Source of the DNA: Candidatus Bathyarchaeota archaeon | GTDB taxonomy: Archaea; Thermoproteota; Bathyarchaeia; Bathyarchaeales; DTEX01 | Assembly (NCBI GenBank): GCA_963714275.1 | Contig: CAVQNT010000006.1 | Span: 192,001 to 256,000, forward strand | Direction: 5' to 3' | Length of the DNA: 64,000 nucleotides | Part shown: piece by piece, positions 1-64,000 of the stretch | Numbering within the stretch: the stretch's first letter is position 1 | Layout: the number at the start of each line of letters is the position of its first letter | Program-made: the position numbers and the translations under genes | The notes under the pieces: model-generated | Seen by the model: only the letters and a program-made list of their open reading frames with translations | The model's database searches: none | What the model was told of the DNA's origin: nothing

Positions 1-144
1 ATTGGTTGATGTGTGAGAAGAATGGAAAAGAGGATGTTTTAGGTGTTTTTTGTCAAGACACAACCACTCTTATCACATTGCTTTTCTCCATCAACCATAA
101 TTCCAAAAAGGCGGGAGTGAAGGATAATAATCCAATCACATCAT

Positions 145-344
145 TTATGCTTCTCTGGAGGCTCTAGAAGCCGCGGCAACTCCAACCAGCAAGGCAATAA
201 TGATAAGGACTGATGCCATTGTCGTGGCTGAACTTGTCAGGTCAGCAGAGACAACTGCCATGAAGCCCATCCCAGTATGATTATGATGACTGCTATTGCA
301 ATCACGTAACCCAAGATGGGTCGGACTGTGTCCAATAATCCCAT
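145..344 (-). CDS. Small two-helix hydrophobic protein (~66 aa, one frameshift), candidate virion structural protein
   Basis: Manual translation gives MGLLDTVRPILGYVIAIAVIIIILG / MGFMAVVSADLTSSATTMASVLIIIALLVGVAAASRASREA* with one base missing near 270. GGTGGTG RBS upstream and a T-run downstream. Confidence 0.6.
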
Positions 345-401
345 TTTACATACACCACCATAAAGGCAGTTTCCTAGTACAATATTCTTGTCGGTTATAT
401 T

Positions 402-635
402 TTAAAGTGACATTGTACTAAATTTACCTTCTCTTCTCTTGGTTTGGTATCTTCTTATTGATGCCTTACCTTTATCAGTTTTGAAATATTTTTGTTGTGC
501 CTTCTTCACTGTAACCTTTCTCTTCAGTTTACCCTTCTCTGATTGGGTGTATTTTCTCAATGATAACCTTCCTTTAAGGGACTTAAAGTATTTCCTTTGT
601 GTCCTCTTCAATGCTTCACTTACCGTTCCCATCAC
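402..635 (-). CDS. Small highly basic repeat protein, putative nucleic-acid binding
   Basis: 77 aa, K/R-rich, with three copies of KYxx[ST]xKG[KR] (KYFKSLKGR, KYTQSEKGK, KYFKTDKGK). Confidence 0.6.
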   Translation of the reverse strand: MMGTVSEALKRTQRKYFKSLKGRLSLRKYTQSEKGKLKRKVTVKKAQQKYFKTDKGKASIRRYQTKRREGKFSTMSL

Positions 636-721
636 CCCATAAATGACAAGGTAGTTTACATGTAACGACTCTATGAAATGATTCTCTTAACCAATGATAA
701 AATCTGTTGAATAATGATTGA

Positions 722-1351
722 TTAGTCCCTTTTATCAAAATCTTTCATTGTATCATCATAGTTGTATGGAATATCTTGGCATAGAGCATTCAGTTGTTCC
801 TCGACATGGTCTATCTGGAAAATTGATTCTAAAAGATGTACTTGGATAAATCCACAGTTCACATTCAACAAACAAAAGGCATCATACCACAAATTCTTCT
901 CCATAACCCTCTGAGTATACTCTATCTTTGCTATCCTAACAGCCACATGGTGCCTAACTATACCCTTAACAATAGAGTTAATGACTAACTGTAAAACACC
1001 TTCATCCATGCTCAATATCTGGAAGCCAATGATAACTATGATGATATTACGTTCAAGGCAATCTCGTACTTGGTCTTTTGTCAAATTGTTCTTGAAAGAG
1101 ATGAACATGGCTTTGATAGTGGCTTCTGGATGAGCATCAAATTCATGGAGATATCTCATCCATCTATCTGGTTTGATGAAGCTCTTCATTGCAAAATCAT
1201 TTATTTGCCCAACAAGGATTTCATTACCTTTCACTGCATAAATGTCAGCACCAGATTGCCATGGTTGATGTGGAGGTAAAACCCAGCCCATCCTTCTAAG
1301 TGCTTCAGGAACCATACACTCACCAATTTGTGCAATGACATAAGAAGTCAA
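722..1351 (-). CDS. PD-(D/E)xK restriction-endonuclease-fold protein (divergent)
   Basis: GECMV..LRRMGW..GADIYAVKGNEILVGQIND pattern resembles the Mrr/Hjc-type nuclease core, but the usual Lys is not evident. Confidence 0.45.
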   Translation of the reverse strand: MTSYVIAQIGECMVPEALRRMGWVLPPHQPWQSGADIYAVKGNEILVGQINDFAMKSFIKPDRWMRYLHEFDAHPEATIKAMFISFKNNLTKDQVRDCLERNIIIVIIGFQILSMDEGVLQLVINSIVKGIVRHHVAVRIAKIEYTQRVMEKNLWYDAFCLLNVNCGFIQVHLLESIFQIDHVEEQLNALCQDIPYNYDDTMKDFDKRD

Positions 1352-1621
1352 TACAACAATGGTTGATAATAGAGTGGAAAGAATGGTAAAGTGGCTGTTC
1401 CATAATGTTTCTTGGCATGGGATGAATTTTTTTCAAAAGTGGGAGTGATTCGATTTTTAGATAGGTTTTGAGCATTTATTGGCTCAACCAATCATTGTTT
1501 CCACACACACAGCAATTTATAGACTTAACTTCTATAATAACTTACCATGACCCTTTATTTATAATAGTATGGTAAATTTAGGCTTTATTCCTCATTTTAA
1601 GGTGTTTTTGAGCCTATTCCA

Positions 1622-1634
1622 AAAATTTTATAAA
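1622..1634 (+). promoter_or_regulatory. Archaeal BRE/TATA-like promoter for the small-ORF cluster
   Basis: AAAATTTTATAAA about 35 nt upstream of the ATG at 1669. Confidence 0.45.
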
Positions 1635-1668
1635 GTCCCAAAGACAACAATTACTTAGATGATTTAAC

Positions 1669-1797
1669 ATGACAATAAGAGCATACAAATTCACTGGGAT
1701 AGAGGTTCATCAAAGAGAGAATCCAAACGAGTATTTTCGGCAATACTATCACAAGGTTAAGAAACAAAGAATGGCACAAAAGAGTGGACAGAAATAG
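1669..1797 (+). CDS. Small basic hypothetical protein (42 aa)
   Basis: Manual translation MTIRAYKFTGIEVHQRENPNEYFRQYYHKVKKQRMAQKSGQK*, first ORF after a TATA box. Confidence 0.45.
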   Translation: MTIRAYKFTGIEVHQRENPNEYFRQYYHKVKKQRMAQKSGQK

Positions 1798-1919
1798 ATT
1801 GGGCAGAAAACCAGCGACAAAGAAACAACTGAAAAAGCTTCATCGCCACAAATCATTCTCCATAAAACGTGCATACAGGCAGTTCGAAGAATATAGATGA
1901 TTGCCCATAAAAATGTGGG

Positions 1920-2405
1920 ATGTCACTCAACTTGAAGGGTCACAATTGGGGAGGACTTTGTAAAAAATGTGGGAAATCCCATCTACATGGAAGGCTCAAT
2001 AAATCAAGTTGGAACAAAGGTTTAACGAATCTTACTGATGAAAGGGTTGCAGAGTCAAGTAGAAAAAGAGCATTGTGGAACAAACTAAATCCACATGGTA
2101 TATCTTTTGAACAAAGAAAGAAAATAAGTTGTTATGCTATCAAAAGGTTTCAAGACCCACTTTGGAGACAATGGTTCTTTGAAAGAATGAGAGAAACCAC
2201 ATGGGAAAACTCAGAACGTAACCTTAAAATTAGTAAAGTACAGTTCATGGTTTGGATTAATCGGAAACACCAAATAGAAAATAGATTGGGTTATGTCATT
2301 ACACATCTCACGTGGGCTCATCTTTATGGTAAAGCCAAAGCACAAGAAATGAAAGATGATGCCTCTGTTCGTGCAGTAATTTGGTGGCAAAAGAATCACA
2401 AATGA
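1920..2405 (+). CDS. NUMOD3-like DNA-binding motif protein, virus-like
   Basis: N-terminal CKKCGKSH. SWNKGLTNLTDERV resembles the WNKGLT nuclease-associated DNA-binding motif. Confidence 0.55.
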   Translation: MSLNLKGHNWGGLCKKCGKSHLHGRLNKSSWNKGLTNLTDERVAESSRKRALWNKLNPHGISFEQRKKISCYAIKRFQDPLWRQWFFERMRETTWENSERNLKISKVQFMVWINRKHQIENRLGYVITHLTWAHLYGKAKAQEMKDDASVRAVIWWQKNHK

Positions 2406-2467
2406 AAGAGGACTTTGTAAATAGGACTAAAAACCGTTGGTTCAACAATTCAAAAGACTGATTATCA

Positions 2468-2689
2468 TTGCTATATGGGAGTAAGCTGGGTGAACTAGAT
2501 GCCAAACTAGTTGGAATAGTTGTATCTGATTTAGAGTTTGCTAGAAAGTGTCTTGTGGAGAAGACAGCCAAGTACAGTTATTATGAAAATACGGGACTTT
2601 TAGAACATTCCTATCTATATCCTAAGTACAATGGTGATAAACCCAAAATGGTTGAAATTCAGTTCCCAAATGAAGAGGAATATAGATGA
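2468..2689 (+). CDS. Hypothetical protein (probably starts near 2402 with a frameshift)
   Basis: ORF track; ATGA overlap with the next ORF. Confidence 0.4.
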   Translation: MLYGSKLGELDAKLVGIVVSDLEFARKCLVEKTAKYSYYENTGLLEHSYLYPKYNGDKPKMVEIQFPNEEEYR

Positions 2690-2886
2690 CAACACAAAGT
2701 GGTTCCTATCCAATGACCAACAATGTTTTGGCACGTTATCAGAATAAGGGAATTGTGCATCATTGTCCACGTTGTGGTAAGTCCTTCATTGTCCATGACA
2801 AGGTTCATGTTACCCGAAAAATGTGTATCATGAAGAATGTTATGAAGCAACAATCATTGATGTCCCAGATGAGGAAGAGGAAATAA
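2686..2886 (+). CDS. Small Zn-ribbon-like protein
   Basis: HCPRCGKSF motif; translationally coupled by ATGA overlap. Confidence 0.5.
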   Translation: MTTQSGSYPMTNNVLARYQNKGIVHHCPRCGKSFIVHDKVHVTRKMCIMKNVMKQQSLMSQMRKRK

Positions 2887-2890
2887 TGAC

Positions 2891-3046
2891 ATGAAGATTT
2901 GTAAGGTTTGTGGACGAGTTTATAATACTGTCCAAAAAGATACCTGTTGTGGAAGGCATGCTCGAACTCTAAAGACTAGAATAAAGAAAGAGAAAATCAA
3001 ACATGAGAAAGAACTAAGGCGCAAGTCTTTACTCATTGACCTTTGA
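2891..3046 (+). CDS. Small basic Cys-rich protein (51 aa)
   Basis: Manual translation MKICKVCGRVYNTVQKDTCCGRHARTLKTRIKKEKIKHEKELRRKSLLIDL*. Confidence 0.5.
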   Translation: MKICKVCGRVYNTVQKDTCCGRHARTLKTRIKKEKIKHEKELRRKSLLIDL

Positions 3047-3714
3047 AGCTCCATACTTGTATTAATTGTTCATGATAGGTACTTTCTACACTAAAAACAC
3101 TACCCTAAACAGTGATAAATACCTCCTTATTACGTATATAACAACATGCAAATTGGCTTTTTTAGGTATGTTTTCAATGGTTTTTGGTCATCTGATACGT
3201 TGTTTTTTAGCGTATTTTGTACTAAGTCCTCTCTGCAACATAGATTGGATACATCTTTTTGGGACATTGAAACGTATCCATTCTATTCCCATAAGGCATG
3301 TCCTTTTTAAAAATTGTTTAAAACTCTGTCCTCCCCCAGATGTAGGTTAAGGAATCGATTTAAAAGGGGCATTTCTGGTATCAATGAACCCATTTTAGGG
3401 GTAATGGCTTGGAAAAATAAATATAAAAAAAAGTGTCCCATATATATAATATGGTATGTACCCTCCCCTACGTCTAGTGGTTTTTGGGCTCGTGATTCAT
3501 TATGTAAAGAGTATCTAATTATTCTTTACATATCCTCATCAAATCCCTTGATTTCCATGCCCCAAGACTTTGTTTGTTTTTGATGTGATGTCATTGGATT
3601 CCTAAATGATTATTTAGGGTTTGAAATAGATTCATTGAAACCAAGCATTTTCCAAGTGAAATTGAAGCGAAAAAAAATCTAAAAAAAGTCCACTGAATCA
3701 TTTGGAATTTGATG

Positions 3715-3823
3715 ACTTTAGCACAGGCTTCAAAAGAGGCTCTAGGGCATGTAAAAATCACTGTTGAGCTTCGTCCAGTGCACTCAGAACTTCAGTACAG
3801 GCAAAAAGACAACTTCAGCACAG
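3715..3823. repeat. Three imperfect 12-bp direct repeats ACTTYAGYACAG
   Basis: actttagcacag 3715-3726, acttcagtacag 3789-3800, acttcagcacag 3812-3823. Confidence 0.7.
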
Positions 3824-3845
3824 AACAAATGATTAAAATTTAATC

Positions 3846-4110
3846 CCCAAACCCAAACCCAAACTACCTCACTCTACCTCATCTCTCTCTAGTAATAGGT
3901 ATAGAAACCAACAAACAAACAATCAATAAAAGAAACAGCTGCTTACTGCTTACTAGGTACTAGACATACTAGGTACTAGGCTTCTCGTGTCGTCAGTCAG
4001 AGACACGCACTCTCTCTCCCTTCACACATAATAAACCATAACTCACACACAAACTTGTGCGAGAGTAATATATACTAAATAAACAACACAATTAGACAGT
4101 CAGTCAGACA
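3846..4110. repeat. Cluster of micro-tandem repeats and hairpins
   Basis: (CCCAAA)x3 3846-3863; CTACCTCA x2 3864-3881; (AACA)x3 3910-3921; GCTTACT x2 3941-3954; TACTAGGTACTAG at 3951 and 3967; GTCAGTCAGA at 3992 and 4099; CGTGTC/GACACG stem 3986-4007. Confidence 0.75.
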
Positions 4111-4207
4111 CAGATAGTTACGCAGTGAACACATTTATCAGCTTTTCTTGCAGGTTAATATATCATTATGTGAAAACAGTATAATCGCTTTCCGACGCTG
4201 TTACTCG

Positions 4208-4882
4208 TCAACTTTGCTCTTCGGGCGGGGGTCTTCTAAAGTAATAACCCATTTTTTGTCTTAACAATTCTCTCGTTTCTTGTGATAATTGAAGTACTAT
4301 AGAGCTTAAGATGGTTTTATCCATGGGTTCAGCCTTTGCAATGTTTTGACAGTTAATTCTATTTATTGTCTTAAAACTAATCATTCTGTGTCGAGTAGTT
4401 ATTGTGAATTGTTCTTTAGTTTCTTCAAATTCGGCAATTGAGTTTTTGGGTCAATTATTTCTTTATACTTCAATTTTTTTCCGAGAGTGTATTCTGGAAA
4501 TAGCGGATTGCCTTCATATATAAAATAGGTTCTCTGCCCGAATTCTTTTTTGTTTAGGTAGTCAGCCTTCTCAGTATCTGTGAGTTTGTTCCATGTTTTT
4601 GGATGAGTAAAATTCTTGCTCATGCCTTCTTTATTCAAAGAAGTCAAATCATTTGAGAGAAAAGGATTATCGAAAAGTGCTGTATTGACTTCCTCCAAAG
4701 GTGTGAGAATTAGTGTCCTATTTCCAATATCACAGCAAGGGTCTAGTACAACTGAATACTGAGAATTTTCAATTTTAAACCTACACGGCTAAATGGTTTT
4801 TCAATATTTGGAACTATTGATTATAGCCTTTTACAACATCGCCAAATCTTAATCTGTTTTCAATTAAGGGACTGTAAAACAT
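4208..4882 (-). CDS. Hypothetical protein with PemK/MazF-like signature (~225 aa, frameshifted)
   Basis: Joined frames read MFYSPLIENRLRFGDVVKGY...YSVVLDPCCDIGNRTLILTPL...MISFKTI...LQLSQETRELLRQKMGYYFRRPP. Includes track ORF 4399-4698. Confidence 0.5.
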
Positions 4883-4891
4883 AATTGTAAC

Positions 4892-5119
4892 CTATTCTGA
4901 AGGAAGTTCGTTGATGTCCACAGAGGTTCCCTGCGTCTTTCTATCTTTCAGTGACCTGAAGTCTTCGTTGATTGCTACTTCCTCTATGCCGACAAATTTA
5001 CCATCCAAGGTTAACTTAACCAGAATAAGGTACTTGTCAAAATTACATAGCTTATGCGTGAATTGGCTTTCTGAATTTCCCCCTGTTACAGTTTTTGGTT
5101 TTCTGATTATTTCTGTCAT
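4892..5119 (-). CDS. Small hypothetical protein, middle gene of the three-gene module
   Basis: 75-aa ORF 6 nt downstream of the TIGR04255-like gene and 9 nt upstream of the next gene. Confidence 0.6.
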   Translation of the reverse strand: MTEIIRKPKTVTGGNSESQFTHKLCNFDKYLILVKLTLDGKFVGIEEVAINEDFRSLKDRKTQGTSVDINELPSE

Positions 5120-5125
5120 TTAATT

Positions 5126-5888
5126 TCACTTAAGCGTGCCAGTTCTCATATATTGCTTTACGGGTTCTTTTACGATGTTGAAATACTCATAATGAATTAT
5201 TTGATAAAGTTCGTCAGTAATCTGAAGATAGTCTTTGGAGGCTATATTAGTTTCGAAGCCATCAAAATCCAAAACTATAGCGTCTTTGCCCTGAGCATTT
5301 TTTATCTTTGTTTCTTGATAGATTAAGTCTATGGCTGCTCCTAGTACAATTTATAAACAAATATGAATCGGATACCTCGTTCATTGAGAATCTATCGGTT
5401 GGAAAAGATGAATTGTAAAGTCGTTTCAGAGTATCGTTATCACTGGTTGGTAATGGGCACTCATCAATATAACGTAAACCTATACGGCTTATTATGGGTA
5501 CATTAATAGTACTTAGGAAATTTCCGATAACGAACTCAATTGTATCTCTAAATTTTAGTTGTTCATTTGGGTTATTATAGGATTTATGCTTCTTTGAAAT
5601 AATACTAACGGAGTTAGTTTGTACCCTGATTTCGATTTCTTCTTTTGAAAAAAAAGTCCAAATTTTTGTTACGTCTGAAGGATTTAATTCTTCATCGAAG
5701 TCTTTCTTTCCAGCACGAAGTCGCTCACTTAGAAGCAAGTGCCGTCGCAAAACCAATTTAGAATCAGGGAATCTGGAGATTATTTTCTCCTGAAATTCTC
5801 CTATTTTTCCTTCTACTGAAAACAAATCTGGAAATTTAATCTCGAAAGCAACTTCTTTAATTGTTGGGTAAACGAAAATTTCGCTCAT
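5126..5888 (-). CDS. TIGR04255 family protein (C-terminal frameshifts)
   Basis: N-terminal PTIKEVAFEIKFP, central RIGLRYID, and VLDFDGF after the shift match my recollection of the family. Confidence 0.75.
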
Positions 5889-6019
5889 TTAAATCCCTCA
5901 GTGTTCCTCAATTTATTGTTTCGAAGGTAACATATAGTTTTTACGTATGAGGCACGTCGTGCTATAGGTGAATTAACCTTATTATGCTTTACATTATTTC
6001 TTCCTAATAAATCCAAGGC

Positions 6020-6236
6020 TTAAACATCTGCTTGTCTAGGAAACCACGAATCCCTTTCTCCTCTTAGACATTTCGCAAGTAAAATAGCCTCTTCATCAAT
6101 CAAAGTCTCAAGTGTTTGCCTTTTACCTACCTTTATTCTTGGAATATCAATAATTGTCTCAAAGAAACCATCCAAACTTTTCATGAGTTCTCTTGTTTTG
6201 GTTTCATTCAAGTATTCTCTCTTGCCCTTTCTTGTC
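6020..6236 (-). pseudogene. cas1: 3' remnant of a solo/casposon-type Cas1
   Basis: TRKGKREYLNETKTRELMKSLDGFFETIIDIPRIKVGKRQTLETLIDEEAILLAKCLRGERDSWFPR resembles the C-terminus of archaeal CRISPR-independent Cas1. No upstream coding continuation and no CRISPR array in the window. Confidence 0.6.
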
Positions 6237-6334
6237 TAGCTAGCTACTAAAGGTATTCCACATTCAACATCTATCGCATTTCAAGAAAGGGCTCTTTTGT
6301 TCTAATAGGAATGGTATAATGTTTTTATGTTCAA

Positions 6335-6586
6335 ATGCTCATTTACTATTTTATGGAGGCTATAAACGAAATAGTGCAATTATTCGTAAGCCATCCAGAA
6401 TCAATATTTATAATTATCATAGCTTGGTTTTTGATTATATTAATTTTGGATAAATTACTTAAAGTGCATATTACTCCTTGGTGGGGATTGTTCAGTCTTT
6501 TGTTGGCGGTAGGAGTTGGAGTCTTTTACATAATTTATTATAAACAAATTCTAGGTCTTAATTCATATGCTTTCTTAATCTTCTAA
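6335..6586 (+). CDS. Small membrane protein
   Basis: 83 aa with two hydrophobic segments. Confidence 0.5.
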   Translation: MLIYYFMEAINEIVQLFVSHPESIFIIIIAWFLIILILDKLLKVHITPWWGLFSLLLAVGVGVFYIIYYKQILGLNSYAFLIF

Positions 6587-6626
6587 CTAAGTGAGTGAAT
6601 GATAGGACTAATCATCTTATAGTATT

Positions 6627-6893
6627 TCATTCTCTTGTTGCCTCTTCAAGATTATTTCTTGTTGCCTCTTCAAAGTTCTTTTTCTGCTTTTCCTCTTGTC
6701 TCATCAGTTCCATTAATTTCACAAGATAAATATTCGGACTATTAGTTCGGTAGTAAGATATCTGATAGTCTGTAGAAAACCCTAATAATTGACAAAAAAT
6801 CAAGTGACTATTATAATTCCGTTGAGTTAACTTAACACATATATTTATTACTGCCCCTGATGATTTTTTTTCAGCCGGATGACGAGAAGGCAT
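6627..6893 (-). CDS. Hypothetical protein
   Basis: 88-aa ORF. The C-terminal EEATR duplication comes from a 17-bp direct repeat at 6633-6649 and 6657-6673. Confidence 0.4.
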   Translation of the reverse strand: MPSRHPAEKKSSGAVINICVKLTQRNYNSHLIFCQLLGFSTDYQISYYRTNSPNIYLVKLMELMRQEEKQKKNFEEATRNNLEEATRE

Positions 6894-7017
6894 TTGTTTG
6901 ACCTTAATGATAGTTCAGAGTTAAACGGACGGCTAAAACCCAAAGATGTGTCTCGGACCAGATGATCGTAAATTTTCTGGTATAGATAACTTCATTTCAA
7001 TGTTTCTAGTTTGTTTT

Positions 7018-7308
7018 CTATTTGGTCTTTCGCAGGATTGGTAACTCATAATTTTCGCCGATGAACCAACCGAAGATTGCTGTTAACGCTCCGAAAGCAA
7101 TCATGAGAAGCTGCGTAAAAATGTCAAAGGTGAACACCGCTGACGGACCTGCGATGAGAAATAAACCTAACACGTAAACTGAGGCTCCCAACACAGCTGA
7201 GACAGCCATACCCATGGTTCCATGAACTTTTTTTCCCAACACGAAACCTGTAAAAAACGTAAGCGGGATCACAAGCCAACCAAGGTCCATTTTTGTCCGT
7301 TGCTCCAA
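7018..7308 (-). CDS. Small membrane protein (three TM segments)
   Basis: 96-aa hydrophobic ORF. Confidence 0.6.
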   Translation of the reverse strand: MEQRTKMDLGWLVIPLTFFTGFVLGKKVHGTMGMAVSAVLGASVYVLGLFLIAGPSAVFTFDIFTQLLMIAFGALTAIFGWFIGENYELPILRKTK

Positions 7309-7536
7309 TCAATCTTTTTTGGGAAACTTAACCTAAAAAGGATTACGTTAAAGAGTTTATATGTTCGAAGAACAATTTCGCATTGAATTCAAACCCAAAG
7401 ATATATAATATAAAATTGGATTCACCCCATGGCAACAATCAGTATAAATTATTTTTTTAACCGATGAAAGCATGTCAAAAGAAGGGAGTTTTATAATTTT
7501 GTTTCTGAAATGGGATTCGCGCCACGTTCCCTCATG

Positions 7537-7818
7537 TTAAACAGCTTTTCCATCATCCTTGTATTCTTTGCCTACAATCATGGTGGAGGAGAAGGTGATA
7601 CCCGACATCATACGTATCTTGTCAATCATGAAGTCTAGCTGTTGTAAGTTTTCTACACGTATAACTGCAATGACATCGTAATCGCCATAAACAATGTTGA
7701 CCTCTGAAACGTATGAGTACTCGGTCAACGCATTGCACACTTCCCTTTCAGTGCCCGAATTAACCTTGCAAAGTATGTAAGCCTTGATATCCGCCAACAC
7801 ATTCACCTTTAGATCCAA
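7537..7818 (-). CDS. Stand-alone Lrp/AsnC ligand-binding (RAM) domain protein
   Basis: KAYILCKV...VYGDYDVIAV...STMIV pattern, no HTH. Confidence 0.85.
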   Translation of the reverse strand: MDLKVNVLADIKAYILCKVNSGTEREVCNALTEYSYVSEVNIVYGDYDVIAVIRVENLQQLDFMIDKIRMMSGITFSSTMIVGKEYKDDGKAV

Positions 7819-7970
7819 TCATTTTTTCTGTTCATTGCTTTAAATCCTTTAAGATTCAGCTACTCCGTTTATAGTCTAATCAGAGTCAATCACGGGTATT
7901 GAATCTCACATTTCTAAATCTAATGAATTGGAATTGTGGGTAAATCATTGGTGAACCTTGGTTTTACCAG

Positions 7971-8216
7971 TTATGGTGTGGTCATTATGTCTATGACTAT
8001 CATGGTTAAGGTTGACCTGACTTTGTTGAGTCTCCGTATGCGCCATGTCACGATGTCCTTAAGTTTATCCATTGAATCAGCCTTAACCTTGGCTATCAAA
8101 TCGTAGACTCCGTAAACGCTGTAGGCTTCCTCGACTCCTTCCACCTTTTTGAGTTCTGCAAGAACCTCGCTCTCAGAACCTATCTCAGCATTAATCAAGA
8201 CAAACGCAATCGGCAT
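7971..8216 (-). CDS. Stand-alone Lrp/AsnC ligand-binding (RAM) domain protein
   Basis: AFVLINAEIG...VYGVYDLIAKV...STLTMIV. Confidence 0.9.
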   Translation of the reverse strand: MPIAFVLINAEIGSESEVLAELKKVEGVEEAYSVYGVYDLIAKVKADSMDKLKDIVTWRIRRLNKVRSTLTMIVIDIMTTP

Positions 8217-8408
8217 GTTCTGTTCCTCATTATTCTTGTTCTACAATTACATCATAATTGTTTTTGGTTATTAAATATTTACGCCTATCTCTGTCATTCT
8301 TTCCTTCATGTGCTCTCCTTTTCTCTGAAGATTGGTAATGTTTAATAAATGCCTATTAACGACGGATAAATTTATTTAGAAACAGAAGCCAATTACTAAC
8401 GGGAGACA

Positions 8409-9129
8409 TTGGTCTTGAATCCTCTTGAAAAGTTCAAGGTTGACGTTCGGAAAATTGAGGAACGGCGAGATGACTCTTGGATTGACATGAGTTTACGGGG
8501 GCTCAGGAAAGGCGAGGTTCGATTTTACCGCGTCAACGATCCTTTAACGGGTCAGTGGCTGTTCAAAGTTTGCAGAGACGAAGAGATGCAGCGGACAATC
8601 ATTAAAGCCATAAAATGCCCAGCTGGAGCAGGCTTTACCCAGCTGGAAGGTCGCACTATGCTTTTCCAGAAAAGTCTGACGGAAGGTTATTGCTACGATG
8701 TTGTGTCGTTTTCTTACTTGGACAATGAGAAAAGGCTTCGCCGAAAAGTCGCGGAAAACATCGACGAGATACCTGAGGTGCTCAAAAATAGTTTCAGAGT
8801 CGTGGATTACGAAGAAGCCACTGGGAAGAAGGCTGTGGGAAAAAGCTTGGTTACGCTTTGCGAAGAAAGCGACGAAAAGAAGATGATTCTGCTTTTCCTA
8901 ATGGAAAGGGCTTGGCCTTTGTCCACTATTCCTCCGGAAGTAGGCGCTAGGATGGTTGACCTTTTAGACATGATTAAGAACCTCGAAAGAGCAGACTGTC
9001 GAGGACATCTACCGGACAGCTGAAGAGCAATACGAACTGGCAAGAGAGGATATAGACAGTATGCTCAATGTTCTTGAAACTGTAGGCAGAATTCAAAGAT
9101 CAGAACAATACATAAAAACAAAGGGATGA
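8409..9129 (+). CDS. Hypothetical protein (frameshift near 8995)
   Basis: 204-aa ORF continuing in a shifted frame to TGA 9127-9129. Confidence 0.65.
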
Positions 9130-9193
9130 CCAACATCCAATTTTTTAAGGTTCATTACTCTTAAATGCATCAACAAAAGTTTCCTATTGTGAC

Positions 9194-10751
9194 ATGGTGG
9201 GCGACCTTTTGAAAAACAGTGTCATAACAACCAACGAAATGCGTGCTTTGGAAGTGAACGCGGAATATTTCGGGGTCTCGAAGCTGCAGCTAATGGAAAA
9301 CGCTGGAAGAAACGTAGCCACAGAAATATCGTCTCGGTTTAAACCTAAAGAAACGAAGGTCGCAATCTTCTGCGGTTTAGGCGGAAATGGCGGAGATGGC
9401 TTCGTTGCAGCTCGACACCTTGCCTGCTTAGGCTTCAAAGTCGAAGTGTATCTGGCAGGAAAATCGGTCCAGATAGTTGATGTCAACGCCCAAAAAAATT
9501 GGGAAGCACTAACGCCCCTAAAAGAATCTGTTCCCTTGCATGAAATCTACGATTCTTCTCTTTTTACAGAGGTCAAGGCTGACGTTCTGGTCGACGCTCT
9601 TCTCGGGACAGGCTTAAAGGGACCTCCTAGACCACCAATCTCGAGCCTCATAAAACTGCTGAACGAAGCAAAGGGATTCCGTGTAGCTGTTGACATCCCA
9701 AGTGGGCTTGAGTCTGACTCCGGCAAAGTTTTGGGTGAAGCTGTAAAAGTGGACCTAACAATCACCTTTCATAAAGCAAAACTTGGACTATCTGAGGCTA
9801 AAAAGTACACTGGCGAGCTGGTAATTAGTGGAATAGGAATTCCTGAAGAGATTGAGAAATTCGCTGGTCCCGGCGACGTCATGGTAATCATGGAACCGAG
9901 ACCTTCAGAGTCTCATAAAGGGGATTTTGGTAGGCTTCTCGTGATTGGCGGAAGTGAGACATACTCAGGCGCCACAGTCTTCGTAGCGTTAGTCTGCTTT
10001 AAGAACAGGTATAGATTTGGCTTACATTGCTGCGCCACGTGAAACAGCTTATGCAATCTCTTCTATGTCGCCTGATCTCATTACGCTGAAGCTAGACGGG
10101 GACTACTTGAATACTGAAAATTTATCCGTTGTGAGGCGTGACCTTGAAAAGGCGACAGCTGTTGTCTTAGGTCCCGGTTTAGGGCTACACAAGGAAACTC
10201 AGGATGCGGTGAAAGAAATTTTGAAGGTTATCGAGGCGAAGAAGATACCTTTATTGTTGGACGCTGACGCCCTGAAAGCCTTCGCAGAATTCAGACATAG
10301 ACTGGAAACGCCGACTGTTTTGACACCTCACGCTGGCGAATACGAGATTCTTACAAAAACCAAGCTTCCCCAAAGCACACACGGAAGAATCGAGCTCGTC
10401 AAGCAAGCAGCCCAAGATCTTGACGCGGTTATTTTGTTGAAGTCGCATGTGGACATAATCACAGACGGGTATAGAGTGAATCTGAATTTCACGGGAAACC
10501 CAGGCATGACAGTTGGCGGAACAGGCGACGTGTTATCAGGCATTGTGGGAGCTTTTCTCGCCCGTGGCGTTGCGCCGTTCGAGGCTGCTGTAGCTGGAGC
10601 ATTCATTAATGGTGCAGCAGGCGATTTCGTGAAGGCGGAGAAAGGGCATCACATGGTTGCTTCGGACCTGCTTAGCTGGATACCTAAAGTTATGGACAAT
10701 CCTATGTGCCATTTGGAACTTAAGAAGGGCTGTGTTCCGAAAGACTTTTGA
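9194..10751 (+). CDS. nnr: Bifunctional NAD(P)H-hydrate epimerase/dehydratase (frameshifted)
   Basis: LMENAG, GNGGDG, DALLGTG, HKGDFG, GPGLG, TPHAGE and GGTGDVLSG motifs. Confidence 0.92.
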
Positions 10752-10781
10752 GCGTCGATATTCTAGGTTTGCTTTCACCGT

Positions 10782-11585
10782 GTGGTTTCAATGCAGTTTG
10801 ACGTGGCTTTGCCGTCTGCAGTTTTTCTGATTATCGTAGCCTCTGTCCTTTTATACAGAAGGATCGAGAAATCGTTTTCACCATTGCTTGATGATAGGAA
10901 ATATTCTACCCGCGACGTACTTCTGATGGTTGTGGCGATGGGATTAATGGTCTCGGCGATTGCGTTCCTTCCCGGTCAGGCAATACAGATTGGGTTCATC
11001 GGGGCTTATTCGTACATGCTTTTTGTATTCGCATACATGACTTTGAAAAAGTGGTATCTTGCTTTAGTGGCGCCTATTGTTTTTTTGGTATCCTACTTTT
11101 GTTTCTGGCATCTTGCAGTGTACAACCTTTTCGTGGTTGTTTTTGCTGTGGTCATCACGATTCAAATGAGCAGCCTGTTCACGTGGAGATCAGTTGGAGC
11201 TTTTGCAGCCATTTTGACCATTATGGACATCTTTCACGTTTACGTAACGGGGTTCATGAAGCAAGCAGCAACCGAGATGATTGAACTAAAACTACCAGTT
11301 TTATTAATACTTCCCAGGGTTCCGTCTGGAAACCTGATCGGCTTAGGACTTGGAGACCTCTTTCTGGGGGGATTACTAGCTGTTCAGACAGCGAAAAAGC
11401 TTGGGCAAAAGGCAGGAATCCTCGTTGCCGCAATGAATGGCGTCGCCATGTTCATCTTTGAAATAATATCGTTAAACACAAACTTCGCTGAGTTCTTCCC
11501 TGCAACAATTATTGTCGTAGCTGCGTGGCTAGCAAGCTTAGGAGTCATCTGGCTAACAACTTTTAAGCGAAAACAACTTGCATAA
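10782..11585 (+). CDS. Presenilin/signal-peptide-peptidase family intramembrane aspartic protease
   Basis: Multi-TM protein with the Asp of IMDIF, GLGLGDL (GxGD) and a PAL-like FPAT motif. Confidence 0.75.
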   Translation: MVSMQFDVALPSAVFLIIVASVLLYRRIEKSFSPLLDDRKYSTRDVLLMVVAMGLMVSAIAFLPGQAIQIGFIGAYSYMLFVFAYMTLKKWYLALVAPIVFLVSYFCFWHLAVYNLFVVVFAVVITIQMSSLFTWRSVGAFAAILTIMDIFHVYVTGFMKQAATEMIELKLPVLLILPRVPSGNLIGLGLGDLFLGGLLAVQTAKKLGQKAGILVAAMNGVAMFIFEIISLNTNFAEFFPATIIVVAAWLASLGVIWLTTFKRKQLA

Positions 11586-11619
11586 AAAAATTATTATTAA
11601 GGGTTGTTCAAAACTTAGC

Positions 11620-12831
11620 CTAGTTTTTATTATTTGCCTTTATGTATTGTTCGATTCTTTTGAGTCCTTCCTTAATGTTTCCCTCAGAAGTCGCATACGA
11701 GAATCTTATGTGTTCACCTTCGCCCTTGTTCCTGTGACCAAAGTGGATGTCCGACAACACGGCTACTCCCGCATTGTGGAGAAGGTTCTTTCTGAATTCC
11801 TCTGAATCCTTTACCCCAACAAGCTGGCAGGCTTTTGTCACGTTTGGCCAAGCGTAAAAGGCGCCGCCAGGCTTTAAGCACTTTACGCCTTCAATCCTGT
11901 TAAGCCCTTCGACTATGAGGTCACGTCTTTTTTTGAAGCTCAACATCATTTTTTTAGAATCATCCTGCGACCCACTTAAGGCTGCTAGGGCTGCGTACTG
12001 GTTCGGATGGGCAGCGCACGAATCCGTGTTTGTGACCCACTTTGCTAGGTGCGGGGCAAGCTTCTCGTTCGACGCGTAGCCGATTCTCCAACCTGTCATG
12101 GCGTATGCTTTCGACGCGCCGTCGACGATGACGGTTCTTTCCTGCATTCCAGGGATTGAGGCGATGCTTTCGAATTTGCTGTCGTGCACCATTCGGGAGT
12201 ATACCTCGTCCGAAAAGACCCAAAGGTTGTCGTATTGCTGAACAATGTCTGCGATGGCTTTCAATGTCTTCCTGTTTAAGACACCTCCCGTTGGGTTTTG
12301 GGGAGAGTTCAGGATGAGTAACCTTGTCTTTTTGTTGACTTTGCTTTTTAGATATTCTATGCTGAAGCTGTAGCCTTTGCTTTCGATGAGAGGAAGAGGA
12401 ACAGGCGTGGCGCCGTTTGCGACTATCTGAGACTCGTAAATCGGGAAGCCAGGATTAGGGTAAAGCACCTCATCGCCTTTCCCAAAATCGGTGACTGAAA
12501 GAACCGTGTATCCTATAAACGGTTTAGCGCCGTTCGACACAACAACCGATTCAGGTTTCACGCTGATTTTTCTTGTTTCAGACACGTATTTGGCGATGGC
12601 TTCTCTTAGTTCTGGAATTCCAGGTGAGGCGGTGTATCCGGTTTTTCCTTCTTTTATTGCTTTGATTGCAGCTTGCTTTATGTATTCAGGGGTGTCAAAG
12701 TCAGGTTGCCCTATGCAGAAGTTCACGACGTTTTTTCCTTGGCTTATTAGCTCGTTCACTTCTTTCAAGACTACGAAGGCATTTTCGGTGCCTAAGCTTT
12801 TGGTTCTTTCCGAAATTTCCAACATTTTCAC
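11620..12831 (-). CDS. Class I/II PLP aminotransferase (aspartate aminotransferase-like)
   Basis: GQPDF, NSPQNPTG, SDEVY, SKAYAMTGWRIG. Confidence 0.92.
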   Translation of the reverse strand: MKMLEISERTKSLGTENAFVVLKEVNELISQGKNVVNFCIGQPDFDTPEYIKQAAIKAIKEGKTGYTASPGIPELREAIAKYVSETRKISVKPESVVVSNGAKPFIGYTVLSVTDFGKGDEVLYPNPGFPIYESQIVANGATPVPLPLIESKGYSFSIEYLKSKVNKKTRLLILNSPQNPTGGVLNRKTLKAIADIVQQYDNLWVFSDEVYSRMVHDSKFESIASIPGMQERTVIVDGASKAYAMTGWRIGYASNEKLAPHLAKWVTNTDSCAAHPNQYAALAALSGSQDDSKKMMLSFKKRRDLIVEGLNRIEGVKCLKPGGAFYAWPNVTKACQLVGVKDSEEFRKNLLHNAGVAVLSDIHFGHRNKGEGEHIRFSYATSEGNIKEGLKRIEQYIKANNKN

Positions 12832-12977
12832 TCACCTATTCTGAAATTATGCTTCAGCTTAAACTCCTGATTGTGCCGCAATAAATTTGCGCACGTAATT
12901 CAAAAACCTTTCGCTTAGATTCATAAATGAATTTATGCAGAAAACTCGTAGAAGCAGATTAAGTAAGGAAAATAGTT

Positions 12978-14210
12978 TTACGAGCCTGCAAGTGTTTCTG
13001 GTGTAGCTGGATTTCCTGGTCCGAAATGTTTTAGAACAACGAGGTTTTCGGTGTTGCTTTTGTTAACGACTTCGACTCCGTCTTTTGCTGCTTCCACTGT
13101 GACGAAAAGTTCGTCCTCGGTGAGTTCGCCGTACATTACCATCGTTGGGCATTCAACGTCGAACATGCCTATTGTTCCGTGTCCTTGAATGACGATTAAT
13201 CCGTAAGCTGCCTCGTCCCTTATCTTCACTGTTGACTTGGGAAGAACTGTCAGTTTCTTGGCGCTGAACTCATCGGTTCCATACGCAATCCACTTATGCG
13301 TGTATCCCTCTTTTCTGGTTTCTTCAGGTTTCCCGATGAACTTTGGTTCCGCGTAATGGTGTCTCTTAAATTCTGGGTCGACGTTCACTTCCCAGTCTAT
13401 CATGCCGACAATATAGTCCAAGTCGTCGCGGTGTTCGGGTGGGACATTCTTTAACAAAAGGTCTTTTGAAACTGGTCTATCCTCAAGTGTTGACTGGTAC
13501 ATTGAAGCAACGTCTGAGGCTTTCTGCACCTCATAAGTGACGTATGTGCCCGGCGCGTGAAGAATGCCTGCTTGTATCAACCAGCCTGTTTCGGGCATGA
13601 GTTTATAGGCTTTGGAGTAAGCAAGAATTCCGTTGTCTCCTCGGTCCCATTTTTGAATACATTTCTTAATGTCATCTTTTGTTGTTTCAGGATTTAACCC
13701 CAAGAAAGTATACGGGAACCTTCCTTCAATGACATTAAGCTGAGCCGGGAAATAGTAGGCTTCGGGTTTTGAGACTTGACCGACCAAACGTGCGTGTTCT
13801 TCTCTTTGATGTATGTGAAAAGGAATTGGACCTGCATTGTCGAAGAACTTTGTCAGAACAGTCCAACCGCCATACTTATGCATCACGTTTTTGCCAAGTA
13901 TTGTTTCTCCGAGCTCGGTTACAGTTTCTTTCAGCAATATTTTTTCGGTCTTGGTGCCGTCCTTTGCGATAATGTAGCTTAAGCCTTCATAGTCGGGCGC
14001 TCCGGGATTGTCAGCTTTGACTGTGGAAGCAAGCCACCTTTCGTCAATGCCTCCCCTTTGAACACCGAGGGCGTAAAGGTCTTCGAGAGCTAACTTGAGT
14101 CTTCCTCCAGGAGTCAAAAATACCCTAGGCACCCACGTTGGAGCTAATCTGACTATTCCATCCCCGTCTTCAAAAGCCTTAACGGCAAGGTTAATTTTCA
14201 CCTTTTTCAC
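12978..14210 (-). CDS. Cupin-fold mannose-6-phosphate isomerase-like protein
   Basis: KFFD..PIPFHIHQ...KPEAYYF...AGILHAPG...EVQKASD metal-ligand pattern. Confidence 0.7.
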   Translation of the reverse strand: MKKVKINLAVKAFEDGDGIVRLAPTWVPRVFLTPGGRLKLALEDLYALGVQRGGIDERWLASTVKADNPGAPDYEGLSYIIAKDGTKTEKILLKETVTELGETILGKNVMHKYGGWTVLTKFFDNAGPIPFHIHQREEHARLVGQVSKPEAYYFPAQLNVIEGRFPYTFLGLNPETTKDDIKKCIQKWDRGDNGILAYSKAYKLMPETGWLIQAGILHAPGTYVTYEVQKASDVASMYQSTLEDRPVSKDLLLKNVPPEHRDDLDYIVGMIDWEVNVDPEFKRHHYAEPKFIGKPEETRKEGYTHKWIAYGTDEFSAKKLTVLPKSTVKIRDEAAYGLIVIQGHGTIGMFDVECPTMVMYGELTEDELFVTVEAAKDGVEVVNKSNTENLVVLKHFGPGNPATPETLAGS

Positions 14211-14336
14211 CGTGACCCATAGAAAAGGCTGAATTATTATAAAAACTTATTTCCGTTTCAGGCGAAAACGAATTTGTTCCGTCAATTGTTATTTTCCAGT
14301 AACGGATAAAAGAGTCTAAATCCCAATGAAGCTGAA

Positions 14337-15356
14337 GTGAACCTTTTAATGGTGGAAATTAAACATAAACGAAAGCCAAAGGCTTTAGTTCTGCTTTCAG
14401 GCGGCTTGGACAGTATGCTTGCTACAAGGCTCATGCTGGATCAGGCGGTTGAAGTCGAAGCAGTGCATTTCAGGACTCCCTTCTCTGGGCAAAACGAACC
14501 ATTCGTTGAAAGTTTCTGTAAAGAATCTGGCATCAAGCTTCACAAAATCATGCTGGATGACGAATTTCTCGAAATCGTCGTGGCGCCAAAGCATGGGTAC
14601 GGAAGCCAGATGAACCCCTGCATCGACTGCAGGATACTCGAACTAAAGAAAGCCAAAGAACTAGCTGAAAAAGTTAGGGCAGACTTTCTCGTAACCGGAG
14701 AAATCTTGGGCGAAAGACCTTTCTCGCAAAGAAAAGACATGATGCTGCACATCGAAAGAGAAGCTGATTTAGAAGGGAAGGTACTAAGGCCATTGTCAGT
14801 AAGCTTTTACCTGAAACTGAACCAGAGAAAAATGGTTATGTGAACAGTGAAAAACTTCATGCGATTAAAGGAAGAAGAAGAACACCTCAAATGACGCTGG
14901 CTAAGGAACTGGGAATAGTTGAGTACCCGAATCCAGCGGGGGGCTGTCTTCTCACGGAACCAAGGTTCGCTGACCGCTTAAGAGAACATCTTGAACACGA
15001 AAAAAGGCTGACAGCAATGGACACTGAGACTTCTGAGGATTGGTCGGCACTTCAGAATAAGCAATACAAAAGTCATCGTTGGACGAAACGAGGAAGAAAA
15101 TAAAAAACTTTTGTTAGCTGCAAAAAGAGACAACGACCTTTCAACTTTGGAGGTTAAGGACTACATGGGACCTGTAACGGTCCTAGTCGGAGAAGCCAGC
15201 ACTGAAACAATAGAGAAAGCTTCAGCGATTACTGTTCGTTACTCGGACGCGCCAAAAGACGCTTCTATAACTTTAGGATATAATGGTGTGAACGGAAAAA
15301 AGAACATAGAAACTGAAGTTATGTCAGATAGCGAACTAAGGCAATTCAGTGTCTAG
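14337..15356 (+). CDS. ThiI/MnmA-like PP-loop tRNA thiolation family protein (frameshifted)
   Basis: LLSGGLDS, NPCIDC, TGEILGERPFSQR and PAGGCLLT across three track ORFs. Confidence 0.8.
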
Positions 15357-15944
15357 CACGGTGGAATTTTTGAAAACGAAGACTGGGCTTGTAGATTACC
15401 ACGTTCACTCAACCTTTTCGTATGACGGCAGATCTTCGATTAACGATTTATGTAAAAGAGCGGCTGAATTAAAATTCCGCGAGATTGGTTTTTCGGAGCA
15501 TGTGGACTTTGACCCTTCTGATGGAGGATTCGGTTTTTTCAATAACAACAAATACGAATCTGCTGTAAAGGAGGCCCAGCAGCTTTTCAAAGACAAACTG
15601 GTGATACGAAGAGGAGTGGAGATAGACTACCAGACCCGTTTCGAGGAACAAATCCTTCGAATTCAGAATATCAGATGAAATTGGATTCAATACTGGAAGA
15701 GGTTAGAGACAGAAAAATCTTTCTTGAAATAAACACGAAGCCTTCCGATCATAGACGTGGTTTTCATGAGACTTTACCAAGTAAAAAGGCAATTAGAAGA
15801 TACCTTAGCTATAATGGGAAACGCTTCTCCATAGGGTCAGACGCTCATATTAAGCATGAGCTAGGCAGCGGAATCAGAGAGGCGTTTGATTTTCTGGCGA
15901 GAAACAGCCAAAAAGATATTGTTTTACTTTTTCAAAAAGAATAA
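15349..15944 (+). pseudogene. PHP-family (histidinol phosphatase-like) protein with apparent internal deletion
   Basis: DYHVHS, SEH, GVEID, LEINT and IGSDAH are present. The central GSVH/HxD segment is missing at the 15660-15678 junction. Confidence 0.65.
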
Positions 15945-15997
15945 GTCAGTCACTTAAACTACAATTGAACCCATTAAACGAACTGTTGCAGAGAAAT

Positions 15998-16123
15998 CTA
16001 TTTTCGAACGTATTCACGGAACTTCTTGCCACAGTGCTCATAGAGCTTAACGTGGACTTTTGGGCTTAGATCCCATTCTTTAATGGGTTTCTTGATATCC
16101 ACTCCACAGTCTGGACATTTCAT
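15998..16123 (-). CDS. Cren7-like small zinc-ribbon protein (41 aa)
   Basis: Manual translation MKCPDCGVDIKKPIKEWDLSPKVHVKLYEHCGKKFREYVRK*; GGAG RBS upstream. Confidence 0.7.
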   Translation of the reverse strand: MKCPDCGVDIKKPIKEWDLSPKVHVKLYEHCGKKFREYVRK

Positions 16124-16838
16124 TCTATTCAATTCTCCATTGCCTCAATATATTGCATGGTCTTCTTATATCTTTCCATACCAGAATCTTGATATGAATA
16201 CTGTCATTGTTACATGGTAAAAGCAAGTTACAGCTTACGTCATTAATACCAAATGAGTATGCAGACCATAAAATATACGAAAAATTTACGTTAGCCTTTT
16301 CTGGGATTCTTTTAAAAATATGTATCATTTGATTGTCGGTTTCTTCAGGATTTATCTGGTCTGATTTGTGTGAAATTCGAGTTTTTCATTTGTGTGACAA
16401 TGTTAGAGTTCATAAAAAAAACTGTTTGTGGCATGTTTGGTCATTTTTTTATGTTGGTTTCTGGACTGTACAGAAATATTTCTAAAAAAACTGGACGAAT
16501 CGTTGAGAAACAATTGATTCTATCTAAGAATGGTAATACATGATTTAAAAGCGAAAAATGTTTGATTGTTCGACATAATTGTCGGATATACTAAAAAGGG
16601 GCGAGAAGAAACATCCTCTTAAGTTTTCATTTTTTTACAGTTTCGTTGGGCTTTCTCGGAAAGAGATAAGCTACTGTTTCTTAATTATCGGTTAGGGTCT
16701 GAACAAAACTTTGATGGCTAACTAGCTTTTGTCTGGTCCTTCGTAGACTATTGCTTTCATATGTTATCAATCCGTAACAAAGTTTTCATAAATGGTGCTA
16801 CCGAATTACACATAAATCATATCACAAAGGCATTTCTA

Positions 16839-17652
16839 TCAAAGAATTGACTTTATGTATCTAATGCCTTCCTTGACCCACTTATCTTCCTCTGCAATTG
16901 TTTCCTGTACAGTTTCTTTTCTGCCCATGAACTGCTCTAAGAGAATATCTGGTTCTCGACCTGCATGCCTTAAGGTATTGAGTACAGCCTTTGTGTTAAG
17001 CATTCCTGTTCCTAACGGTACGCCGAAGATTGTGAATCCACTCACTTCCTTGCGTTGTATTCGATAGTCCTTTAGATGAAGACACATTGCATAGGGCGCA
17101 AGAATCTTGACGGTTTCAAGCGGCTTTTCCAAAAGCCCTGTAGAGTTTACAACATCGACGCAGGCTCCGAAAAAGGGGCTGTCGACCTTCGCGAAAATCT
17201 CTGCAAGTTCTTGACTAGCATAAAGCCAGAGGCTGCTGTTTTCGACAGCCAACATTAGATCTTCCATTTGAAGAACGGGCAGAAAATCGCGTATTCTCTG
17301 AACTATCCTTGAAACAGGCTCTTTTTCCGTTGGGTAAACTCGTACCAAGGGGGCATGCGTCAGTTTGGCCATTTTCACGTATTTTTTTAGAACATGCATG
17401 TCCATACCTGTAGCACCCAGTTCCAACTTTATATCAAGATCGTCCGCGGTCTTACCAATCTTTTTAAGTTCTTTGTCTGCCAAGTTGAGGTCGACGTTCT
17501 CGCATATTTGAACCACCTCTAATCCGAGCTCTGCAACCTTTTGTACAAGTTCAAATGGTTTCATTGGTTTCTCAATCGTCATAGAGTCCCCGAATCTTTT
17601 GTCTCCCCCAACAGCCCACCGGTAAGTGTAGACTCGTTATGCCAAGCTTCAT
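16839..17652 (-). CDS. Sugar phosphate isomerase/epimerase (xylose isomerase-like TIM barrel), frameshift near start
   Basis: LAVEN, CVDVVN, LHLKDY, LGTGML and LLEQ metal-binding motifs. Confidence 0.8.
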
Positions 17653-17768
17653 TTTTTTCACCATTATGTCACTGCATTAATTTGATGTTGTTTTTTTATT
17701 ATAAAATGGGTTCTATACCCAATCTTCTATGATCGTTTATTAATACGACGCTGAGGGCTAGCTCACTA

Positions 17769-18514
17769 TTAGATGGGTAAGTTGAAAAATTTAGCAGACT
17801 GTTTTTCCTAGGCACCATTCTCACTCTTCCTCAGCGAGACCCATTGTCCTATATTTCACCAATTCTGTCGCAACGTTTTCGCCACTGTCAGAACCGAACA
17901 TGACACGGTCTGCCCCAATGGTCTTGCAGTAATTGTAGATGCTGATGTTTGGCAACCAGCTTGTCTCCAAGTAAACATTGGGGCATAGCTGAGCTGCTAA
18001 AGATGCTTCATTCGAAAAAATCGAGCCTGCCACAATGTGCCAGAACAATCTTCAGGTTCCGAAACTCTTGAGCTATCGGAATTATGGCTGAGGGAAGCGC
18101 CCATGGGACTCCGGCTCCCGTGTGGACCATAACGGTGATTCCCAAATCCGATGCAGCTTGAAACACTTTTCGTCCCACTGATAGGTTGGGGTTGACTGCG
18201 TGAGCTAGTGGATGAAGTTTGACGGCTACGAAGCCCATGTTGTGGACGCATCTTTCCAGTTCTCTGCGGTATTCTTCCGTAGGAAGATGGGGGCTTGGGT
18301 TCGCCATTCCGAATATTCGGTTTGGCATTTTTTTCGAAAGGTCGGCAATGGTATCGTGTTGTTCCTTAACAGTTTTCAGGTTAAACGTCGTTCCTGGCTG
18401 AACTATGCTTGCGTCGATCTTGCCTGTTTCCATGCCTTTTAAAAGCCTTTCCAACGTGAAGTCTTCTTCGAAAACAGTGTCTTGCCCCAAATGCGTGTGA
18501 GCATCAACGATCAT
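17769..18514 (-). CDS. Amidohydrolase_2 family protein (frameshifted)
   Basis: DAHTH, VKLHP, VHTG, LAHCG, VYLETS, MFGSD. Confidence 0.85.
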
Positions 18515-18661
18515 TGAATATCTCCAATTAATTCTAGTATAGTGACTAATATTATTGTCAAAGAATTTATACGTTAAGTCAATTAATACTCGGTATTTTT
18601 TGTCTATTATTTAAAACATGATTTGTATAATTTAAAAACATGAACCTTATCTGTAGAAGGT

Positions 18662-19075
18662 GTGAGGTGCAACAAGTTGCCATATGTTCCCCCAGAAGAC
18701 GCAAACAACAAACTCGTTGACACAATAAAGGAAATTAAAGCCCGTAAGGGTTTGCCGCCTTGGAGAGAAAAAGTTATCGCCACGCCCCGTGTGAGGATAC
18801 TCGTTCACTGCTGGCCAATAGATTTTGGTCACCCGAAACATTACCATCCGAGGGCTGATGAAATCTGGTACGTTTGCGAAGGGCAACTTAAAGTTTCATT
18901 TAACAGTGGCAAACCGATTGTCGCTGGTCCAGGAAGTATCCTCTTTGCGGAAAAAGGCACTGCGCATGACATGGAATCTGTAGGTAAAGTTCCTCTTATG
19001 ATGCTTTGCTTTGTCACGCCCAATGAAGCCGACGACGAAATATCGTTTTCAGACAAAAAAATGGAATTCCCTTGA
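18662..19075 (+). CDS. Cupin domain protein
   Basis: HYHPRADEIWYV...GTAH cupin motifs. Confidence 0.85.
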   Translation: MRCNKLPYVPPEDANNKLVDTIKEIKARKGLPPWREKVIATPRVRILVHCWPIDFGHPKHYHPRADEIWYVCEGQLKVSFNSGKPIVAGPGSILFAEKGTAHDMESVGKVPLMMLCFVTPNEADDEISFSDKKMEFP

Positions 19076-19122
19076 TAGTCAAAAAAATGATGATTGAAAT
19101 TTTTTCATGAAAACGACGTGTA

Positions 19123-19801
19123 TTAATGGGTCTTGTCTTGTAGTTCCGCGTCTTCGACAAACAGATATCCGGAGCTGCCTTCCCACACTATTCGGGCTTT
19201 ACGTATCTGAATCTTCTTTCTAAAAAAAGGCGCATCCAAAACAAGGGTTTCGTATTCTCCTCCTTCTCCGACAATCGATGTTTGAAATTTCGTGTTTAAC
19301 TCAACGAGATCATTCAGTGTTTCTCGGTCTATAGTTCTCCCGAGCCATTTCTGGTCTAAACCATGCGCATAAACGCCGATTATTATCGCATGAAATTTTA
19401 GGCTGATGAATTCGTTCAGCAATTTTACGGGGTCTTCATACCAAAGCGGAGTTATGGACTTGAGTCCCAGTTTCCTGCAGATTTCGTCTACTCTCGTTTT
19501 TTGGTATTGCGACGAGATTGCGCCTGAAACGACGCCGTCAACGTCAATCGTTCTTAGGAGATTTTCCAGGTCGCTGAGTTCTTCTTCTTTTTCGCCTTTC
19601 GTCTCAGCTTTTACGAGCGGTAAATCGGATGCCTCGGCGAAAAGTTCAGTTAGCCTAATGTTCGGGTAGTGGAACATCCAGCTGTCGGGTCGCTGAGGAA
19701 TCATCGTCACCAAACATTTCACGTCATATCCTGACTGTAGAGTCTCGGTAAAGCGCAAGTGCGGAATCTTTTCCTCCGCTGACTAAGGCAGCAACCTTCA
19801 T
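19123..19801 (-). CDS. Diphthine-ammonia ligase family (Dph6-like) PP-loop ATPase
   Basis: MKVAALVSGGKDS before a frameshift, SWMFH, GAISSQYQ, GEGGEYETLVLDAP. Confidence 0.88.
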
Positions 19802-20102
19802 CGCGCATCATTCTCAAAAGAAATTAAGGGCAAGGTTCTCATTAAGGTTCTCAGTTCATCCATGCGAATTCAAACTTTTAAGCTAGTCTGATTTATTCAA
19901 CATCTGAAAAGGTATTTTGAACAACAAATAGTGTCTTCTAGAGGCTGTCTGATTTGTGTAACATTCGAGTTTAATTTGCATGACAATAACCATAATAGTA
20001 GAGAATTCAATGACGAAAAACGACGTAATTCTTAAGACAAGAGAGACTTTCTTACATGATAAGCCTGCAGTGTTCCTGCATTACAACGGTGGTGAAACAG
20101 AC

Positions 20103-20588
20103 TTGACTCTTAAAACCGAGATTGCCCGTTGGGTTCAGGGTTGCGAGAGACTGGCAATCATGGGAATTGGGAACCCGTTGCGGGGAGATGATGGTGTAGG
20201 TGTCGAAATAGTAAATCAGCTCACTAACAAGGTTCCCGAGTGTGTAAAGCTTATTAATTGTGAAATGGTTCCAGAGAATTTTCTATCGGAGATTGAGGCA
20301 TATCAGCCCACGCACATGCTGATAATTGATGCAGCTGAACTGAAAGCCAAATCTGGAGAAACAAGACTTATTCTGCCAGAAAAAATGGTTGGGACCGCGT
20401 TTTCTACCCATATTATTCCGTTGTTGTTTCTAGCTGGTATAATCAATGAGGTCGTAAAATCGAAAATATTAGTCTTGGGAATCCAGCCATATAGCACAGG
20501 GTTTGGGGAGGAACTGTCTCCAGAGCTCCAGATGGCGACTAAAAAAATTGTTGAAGGGATTTCTAAAGCCTTAATGGAGATTAAGTGA
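20103..20588 (+). CDS. Hydrogenase maturation endopeptidase (HycI-like)
   Basis: GIGNPLRGDDGVG, PENF, IDAA, STH. Start placed at the TTG after a GGTGA RBS. Confidence 0.9.
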   Translation: MTLKTEIARWVQGCERLAIMGIGNPLRGDDGVGVEIVNQLTNKVPECVKLINCEMVPENFLSEIEAYQPTHMLIIDAAELKAKSGETRLILPEKMVGTAFSTHIIPLLFLAGIINEVVKSKILVLGIQPYSTGFGEELSPELQMATKKIVEGISKALMEIK

Positions 20589-20669
20589 GTGTCCTCATTT
20601 TATTGTTCTCTTGAGAAGTTAAGAATAAATCGGAATCCATAGACTCTTTAGAGAAAGAGATGTCTTACT

Positions 20670-22949
20670 GTGCGCTTGAAGTTCAAAGTTAGAGGCATTG
20701 TTCAAGGCGTAGGCTTCAGACCGTTCATTTACCGTACCGCAGTTAGGAACCGTTTAAGCGGATATGTTCGGAACAAGGGCGACGCAGGAGTCGAAATACT
20801 AGTTGAAGGGCACCCAAAAAACGTCGAAAACTTCATAGAAGACCTGAAGAACAAAAAGCCTCCTTTAGCACAAATTTACGAAATCATCACGGAGCAAAAG
20901 AACGGAAACAACCAGCACCAAAGCTTCTCGATATTGAAAAGCTCCAATGAAGCTGAGCTTTCAGGCTCCGTTATCCCGCCGGACATTGCGGTTTGTGACC
21001 AATGCCTAGAGGATCTCCGTGACCCGAATGACAAGCGGCACGACTATTTTTTCATTACCTGCACGGATTGTGGTCCAAGATACACGATCATCGAAAGCCT
21101 TCCCTATGACCGCGTAAACACCAAAATGCGCGATTTCACAATTTGTGGCTTCTGCGAAAAGGAATACACGGACCCTTCGAACCGAAGGTTCCACGCCCAA
21201 ACCGTTGCCTGCCCAAAGTGCGGACCCAAAGCCTACTTAATAACAAACACTGGAGAACCAACCGTATACAAAGATCCAATACGTGAAGCAGGAAAACTAG
21301 TTTCAGAAGGATCAATTGTCGCAATCAAAGGATACGGGGGCTTCCATGTTGCTGCTTCAGCAGTCATGAGTGAACCTTTAGTTCAGCTGAGGACGACTAA
21401 ACATCGAAGCCAAAAACCCTTTGCATTAATGGCGCCAAGCCTTGAAGCTATAGAAACGTTCGTTGAAGTAAACGAAACGGAGAAGGAACTGTTAAAGTCT
21501 TACTCGCGTCCGATTGTTCTATTAAGGAAATCCCGATATTATTTTCTTTCTGACTTGGTTGCTCCGGGTCTACATAATGTCGGCGTGATGTTGCCTTACA
21601 CCGGTCTTCACTACATGCTTTTTGACTGGGCGAACGAGTCAGCTTTTGTTATGACCAGTGCTAACCCGCCTAATGAACCCATAATCAAGGACGACAATGA
21701 AGCCCTAAGGCACTCAGCAAGGTTGTGGACTATTTTCTTTTTCACAATAGGCAAATCTCACATCGCTGCGACGATTCTGTTGTTCGAGTTCACGGCGAAA
21801 ATTCCGTCTTTGTTAGACGCTCAAGAGGATATGCGCCTGCACCCATAGTTCTAAAGAACGAAAGCAGACATTGCGTGGTAGGATTAGGTGGCGAACTCAA
21901 CAACACTGCCTGCGTCCTCTTAGGAGACAAGGCGTTCATTTCCCAACACGTGGGCGACGTAGAAAACCTTGAAACCAAGGAATTCATGAAGGAATCGGTT
22001 AAACATCTGGTCCATCTTACAAACAGCAAGGTCGAAACCGTAGCTTGCGATCTGCACCCGAAGTTCACGACAACAATGCTTGCCCGCGAACTCGCTCACG
22101 AAAACGGTTGGCTTATGGTTCAGGTTCAGCACCATCATGCTCACGTGGCAGCGTTAATGGCTGAGCACAATGTCAACGAGATTGTCGGCATCTGCTGCGA
22201 CGGTTACGGCTACGGTTTAGATGGAGAAGCATGGGGTGGTGAAATCCTTTACTGCAATCAGGGAGCTGCCGGGCTTTAAAAGAGTGGCTCATCTTCAAAA
22301 ACAACCTTTAGTCGGCGGAGACTTGGCGACCCGTTATCCTCTGCGGATGGCTGCTGGAATGTTACAGGATGAACCAGATTTGGAGAACTGGCTTTTTACG
22401 AAACAGGATCTTTTTCCTCACGGTGAGAAGGAGGTTGAGGTTATCCTGAAACAATTGAAAAATAGGAAAGACATGATTTTGACTAGCAGTTGTGGAAGAG
22501 TGCTTGACGCTGTTGCAGCTGTTCTGGGGGTGTGTCACGAACGCACCTACGAAGGTGAACCAGCAATGAAACTTGAATCCTTAGCTATTAAAAGTAAAAC
22601 CCCCCTAAGAATCGAGCTAAAAATTGAAGGCAATACGCTAAACACGACAATCATGGTTCAGGAAATATTCAAAAATAGAGAAAAAGTGGCTAAGGAAGAT
22701 TTAGCCCGCGCAGCCTATGAATACCTAGCTGAAGGGTTAGCTGTCTTAGCCGTCGAAAAAGCCCGAGAGAAAGGCTTAAAGCATGTTGGTTTCACAGGCG
22801 GCGTCGCATGCAACGAGGTCATCTCTTCCACGATGCGAAAGACCGTTGAGTCTTCAGGTTTAAAATTCCTAGTTCACGAGGTTGTTCCGCCGGGCGATGG
22901 AGGAACATCGTTCGGTCAGGCTGCGGTTGCGGGTTTTCAAAGCCCTTAG
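20670..22949 (+). CDS. hypF: Carbamoyltransferase HypF (two frameshifts)
   Basis: GIVQGVGFRP, CTDCGPR, RRFHAQ..CPKCGP, HHHAH, PPGDGG. Confidence 0.95.
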
Positions 22950-23000
22950 CCATAACGATTTTATGTTACACGCTGTTTTTTTCATGTGAGTGTATGTTAA

Positions 23001-23225
23001 ATGTGTCTAGCAATCCCAGCGAGGATTTTAAGCGTCAATGACGGAATGGCGCAGGTTGATTTTGGAAATGGCGTCTTACGGGAAGTTAGCGTTATGTTGG
23101 TTGAGGCGAGAAAAGGGGACTATGTTCTTGTTCACGCAGGCTACGCGATTCAGGTTCTTGACGAAAAGGAAGCTGAAGAAACCCTACGGCTATGGGATGA
23201 GATACTGAAAAACGAATCAGATTAA
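23001..23225 (+). CDS. hypC: Hydrogenase assembly chaperone HypC
   Basis: MCLAIP...GDYVLVHAGYAI. Confidence 0.97.
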   Translation: MCLAIPARILSVNDGMAQVDFGNGVLREVSVMLVEARKGDYVLVHAGYAIQVLDEKEAEETLRLWDEILKNESD

Positions 23226-23338
23226 TCAGAAACAATGAAACAATACTGAGCATAATTCGTTTAGGAAAAAAAAGAAAGAATCAACAAAAAGTTCAAAAAT
23301 TTTTACAAAAAAATAATTGATGGTTGGTAAGACAGTGT

Positions 23339-23473
23339 CTACCAATCGTCGTCGTCTTCTTCCCAATCGTCGTCCTCTTTGGATTCTTCTTCTTCCCAGT
23401 CTTCGTTTTCTTCCCAGTCTGAATCTTCGTCGTCTTCGTCTTTCTTCTTTTCTGGTTCTTTCTTCATAGACAT
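23339..23473 (-). CDS. 44-aa acidic peptide with four DW motifs
   Basis: MSMKKEPEKKKDEDDEDSDWEENEDWEEEESKEDDDWEEDDDDW*; GAGGT RBS 7 nt upstream; T-rich tract downstream. Confidence 0.7.
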   Translation of the reverse strand: MSMKKEPEKKKDEDDEDSDWEENEDWEEEESKEDDDWEEDDDDW

Positions 23474-23840
23474 TTTTATTACCTCGCAAATTAATCCCCC
23501 ATATCAGTAATCAGATAAACCTTAGCAGTAGAACACAATGCTACTATTTTCGTCTAAAAAAGGCTTTGAAAGTCAAAAAACCCTTTAATTTAATAAAACC
23601 TAATTTTTTTCCTTTTTTTCTTAAAAATGGCTTTTTTTTCCTATTATAATTAAGAAAAGATTGAAAAAATAAACGAAATTGCCATTCTTTGATGATGGCT
23701 TAAAGGTGCAAAAGAACGAGCAATTCAGTAAAATTATCTCAGAACTTGAGATACTTGGCTAATCAAGAGACTTAACTTCTAGTAATTTTAGGAGAAAATA
23801 ACTGAAGGCAATAAATACCGCTGAAAACCAAAATAGTATT

Positions 23841-24926
23841 ATGACAAGCGCGAAATTCAGAGACCCAACCACAGCTAAACGCGTAACAGAAAAAATCCGT
23901 GAACTTACGCCAAAAAATGGGGACATCAAAATTTGTCACGTGTGCGGAACCCACGAATGGGCAATCACCCATCATGGTCTTCGAAACCTTCTTCCCCCGA
24001 ACATAGAAGTCATCGCGGGTCCAGGCTGCCCTGTCTGCATCGTCCCAGCTTCAGAGATTGACGAAGCCGTTGAGCTGGCTTTGAAAGGCGTGGTCATAAC
24101 CTGCTTCGGAGACATCCTGCGTGTTCCTGGTTCGCGAATGTCGCTTTTGGACGCTAAGGCTGAAGGAGCAGCTGTCAGAGTCGTCTACAGCATCAGAGAC
24201 GCGGTTAACATGGCTAAAAAAGAAGATGACATAGAATTCGCTTTTTTTGCCGTAGGTTTCGAGACTACTGCGCCCTCAACAGCCACAGAGGTGCTAGGCA
24301 AGCCCCCAAAGAATCTTAGTTTTCTGGTGTCTCACCGTTTGATTCCGCCCGCAATGAAACTCTTGGTCGAGATGAAGGACTTGAACCTTAACGGATTCAT
24401 CGCGCCTGGACATGTCAGCACCGTGATCGGGCTTAAACCCTACGAGGTTTTTCCTAAAGAATATGGTGTGCCGACGGTCGTGGCTGGGTTTGAACCGTTG
24501 GACATCCTTTTCGGAATATACATGATTCTGAAGCAGCTTTTCGAAGGCCAGCCACGACTGGAAAATGAGTATTCACGTGTTGTTAAACCGGAAGGCAACC
24601 CTAAAGCTCAAATTGTCATACAGAAGGCTTTTCAAATCAGCAATGGCAACTGGCGTGGCCTAGGCTCAATCCCTCAGTCAAAGCTTACTTTTCGAAAGGA
24701 ATTTTCCGACTTCGATACTCACCTCAAATACGGAGTAAAGGTTGAACACAGCGTGGATTTGCAGCCAGGTTGTAGGTGCCACCTAGTGATAGTTGGCAAG
24801 ATTAAACCCACTGAATGCCCATTGTTCATGAAAGCATGTAATCCAAAGAAGCCCGTCGGCGCATGTATGGTCAGCAGCGAAGGAACCTGTAGAATTTGGG
24901 CAAGGTCACCGAGACCACAAAATTAA
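23841..24926 (+). CDS. hypD: Hydrogenase maturation protein HypD
   Basis: CGTHE, GPGCPVC, GFETT, PGHVS, CMVSSEGTC. Confidence 0.97.
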   Translation: MTSAKFRDPTTAKRVTEKIRELTPKNGDIKICHVCGTHEWAITHHGLRNLLPPNIEVIAGPGCPVCIVPASEIDEAVELALKGVVITCFGDILRVPGSRMSLLDAKAEGAAVRVVYSIRDAVNMAKKEDDIEFAFFAVGFETTAPSTATEVLGKPPKNLSFLVSHRLIPPAMKLLVEMKDLNLNGFIAPGHVSTVIGLKPYEVFPKEYGVPTVVAGFEPLDILFGIYMILKQLFEGQPRLENEYSRVVKPEGNPKAQIVIQKAFQISNGNWRGLGSIPQSKLTFRKEFSDFDTHLKYGVKVEHSVDLQPGCRCHLVIVGKIKPTECPLFMKACNPKKPVGACMVSSEGTCRIWARSPRPQN

Positions 24927-25105
24927 GGGGATCATGAGATTTTGCTTTCAGTCCAATCATATCCATGGTGTGATAACAAACTTGGAAAGAATTACTGGCT
25001 TTCTCGAAGAAATCTTACTGTTCGAAACATAGGGCTTCAAAGATTAAAGTTATAGGATAAATCCGCAATCATGTCATATAAAAACTATTTAAACAGCAAG
25101 AAAAC

Positions 25106-26355
25106 ATGAAAGAGGTCATTAGCATGTTAAAAGTGGGATTAATTGGCTGCGGACACATTATGCCCTCTCATCTTTATGGGTATAAAGCCTTAATGGAAAA
25201 AGGTATAGACATCAGAATCAAAGCGTTATGTGCAAGAAAAATTGACGATGCGAAACGGTTCAGAAGCCCAGCAGAAGGCATTCCTCCGGTTAAGCCTGTT
25301 GGACCACGCGGCGACCCGATGAACAAACCCACGATTTACGTTTCTGATTTTCAGAAAGACGCTGAAGTAGAGGTTTACTCCGACTATAAGGAGATGCTCA
25401 GGAAATCCGAGGTTGACGCCATCGAAATCTATTCATCCGTTTTTTCCCACCACGAAATAGCTTTAGCATGCATCGAGGCTGGAAAACACGTTTTGGTCGA
25501 GAAACCATTCGCTTTAACAGTCAAGGCTGCACGCAGAATGGTTAAGGCTGCAGAAAGGCAAGGTGTGGTTCTAGGAGTCGCGGAAAACATGAGGTACTTT
25601 GTGGATGTCAGAGAGACGAAGTGGGCAATCGACCAAGGCTACATCGGCGACGTGCAGGTTACGATCGGTGGATCTATAGGAGGATTCTGGTCTCCAGACA
25701 AGATTGTCGCGGAAACCTCATGGAGGCACAAGAAACTGTTCGCAGGCGGGGGCGCAACGATCGATGTCGGCGTTCACTTGCTGCATTTTCTGCGTTACAT
25801 CTGCAGCGAAATCGACGAAATTTCAAGCTTAGTCGAAACACTCGAAAAGAACAGGTATACTAAAGATAAAACAGACAAAATTGTCGAAAAGACCGAAAGC
25901 AACGTTGACGATTCCTTCTTCAGCCTAATCAAATACAAGAACGGAGCCGTGGGACAGCACTTCGTCTCGTGGGGAGGACACGGAGAAGCTTTTCGACGCC
26001 TCGAATCATTTATGGAACCAAGGGATGCATAAAAGGCAACACATTGATAAATGATGATGGAACAAAGGCTGATGTATCTGAACTTTTCCAGAAAAACGCC
26101 AAGAAAGAGGTTAAAGAAAAATTCTTCCCGTACGGCATAAAAGACGCGATGGCTCTCGAGACCCTTGATTTTGTTAGAGCCATCAAGGAAGATCGGGAAA
26201 TGGAGACAAGCGGACGCGAGGGACTGCGAGACTTGGCTGCGTCGTACGCTTTGATTGAGTCTTCGTTGTCTGGGAAATCCGTGAAGGTCGACGACATTGA
26301 ATCGGGCAAATTATGCCATTACGAAGACGAAATCAATAAATATTACGAAATATAA
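25106..26355 (+). CDS. Gfo/Idh/MocA family oxidoreductase (frameshifted)
   Basis: GLIGCG, GKHVLVEKP, DVGVH. Confidence 0.88.
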
Positions 26356-26757
26356 CAAAAAATAATTTCTGTGCCACTTCTACCTTATCTCAGCTAATCT
26401 CAAAAAGTCTGAAGATTTCTTATGTCGTTATAAAAATGTGGGTCTTGATACAACTCTTGGTATTGAGATTCCTCTAATTCTCTTACTCTCGATTCTGACA
26501 TAAAATAATGACAAGCGGCAATAAAATTCCGGACAAGCCAGTTTTGGAAACGATTGCCTCAATCCGGACTTAATCCATATGTATCTGCCATATGCTGGGT
26601 TATTTGCCCTTTAAGTCTTACATATCCAGACATGATGTGCTGCACCAAATAGAAATGCTAATTCGAAATACATTAAGGGCCACCTTTAATTAGAATGATG
26701 TTTTTAATACCCATAACCCCATTATACTATATTCATAATTTGTTCACAAGAATTTTC

Positions 26758-27316
26758 CTAGTCTTGTAGAGACTTCTTGGTTAAATCTGTTGATGTAGTC
26801 CGCAACATATTCTACCATGTCGAGCTGTGGGTTTTTAATCAGGGGCGTGAGTTCCATTGCATAGATCATTGCTGTTGTGATGTCTATGCTATGGCTCATA
26901 ATATGTGGCGTTGGCTCTCCTCCTCCCTATAGTGGCAAGATCGTACCTTTTTCCCACCGGATATCTGAGGGTCGAAGACACCAGTCAGAGCCACAGCAAG
27001 ATTCTCGTGGGCACCAACGTCGAACACAACCTTGTCCGAATCAACTATCCAATCGAGATCTCTCCAAACCTCGCAACCGTAAATTTTCTGCGGATGCATA
27101 GTGAGCTAGCCTTGGGCTGCCAGCCCCATCAGTAATAATCACTCCGAGAAACCGTTTTTCTTTTTTCATGTAACATTCTAAAATTCCGTGATATGCCATT
27201 ATTTCAAGATCGTCAGGGTGTGCGCCGATACCCATGTGCGTCGTTCTCGTCAAGGCTTCCTCAATGGATTTGCCATCTGGAACATAAAACTCCGCTGTGT
27301 CCTTGCCAAATCTCAT
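26758..27316 (-). pseudogene. PIG-L/LmbE family deacetylase, fragmented with an internal deletion
   Basis: GAHPDDLE and TDGAGSPR jump almost directly to GCEVWRDLDW; additional frameshifts. Confidence 0.7.
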
Positions 27317-27318
27317 AC

Positions 27319-28736
27319 TTACATCTCCTTACCTTGCTTTATAGATGGAAGGCTCGCAGACTGCAATAGGCTTGACCGACTCGTCTACTGGACTCATCAG
27401 GAAGATGGATTCTTATACGAGCCGCCAAGTCGGGAAACTCAACCTTCAAGACTTCTTCTGCCTTCCTAAAGATTATATTGCCTCCTTCCCCCGAGGTGAC
27501 ACGCCCCATAAGTAGAACATGTTTGATGTCATAGAAGTCTGCATAATACGCGATGCCGTATCCTATATAGCATCCAATCGTCTCAAAAATTTTTTTTGCG
27601 TCCTCATGCCCTTCTGACAATATCGTCTGGACATACTTCAGCTTCTCTGCTGAAGTCTGCTTTTCTTCAAGAGCTATCCCCGCCTTCGGCGCAAGTCTGA
27701 CAACCGCCTCTTGAGAGTAATACTGTGCGCCACATCCGCTGTCACCTGACCACTCGTCAACGGGGGCATTCGGGTTAAAATCAACTGGCACAAAAGCAAG
27801 TTCGTTAAGCCATCCGGTTATATTGCCCTGTCTGTCTATATATCCTCCAGCTTCGCTTGAACCTAAGGCGATGCCGAGGACTCTCGTGTCATTAAGACTC
27901 ATGGCTCCGGGAAGTGCTGCAACATCACCATCGTGGATGACTTCCAACGGTATGCCTCCCCACTCCTCCTTTATTTCTAGGAATAGGTTCGCCACCTTCT
28001 TCTCAAACATTTCTTTAGGAATTCCTCTGAAAAGCGAAGCGACCCTAACATGGTTGTTTATGTAGATCCCTGCTGCACTTACACCAATTGCGTCAACCTT
28101 TGGCATACGTGAGGCTGTGGTACGCAATTCACTCATGATTTCATTAAAGTGATAATTTGAGTCACTCTGAGCCTTCGGGTTCCATACCACTTCTTCGCTT
28201 AAGACCACTTCGCCATTGATGACCGCCACAACTTTTCTGTCACTTGCCCCTGCGTCAAACCCGATGCGGCACCCGTCTAAGTGCCTACTTAAATGAACTG
28301 TTTCTTCCTTTGGTTGTGGAAGATCGTAAAAGTCTACTTTTTCAACTGTAAAGGGCTTCTCGTAAACACCACCCATGAACTCAGCGTCGAAGGCACGCTT
28401 GCCTCTTGGCGAATACTCATTCTCAATGTGGTAACCGACTTTTCTAGATCCACCAATTGTTACCTTCCAACCGCCCCACATCCACAGAAGAGTCTTGACA
28501 AGACGCTCAACATAATATTGATTAGTCTTGACCATTTTGAACTGTTCAGAAAAAACGGATGTACGGAAGACCGAGGTCATGCCGTTGTTCCGCTCAATGG
28601 CGATTCCCAAAGGCTCTTTTTTTCCAGACCTGCAGACTACTTCAAGAAATGTATAGTTATAAAGCACAGATGGTCGGAAATCCCGATCAAGAGGCGGCTC
28701 TACTTTAGGCTTAATTAGTTTAGCCTCTGAACACAT
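27319..28736 (-). CDS. ROK family sugar kinase-like protein
   Basis: IGFDAGASDRK, GVSAAG, HDGDVAAL, ALGSSEAGG, GWLNELAF. Confidence 0.85.
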
Positions 28737-28989
28737 GCTCTTTAATTCCCTTTTCAGATGCAACATCGTAACAGAAAACATCTTACTATATGGAAATATT
28801 TTTGATTTTCTATTTATAGCATCTTGCTTTACTGGTTCAAAACTTTAAGAGGTCAGATGAGCACATTTTTACCATATCCTTTATCTTTGTATTCCTGCAT
28901 GAAGTCTCTAGAAGCTTTGGGTTCACTGAGTCAAACAAGAGCGCATTATAATTCATTCTATATTCCTTGAATCATTTCACATATCTATC

Positions 28990-29420
28990 TATCTAAAATT
29001 TCCTTTTTTTGCTCTTATTTCCATTGATGTTTTGAGAATAGACTCTAAAAAATTTATGTAGGTATCTTTTTTTTATTAATTCTAATAATGATTTCATTGA
29101 TATCTTCAAAGAAAATGCAACGACAACCTTCTTTTTCAGCTCTGTCTTTAAGCAATCCATAGTTTATTTTTTTGAATAATAGTCTTTTCGTGTTCCATAA
29201 TCTTTAGGGATGTTCGAACAACGGTTAAAAGCCTTAGTAATCGCTGTTATATATTCAATTTCAAAAGCCCAAGTAATTTTCCTATCTTTAATCTCTATTA
29301 AATCAATTTGCTGGATAGAGCCTAGTTCATCTGGCAAAACTTCAAAAAAAATTACTTCACAAAATCACAATATTCTGCCAATGACTTCCTTCATATAATT
29401 CCTTTTGCACTTCTTCTACC
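28990..29420 (-). pseudogene. Degraded restriction-endonuclease-like fragment
   Basis: Minus strand reads ...IQQIDLIEIKDRKITWAFEIEYITAITKAFNRCSNIP..., a PD-(D/E)xK-like pattern interrupted by stops, in AT-rich DNA. Confidence 0.4.
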
Positions 29421-29553
29421 ATTAAAGACCTTTATCGAACTGTACCATATATATCCATCAAAGTCGATGATGTTGAAACTGGAAAGGTAAGCAATTATGA
29501 AGAGGAAATCAACAAACAATATGGATTATATCGTAAAACATGGTGTAAGGTAA

Positions 29554-30600
29554 ATGAAGTTCTCGGATTTTGCGGATTTACCCGTAATCGACGGTCACGC
29601 GCATTTCGGTGGTTTCGACGCAGGGAACGTTCAATGGGCCTTTAAAGAATTACACAGGCAAAGCGAGCTCTATGCAGATGTTTTGGAGAAGGGAAAACTC
29701 AGCGGGATGTACGTAACAGGGCGAGATGCAAGCTTATACTTTAAATTGAGATTTCCACGTCGGTTCTACACTGGCGGATTTGTGCCATGGTCAGGTGAGA
29801 CCGATTCCTTACCTAATGTGGATTGGAACAAGTACATTATGATGCTTAGTGAGTTAGGGTTTGACGGAGTCGGCGAGATGGGAAACAAGCCTGTTCTTAG
29901 GAATAAGCACACGCCATTAAACAGCGATTATTACAGGGGCTTCTGGGACGAATGTGAATCACTCGGGTTTCCAGTTCTTTGTCATGTCGCTGATCCTGAG
30001 GAGTTCTGGGACGAGAAGTCAGCTCCAGATTGGGCGAAGAAGCAAAAATGGGTCTACTACCTCGACGACTATCCAACGAAAGAAGAGTTATACAACGAGA
30101 TGGAGGATGTCCTCAACGCTCACCCGAACCTTAAGATTGTTCTGTGCCACTTCTACTTTATTTCAGCTAACCTCGAAAAAGCCGAGGAGTTTCTGAACCA
30201 TTACAGAAATGTTGGTCTCGATTTGACACTCGGCATCGAGCTCATGTACAACATTTCCCAAAGCAGAGACGACTGGAGAACCTTTTTCATCAAGCATCAG
30301 GACCGAATCTTCTTCGGCACCGACATCGCCACCTGGCAAACAATTCAGGAAACGCTTGACAGGATATGGCTGATCAGAAACTTTCTAGAGTCGGACGAAG
30401 AGTTCTATACGCCTTCAACTGCTGACAAGCTTCTAACAAGATACGAAAAGCCTTTCATCGGGCTGAAGCTGCCGAAAGAAGCCGTAAGAAAAATTTACGC
30501 AGACAACTTCCAGAGATTGTGGGGAAAGAAGCCCAGAAAAGTCAACAGGGAATTAGCGTTGAAAATCCTGAAAGAGAAAGGCGAAAAAAGCTGTTGCTGA
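29554..30600 (+). CDS. Amidohydrolase family protein
   Basis: DGHAH, LCHVADP, LCHF, FFGTD. Confidence 0.85.
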   Translation: MKFSDFADLPVIDGHAHFGGFDAGNVQWAFKELHRQSELYADVLEKGKLSGMYVTGRDASLYFKLRFPRRFYTGGFVPWSGETDSLPNVDWNKYIMMLSELGFDGVGEMGNKPVLRNKHTPLNSDYYRGFWDECESLGFPVLCHVADPEEFWDEKSAPDWAKKQKWVYYLDDYPTKEELYNEMEDVLNAHPNLKIVLCHFYFISANLEKAEEFLNHYRNVGLDLTLGIELMYNISQSRDDWRTFFIKHQDRIFFGTDIATWQTIQETLDRIWLIRNFLESDEEFYTPSTADKLLTRYEKPFIGLKLPKEAVRKIYADNFQRLWGKKPRKVNRELALKILKEKGEKSCC

Positions 30601-30628
30601 TGCTATAAAGGAAATCGCTTAAGTTTTT

Positions 30629-30895
30629 TTATATTTTATGTTTGCCTTTTAAGTTCAGAATCAAATCTATCGCCATTCCGATAAGCGTCCCGATGGCAGT
30701 GAAGACAAGAATAAAGTATATCTCGAGAGCGAAATTATACTGTGCTAGTGCCCAGTAACCGAATATGTCGAGAAAAAGGGCAATGTACCATGGCATGTCC
30801 CTAATGTAGGGTGTAACCCACACAGATGCGTACAAGACAACGCCAATGATTAAGCCAACACATGTGCCAATTATGGTGCCTTTCAAGTCTACCAA
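30629..30895 (-). CDS. Small membrane protein
   Basis: 88-aa hydrophobic ORF. Confidence 0.6.
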   Translation of the reverse strand: MVDLKGTIIGTCVGLIIGVVLYASVWVTPYIRDMPWYIALFLDIFGYWALAQYNFALEIYFILVFTAIGTLIGMAIDLILNLKGKHKI

Positions 30896-31053
30896 AAGAC
30901 TTCAAGGAAAATCCCCAATAACACCTTACTATTAAACAATCAAATAAGCATTTACCATGTTTCACCATTAAAGTATAAGATAAAGGAATGAACAGAGAAA
31001 CCGAAGAATTTTTGGAAATAAAGTTATGAACCTTTTTCTACTGAAAAATGTCC

Positions 31054-31698
31054 TTACTTGAACTCGTATTTTTCACCTTGATTAAGCAGAGTCACCTTTA
31101 TTTTTGATGATTGTTCAACAAGCTTTTTGAACTGTTTTGGGTCAGAGTCCAAAGTGTGCATCGGAATAGCGACTTGAGGCTTAATTGCTAAGGTTGCCTC
31201 CGCAACTTCAGGGTTGTCCATTGTGTAGGTTCCGCCAGTCGGCAGAATGGCGAGAAATACATTTTTTAGTTCATTGATCTCTTGAACGAAATCAGTGTCT
31301 CCAGCGTAGTAAACGGTTTTTCCACTTGCAGTAATCAAGTATCCAAGCCCTGAGCCATTTGGGTGAAAGGGGGCGCCAGGCGACCTGAACCGTTTGATAT
31401 TATATGCTTGAACCGCCTCGATGATAAAATCATTCATTGTTACTTTTTCACCAGCTTTCAAGACCTTAACTTTCCCTTTAATTCTGGATAAGCAGGTCGA
31501 TGGTGCGATGATGATGGTTTCTTCCTTTCGGATTTTTTCGATTTTTGAAATATCACAGTGGTCGAAATGTTCGTGGGAAACGAGTATCATGTCCGCCTTG
31601 TCGACATATGTGCCTTCGTAATGGTCAACGTAAATATTAAAACCGTTCACTTTGATTTGAAAACTGGCATGTCCCAACCATTTTATTGTAAAGCCCAT
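31054..31698 (-). CDS. MBL-fold metallo-hydrolase
   Basis: WLGHAS, SHEHFDH, YAGDTD, IPMH. Confidence 0.9.
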   Translation of the reverse strand: MGFTIKWLGHASFQIKVNGFNIYVDHYEGTYVDKADMILVSHEHFDHCDISKIEKIRKEETIIIAPSTCLSRIKGKVKVLKAGEKVTMNDFIIEAVQAYNIKRFRSPGAPFHPNGSGLGYLITASGKTVYYAGDTDFVQEINELKNVFLAILPTGGTYTMDNPEVAEATLAIKPQVAIPMHTLDSDPKQFKKLVEQSSKIKVTLLNQGEKYEFK

Positions 31699-31720
31699 GT
31701 TTTACACCATTTTGGTTTTT

Positions 31721-32581
31721 TTACCTCATTATTTGCCCGCCAGCGACGAGTACAGCTTGACCTGTCTCATATTTCTGGTCAATCACGTAGTAAACAGCTC
31801 GCAAAATGTCTTCGACAGTGCAACCTCTGCCCATGGGAACCTTTGACTCATAGTACCTTCTGACGTCATCAACTGTCTTAGCTTCAGGAACCTTCCCCGC
31901 TTTCAGATATTGAACGAAAAGTCCGTCTTTCGGGTCAGACCACAATGGAACGTCGAAAACGTTGCCTGGACACACAGCGTTGACCTTAATGCCATCCTCC
32001 CAAAGCTCAAGAGCAAAGCTCTGAGTCAATCCTATACCTCCAAACTTGCTTCCTGCATAGGCTGAGTTTCTTTCGCTTCCCTGAAGGCCTGACTTCGAAT
32101 TTATCTGAATAATGTCCATTATTCGCGACGGGTCCCGTTCGTGTTGTTCAGCCATGACTCGTGCTACATGCTTTACGCTAAGAAAGTATCCTGTGTAGTT
32201 CACGCGTGTTACGTATTCAAAGTCTTTAAGGCTGAATTCTTTCACACTACCTGACTTCACTATGCCTGCACTGTAAATGAGTATGTCGACTCCACCAAAA
32301 ACCTCAACTGTTTTCTCAACCATTCTTTGTACAGCTTCTTCATCCGTCGTATTCGCTTGCACCGTAATTACCCTTTCAGATCTGTATTTCCTGTTGAGTT
32401 CATTTGCGATTTTTTCAGCCCTTTCTATTGACATGTTATAAACGATGACTACACGAGCTCCTCTTTTGGCAAAGTCTCTTACTATACCTTCACCAATGCC
32501 ACTCGAGCCCCCAACTATTATAGCGACCTTTCCCGCAACTGGCTGTTCTTCCTCACTTTTTCTTTTCACTTTGACACCCAA
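31721..32581 (-). CDS. srlD: Sorbitol-6-phosphate dehydrogenase-like SDR
   Basis: GGSSGIG, IQINSKSG, NSAYAGSKFGGIGLTQSFALEL, CPGN. Confidence 0.85.
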   Translation of the reverse strand: MGVKVKRKSEEEQPVAGKVAIIVGGSSGIGEGIVRDFAKRGARVVIVYNMSIERAEKIANELNRKYRSERVITVQANTTDEEAVQRMVEKTVEVFGGVDILIYSAGIVKSGSVKEFSLKDFEYVTRVNYTGYFLSVKHVARVMAEQHERDPSRIMDIIQINSKSGLQGSERNSAYAGSKFGGIGLTQSFALELWEDGIKVNAVCPGNVFDVPLWSDPKDGLFVQYLKAGKVPEAKTVDDVRRYYESKVPMGRGCTVEDILRAVYYVIDQKYETGQAVLVAGGQIMR

Positions 32582-32654
32582 ATAAGACTTAAAAGAGTAT
32601 GTGGGTAAAAATCTTGTGTTATTTCCATTTAAACTAGAATATTAGGTATGTTTT

Positions 32655-32960
32655 TTATAATGATGCAAGTACTTTTCCCATAAAGTCCTTTGCTTTTGAA
32701 AGTTGCTTCGCTCCCTTATCTGTGAGTTTATAATATTTTCGCCGTCCTTCAACATAGGAAACAACATACTTGTCCTTCTCAAGCAAATATAGAACTCTGT
32801 ATCCCGTTACTCTTCCTGACCAAAAGCCGAACTCGGAATTGACCTTTTTTCTCAACTCGTAAGCATACTCATCGTTCTGGGCGAGGAGTTTGAACAAGAA
32901 AACCCACAGATTCTCTTTAAGTATTTTGTCTTTGAGCCTTTCAACGGGTTCTTTGACCAT
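32655..32960 (-). CDS. PadR family transcriptional regulator
   Basis: YAYEL...YRVLYLLEK...RRKYYKLTDKG; divergent from ino1. Confidence 0.85.
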   Translation of the reverse strand: MVKEPVERLKDKILKENLWVFLFKLLAQNDEYAYELRKKVNSEFGFWSGRVTGYRVLYLLEKDKYVVSYVEGRRKYYKLTDKGAKQLSKAKDFMGKVLASL

Positions 32961-33037
32961 GGTCCTACTATTCTATGATAGTATAAAACTTTATATGTTT
33001 CATGATACCATAAAACAATCCTGTCTAAAGAAACAAT

Positions 33038-34151
33038 ATGGAGACGAAGTTCATGGGAAAAATTAAAGTCGGTGTCGTAGGAGTCGGCAACTGCTTTGCC
33101 GGGTTAGTTCAGGGAATAGAGTATTATAAAAAGAACCGAACTAAAAAAAATGGTTTGATGCACGAGACCCTTGGTGGCTACGGGATTGAGGACATAGAAT
33201 TCACAAGCGCCTTTGATGTCGCAGTTGATAAGGTGGGCAAGCCACTGAGCGAGGCAATCTATGCGGACCCTAATTACGTTCGCTGGATAGACAGCGTCTC
33301 ATCATGCGGTAAAACGATGGTCAAGGAATCCCCTATTCTGGACGGCGTCGGAGTGTACGTTGTCAGCATGATTAATCCGCTGAAGCAAACCAAATCCGCT
33401 AAGGAACTGCGAAAAGTAGCCATGGACGAAATCGAGAATTCAGGCACGAAAGTTTTGCTTAACTATTTGCCTGTAGGAAGCCAAAAGGCAACCGAGTTCT
33501 GGGCGGACGTTTCTTTGGAGGCGGGATGCGCCTTCGTGAACTGTATCCCAGTTTTCATCGCTTCAAACGGAACTTGGGAGAAGAAATTCCGTGAAAAGAA
33601 GCTGCCAATAGTGGGGGACGACATTAAGGCTCAGATTGGTTCAACCATAACGCACAGAACCTTGACGAAGTCTCTGCTTGGACAGAGGCGCAGTTATAGA
33701 TAGAACGTACCAGATTAACGTGGGCGGCAACACAGACTTCGCTAACATGCTGGAAAGGGAAAGGCTGGCAAGCAAAAAAATATCGAAAACTGAAGCGGTC
33801 CGCAGCTTGATGCCTGACGATTCGAAGCTGCAAGATAAGGACATCTACATCGGTCCAAGCGACTTCATTCCATTCTTGGGAAACACTAAGTTGGCTTTCA
33901 TTAGGATAGAGGGAAGAATGTTTGCTAACATCCCCTTCAACATGGAACTGAGGCTGGAAGTGAACGACAAGGCAAACTCAGGCGGGGTATCTATCGATGC
34001 AATAAGGTGCGTACAGATAGCTCTAGACAAAGGAGTGGGCGGCAATCTAAAATACGCGTCAGCATACTTCATGAAGCACCCGCCAGTCCAAATAGCCGAC
34101 GAAGAAGCGAGAAGAAAACTGGACGAGTGGATTGTTGAAACTTCAAGTTAA
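33038..34151 (+). CDS. ino1: myo-Inositol-1-phosphate synthase (frameshifted)
   Basis: GVGNC, NYLPVGS, GDDIKAQIG, GGNTDF, KKISKT, DKANSGG. Confidence 0.93.
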
Positions 34152-34284
34152 AACTGTTTAATTCTCTTTTTTTGTACACAGCTGCAATTATTTGCCAATA
34201 CCGAATCAAATACAAGTGCGCGCGCTTAAGGCGAACTTTATTAAGAAAAGGTTGGATTTTAGTAATTGAAGCGGAGGACTCAAC

Positions 34285-36285
34285 ATGCCAAGAAGTCCAG
34301 AGTCTAGCGAATTGGTTGACTATTTAGAAAAGATGCTTAAAATCAGGTTCTTCGAAGAGAAAGTCAGTGACCTACTCAGCCGAGACATCGTCAAAGGAGC
34401 GTCGCACCTTTACGTCGGACAAGAAGCCGTGGCGGTCGGCGCAGTAGCAGCCATCCGAGGCGACGACTACATCACCAGCACACACAGAGGTCATGGACAC
34501 TGCATCGCGAAAGGCGGAGATCCCAAACTGATGCTTGCTGAACTTTGCGGTAAAGTCACGGGCTACTGTAAAGGTAAAGGAGGTTCGATGCATATTGCGG
34601 ATGTCAACGCTGGAAACTTGGGTGCCACAGGAATCGTGGGTTCAAACATTCCTGTCGCCACTGGCGCTGGACTGTCTATAAGGCTCAAGAAAACTGACCA
34701 AGTTGTTCTGTGCTTCTTCGGCGACGGCGCAACGAACACAAGCGCCTTCCATGAATCCGTTAACATGGCTGCAATCTGGAACCTTCCAGTTGTCTACGTT
34801 TGCGAGAACAACCTTTATGGCATGTCCGTTGCCGTGAGTAGAGCTTTCCCGTTCACGGACCTTGCTGAAAGAGCCAAGGGCTACAACATTCCAGGCGTGA
34901 TTGCAGACGGCATGGATGTTCTGGACGTGAAGAGAAAAGTCCAAGAAGCCGTTCAGAGAGCTCGGAAAGGAGAAGGTCCAACCTTCATCGAGTGCAAGAC
35001 CTACAGATTCTATGGTCATTCTAAGGGTGACCCGCGGGCTTACCGAACAAGAGAAGAAGAGCAGTCGTGGAAAAGCCGTGATCCTGTAACCAACTTTGAG
35101 AAAAAACTTGTCGAAAAAGGAATTTTAACCCAAAAACAGGTTGAGGAGCTCGAAGAATCAATATCCAACGAAATTAACGAAGCTGAAAAGTTCGCCCTCA
35201 ACAGCCCGTATCCGCCTGTAGAGTCTCTTTTTGATGGACTCTACACCGAAATTTACGTTGACTCAAAAACTTCCATCAAGACCCTAGCTGAAGCCAAGAA
35301 AAAGGGTGTGAAAACGAGGAAAATTAAGTACGTTCAGGCTCTGAACGAGGCGTTGAGGGAGGAGATGTTGAGGGACGAAAGGGTGTTCCTCATGGGCGAG
35401 GACATTGCGATTTATGGCGGCGCTTACCAAGTCACCCGGGGACTTTACGACGAGTTTGGGGCTGAACGGGTTAGGGACACACCTATCTCGGAAGCCGCTA
35501 TAGCAGGCGCAGCGGCAGGAGCAGCCATGACGGGGACCAGGCCTGTCGCAGAGATCATGTACATCGATTTTTCGACGATTGCCACGGACCAGATAATCAA
35601 CATCGCAGCTAAGAACCGCTACATGTTTGGCGGAAAATCCATTGTGCCCGTTGTTTATCGCACTCAGGGAGGCGCAGGCAGAGGCATAGCTGAACACCAT
35701 TCTCAAAGCCTCGAAGCGTGGTACCAGCACATTCCCGGCATTTTCGTCGTGATGCCTTCGACACCTTTCGACGCTAAGGGGCTACTGAAGACCTGCATAA
35801 GAGACGATAATCCTGTCATGTTCATAGAACAAAAGCTGCTATACGGTACAGAAGGCGAAGTTCCCGAAGGAGAATACACTGTTCCGCTTGGAGTCGCAGA
35901 CGTGAAAAGGGAAGGCACCGATGTTACAATAGTTGCCTATTCGAGGATGGTTCTCCTAGCCTTGGAAGCAGCAGAGGAACTTGCTAAAGAAGGAATCAGC
36001 GTGGAAGTGGTTGACCCGCGGACACTGAAGCCGCTTGACGCTGAAACCATAATCGGTTCAGTGAAAAAGACAAGCAGAGCTGTCGTCGTGCATGAGGGCT
36101 ATCGAACTTGTGGCGTAGGAGCGGAAATAGCGGCGCAGATAATGGAGGAAGCCTTCGACTACCTCGACGCGCCAGTTCTGAGAGTTGCAGGAGAAGATGT
36201 GCCTATACCCATGAGTCCTGTGCTAGAGGAAGCCGCTGTTCCAAGTAAAACGAAAATCGTTGAAGCAATCAAGAAACTAGTCTAA
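34285..36285 (+). CDS. Fused E1 alpha-beta 2-oxoacid/acetoin dehydrogenase
   Basis: HRGHGH, GKGGSMH, FGDGA..ENN (alpha) followed in frame by GEDI, DTPISE, HHSQ (beta). Confidence 0.93.
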
Positions 36286-36431
36286 CCTACACCATTCTCA
36301 GAACGTACCATAAAAAAACAACTTGCCCATATTTCAAATGATCAATAAATTTTACCTAGCCAAAGTGAATAATAGGTTTATAACCTATCAAATACATCTT
36401 AAATTTGTTTTTTTTAAATGGGGAAATATGC

Positions 36432-37007
36432 GTGAATATACTCGGTGTAAATGGGAGTCCGCACAGATGCGGGAACACGGTTAAGCTAATAAGCGAAATC
36501 TTCCGCGGAGCAGAAACAAACGGTCACCATTGCGAAATAGTTCACTTAGTAGATTTGAACTTGGACTACTGCAACTGGTGCGAAGAATGTTACCCTGACG
36601 GCGTCTGCCCAATTGATGACGGGTTCCAAGAGCACCTAAAGAAGGTTTTCAAGGCTGATGTGCTGATTGTCGGAACGCCGTCCATAAATCGTTCAGTAAC
36701 GGGGTACATGAAGAATTGGCTGGACCGACTGTGTACCAGCCAGCTCATCTATACGGTTGACGAAAAAAGGAAAGTGACGATGCAATCGCGGGTACCCGCT
36801 GGAAAGAAGGCAATCGTCGTTGTTCAGGGATGCACCAACCTGTTACAGGAAACCGTGGAATCCATAAACGTGGTGATGAACGTGCTGGGAATCCCAATCG
36901 CCGAGAGACTCATAATTCCAAAGATAGGCTTAACGAAAGAAGACACGGTTGACAAAGAACACGACGTGATGCGAAAAGCCTTCGAAATCGGAAAAAACAT
37001 AAAATAA
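36432..37007 (+). CDS. Flavodoxin-fold iron-sulfur flavoprotein family
   Basis: GSP..GNT, CNWCEEC...CPIDD. Confidence 0.85.
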   Translation: MNILGVNGSPHRCGNTVKLISEIFRGAETNGHHCEIVHLVDLNLDYCNWCEECYPDGVCPIDDGFQEHLKKVFKADVLIVGTPSINRSVTGYMKNWLDRLCTSQLIYTVDEKRKVTMQSRVPAGKKAIVVVQGCTNLLQETVESINVVMNVLGIPIAERLIIPKIGLTKEDTVDKEHDVMRKAFEIGKNIK

Positions 37008-37056
37008 CCACAAAATTCACTCCCCCAAGCCTATTCAACATGACAAAATAGCATTG

Positions 37057-37134
37057 TGGCGCCCTGGCCGGGATTTGAACCCGGGTCGGGCGGGCGACAG
37101 CCGCCTATACTAGACCGGACTATACTACCAGGGC
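37057..37134 (-). tRNA. tRNA-Asp(GTC), intronless, CCA encoded
   Basis: Acceptor GCCCTGG/CCAGGGC, anticodon arm GGCGG-CTGTCGC-CCGCC, T arm CCGGG-TTCAAAT-CCCGG, ends GCCA. Confidence 0.97.
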
Positions 37135-37586
37135 TCAGTTACGAAGCGCCAGAATTTGCTTAAAATTGACGTTATACTTAAGTATATCTGGGATGGCGTA
37201 TGGTTCAGATTATTTTGTGGTTTGCTTACATTGGTTTGTTTTATAGGATGTTTATATATTCATTACTGACATGCAATCTGATTTTTTCATCTTGTATGGT
37301 TAGGCACTAGGGTCACAAGCAGCTTCCCGTCTGAAAATCCAGTCGAGGTATGCTTTCATTAGTATCAGCGAATAATAGGGTCGGTAAAACAAAACCATTA
37401 CTGACAGATTAGGAAATTTAAGTCCTTAAGCATTCGTTGTTTTACTTTTTTGACCGACTCTGCAAGTAAGGGGTAATGTCAAAGGCTTAAAAGGTTTGCA
37501 GAAAGACTGTGGAATCTGGGAAGATCGATTTATGAACATGTTAATGTTAGGGGAGTGAAATCAAGAACCGTTTTCTTTTTCTTATC

Positions 37587-38437
37587 GTGTTGCTACTCGC
37601 TTTTTTCATAGGTTTCTATCTAATGCATACAATGTCGGGGAACAGCAGCTTTTATGTATCATTTGAATTCAGTGACAGAAGTAGGAGATACATGGTTCAC
37701 ATCCCGCTGAGTTATAACGGGAACAATCTTACGCCATTAATTATTTCGCTGCATGGATATGGAGGAACCGCGAGAAGAAATGAAGAAGCGACGGGGTTCA
37801 CTGAGAAGTCGAATAGTGAAGGCTTCATTGTCGTCTATCCTGAGGGAATAGGGCAAAGCTGGAACGTACCATACTGTTGTGGCGAGGCTTACACAAACAA
37901 CATTGACGACATAGGCTTCATACGCAAACTCATAAGCAGGCTTGAACAAGAATACAAAATCGATCCAGATAGAATCTACGTGGCAGGATTCTCAAACGGT
38001 GCAATCATGGCGTACCGTCTGGCAGTCTGAACTCAGATAAAATTGCTGCTATTGCTCCAGTCGCAGGCTCAATCGGTGGTAAGTTCAACGGGAACGCTCC
38101 GCTTCAAAAAATCGCAGAGCCTTTGCATCCCGTAGCAGTGATAATCTTCCACGGTACGAATGAAACATCAGTATACTGCTATGGGGGTCTATCCTCCAAC
38201 GGGTTGCTTAGCCTTTCAGTCGCTGAGTCAGCAAACTTCTAGGTTAATCATGACAGATGCTCCGAAATCCCACAGACGGAGACAAGCCCTGACGGGAACA
38301 CAATAAAGGATGTCTACTCAGGCGGCAAAAACGGTGCAGAAGTCGTTTTATACACTCCTGTCGGCTTCGGTCACAATTGGCCAGCGACAGCTACTAACAT
38401 AATCTGGAATTTCTTCGTCAGCCACCCCAAACAATAA
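37587..38437 (+). pseudogene. LpqC/PHB-depolymerase family secreted esterase, disrupted
   Basis: LHGYGG, VVYPEG, DDIGF, GFSNGA, FHGT, GHNWP. Frameshift near 38027 and an in-frame TAG at 38240-38242. Confidence 0.75.
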
Positions 38438-38710
38438 GGTGTCTGTGTATCAAAAACCTTGGTCCGACATGGGTCTGCATGAGCGTGAGAAACAACATCG
38501 AAGAAGGAAGCTAGAAATATCATCAGAATAATGAAAATGATAACCTTTATTAGCACCGTCCATCGTTTACTCATTAGCTTTCAGAAAAAGCGAAAATAAT
38601 CGACTTCCCATCGGGCTGGAAGGCCAACAGTCCGTTGGAGGAATAATCCTGAATAGTCCCATATGTAACCATTTAGTCGTTTCAAAACCTGAAAGGGGAA
38701 TTTTCATAAA

Positions 38711-41700
38711 TTGATTAATTCTGAAGATGCATATTTAGTACAGAAGGCCCTCTTAGAGGAGAAAGGGTTAGTTAGGCAACATCTTGATTCATACAACGAG
38801 TTCGTGGAACGCGGTCTTCAACAAGTAATAGACGAGGTCAGCGAAGTCGAAATCGAGGTTCCTGAAGGACCATACAAAATAAAGTTCGGCAGAATATTCA
38901 TCGTACGCGAAATCGAAAACGACGTCATTTACGGTCCCTACGTAACCGAGGTCGACGGCACTCGACACGAAATCTATCCCATGGAAACACGGCTGAGAAA
39001 CCTAGCATATTCAATGCCCCTCTCCGTCGAGATGACGCCGATAATTGACGACAAGGAAATGGAGAAAGAACTCGTTTACATCGGCGACCTGCCAACCATG
39101 CTTAAGTCGAAATACTGTCTTCTTTCAGAACTTTCCGAGGAAGAATTGATCAGACAAGGCGAAGACCCTCTTGACCCAGGCGGCTACTTCGTCGTAAACG
39201 GGTCAGAACGGGTCATCGTAGCCATTGAAGACTTGGCGCCAAACCGCATACTCGTGGACATTGACTCAAGAGGAGTAAACCCCGTTTATCAAGCAAAAGT
39301 ATTCTCCACTACCGTTGGGTTTAGAGCCAGAATAGAACTCAGACTGAAGTCAAACGGTTCACTCCACATTTCGGTGCCAGGTGTCCCGTCAGAAATACCA
39401 TTCATAATCATGATGAGAGCCTTGGGTTTACAGTCCGACCGAGAAATTGCAGAAGCGGTTTCTGCGGACAAGACCATTCAAAGCGAACTTGAACCGTCAT
39501 TTGAGATGGCGGCTGACGTCGGAACCGCTGAAGACGCCTTGCTGTTCATTGGCAACAGGGTAGCTCACGGTCAAGTTAAAAGCTACAGGCTCATGAAGAC
39601 GGAAACGATTGTTGACAGAAACTTTTTACCTCACGTCGGCAGAACGACTGACCAAAGAAAAGACAAAGCCTACTTCCTCGGCGAGATGGCTTCACGCGTA
39701 ATCGAGCTGAAGCTGGGAAGACGAAAACCCGACGACAAAGACCACTTTAAAAACAAGAGGCTGAAGCTCGCAGGACCACTTCTCGCAGACCTTTTCAGGG
39801 TGGCCTTCAGAAACCTGTGCCGCGATATAAAGTACCAGCTTGAAAGAATGGGACTGAAAAGACGCATGATCAGCGTCTCAATAGCCGTAAGACCAGGCAT
39901 AGTCTCAGACAAGACTTCAACACTCGTTGGCAACAGGGAACTGGGGCAGAGGACGAGTCGGAATCACACAGCTTCTCGACAGAACAAACATGATGTCAAC
40001 TCACAGCCACCTAAGAAGACTGCAGTCCCCGCTTAGCCGCAGCCAACCCAACTTCGAAGCCCGAGACCTTCATGCGACGCACTGGGGAAGGCTTTGCCCA
40101 AACGAGACACCTGAAGGAGCAAACTGCGGGCTCGTTAAGAATCTGGCTTTGTCAGCGTCTATTTCTGTGGGTTTAGACCTCGAAAAAGTCAAACAGATAC
40201 TTTACAGGAGAGGCGTTGTTCCCCTTACCGAAGCAAGCGAGACTATACGTACCACTGGAGCCAAAGTGTTTATTGACGGCTGCCCGATTGGGTACCACGA
40301 TTCTCCCAAGGAGTTCGTGACAGAGATGAAAGATGACCGAAGAAGAGGAGAACTCTCACCCGAAATTAACTTTGCATATTTTTCAAAAGCTCACGGCATG
40401 AATGAGGAAGCCTACATAAATTGTGACCAAGGCCGAGTTCGACGGGCACTTATAATCGTCGAAGACGGTGCACCAAAACTTGGGAACGAAGAAACAGAGA
40501 GAATCCGTTCAAAAGAATGGAATTGGGAAGACCTCATAAAACGAGGTATAATCGAGTACTTGGATGCTGAAGAAGAGGAAAACGCCCTAGTTGCATTGAA
40601 CCCGGACGAAATCGTACCCGGAACATACCACCCACCTCGAAATAACGTCTTACTCGATTCTTGGAACCTGCGCGTCGCTGATACCTTACGCTGAACATAA
40701 CCAGTCTCCACGCAACTCTTACGAGTCCGCCATGTCTAAGCAGGCTTTAGGCATTTACGCGGTGAACTACCCGTTAAGAGTTGACTCGCGGTCGCACATA
40801 CTTCACTATCCGCAAATCCCTGTAGTCCAAACTAAGCCATTAGACATCATTGGGTATAACCTTAGACCTTCCGGGCAGAACTGCGTGGTAGCAGTTCTTT
40901 CGTTCGAAGGCTACAACATGGAAGACGCCTTAATCTTCAACAAAGCATCCATCGAAAGAGGCATAGCCCGCTCATCCTTTTACAGAATCTACGACGCCGA
41001 ATGCCGCCAATATCTCGGAGGCCTAAGAGACCGCCTCGTAATTCCTGAGGCTGGAACCCGCGGATACCGTGGGGAACAGTATTACCGTTTCATCGAAGAA
41101 GACGGCGTGGTCAATGTCGAAGCTGAAGTCGCAGGAGGAGACGTCCTGATTGGCAGGATAAGCCCGCCACGTTTCCTCGAAGAATACAAGGAGTTCGAAA
41201 TTAAAGGACCCACCATGAGGGATTCTTCAGTTGACATGCGACCCTCCGAAAACGGTATTGTTGACGCATCGTTCATCACCGAAACCAACGAAGGAAGCAA
41301 ACTCGTGAAAGTTAGGGTACGCGACGAACGTATCCCGGAGTTGGAGACAAGTTTGCTTCACGCCACGGACAGAAAGGCGTCATAGGAATGATTGTTCCAC
41401 AAGAAAACATGCCCTTCAGCGTCGACGGAATTGTGCCGGACATCATGATTAATCCGCATGCGTTTCCGTCAAGGATGACGATTGGGCAGTTCCTAGAATC
41501 TCTCGCTGGGAAAGTAGCATCCGCCAAGGGAGAATTTATGGACGGAACCCCATTCATCAACAAGAAGGGCGACGAGCTCAAACAAATGCTTATCGACCTA
41601 GGTTTCAGTTACAGCGGCAGAGAAGTCCTGTACGACGGTGTCACAGGGCAAAAGTTCGTCACCGACATTTTCATGGGAGTCATCTATTACCAGAAGCTTC

Positions 41701-42081
41701 ACCACATGGTTGCTGACAAAATCCACGCTAGGGCAAGAGGTCAAGTCCAAATGCTTACGAGACAGCCGACGGAAGGAAGAGCCAGAGGCGGCGGATTACG
41801 TTTCGGCGAAATGGAAAGAGACTGCCTAATCGGTCATGGTGCAGCGATGTTGCTTCGTGACAGGCTACTTGAGGAATCAGATAAATACGTGCTTTACGTC
41901 TGCGAAAGTTGCGGACTCATCGCGTACTACGACATAAAACAGCGGAAATATGTTTGCCAGATTTGCGGAGAGCAATCCAGGGTTTCGCCTGTTCAGGTTT
42001 CATACGCGTTCAAACTTTTGTTGCAGGAGTCTAATGAGCTTGTGCGTAACTCCTCGGTTAAGGCTTAAGGAGAGGGCATAA
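38711..42081 (+). CDS. rpoB: DNA-directed RNA polymerase subunit B, unsplit (several frameshifts)
   Basis: [45 protein letters not shown]. Confidence 0.97.
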
Positions 42082-42082
42082 A

Positions 42083-46221
<4,139 letters not shown>

Positions 46222-46229
<8 letters not shown>

Positions 46230-46659
46230 AGGCATAAAGTTCACTAACCGAGAAATGAGGTTCATCGCCCTATTCGAAAGCATAACAGGCGCGACGGTGA
46301 GAGACTGCATCGTAGATGAGGATTTCGATCGATTGATTTTCATAATCAAAGAGGGCGACGTCGGAATGGCTATCGGCAAGAGAGGAAAAAACATCTTGAT
46401 GCTCGAAAAAATGACGGGCAAAAAACACGAAATAATCGAGTTCTCAGAAGACCCATCGCAGTTCATCAAAAATGCCCTAAAGCCAGCTAAACTTAAAGAA
46501 ATACGCATCTCTGAGAGACCTGATGGCAAAACCATAGCTGTAGTGTCAGTTGATCCTCGAGACAAGGGAATAGCAATCGGCAAGAACGGCAAAAACGCTG
46601 AAAGAATCAGGTTTCTGGCGAAACGTTACTTCCAAATTAACAACGTTTCCATCATGTGA
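46222..46659 (+). CDS. nusA: Archaeal NusA
   Basis: Two KH motifs, AIGKRGKN and AIGKNGKN. Confidence 0.95.
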
Positions 46660-46799
46660 CCCTCGCTCGATTAGACCGTAAACGTCTAAATTTACACAAG
46701 CTTAACAAAATGAAACAGAAACGTTTAAAACGATGAATCACGTTCGCAGTAATGAAAAACCGAGACAAAACAGGAATTTGAAACAGCAAAGGTGGAAGA

Positions 46800-47237
46800 A
46801 TGGGAAAAGCGCCTAAGGGTAAGTTTGCCGCTAGACAGCTGCAGGCTAAACGTAAGAAGCTCCGCTGGAGTAGCATCAACTACAAACGCCGCATACTTAG
46901 GTTGGACGTTAAATCTGACCCTCTCGAAGGCGCTCCTATGGCTCGTGGCATTGTGCTCGAAAAAGTCGGTCGCGAAAGCAAACAGCCCAACAGCGCAATC
47001 AGGAAGTGCGTCCGCACACAACTCATTAAGAACGGCAAAGTCATCACGGCCTTCCTGCCTGGAGACGGAGCGTTAAACTCTGTCGACGAACACGACGAAG
47101 TCGTCGTTGAAGGCATCGGTGGCTCAAGGGGAGGAGCAATGGGCGACATTCCAGGCATCAAGTGGAAAGTCAGCACAGTTAACGGCGTTTCCCTAAAAGA
47201 ATTGGTGCTAGGCAGAAAAGAGAAACCTTTACGATAA
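46800..47237 (+). CDS. rps12: 30S ribosomal protein S12
   Basis: [17 protein letters not shown]. Confidence 0.98.
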
Positions 47238-47275
47238 AAAAATTTTGAACAAACAGTTTTTATTTTTTTAATCAT

Positions 47276-47749
47276 CTATGGCGAAGAAAGGGTCCAAGTC
47301 ATCAATGACACTTTCTCGATTATTTTTGCTTTTTCTTTTATATTCATGTATTCGATGGGAAAATGTTTCTTGACAGGCACAATAATCAGGTGCAGTATTC
47401 TGTTGGTTGTATCGTCCCATATTTCGATCATGTCTTTCTTGATTTGAAGTTCAGAGCGTGTCTTTATCACTTCGTAGACGTTGTCGAAATCGGTACTCGT
47501 TCTGGAAAGAAGGATACGGTCGTCGAGTTTCAGGGCGTAAACGTCCATTTTTTCTGTTTCTATGAACTGCACTATCAGTTCGTAAATACGGTTTATGTCA
47601 GACTTTATGTCCGTGATGGCTCCGTAGTTACTGTCGGACCTTAAGAAACTCTTCACCAACGTTCTCACAAGGTTGGAGACATCTATGGTTTGCTCTGAAA
47701 ATTCGCCTTCGACCTTCTTCTTTAGCGACGAGTCGCCCTCAGCCGTCAT
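47276..47749 (-). CDS. Hypothetical protein
   Basis: 157-aa ORF in host-like sequence; no recognised motif. Confidence 0.7.
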   Translation of the reverse strand: MTAEGDSSLKKKVEGEFSEQTIDVSNLVRTLVKSFLRSDSNYGAITDIKSDINRIYELIVQFIETEKMDVYALKLDDRILLSRTSTDFDNVYEVIKTRSELQIKKDMIEIWDDTTNRILHLIIVPVKKHFPIEYMNIKEKAKIIEKVSLMTWTLSSP

Positions 47750-47933
47750 CTGAGGCTCACTTTGTAGAATAATTTTTATCTAGCCTAGTATAGACAATAC
47801 TTGTTATTGAATAAAACATTTGCCATACCAAGGTTCCGACAGCAAATCCGCACGAAAAAAGCTGCCGTGAATAGTTGCATTTTTCTCTCTTCAGCTATGA
47901 CCAGACACGATAGAAACAACATAAATATCAAAA

Positions 47934-49530
47934 ATGATTAATGAACGAAAACAGGAAAACAATGCAGGTGAAAAAGTGGCTTTAAAAGCGCCGTTTATGG
48001 GAACGTCGGGCGGAGTCTCGTCTGAACATCCACTAGCCTCCGTCGCTGGACAAAAGGTTCTGTTAGAAGGCGGCAATGCGTTTGACGCAGCAATCGCCAC
48101 AAGCCTCACGTTGTCTGTCACTCAGCCGCATCTCGGGTCTTTAGGTAGCGACTTATTCGCCTTACTCTATGAAGCTTCAAGCGGAAAAGTTCACTGCATC
48201 AACGCAAGCGGATGGGCTCCCAGAAAGTTGAGCCTGGAAACCTTACGAAGCGAAGGACGAAACAGCATACCAGCAGAGTCGCCTTATTCCGTCGTTGTAC
48301 CAGGCATGATTGACGGATTAAACAAAATCCAACAAAAATTCTGCACCTTTACGTTCAGAAGACTCGCTGAGGATTCTATCATTATTGCAGAGAAAGGATT
48401 TCCTGTTTCCTTCGGTCTTCATAAGGCAATACAACGCAACTCATCCAGATTGACGGAACCGTTAGCGAAAGACCTTTTTTATAAAGGCGGTAAACCGCTT
48501 ACATTAGGCGGATTGCTTGTTCAGAAATCATTAGCTGAAACCCTTAAGAGTGTAGCTTCTGACCCTCGCTTTTTCTATGAAGGACGGATACCTGAAAGAA
48601 TTTGTGAATATCTCGGAGCCAAAGGTGGCGTCCATGGTGTTGACGACTTCGCAGAGTACGAAGCTGAGTATGTTGAGCCCTTAAAAGTTGCTTACAGAGA
48701 TCTCGATGTCTACGAGGTGCCGCCGAACAGTCAAGGGGCAACGACTCTCATGCTCCTTAACATTCTCGAAAACTTCGACATTAACAAGCTGAGGAGCCTT
48801 TAATGATGGAAGGATTCACCTGTTCGTGGAGGCTGCTAAAAAAGCTTATGCGGACAAGAACCTTTACCTTGCTGACCCACGTTTCGTCAAGATACCGTTG
48901 GAAAAGATTCTCGCGAAAGGTCATGCTAAGGAGTTGGCAAGCAGCGTAAAATTTGATGGTATGTCCGATGGGGAGTCTCTGAAGCCTGGGGACACCACTA
49001 ACTTTATAGTTTTCGACAAGTGGGGAAACGTTGTTTCAGCCATCCAGAGCATCTATTACAGTTTCGGGTCAGCCCTTATGGAGCCGAAAACGGGCATCAT
49101 CCTCAATTGCAGGGGGACACACTTTACCCAGACGGGAGCGAACAAGCTTGAGCCGAGGAAGAGACCCTTACACACTCTGTCTTCAGTCATTGCCACGTCC
49201 AAAGAGGAAGAAGTGTTCGCATTTGGAGCCAGCGGCGGAGATTACAGGCCTCAACAGCACGTTTTGTTGTTAACGAACCTTGTTGACTACGGCATGAACT
49301 TGCAGGAAGCCGTTGACGCGCCAAGATTTCTTTGGAACGGAGGCAAACAGGTGATTGTTGAGGCAGGATTCAAGCGACTCCGCAGTTTGAATAAACTTGG
49401 ATTTGAGCTGGTTCGTCAAAAACATCCTGGCGGAACAGGCGTCGCTCACTGCGGTATGAGAAAAGGTAAGGTTACTGTGCTTTCTGCTGACGTAAGAGGA
49501 GACGGGATTCCCATGGGACCGAATACTTAA
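47934..49530 (+). CDS. ggt: Gamma-glutamyltransferase family (frameshifted)
   Basis: GGNAFDAA, PPNSQG, DTTNF nucleophile, PRKRPLHTLS. Confidence 0.92.
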
Positions 49531-49611
49531 TTCTGTCTTGTCCATGATTAGGCTGTTTAGAACAACGTTTTTAAACGAACCGTGTATTAAGTTGCAGCTG
49601 GTGGAATAGAA

Positions 49612-50176
49612 ATGCACATAGCAATTTGCGGAGAATTAGGCTCAGGATGCACCGAAGTAGGTCAGATACTTTCTGAAATGCTTGGAATAAAAGTCATTAA
49701 CTCAGCTACCGTCATAAAAAGTATAGTGACTGATTTTGGAGCCGTCAATCCCGGCGAGTCTTTTGGTGAATTTGAAAGGCACGTGCTTTCAGGCGAGGTG
49801 GATTTGGACAAGATGATTGCGGGCGAAATTGATGATTTTTTGGAACAGGGCGACACAATAGTGGAAGGTCGGTCAGCGTTTATGCTCCTAAGAAAACCCG
49901 GAGTCTTGAAGGTTCTTTTAGTTTCCCCGCTTGAAACAAGAGTTGAGCACATAGCGAAGAGACGAAAAATATTCATCGACGAAGCTTAAAGAGGCTATTC
50001 GGGTAAGCGACAGTGAAAGGCAACACATGGTTGACAAACTGTTTAAAAGCAACTGGCTTGACCCGCACAATTACGATTTAATTATCAACACTGGCTTAAG
50101 AAGCCATAAGGAAGCTGCAGAACAAATATACGATGACGTAAAAAAGAAAAAGGCTGCTTCTTCAAGTCCCTTGTAA
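49612..50176 (+). CDS. Cytidylate kinase-like protein (frameshifted)
   Basis: ICGELGSG, VEGR, C-terminal YDLIINT in the shifted frame. Confidence 0.75.
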
Positions 50177-50233
50177 CGTATAATCCCTTTTTTCAGTTAA
50201 AAACAAATATGCAATGTCCATTGATGACCAAAT

Positions 50234-50999
50234 ATGGTTTATTATGTAACTTATAGACCTCCGCTTGACCTAGAAATCCGTAGACAAGTAGAGGAACAAC
50301 TCAATACCTTGGGCGGCAGGCAGATACACGGGTCTTTCTGGGCAATCAGCAAACGGGACTTGTTGGCAGTTAGAACCGTCCTCCAGAAACTTTCACCTTT
50401 ACTTCTGAGAAGAACGCGCGAAATAAGGAAGCCGGACCTTGCGAACGGAAAAGAGCAGAAAGAACTTGGCAGCCTCATCATCATAGCATACAAAGCCACC
50501 AAAGACATGAAGAAGGAAAAAGTGAGAAACTGGCTTAGGAGAGCGCCATGTTTACGTTTAAGCCCCGGAGTGTATGCGTTTCCGCAGCGGCGGTTCTTTG
50601 ACAAGACTGGAAGGCTTGTGAATGCTGGCAGCTTCTGGGAGCTGAGTTCGACAGTTCGATGAAGACGCAGTCATAATTCCTCGGCTGGTCGTCGTTAACA
50701 CAAAGGCTGTTGACAGACTCATAGACGAAACTGGAAGGCGGGTCGTAAAGGAGACAATAAAAATCATTGAAGGATACAAAACTTTATTTAAAAAGGCAAT
50801 TCAAGACGACGTTAATAGGCAACATATGGTGGAAATTGCACGAAGGATCAGAAGAAGGTTCGTGACCTTAAAAAAAGTTGCCGCCATCTACGAGGAATGG
50901 CTGAAACTGGACCTTGGTTCAACGGTGATGAAGCCTTATCCTGCAATGAGGAAAGTCCGCTTAATGCTCGAAGAGAAATACGGCACACCCAGTTGGTGA
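50234..50999 (+). CDS. Hypothetical protein with two Cas2/PaaX/ChrB-like repeats (frameshifted)
   Basis: YYVTY..RRQVEEQLNTLGGRQIHGSFW and IIAY..KEKVRNWLRRAPCLRLSPGVY, then a helical tail. Confidence 0.55.
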
Positions 51000-51221
51000 A
51001 AAGCAGCCTTGTTTTTTCATCATGCCATTTTCGTAGCAATTTCGTGTCCTTTGACTTCGTCTTTCAGGAATCGACCGATGAACATTCAACGATATAAACC
51101 TTCATACTTGGTGTGGAAGGGCTTACTTTATGGTTTATATAGTTTATTTTTTAAATTCAGTGTTAATAATACACCAATAGAAACGTTATGTAGCTACTGA
51201 ATTTTGTGGGAAGGTTGCATC

Positions 51222-52560
51222 ATGAAACATTATGACGTTGTCGTGATCGGTGCAGGAACCGGAGGGTGCATGACCGCTAAAACAGCTGCTTCAGCGGGAC
51301 TCAAGGTTTGCTTGGTTGACAGAAAAGACAGAAACTCGATTGGGCAAAAAGTCTGCGGCGATGCCGTTGGGAGACACCATTTTGACAACCTAGGCTTAGC
51401 GTATCCGGCTGGGCAAGAGAAGGAAGGCGACATTTCGGGAATAAACATTTTTTCTCCCGACCAACAAACAGCGTTCAGAATTACTGGAGAAGGGCTAACG
51501 GGATTCATGATTAACCGTTACCTTTTTGGACAGAGGCTTTTAAGATACGCCTTGGACGCGGGAGCTGAACTGTTCGATTCAACTCATGTTTTGGAGCCAA
51601 TCGTCGAAAAAGGATACGTTAAAGGCGTTGAGACGCGAAGCCTAAAAGACGAAACAAAAACCAAACTAACAGGCACGGTCACAGTAGACGCAAGCGGCGT
51701 ATCAGCCATTGTTCGAGGCAAGCTGCCACCAGAGGTTGGGTTAGAAAACAACGTCCAAAGCGAAGACATGATAGTCTGTTACAGGGAAATACGCAAAATA
51801 AAGAAGAAAGTCGAAGAACCCGACTATTGCGAGATTTTCTTGGACCTTGAGAAGGCGCCAGGCGGCTATTACTGGATTTTCCCAGAAGGCGAAACAAAAG
51901 TTAACGTTGGACTCGGAGTCGCTGCTCTGAAGGGGCATCCAAATCCCAAAGACAAACTATACAAGCATGTTCTCACGATGCCCATGTTTGAAGGCTCCAC
52001 GGTCACCCATGGCGGAGGAGGCATAGTCCCAACAAGGAGACCCCTCTATTCTCTCGTCGGAAACGGCGTAGTCCTCGTTGGCGACACGGGCTGCCAAGTC
52101 AACCCCATTCACGGCGGAGGAATCGGTCCCTCAATGATGGGCGGAAAAATCAGCTGCTGAAGTCATCACCGAAGTTCTAGAAAAAAGTCAGCCTACCTGC
52201 GAAGCTTTGTGGTTAGTTAACGTCCGTTTCATGAACGGCTACGGGAGCAAGCAGGCGGGGTTGGACGTTTTCCGTTTGTTCCTTCAGGGATTGTCCAACG
52301 ATGACCTGAATTACGGAATGAGGTACCGCCTAATCAAAGAAGAAGACGTTTTAAGGGCAAGCTTGGGCGAAGAAATCAAGTTGAACGTGACGGACACAAC
52401 TCGGCGAGTCTTCAATGGGCTGGGCAGGCTGTCATTCCTGAAGGCATTGTATAGTATGAAGAAGACAGTCAAGAGAGCAAAAACTCTATACAAAGAATAC
52501 CCAAGTTCACCCCAAGGACTACAAAAATGGAAAACACAAGCTGCGAAGATATTCGTATAA
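51222..52560 (+). CDS. Geranylgeranyl reductase family (digeranylgeranylglycerophospholipid reductase-like), frameshifted
   Basis: GAGTGG, KVCGD, PGGYYWIFP, GDTGCQVNPIHGGGI. Confidence 0.9.
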
Positions 52561-52816
52561 AATTCCTTCACATACAACTGCCACCGCCTGCATATGTTTG
52601 TACCCCAAAACAACAGAATGGATACGATATAAAAAAGACAAGTCTTAGACAATATTGTTTGTTGTTTTATTGCATATTCGGATAATTAATAAATCAGAAA
52701 TAGTATCAATAAAAAGTCCATAATCTAAAAAAACCTACTCAGACATTGAAAATGCAGAAAACAGAATTCTGTTATTTTTTTATATATCTATTGTGTTTAT
52801 TTTTTAGGGATCCAGA

Positions 52817-53709
52817 TTGAGGGTCAGAAGAGCTTCAGCTTGGGGATTTCACCCTTTCGACCATGAAGGAGAACGAAGTGAGGTAGAACGGTGTTTCAAG
52901 TCGAAGCAAGGCGTCGGCGAGCTGCCCAAAGCTTCCATGCATGGAGAGAGACGAATAATCGGAGCCGTGGTCCCTCACGCGGGATTAACTTACTCAGGAC
53001 CGATTGCTGCACACACCTACTATGAACTGGGGAAGGACGGAACCCCAGAAACCTTCGTCATCGTTGGAGTAAACCACAGAGGCTACCCGGGCTTTAACAT
53101 TATGCTTGAGGGAGTATGGCGGATGCCCATGGGCGACGTAGAAGTGGACTCGGACCTTGCGAAAGAAATAGCCCGAAATTCAGGGTTCATGGACATCAAC
53201 CCGGACGCCCATGACGAGGAGCACTCCATCGAGGTTCACTGCCATTTCTCCAATACGTCTACGGCGGAAACTTCAAAATTGTCCCAATAACCGTGGGCTA
53301 TGGAGATTACGAAATGTGCAAAGACGTTGGCAACGCAATAGCAAAAGCGGTCAAGAACAAACAAAAAGACGTTGTCGTGATTGGAAGCACCGACTTCATT
53401 CATTACGGACCTAACTATGGTTACGCTCCTGTCGGAATGAAGCCTTTTGAGAAAGCACTGAAATGGATGAACGACGCGGACAAATCCATCATTGACACGA
53501 TACTAGCGCTTGACGCAGAGAAACTGGTCAACCTTGTCCAAGAAAAGGGCTACACGATGTGTGGTTCTCTTCCAGTCGCCACAATGATGGTCGCAACCAA
53601 GGAACTATGCGCAAAAGAAGCTAGGCTCCTCAAGTACGGAACAGACTACGACACAGGCGGAAGCACAGACCTCATCGTGGGATATGCATCCATCGTCATA
53701 TTAAAGTAA
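52817..53709 (+). CDS. MEMO1/AmmeMemoRadiSam protein B (frameshifted)
   Basis: PHAGLTYSG, EHSIEV, STDFIHYG, TMCG, VGYAS. Confidence 0.9.
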
Positions 53710-53733
53710 AAAAAGCAAAAAGACAAAAACGCT

Positions 53734-54943
53734 TCAGCAGACAGGCATTTTTCCCATGGCAAGGTCCATGCAGAATTTGTCTATGTTTTCAAGCTCGTAG
53801 TCGACGACTTTTTCGGCTTCCTTCCTAATCTTTTCAAAAGCTGCACGGTTATCTGGGATTAGCTGCACAGCCGCAACTGCGGGCTGGTCAATAGGTTGCC
53901 CTATTTTGCTCAACAACCAAACATAAACTTCCTTCACGCCTGGAACCTGCTGATGAACCTCGTTCGCCATCCGATGAGTCAAAAGATTATAGATTTTCCC
54001 CACATGACTAACAGGATTCTTCCCAGCCGCAGCCTCAGAACATTGAGGTCTGTTAAGCGAAATTAATCCATTTACTCTGTTTCCTCTTCCTACTTGTCCT
54101 GAGTCGACTCCGTCTGCGCTTGTACCGAGTACAGTTAAGTAGATTCCGTCTATGCCTCTGCCGGGAGTGTCTAAGGTGTTCAGCTGCACCTGTATCTTGG
54201 CAAAGTTATTGTTTTCTTTAACGAACTGAGTTATGCGTTCGAGAATTTCGCCTTTCTTCCCGAAATATTGTTTTTCGTCATCGATGAAACGGTCAACGAA
54301 AGCTATGGAGATTATCGAGCTCCAATTCATCGTCTTTCCGGAGACCCATCACCTTAACATCCTCCCCGGACTCAGGAAACCTCTTCTTAAACTCTTTTGA
54401 GTTCACGTAATTCTCCGTTTTAAATACAGCCATCTCCGTCTTAGTCAGTGGTGCCCATCCTACAGCCGCCGAAGTATCATTCGCTTCGAGGACCTTTCCG
54501 CCTCTTCTGAAAATGTCTGTGAGCGCAGATGAACCGGGCCGAATCTCCACCTGATAAACCACGTGCTTGCTGGGGTCCACGAACCTCAGGTTTTTCTTAA
54601 GCCAGTCTTTCGCTGTCTGAACCGCGATTTCTTCAACGGGGATTTCGTCTCCGTCCACTTTATAGGTTGCTCTGTCTCCGAAAATCAGCTTCATCGGCTT
54701 CTTCATTACGCCACCTTTGAACCGTGTTTCAACCTCTCCAGCTACCAAGAGAGACTTGTCTATGTTGTGATGCAGTATGGTTCCCGCTTTTTTGAGGTAT
54801 TCTTTGCTCAGGCTGACTGAAACCTCGTTCATTATGCTGTCGCACATTGTGTCTGGGTGTCCGAGTCCCTTTCGCTCAACCACCTCAATCCTCTGATTTT
54901 GTAACGGGACCTGTTTTAAAGCTGCAACGATTATGTTCCTCAT
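53734..54943 (-). CDS. mat: Archaeal S-adenosylmethionine synthetase (frameshifted)
   Basis: VERKGLGHPD, HHNIDK, ANDTS, GEDVKVM, GRGNR, AGKNPVSHVGKIYN. Confidence 0.95.
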
Positions 54944-55136
54944 TGAAGATTCACCAATCCAATTTTCCATGAGATAATAACTTCTTTAAATATATATTTT
55001 ACGGAATAAAAACTTCATGAAACATGCATTATTATATATTTATCTTTCGTGTTTATCAAGAAATAGCTCTGACCAACAGAAAAGCTGATATGAACATAAC
55101 GCATATACACCATATAAAATAACTGGGGGTTATTGT

Positions 55137-55695
55137 TTGCCCATTACTGGTTCCCTATTGAAGAAGAAACGGCTCGTATCAAATTTAACGCAAAGTCAAC
55201 TGGCAAAGTTGGTCGGAGTGTCACAGGCTCACATATCGAAGATAGAAGGCGAAAAAGTTGACCCAAGACTGTCCACGGTGAACAAAATATTAGAAATTCT
55301 CGAGGGCGGAAAAGGACGAAAATGCGGAGAAATCATGACCCGAGACGTAATCACCACTCACCCAAAGGACAGGATTCAGGAAGCAAGCGAAACCATGGTT
55401 AGACACGCCGTTTCCCAATTACCAATCGTCGAAGATGGAAGAGTCGTCGGCATGATTACTGAAGAGGCAATCGTGAAAAATTTAGATCCGAACATCAGCT
55501 AATGAACATATTGAAAACATCATGGAGCCGCCTCTTCCTAGCGTACCAGAAGACACAGACATGACAATGATAAGACCTTTACTTGAAAAGAACTCCGGAG
55601 TTTTAGTAACTAAACAAGGAAAACTGGTCGGCATTATAACCCGTTCAGACCTGTTAAAGGTTATTTCAAGTATAGTTTCTGGAACTGTAACATAG
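55137..55695 (+). CDS. XRE HTH + CBS-pair transcriptional regulator (frameshifted)
   Basis: LTQSQLAKLVGVSQAHISKIE..VDPRLST followed by CBS motifs. Confidence 0.88.
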
Positions 55696-55788
55696 TTTCA
55701 GGTTGCGTCAAGTCTATTTTTTGGTTTCACAATTACTTTTTTTTAAAATCATAATGAAGACGTCTAAATTAACCCTCGTTGTAGCTTC

Positions 55789-57484
55789 CTAGCCTATGTA
55801 CTTGTTGACTATAGGCATCTTCCATCCGATTCCGAAAGCCTGTTTTGTGATTTTTATGCAAGGAACCGCCTGCCACCTTTTGTATTCAGTCCTTCTTATT
55901 CTTCTATAAACGTCATCGACCACGGTTTCGGGATAACCCTTCTCGACCAGTTCTTTTCTGCTTCTATGATGTTCGATTATTTCGTCAACCATGGGGCTGA
56001 CAACATCAAAGTCGAAAGGATCAAACTGACTTTCTTTTAGCTCAGGCGACGGCTTTTTATTAAACACATTCTCAGGAATCACTTTTCGACCAGCCTTTTC
56101 ATTAACATATTCAGCGAGTTGTAAACATCGAGCTTACTCACATCCCCAAGTGCCCCCAACCCGCCAGCCATGTCTCCGTAAAGTGTACAGTATCCCAACG
56201 CAAGTTCAGTTTTGTTTCCCGTGTTTAACACTAAAATTCTCAAAGATTTCAGACGGTTCGAAACATCCATGAGGCAGTTTCCTCTTGCCCTAGGCTGGAT
56301 GTTTTCGTCTGCAATCGGGTCATCCTCTAATTTGTCAACTCCAAAATGTTTTCTAATCGCTTCAAGGGGTTCCTCAAGCGTCCTTTTATAGCTCTCAACA
56401 ATAGCCTGTACTGGAAATTTGATGAAACAGATTCCCAGATTGTTCGCTAGCTTTTCCGCATCAGTCTTGCTGTGTTCACTTGAAAACTTCGACGGCATAG
56501 AAACGCCAATGACGTTTTCTCCACCCAAGGCTTCAACCGCTATACAAGTTGTCAATGACGAATCGATTCCGCCACTCATTCCCACAACGGCTTTCTTAAA
56601 ACCAGTTTTTCTATAATAGTCACGAATACCCAATACTAACGCGTTGAATTTTTCTTCTTCTCCGTTGTATTTTGGAATACTTACTTCTGATGCTGTCCAG
56701 TTTTCTGGGTCAATCTGGACGGTCACTATGTCCTCTTGGAATTGTTTACCAAACGCAATAAAGTTTCCCTCAGCGTCCACAGCCAGGCTTTGCCCATCAA
56801 AAACAAGTTCGTCTTGACCGCCAACAAGGTTAACATATACTATAGGGACATGCAGTTTTTGGGCTTTTTCTTTTAACAGTTTTTCGCGTTCAAAATTTTT
56901 TCCACCGTAGAAGGGTGATGCTGAAATATTGACAATCAACTGTGCTCCACGTTCAACAAGAATGTCAGTTACTTTTATTCTGTATTCTTGGTCCCACAGG
57001 TCTTCGCAGATTTCAACACCGAGCTTGACTTTCTACCATTTATGAGTACTTCAACTGGTTTGATATCTTCTTCCTTATTAGGCGTGAAATATCTGTCCTC
57101 ATCAAAAACATCATAGGTCGGTAACAATGTCTTGTAAACAACGCCAGCTAAATTATGTCCCTGAAAAACTGCTGCAGCATTGAACAAGTTTCCGTTTAGG
57201 TCTTGGTCAACAAAACCAACAATAATGATTTCATTGGAGTTTTCTGAAATAATCTTATTTACTAATTTTCTGTTCTCTTCGATAAATGTTTTTTCAAACA
57301 AGAGATCCTGAGGCGGATAACCTGTGACCGCAAGTTCAGGAAAAATAACAATGTCAGCCCCATATTTTAGAGCATTATCCAAGAATTTTTTCATTTTTTG
57401 TACGTTACCAGTCAAGTCGCCTACTGTTGAATTAATTTGAACCATTCCTACTTTCAATTGATTTTGGATTTCAGTAACCTCCAT
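55789..57484 (-). CDS. nadE: Glutamine-dependent NAD+ synthetase (frameshifted)
   Basis: Nitrilase domain (FPEL..GYPPQDL, YDVFDE) plus SGGIDS, ENIQPR, TGNKTE..GYCTLYGD. Confidence 0.93.
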
Positions 57485-57560
57485 TCATCATTGCTTATTT
57501 CGATAAATAGGAGACTGCCATATTTATCAGGTTTATTAGTAGTTATTGGTTGCCTAAAAT

Positions 57561-58501
57561 TCATGATGCGTAAACAGTCTGGATTATCAGTATTACTAAA
57601 TAGATGACGAATAAAATGATTCCATGCTTTTTCGTAAGTTTTCTTTTTGTGTTTGCTACTAGGAAGAAAAGTGTCATAGTCATGAAAATCATCGGTACCA
57701 TGGATATGAGCAGCTCTCTTGGCGAAATGTAAAATGGATTAAGTATGCCCGTTATTCCAAGTACCACAAATATTGTGAACATGTTGTCTCCTAACGAGTT
57801 GCTCACGCATATGCTTCCATGTCCTTTATGCGCAGCGACGATTGATACTGAAATTTCTGGAAGCACTGATCCTAGTGCCATGATCGTAAGTGCAACATAA
57901 AACTTCGAAATACCAAGGATCTCAGCAAAGCTTAGGGAAGACATGACGATCATTACGCAGCCTACAAGTAGAAAACTTCCTCCAAGAAGAAAGTTAAAAA
58001 TTATCTCCCTGTTGCTTTTGGAGCATTTTGTTTCTTCCACAGATATTTCATCATGGTTGTTGCCCCATTTTATAACGTATACTACATAGGCAACATAGCA
58101 AATCAACAACACTGCGCCCTTCCACGCATTCATCTGTCCGTCTATGACGAGAAGGGTTGAAAACAGTTCTGCTATAAGTAATGTCAAACAGACTTTTTTG
58201 GCAAATTTTTCATAGCTTAAAACAGTGAACAATGCAGGTAAGCCAATGGCAAGTGGAATATTGTGTATGTTGGTTCCTACTAGGTTTCCAAAACCTATGC
58301 TTGCAGATTCGTAGTAAACGCTATACACAGTTGAAAAAGCTCTGGTATCGCGGTTATTAAGGAAAAGAAAATAGCGCCCACTGCTACACCAGTTAAAACA
58401 AACTTAGAGGCTATGTCGTTTCCAGAGTGTTCAGTTCTCTTGCTCCCATGGAATATCAGCAAGAGTCCAGCTACGAATAGAATAATATCCAGCGCCAACA
58501 T
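57561..58501 (-). CDS. Ca2+/cation (YrbG-like) antiporter (frameshifted)
   Basis: TAIPE / GNLVGTNIHN and SVLPE / SNSLGDNMF alpha repeats. Confidence 0.88.
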
Positions 58502-58525
58502 AAACGGCTAAGTCCTCCCCTATCT

Positions 58526-60075
58526 TCATTTCACCGATTTTCCTCTTGGTTCCTTGCCAGGATAGGGTAATAGAGCGGAAGGTGCTGTTCTCGAGTTTAT
58601 CACGAAGTAGTGTGACACCCACTATCGCCCATACTACAGTACCTGCTATTGCCACGAATGCTGCCCATTGAGTCATACCGCCACCAAGAATACCGAGCCA
58701 GATGACAGCGATCAGCATCGCTATGTTGGTTGCAGCGCCGAGGTTGGGGATTATCCTGCGAATGAAAACTGAACCGCGTTCTTTGGCTAAGGCAAAGAAA
58801 GCCACAGCATTAGTCAACCCGTAAAGCAAGAAAGTTCCAACATTTGATAAGTAGGGTGACTGCGGTTAAGTTGGCAATGGAAAGTACACCGAATCCTCCT
58901 ATAACCGCTGACACGACTGTTAGCATCGCCACGCACATGTGTGGAGTGCCACGCTTGGAATGCAATTTGCCAAATGCTCGAGGTAGTTCACCTTCAAGAC
59001 CCATCGCGTAGGAAACTCGAACCCCTGTGTTCGTGCAAGCAAGAGTAGTACCTAAGATTGCAGCTGCGACTGCTACGGCTACGACCAACATAAGTTCGAG
59101 ACCATGACCACCTAAGAGGACATCTCCTAGGGTACGAACCATGTCCCCCATGGGAGCACTTGACCGTGCAGCTGCAGCGAATCCAGTATAAGTCTGACCG
59201 TTAACGACTACCTTGTAGCTATCGTTAATCCAAGCTTGGGATCCAAAGTACTCGAAGAGATAAAAAAGCAGTCCTTGAATGACTAATGCGAGTATCACAC
59301 CGCGAGAGACATCGCTGGGTTTTTTGGCTTCCGCCATTAGAGCAGTGGCTGATTCGAATCCGACAAGGACCAGGATAGCGATGGACGCTTGAAAAAGCAC
59401 ATGACTGGCGTCGTGAGGTAATATGATAGCGCTAGGGTCTGAAAAAATGAAGGTCACTTGTTGCGGGTTTGCAAAACGGTAAATTAACGCTAATACTGTT
59501 ACACCCACAATCATGATCCACTGCACAACATTGAGAGTCACATTCACGATGGTCGATGCGTTAATTCCACGATAGGCTATGAAGCCTGCTAAAACCGAAA
59601 ATGCCACTGCAATGCCTATTTGAAGAACGGGAGAGACCGTAAAACCGAACGTTTGCAGGATGAAGGAGAGGAAAACAGCCATAAAAGCAACCATTACACC
59701 CGGATAGATCCAATAATAGAGGTGAGAAAGCCAGCCGAGAGTAAACTTCGCCATACGTGCAGTCTTACCGCTAGTACCTCTATCGAGGAACGCCTTAACA
59801 GTAAAAGTATACGAACTGCCAGTGCCAGTATCAGGGTAACGGCGTGCCAGCATCGCATATGAAGCAGCAGTCAGAAATGAAATGACCAAAGCCGCTACTA
59901 GCCCGAACCACATGTCAGGCGCCGTTGATGCTCCAGTAGGATCTGTCTGAGCTGCTTGAACTTGGTAGGTTATCCACAGAAATGCGCCTGGTGCGATTAG
60001 TGCCATAGCGTTCATGGTTACGCCTACGAGTCCTAGGGTCTTCTTCATGCCTGCGCTGGTTTCATTCTGGCTCAT
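58526..60075 (-). CDS. APC-family amino acid permease (frameshifted)
   Basis: Multi-TM protein with GSSY, LVGFES, RVSYAMG..GELP..F...H..TPH. Confidence 0.9.
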
Positions 60076-60345
60076 TCGAGGTTCACCGCATGATCATCTC
60101 TGGTCGTTAAACGTCTCAGAAATTTGGTTTGTTTCGTCTGGTTTACACTTACAACCTATTCTTCTAGATGCAGATCTTCCCTTGTTTTCTTTCTTGACAA
60201 CAAGGTGTAATCAAGAAATGCTAAAGTTAATGAAGTCACGCCTACACCTATAATGAATAGAGTTGTTAGGTCAAACATTTTTTATTCACCAATCTGATTT
60301 TCCTATTTTTCTTTTCCACTGCATTCAATATTTCATTAGTTACAC

Positions 60346-60359
60346 TGAATAATTATTCA
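60346..60359. promoter_or_regulatory. Palindromic operator candidate TGAATAATTATTCA
   Basis: Perfect 14-bp palindrome upstream of the APC permease; near-copy at 61566-61579. Confidence 0.5.
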
Positions 60360-60436
60360 TCAATATAAACCTAATTGTGAAATTTTCATAAAGATTATGA
60401 AAAAATATGAATAAAAAAAGTTCCAAAAAAAGTGAA

Positions 60437-60982
60437 TTACTTACTTTTAGCCGTAATTCTTATTTTTGCGATATTTTCCTTTATCTCAACCTTTAAACCC
60501 GTAACTGAAAGAAATTCCTCAATAAACATCTTAACAAATTTCCTAGTTATTTCAGATCCCAAAACCAATGTGAAATCATTTTCCGAGTTTTTGGTTAATC
60601 TGAAGAAGTTACAGGTTTCCAAGCGTTTTAAAAGATCTTCTAGGGAACTAACTTTGTGTCTGAGTTGTTCCGCATGGGACCTGGCTACTTCTCTGTGCTT
60701 TTGCCAAAAGTACTCTTTTTCGGGCGAGGATTCGACAAGATTTAGAAAGAGAAGCCAGTGATCAACATCTAAAATTACGTGTTCGCCTGAAAGAAGCATA
60801 TCCATGTAACAATGAAGCTTCTCTTTGTTTTCAGGGTCAACCAGCGCTTTATTTTCCTGATAAGACCGCAGAGCTTTCCTTACCAATTCACTCTGAGAAG
60901 TTCTCATCTCCATAACCAAATTCTCGAATAGAGTGTTCGTCTCGCTGTCCAATGCGACTGTTACTCTCTTCGGGTTCCTCAT
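60437..60982 (-). CDS. Ribbon-helix-helix (CopG) regulator with C-terminal V4R-like/ligand domain
   Basis: KRVTVALD...SQSELVRKAL; the C-terminal domain assignment is tentative. Confidence 0.8.
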   Translation of the reverse strand: MRNPKRVTVALDSETNTLFENLVMEMRTSQSELVRKALRSYQENKALVDPENKEKLHCYMDMLLSGEHVILDVDHWLLFLNLVESSPEKEYFWQKHREVARSHAEQLRHKVSSLEDLLKRLETCNFFRLTKNSENDFTLVLGSEITRKFVKMFIEEFLSVTGLKVEIKENIAKIRITAKSK

Positions 60983-61068
60983 TGCAAAGCACTCATAGAT
61001 TGACTGAATCCGCATTTCTCTGGGTTTTTTGTAAAAACCGCCTTCTGCCTTACATTTTGTTATTTCTT

Positions 61069-61533
61069 TCAGACATTGGCTCTGAAATCTTCTTTAACTA
61101 CATTCAGGACAACGTTCGTCACAGTTCTTTTGATGTAAGGCATCGCCAAAAGGTTCTTAACAAAGCTGTTCATGTCCACTCTGTCTTTAAATCTGACCAC
61201 TACGGCAATATCAAAGTCGCCAGTGATATCATAGACACACAAAGCGTTGTCTGACTTGGCTATCTCTTTTTCGACATCAACAAGATGGGTTCCTTCAGCC
61301 TGAATCAACACAATAGCGGTCATCGTGAAGCCAAGTTTAAAAGGATCCACTAGTACTGTGTAACCCTTTAACGCGCCTTTATCCTCAAGATTTTTTATAC
61401 GATTATACGCTGTTCCCACAGATATTCCTAATTTACCCGCAATTTTGTTGAAGCTCAGCCGGGAATCTTTCTGTAGAAGCCTGATGATTTCAATGTCCGT
61501 GTCATCATACTTTTCTATCGATGCTGTTGTCAA
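61069..61533 (-). CDS. Lrp/AsnC transcriptional regulator
   Basis: DIEIIRLLQKDSRLSF..IAGKLGISVGT HTH plus YDITGDFD RAM domain. Confidence 0.95.
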   Translation of the reverse strand: MTTASIEKYDDTDIEIIRLLQKDSRLSFNKIAGKLGISVGTAYNRIKNLEDKGALKGYTVLVDPFKLGFTMTAIVLIQAEGTHLVDVEKEIAKSDNALCVYDITGDFDIAVVVRFKDRVDMNSFVKNLLAMPYIKRTVTNVVLNVVKEDFRANV

Positions 61534-61565
61534 ATTTCATCACGCCCGATGCATGCTATACCACG

Positions 61566-61610
61566 TGAATGTTTATTCAATAATTGGATGAATATTTAAA
61601 TATTTTCATC
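61566..61610. promoter_or_regulatory. Palindromes in the Lrp/glnA divergent promoter
   Basis: TGAATGTTTATTCA 61566-61579 and GATGAA-TATTTAAATATT-TTCATC 61587-61610. Confidence 0.5.
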
Positions 61611-61660
61611 ATTTCGGCGAAAGATTTATATATGTTTCATGTAAATTGAGAACGCATTGA

Positions 61661-63146
61661 ATGAAATTGAAGGTGCGTTACATGGAGGCTGAAAACACCA
61701 AAAAAGCGATCGAAATCCTAAAGAAAAACAAAGTACGTTGGATACATTCCACATTCGTTGACATCAGAGGCCTAATGCAAGACATGGTCATACCAGCAAG
61801 AGACTATACTGAAGGAAATGCCTTCACCGCAGGTATAGGCTTCGACGGTTCATCAGTCAGAGGATTCAAATCAATCGAGGAATCAGACATGATCCTCATG
61901 CCTGACCCGGAAACACTGGCAATAATTCCTTGGACTACTGAAGAGAACCAGAAAAGCGCCATCGTATTAGGCGACGCATATGAAGCTTATGGCGGTAAAG
62001 AACCTTCCGAAGTATGCCCAAGAGGATATGTGGCTAAAAGAGCAGTGAAAGCAGCGGAAGAAGCGGGATACACGGGATTCTTTGCACCAGAACTTGAATA
62101 TTTTATTTTCTCTTCGATAGATCCGACGAAACTAACATGGGATCTTTGGGTAAGCCCAAAAGGAGGCGAAGGAGATTCGTGGGGAGCGCCCAGAGTCGTG
62201 CCACAATCACCAGAAATTACCCCTGGAAATTTCATCTTGAGACCTAAAGAAGCCTATTATAGGCCACCACCAGAAGACACGACAATCGAGTACCGAAACG
62301 AGGTAGCCTCAATACTCGAGGATTACTTTGGCTTCACCATTGAGAAACACCACCATGAAGTAGCTACTGCTGGCCAACTTGAAATCGACTTCCGCTTCGG
62401 TGAACTCATAAATACCGCTGACAAGACTCTCTTCTACAAGTTTGTAGCCAAAAATATTGCCAAGAAACGTGGGATGATAGCAACATTTATGCCAAAGCCT
62501 GTCTACCTGGATAATGCCAGCGGAATGCATGTTCACATCTCACTTTGGCATGACAAGAAGAACGTCATGTACGACCGAAACGACGAATACGCTGAGCTCA
62601 GCCAAACTGGAAGATACTTCATCGGAGGATTATTGGAACACGCTAAAGCTTTGACAGCTGTATGCTGTCCAACAGTAAGCTCGTACAAGCGATTGGTTCC
62701 TGGTTTTGAAGCCCCAATCTACATTATGTGGTCTCGCAGTAACAGGTCTGCTTTAGTAAGGATACCGTTGTACTATAAAGGACCGGAAGTATGCATCTCA
62801 CAAGCGTGTGGAATACCGAGGAGTTGACCCATCATGCAATTCATACCTTGCCTTCTCTTCCCTGCTGATGGCTGGGCTCGATGGCGTAAAAAAGAAGTTA
62901 GACCCAGGCGATCCCATCGACGAGGATGTCTACAAGTTGACTCCTGAACGTCGGAGAGCACTTGGCATTAAAGAACTTCCGACAACCTTGCGAGATGCTC
63001 TTGATGAAATGAAGAGCGACGAGATTATTCACTCGACTCTTGGAAGCCACATATTCGACGCCTTCATCGAATACAAGACGAACGATTGGAACCAGTATTG
63101 CCTTTATGTGACGCCTTGGGAAATAATGAAGTATCTTGACTATTAA
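61661..63146 (+). CDS. glnA: Glutamine synthetase type I (frameshifted)
   Basis: FDGSSV, PELEYF, HHEVATAGQ, ATFMPKP, SGMHVH, SYKRLVPGFEAP, NRS, EYR..DPSCN. Confidence 0.97.
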
Positions 63147-63185
63147 ATTTGGAGGAAAAAAAAGAAAAAAGGAAATGGTGAAAAA

Positions 63186-63422
63186 ATGAGAGCCTACATA
63201 TTCCTGGAAACGAAACCTGCAACATCGCTGCAAGTCATCGAGAGAATAAAGAAAAAAGTCAAAGAAGTTGTTCAAGCGGACGCCATTTACGGGAGATACG
63301 ACGCGGTTATCGTCATAGAAGTACCAAACCTCGAAAGCATCAACGAGATCCTGTACAGAGTCATCGAAAAAGACCCCAACATAATACACACGGAAACATC
63401 CTTGGTGCTTAGCAGTCTCTAG
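63186..63422 (+). CDS. Stand-alone Lrp/AsnC ligand-binding (RAM) domain protein
   Basis: RAYIFLETKP...IYGRYDAV...HTETSLV. Confidence 0.85.
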   Translation: MRAYIFLETKPATSLQVIERIKKKVKEVVQADAIYGRYDAVIVIEVPNLESINEILYRVIEKDPNIIHTETSLVLSSL

Positions 63423-63456
63423 ACTTAGAAAAGGTCTATGCCCGGAGGAAAGCAGA

Positions 63457-63741
63457 GTGTCTTCGACAAAAGATTTACGCCAGAAAGTTCTCAGAGCATT
63501 CGTAATGGTTACTGTGAAACCTGGAACATCAGAGGAGATTGTGGGATCGAGAAAAATTAAAGGCGTCAAAATGGCCAATTCAGTTATGGGAAGGTTTGAC
63601 GCTGTGGTCGTTGTTGAAGCGGGAAGCCTTGACGAACTGAACCGAATCATCTACGAGATGGTGGAACAGCACACGAACGTCATTCACACTGAAACCATGA
63701 TCTCAATCTTTCATCCTTCTCCATCTGGTTCATCACAGTAA
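63457..63741 (+). CDS. Stand-alone Lrp/AsnC ligand-binding (RAM) domain protein
   Basis: RAFVMVTVKPG...VMGRFDAV...HTETMIS. Confidence 0.85.
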   Translation: MSSTKDLRQKVLRAFVMVTVKPGTSEEIVGSRKIKGVKMANSVMGRFDAVVVVEAGSLDELNRIIYEMVEQHTNVIHTETMISIFHPSPSGSSQ

Positions 63742-63798
63742 CCTGCCTTCTTTTTTTGAAAGCAGACTTCACTGACACAATTGAGTAGTGAACATGAC

Positions 63799-64000
63799 TT
63801 GAATTCTAAAGAATTCGGATTCCGCATTCTTCCCTTAGACACGGACCCCATAATCGACGATACTACATTAAGGGACGGCGTTCAAATGCCGGGATTAGCG
63901 GTTACTCCGAAGGATGCTGCTGAGATTGCCCGTCTCTTGGACGAAGTTGGCGTGGAAAGAATTGAGGTTCACCATTACCAAAAAACGGACAAACAGGCAG
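63799..64000 (+). CDS. DRE-TIM metallolyase (homocitrate/isopropylmalate synthase family), truncated by window end
   Basis: [15 protein letters not shown]...[11 protein letters not shown]. Confidence 0.85.

Follow-up and report, generated by a model that had tools for sequence, protein, structure and literature searches.

A three-gene operon in a low-GC island

We analyzed a 64,000-nucleotide stretch of a Candidatus Bathyarchaeota contig (the window), which carries near its left end three tightly spaced genes on the minus strand, in the order TIGR04255-family gene (gene 1), 75-aa gene (gene 2), and ~225-aa gene (gene 3). Gene 1 (5126..5888, minus strand) encodes ~253 aa when read through one frame change near 5330. 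Gene 2 (4892..5119, minus strand), a predicted antitoxin or adaptor, is intact and encodes an acidic protein of 75 aa. Gene 3 (4208..4882, minus strand), the predicted toxin, is spread over three frames, with changes near 4820, 4785, and 4435. The gaps between the genes are 6 and 9 nt. This layout was given in the original prediction, together with the motifs RFGDVV, VVLDPCCDI, ILTPL, and ETRELLRQKMGYYFRRP; the coordinates and gaps were reproduced from the sequence and its open reading frames, and all of the motifs were found in gene 3.

The triad lies within a low-GC island (1..7500, not strand-specific; GC 0.33-0.38 versus ~0.45 by composition profiles), whose start is placed by the composition profile about 2 kb left of the window start. 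Tyrosine integrase fragments lie just left of the window (G000:C6:189757-190900). The cas1 remnant that had been proposed beside the triad is real: a C-terminal Cas1 fragment at 6029-6232 (minus strand) shares 63-65% identity with the final ~70 residues of the intact Cas1 copies that this genome also carries. This remnant was found by direct tblastn and was not reached by the Pfam Cas1 model at E<=1. The island and its flanks yielded no tRNA and no Rfam family, and a scan for sigma-70 promoters and terminators showed no enrichment, the sigma-70 model being bacterial and the host archaeal. The triad of the window belongs to an integrated element of foreign DNA that is decaying.

As assembled, the window copy is non-functional. 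Its four frame changes, three in gene 3 and one in gene 1, fall within 1.68 kb, which is ~8 times the density in the window's housekeeping genes, and this suggests that the copy may be dead. It is somewhat unlikely that the organism itself carries an unbroken copy and that assembly introduced all four frame changes. Other genes of the window are also frame-broken, at least 16 times in ~55 kb, among them rpoB, rpoA', and the genes for SAM synthetase, NAD synthase, gamma-glutamyltranspeptidase, and Memo. Two further assemblies (P0278, P0279) have gene 1 unbroken (253 aa) at >=90% identity, and the break near 4435 is read through in P0274; at least two of the four frame changes are missing from near-identical sequences elsewhere. 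However, the homopolymer density of the triad is only ~1.25 times higher, compared with ~8 times for the breaks. P0274 shares the internal TTG start and has an early stop elsewhere, so gene 3 is damaged there as well, and P0275 of a relative is a Cas1-gene 3 deletion fusion, showing that the locus undergoes decay. A scan of JGI metagenomes with a piece of the window gene 3 found no near-identical copy and one distant relative only.

Conservation and distribution of the triad

Despite the state of the window copy, the triad is conserved as a unit elsewhere. Searching 1.84 billion proteins with gene 3 yielded 192 cluster representatives at E<=1e-3. Genes 1 and 2 lie directly upstream on the same strand in 42 of the 44 loci fetched via gene 3; the two exceptions are one locus at a contig edge and one solo gene 3. 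Together, the 192 representatives and the 42 of 44 loci are far beyond chance. The arrangement that the original prediction had read as a single system is thus kept, in the same order and strand, in 42 of the 43 loci that have upstream DNA, across a broad range of bacterial phyla as well as several lineages of archaea. [quoted passage not shown] No fourth gene family is common to the triad loci.

The distribution is sporadic and mobile, with the patchiness and multiple copies that TA modules typically show. TIGR04255 is present in 4/401, 43/401, and 72/401 genomes of three phyla, with up to four copies per genome. The family also occurs on plasmids, in one P2-like phage record, and in two IMG/VR contigs; tblastn of the triad genes 1 and 3 against plasmids gave no match. 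In 19 of the 43 triad loci, the two nearest genes per side include an integrase, transposase, restriction-modification, TA, or other defence-type gene; in the remaining 24, these neighbors are only housekeeping or unknown genes, which counts against reading the triad as a TA-like module. In PADLOC-DB 2.0, the five window pieces matched no family at E<=1, and among the 12 proteins of four intact triads there was a sole, chance-level match (RecD_like, E 0.0099, 12.2 bits).

Gene 3 is predicted to have a divergent MazF/CcdB fold

The gene 3 pieces are collinear with intact homologs (P0002-P0004) at 42-49% identity. Across the family, R12, G14, D15, C56, N89, F127, and K194 (L008 numbering) are invariant. 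The median pI is 6.2, i.e., the family is not basic, unlike many RNase toxins, which counts against a toxin reading. Sequence searches gave no family: neither the window pieces nor an intact 211-aa homolog matched Pfam at E<=1, and there was nothing above noise in Pfam, NCBIfam, PADLOC, or PHROGs. Profile comparison by hhalign of three gene 3 alignments (A1, A6, A9) with a 37-sequence MazF alignment gave probabilities of 0.2%, 0.1%, and 0.24%, and PDB sequence-profile searches with alignments A1, A3, A4 (middle genes), and A8 returned chance matches only. Two weak gene 3 matches lie inside ~525-aa ORFs of relatives (L004, L005).

The AlphaFold2 model of an intact gene 3 homolog is of high confidence (pLDDT 95.4, pTM 0.90). 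Using VIA-align, the model aligns with MazF-mt3 (Z 10.3, rmsd 2.9, 98/105 residues), S. aureus MazF (Z 10.2, 113/116 residues), and CcdB (Z 9.5, rmsd 2.7, 94/96 residues), covering 93-98% of these chains. Z-scores of at least 8 were obtained for 119 of 998 chains, and all 50 of the 50 entries listed are MazF/PemK/CcdB-type. The best Foldseek matches are likewise mostly MazF/PemK/CcdB (probability up to 0.98, TM by target up to 0.66); however, none against the PDB reached E<=0.001 (E-values 0.05-0.5), so support for the fold comes from a predicted model and a single second-look aligner. The model also contains a helical insertion at residues ~73-117. Gene 3, the predicted toxin, would belong to a new, very divergent family with the MazF/CcdB fold. 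The third gene had been described as PemK-MazF-like; this holds for the predicted fold (Z 9.5-10.3 to MazF/CcdB) but not for membership in PF02452, to which there is no sequence match. Neither of the two computational checks that the original prediction had set, the fold of the third gene and the conservation of the triad, spoke against it.

By its modeled fold, gene 3 would fit a MazF-type RNase and a CcdB-type gyrase poison indistinguishably. We consider it unlikely, but worth keeping in view, that gene 3 is a CcdB-like poison of topoisomerase or another protein rather than a MazF-type endoribonuclease. CcdB aligns nearly as well as MazF. MazF chains, on the other hand, come first and form the majority among the listed entries, and a true PemK occupies the same slot of an 85%-identical module (see below), neither of which decides the target.

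Genes 1 and 2

The identification of gene 1 as a TIGR04255 protein stands. It scores 55.2 bits against NCBIfam TIGR04255 (curated cut-off 30; E 8.6e-15) on 5265-5888, i.e., its first 208 codons, and its C-terminal part aligns to homologs in another frame. For intact gene 1 partners of gene 3, the scores are 70-88.6 bits and the matches span positions 2-249 of 252. No Pfam family matches gene 1 at E<=1, and ESM Atlas feature matches for the L008 proteins are unnamed clusters or TIGR04255 itself. The model of the L008 gene 1 homolog (pLDDT 88.8) consists of two beta-alpha-beta(3-4)-alpha halves. Its best Foldseek matches are AdoMetDC/prozyme and YwmB; TBP and rolling-circle Rep initiators are also among the matches (probability 0.8-0.87, TM-scores 0.25-0.38), while SecB is absent from those listed. 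TIGR04255 proteins are acidic (median pI 5.7). The family alignment has no residue conserved at >=90%, and its "DxD" is replaced by "ExT" in one clade, which argues against TIGR04255 being an enzyme.

Gene 2 is homologous to the 83-aa middle gene of an intact triad (L003; phmmer E 1.1e-9) and can be aligned with 41 middle genes (alignment A4). The family is acidic (median pI 5.2) and belongs to no Pfam, NCBIfam, PADLOC, or PHROG family. Comparison by hhalign of middle proteins from different module types detected no common domain, which leaves a universal TIGR04255-binding element without support.

The third gene of TIGR04255 operons is exchangeable

TIGR04255 genes in general usually head tight three-gene operons: a second gene follows in 36/39 and 27/30 loci, and a third in 30/39 and 24/30. 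The 48 third genes that we scanned include seven PIN, three PemK, one HEPN, five DUF7689, and one AAA_21, plus one HicA below the cut-off. In a Vibrio plasmid operon, the third position holds an annotated zeta toxin. The gene 3 family is itself homologous to a set of "QGD...SQxCD" third genes (hhalign 96.2%, E 2.5e-9, 162 columns). The presence of PIN, PemK, HEPN, and zeta in the third slot of sibling operons independently supports the three-part toxin logic of the original prediction, in which a sensor or chaperone, an antitoxin, and a toxin are the putative roles assigned from sequence.

The clearest case of exchange is a pair of loci (L064 and L067) in which the TIGR04255 proteins are 85% identical over 257 aa, yet one locus has a gene-3-like 223-aa protein and the other a 122-aa PemK. 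Their middle proteins share 57% identity over the first 82 residues only, and the C-terminal third alone changes together with the swapped third gene. When 68 TIGR04255 proteins were placed on a quick tree, a clade supported at 100% contained four gene-3-like, three PemK, and one unknown third gene. Across TIGR04255 operons, the middle gene varies in step with the third gene. A class of middle genes (5/27) has its own Xre-type HTH, while Pfam finds no HTH or RHH domain in most.

Proposed function of the triad

Based on these results, we consider it likely that the triad is a mobile, self-contained, tripartite TA-like module that probably functions in abortive infection or addiction. We infer the roles of its proteins as follows. 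Gene 3 would be the growth-arresting effector, with a highly divergent MazF/CcdB fold into whose core a helical stretch of roughly 45-90 residues may be inserted, and it would act on RNA, as MazF does, or on gyrase, as CcdB does. Gene 2 would be its cognate neutralizer. Taken over the wider family, the middle protein appears to follow TIGR04255 in its N-terminal part and the toxin in its C-terminal part. Gene 1 would be a conserved, non-enzymatic accessory protein with a duplicated TBP-like fold, which most likely holds or stabilizes the antitoxin and couples toxin release to a trigger, similar to the SecB-like chaperone in toxin-antitoxin-chaperone (TAC) systems.

More broadly, we tentatively propose, at slightly less than even probability, that TIGR04255 marks a large and undescribed class of tripartite TA or abortive-infection modules in bacteria and archaea. 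These would combine a TBP-like-fold trigger sensor or antitoxin keeper, a two-part middle adaptor, and a toxin exchanged freely among PIN, MazF, HEPN, zeta, DUF7689, and the gene 3 family, and they would mean that the TAC principle arose a second time, independently.

The module could be the same while TIGR04255 serves as a transcriptional autoregulator rather than as a chaperone or sensor; we judge this improbable. The model here would be omega-epsilon-zeta, in which the genes run from accessory to antitoxin to toxin, omega is a small ribbon-helix-helix repressor, and the antitoxin has no DNA-binding domain. The triad shares this regulator-antitoxin-toxin order, the last gene of one TIGR04255 operon is an annotated zeta, and since most middle proteins lack a DNA-binding domain, the first gene would supply one; TBP and Rep initiators, which have DNA-binding saddles, do match the TIGR04255 model. 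However, the TM-scores of those matches are low, and the best matches, AdoMetDC/prozyme and YwmB, are not DNA binders. TIGR04255 differs from omega in being a 250-aa acidic protein without an RHH domain, the Xre-type middle genes have an HTH of their own, and the module is found in two domains, archaea and bacteria, whose promoters differ.

It is very improbable that the triad is instead an accessory function of mobile elements, such as replication, partition, or regulation, and no conflict system at all. The lack of a PADLOC match, the housekeeping neighbors at many loci, and the only loose resemblance of TIGR04255 to TBP/Rep-like folds are consistent with such a role, but bona fide toxin domains occupy sibling third slots, gene 3 has a predicted MazF/CcdB fold, and the patchy, multi-copy distribution is that of TA modules.

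Comparison with known systems

TAC systems such as HigBAC and CmdTAC (Mets et al., bioRxiv 10.1101/2024.02.24.581848) have three genes and pair a conserved accessory protein with exchangeable TA "warheads." The TIGR04255 module resembles them in these respects, in having a putative antitoxin with one part for the accessory protein and one for the toxin, and in its patchy, mobile spread. It differs in its accessory protein, which is TIGR04255 (~250 aa), predicted to have a duplicated beta-alpha-beta-alpha fold, with SecB absent from the Foldseek matches listed; in the accessory gene, which comes first in the triad but last in TAC; in the accessory-linked part of the middle protein, which is N-terminal rather than a C-terminal ChAD; and in its presence in archaea as well as bacteria.

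The triad resembles MazEF, PemIK, and CcdAB in the predicted fold of gene 3, which aligns over nearly the whole length, in an N-terminal "RxGDV" strand, and in a small acidic gene before the toxin gene; true PemK genes in the same slot of sister modules add to the likeness. In contrast to these systems, gene 3 has neither a PF02452 match nor profile-profile similarity, is about twice as long, and has a helical insertion and an invariant Cys (C56), while the triad has an unrecognized antitoxin and an obligatory third gene.

Implications

The triad module is widespread and apparently undescribed. In the article full text searched, TIGR04255, IPR026349, and DUF7689 are unmentioned, though NetFlax-type surveys could list the family in supplementary tables. 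None of the papers found on tripartite TA systems (TAC, HipBST, reviews) names TIGR04255, and the passages about three-component systems in Makarova et al. 2009 (PMC2701414) contain no description of it.

If our interpretation is correct, an NCBIfam family that is annotated only as "sporadically distributed," and which is present in 11-18% of the sampled genomes of two bacterial phyla, would gain a function and a testable architecture, and three-part TA systems would gain a new class of accessory protein. The MazF/CcdB fold would gain a new branch unrecognizable by sequence, and DUF7689 and several unnamed third genes would become predicted toxins. The natural swap of PemK and a gene-3-like protein, on backgrounds of nearly identical TIGR04255 and adaptor, is a ready-made test of modular antitoxin construction. 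Finally, the module would be common to archaea and bacteria, which is rare for characterized three-part systems.

Organization and integrity of the triad

The TIGR04255 gene (gene 1, 5888..5126, minus strand) scores 55.2 bits against the NCBIfam TIGR04255 model, for which the cut-off is 30, and is followed on the same strand by gene 2 (5119..4892), an intact frame of 75 codons encoding the predicted antitoxin, and gene 3 (4882..4208), which encodes the predicted toxin of ~225 aa. The gaps are 6 nt between genes 1 and 2 and 9 nt between genes 2 and 3, which confirms the coordinates and layout of the original prediction. Genes 2 and 3 are each single copy in the source genome, and neither gave anything above noise in Pfam, NCBIfam, PADLOC, or PHROGs. 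Gene 3 is readable only with frame changes near 4820, 4785, and 4435, and the final ~60 codons of gene 1 lie in a different frame. Read across frames, gene 3 is collinear with intact proteins of 227-234 aa (42-49% identity).

We surveyed frame-broken genes in the window (9149-60093) and found at least 16 frame breaks inside genes across ~55 kb. rpoB (38693-42065) is in four pieces, rpoA' is broken near 43150, inside domain 2, and the SAM synthetase (53737-54985), NAD synthase (55792-57484), gamma-glutamyltranspeptidase (GGT), Memo, cytidylate kinase, HypF, and NnrE/NnrD genes are also frame-broken. Because these breaks sit in essential genes, the assembly is error-prone, with frequent indel errors, and pseudogene calls in this genome therefore depend on read support. 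The triad has four breaks in 1.68 kb, ~8 times the window rate, with homopolymer runs just ~1.25 times denser. Clusters at 90% identity include an unbroken, 253-aa gene 1 from each of two other assemblies, as well as a 133-aa gene 3 piece that reads through the site of the 4435 break. The gene 1 break and the one at 4435 are thus specific to this assembly and probably represent errors. The 133-aa piece has the same internal TTG start and stops early at another site; the damage to the gene 3 N-terminus may be genuine.

Genomic island and Cas1 remnant

The triad lies inside a low-GC island that begins ~2 kb ahead of the window and ends at ~7500. Its left edge is marked by three tyrosine integrase fragments (Pfam Phage_integrase, best E 1e-9) at G000:C6:189757-190900 in source contig numbering, ~1.1-2.2 kb left of the window, with no tRNA near them. 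As originally proposed, a Cas1 remnant is present beside the triad: the last ~70 codons of a Cas1 gene (6029-6232, minus strand) are directly upstream of gene 1 and are 63-65% identical to intact Cas1 copies in the same genome. Seven Cas1 matches are spread over five contigs of the source genome, a distribution suggestive of casposon-like elements or several CRISPR loci. One relative has a 294-aa protein (P0275) in which a deletion fused Cas1 with the C-terminal half of gene 3. The triad locus is decaying in the source lineage.

Conservation of the triad

When one genome per prokaryotic species was scanned with the gene 3 alignment, 44 loci were recovered, and the triad proved to be conserved across both bacteria and archaea, with genes 1 and 2 directly upstream of gene 3 on the same strand in 42 of them. 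The bacterial hosts include Planctomycetota, Zixibacteria, Ignavibacteria, Desulfobacterota-type lineages, Omnitrophota, and Mycoplasmatota, among others; the archaeal hosts are Bathyarchaeia, Methanomethyliaceae, Methanophagales, ANME-2, Methanosarcina, Methanotrichaceae, Methanocellaceae, and Pacearchaeota. Of the two exceptions, one sits at the edge of a contig. The other (L025, 4700-5392, from a Bathyarchaeia genome) is a 230-aa gene 3 homolog without upstream genes 1 and 2, the sole solo gene 3 among 43 testable loci. Median gaps in the 42 triads are -4 nt (genes 1-2) and +3 nt (genes 2-3), and four triads have split ORFs. In G013, the genome of a relative from the same taxonomic family as the source, the triad is intact (256, 83, and 211 aa).

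No further recurrent gene family was found around the triad loci. Mobility- or defense-type genes (integrases, transposases, restriction-modification, HipA, PemK, HEPN, NACHT, Schlafen, and similar) occur among the two nearest neighbors on each side at 19 of 43 loci, and the neighbors of the other triads are housekeeping or unknown genes. The complete triad is also found on two IMG/VR contigs.

Fold of the third protein

At 50% clustering, the gene 3 family has 192 representatives of ~200-235 aa, with invariant residues R12, G14, D15, C56, N89, F127, and K194. The family shares homology with the "QGD...SQxCD...FFxR" third genes of other TIGR04255 operons (hhalign 96.2%, E 2.5e-9, 162 columns). 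The original prediction described gene 3 as PemK/MazF-like, which held for the predicted fold and not for the sequence: by sequence profile, only nine columns near "RxGDV" align with MazF/PemK (probability 0.2%). The model of the 211-aa homolog from G013 (L008; pLDDT 95.4, pTM 0.90) had no PDB match at E<=0.001 in Foldseek; the top rows were nearly all MazF and CcdB, at E 0.05-0.5, with maxima of 0.98 for probability and 0.66 for TM by target. A second-look aligner matched the model to MazF-mt3 (Z 10.3, rmsd 2.9 A, 98/105 residues), Staphylococcus aureus MazF (Z 10.2, 113/116 residues), and CcdB (Z 9.5, 94/96 residues). Z was >=8 in 119 of 998 chains, and the MazF/CcdB toxin superfamily made up all 50 of the 50 entries listed. 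What strength the predicted fold match has comes from its coverage of the full domain and from the uniformity of the list; it is above background but not overwhelming, since the aligner's own note states that unrelated models usually peak at Z 7-8. As the ~110-residue core aligns over model residues 8-203, the core is interrupted in the model, and a helical block assigned by DSSP at 73-117 is likely the main insertion.

TIGR04255 operons and the toxin slot

TIGR04255 was detected in 4 of 401 genomes from the window's phylum; the corresponding counts were 43 of 401 in a Desulfobacterota-type phylum and 72 of 401 in a Planctomycetota-type phylum. Single genomes in these three phyla have as many as four copies, and no match was found in 14 model organisms. 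In two sets of fetched loci, a second gene abuts or overlaps the TIGR04255 stop (36/39 and 27/30) and a third gene comes next (30/39 and 24/30), the misses being mostly at locus ends. The second and third genes form co-varying clusters. Among 48 third genes scanned, Pfam identified PIN (seven), PemK_toxin (three), HEPN (one), DUF7689 (five), and AAA_21 (one), with HicA in one below the cut-off, and an Xre-type HTH occurs in 5 of 27 middle genes of the second set. On a 12-kb Vibrio parahaemolyticus plasmid (L092; CP063527.1, 158-2105), TIGR04255 is followed by a 179-aa hypothetical protein and an annotated zeta-toxin family gene. Because PIN, PemK, HEPN, zeta, and others are found there, the third position of TIGR04255 operons is a toxin slot. 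The P2-like Ralstonia phage YO139_2 (L094; ON170239.1, an unverified record) carries a TIGR04255 triad in its last 2 kb; its later genes encode 165 and 146 aa, and the middle one resembles the largest unnamed middle-gene cluster (pattern "WDG...EPDG.I.FEW").

DUF7689 (Pfam, E 1e-23 to 1e-43) is a recurrent third gene (L059, L066, L068, L104, and L107) whose middle genes form their own separate family; its position makes it a candidate toxin of some kind. In a class of nine loci (L103, L110, L112, L113, L115, L116, L118, L122, and L127), middle genes encode ~220-290 aa, five with an Xre-type HTH, and third genes encode ~260-280 aa, lack a Pfam family, and match the gene-3-like profile only weakly (E 1e-4 to 0.05).

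A natural toxin swap is visible between loci L064 and L067. Their TIGR04255 proteins are 85% identical across all 257 residues, whereas the middle proteins share 57% identity over the first 82 residues and have unrelated last ~45 residues; the third gene encodes a 223-aa gene-3-like protein in L064 and a 122-aa PemK in L067. Given that the two differ in this C-terminal tail, and that the PemK-linked tail is also present in another PemK module (L086), the middle protein looks like a two-part antitoxin, with one half for TIGR04255 and the other for the toxin. A quick maximum-likelihood tree built from 68 TIGR04255 proteins places the partners of the gene 3 family in a single clade (support 99) and scatters those of "QGD...SQxCD" third genes (8 changes for 8 rows). 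In one clade with support of 100%, four "QGD...SQxCD" third genes occur alongside three PemK and one unknown third gene. All third-gene labels together need 18 changes (minimum 8, shuffle mean 30.7).

TIGR04255 architecture and proposed mechanism

The TIGR04255 model (pLDDT 88.8) has two similar beta-alpha-beta(3-4)-alpha halves. Its best Foldseek matches, namely AdoMetDC/prozyme (E 2.9e-4, TM 0.26-0.29), YwmB, TBP, and rolling-circle Rep initiators, are without exception pseudo-twofold alpha/beta sandwiches at low TM, and such model-based matches define an architecture rather than a family. Across TIGR04255, no residue reaches 90% conservation, its "LDxD" strand is "WETxV" in one clade, and the proteins are acidic. 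Our interpretation is that TIGR04255 serves in binding or as a scaffold rather than as an enzyme.

In the proposed mechanism, gene 3 would be the toxin, either an RNA cutter or a poison of a protein target, and gene 2 the antitoxin. By analogy with toxin-antitoxin-chaperone systems, in which, as outlined in 10.1101/2024.02.24.581848, the ChAD element of the antitoxin is held by a SecB-like chaperone that a phage protein titrates, TIGR04255 would be an accessory partner, either holding the antitoxin in position or letting it go in response to a signal. The main alternative is that TIGR04255 is a regulator, like omega in omega-epsilon-zeta. Full-text literature searches, covering main articles, found no paper naming TIGR04255, IPR026349, or DUF7689, and the TIGR04255 family was not encountered in the literature on tripartite toxin-antitoxin systems within the same scope. 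We file the triad as a probable tripartite toxin-antitoxin module in which the accessory protein is new and the predicted toxin represents a new branch of the MazF/CcdB fold.
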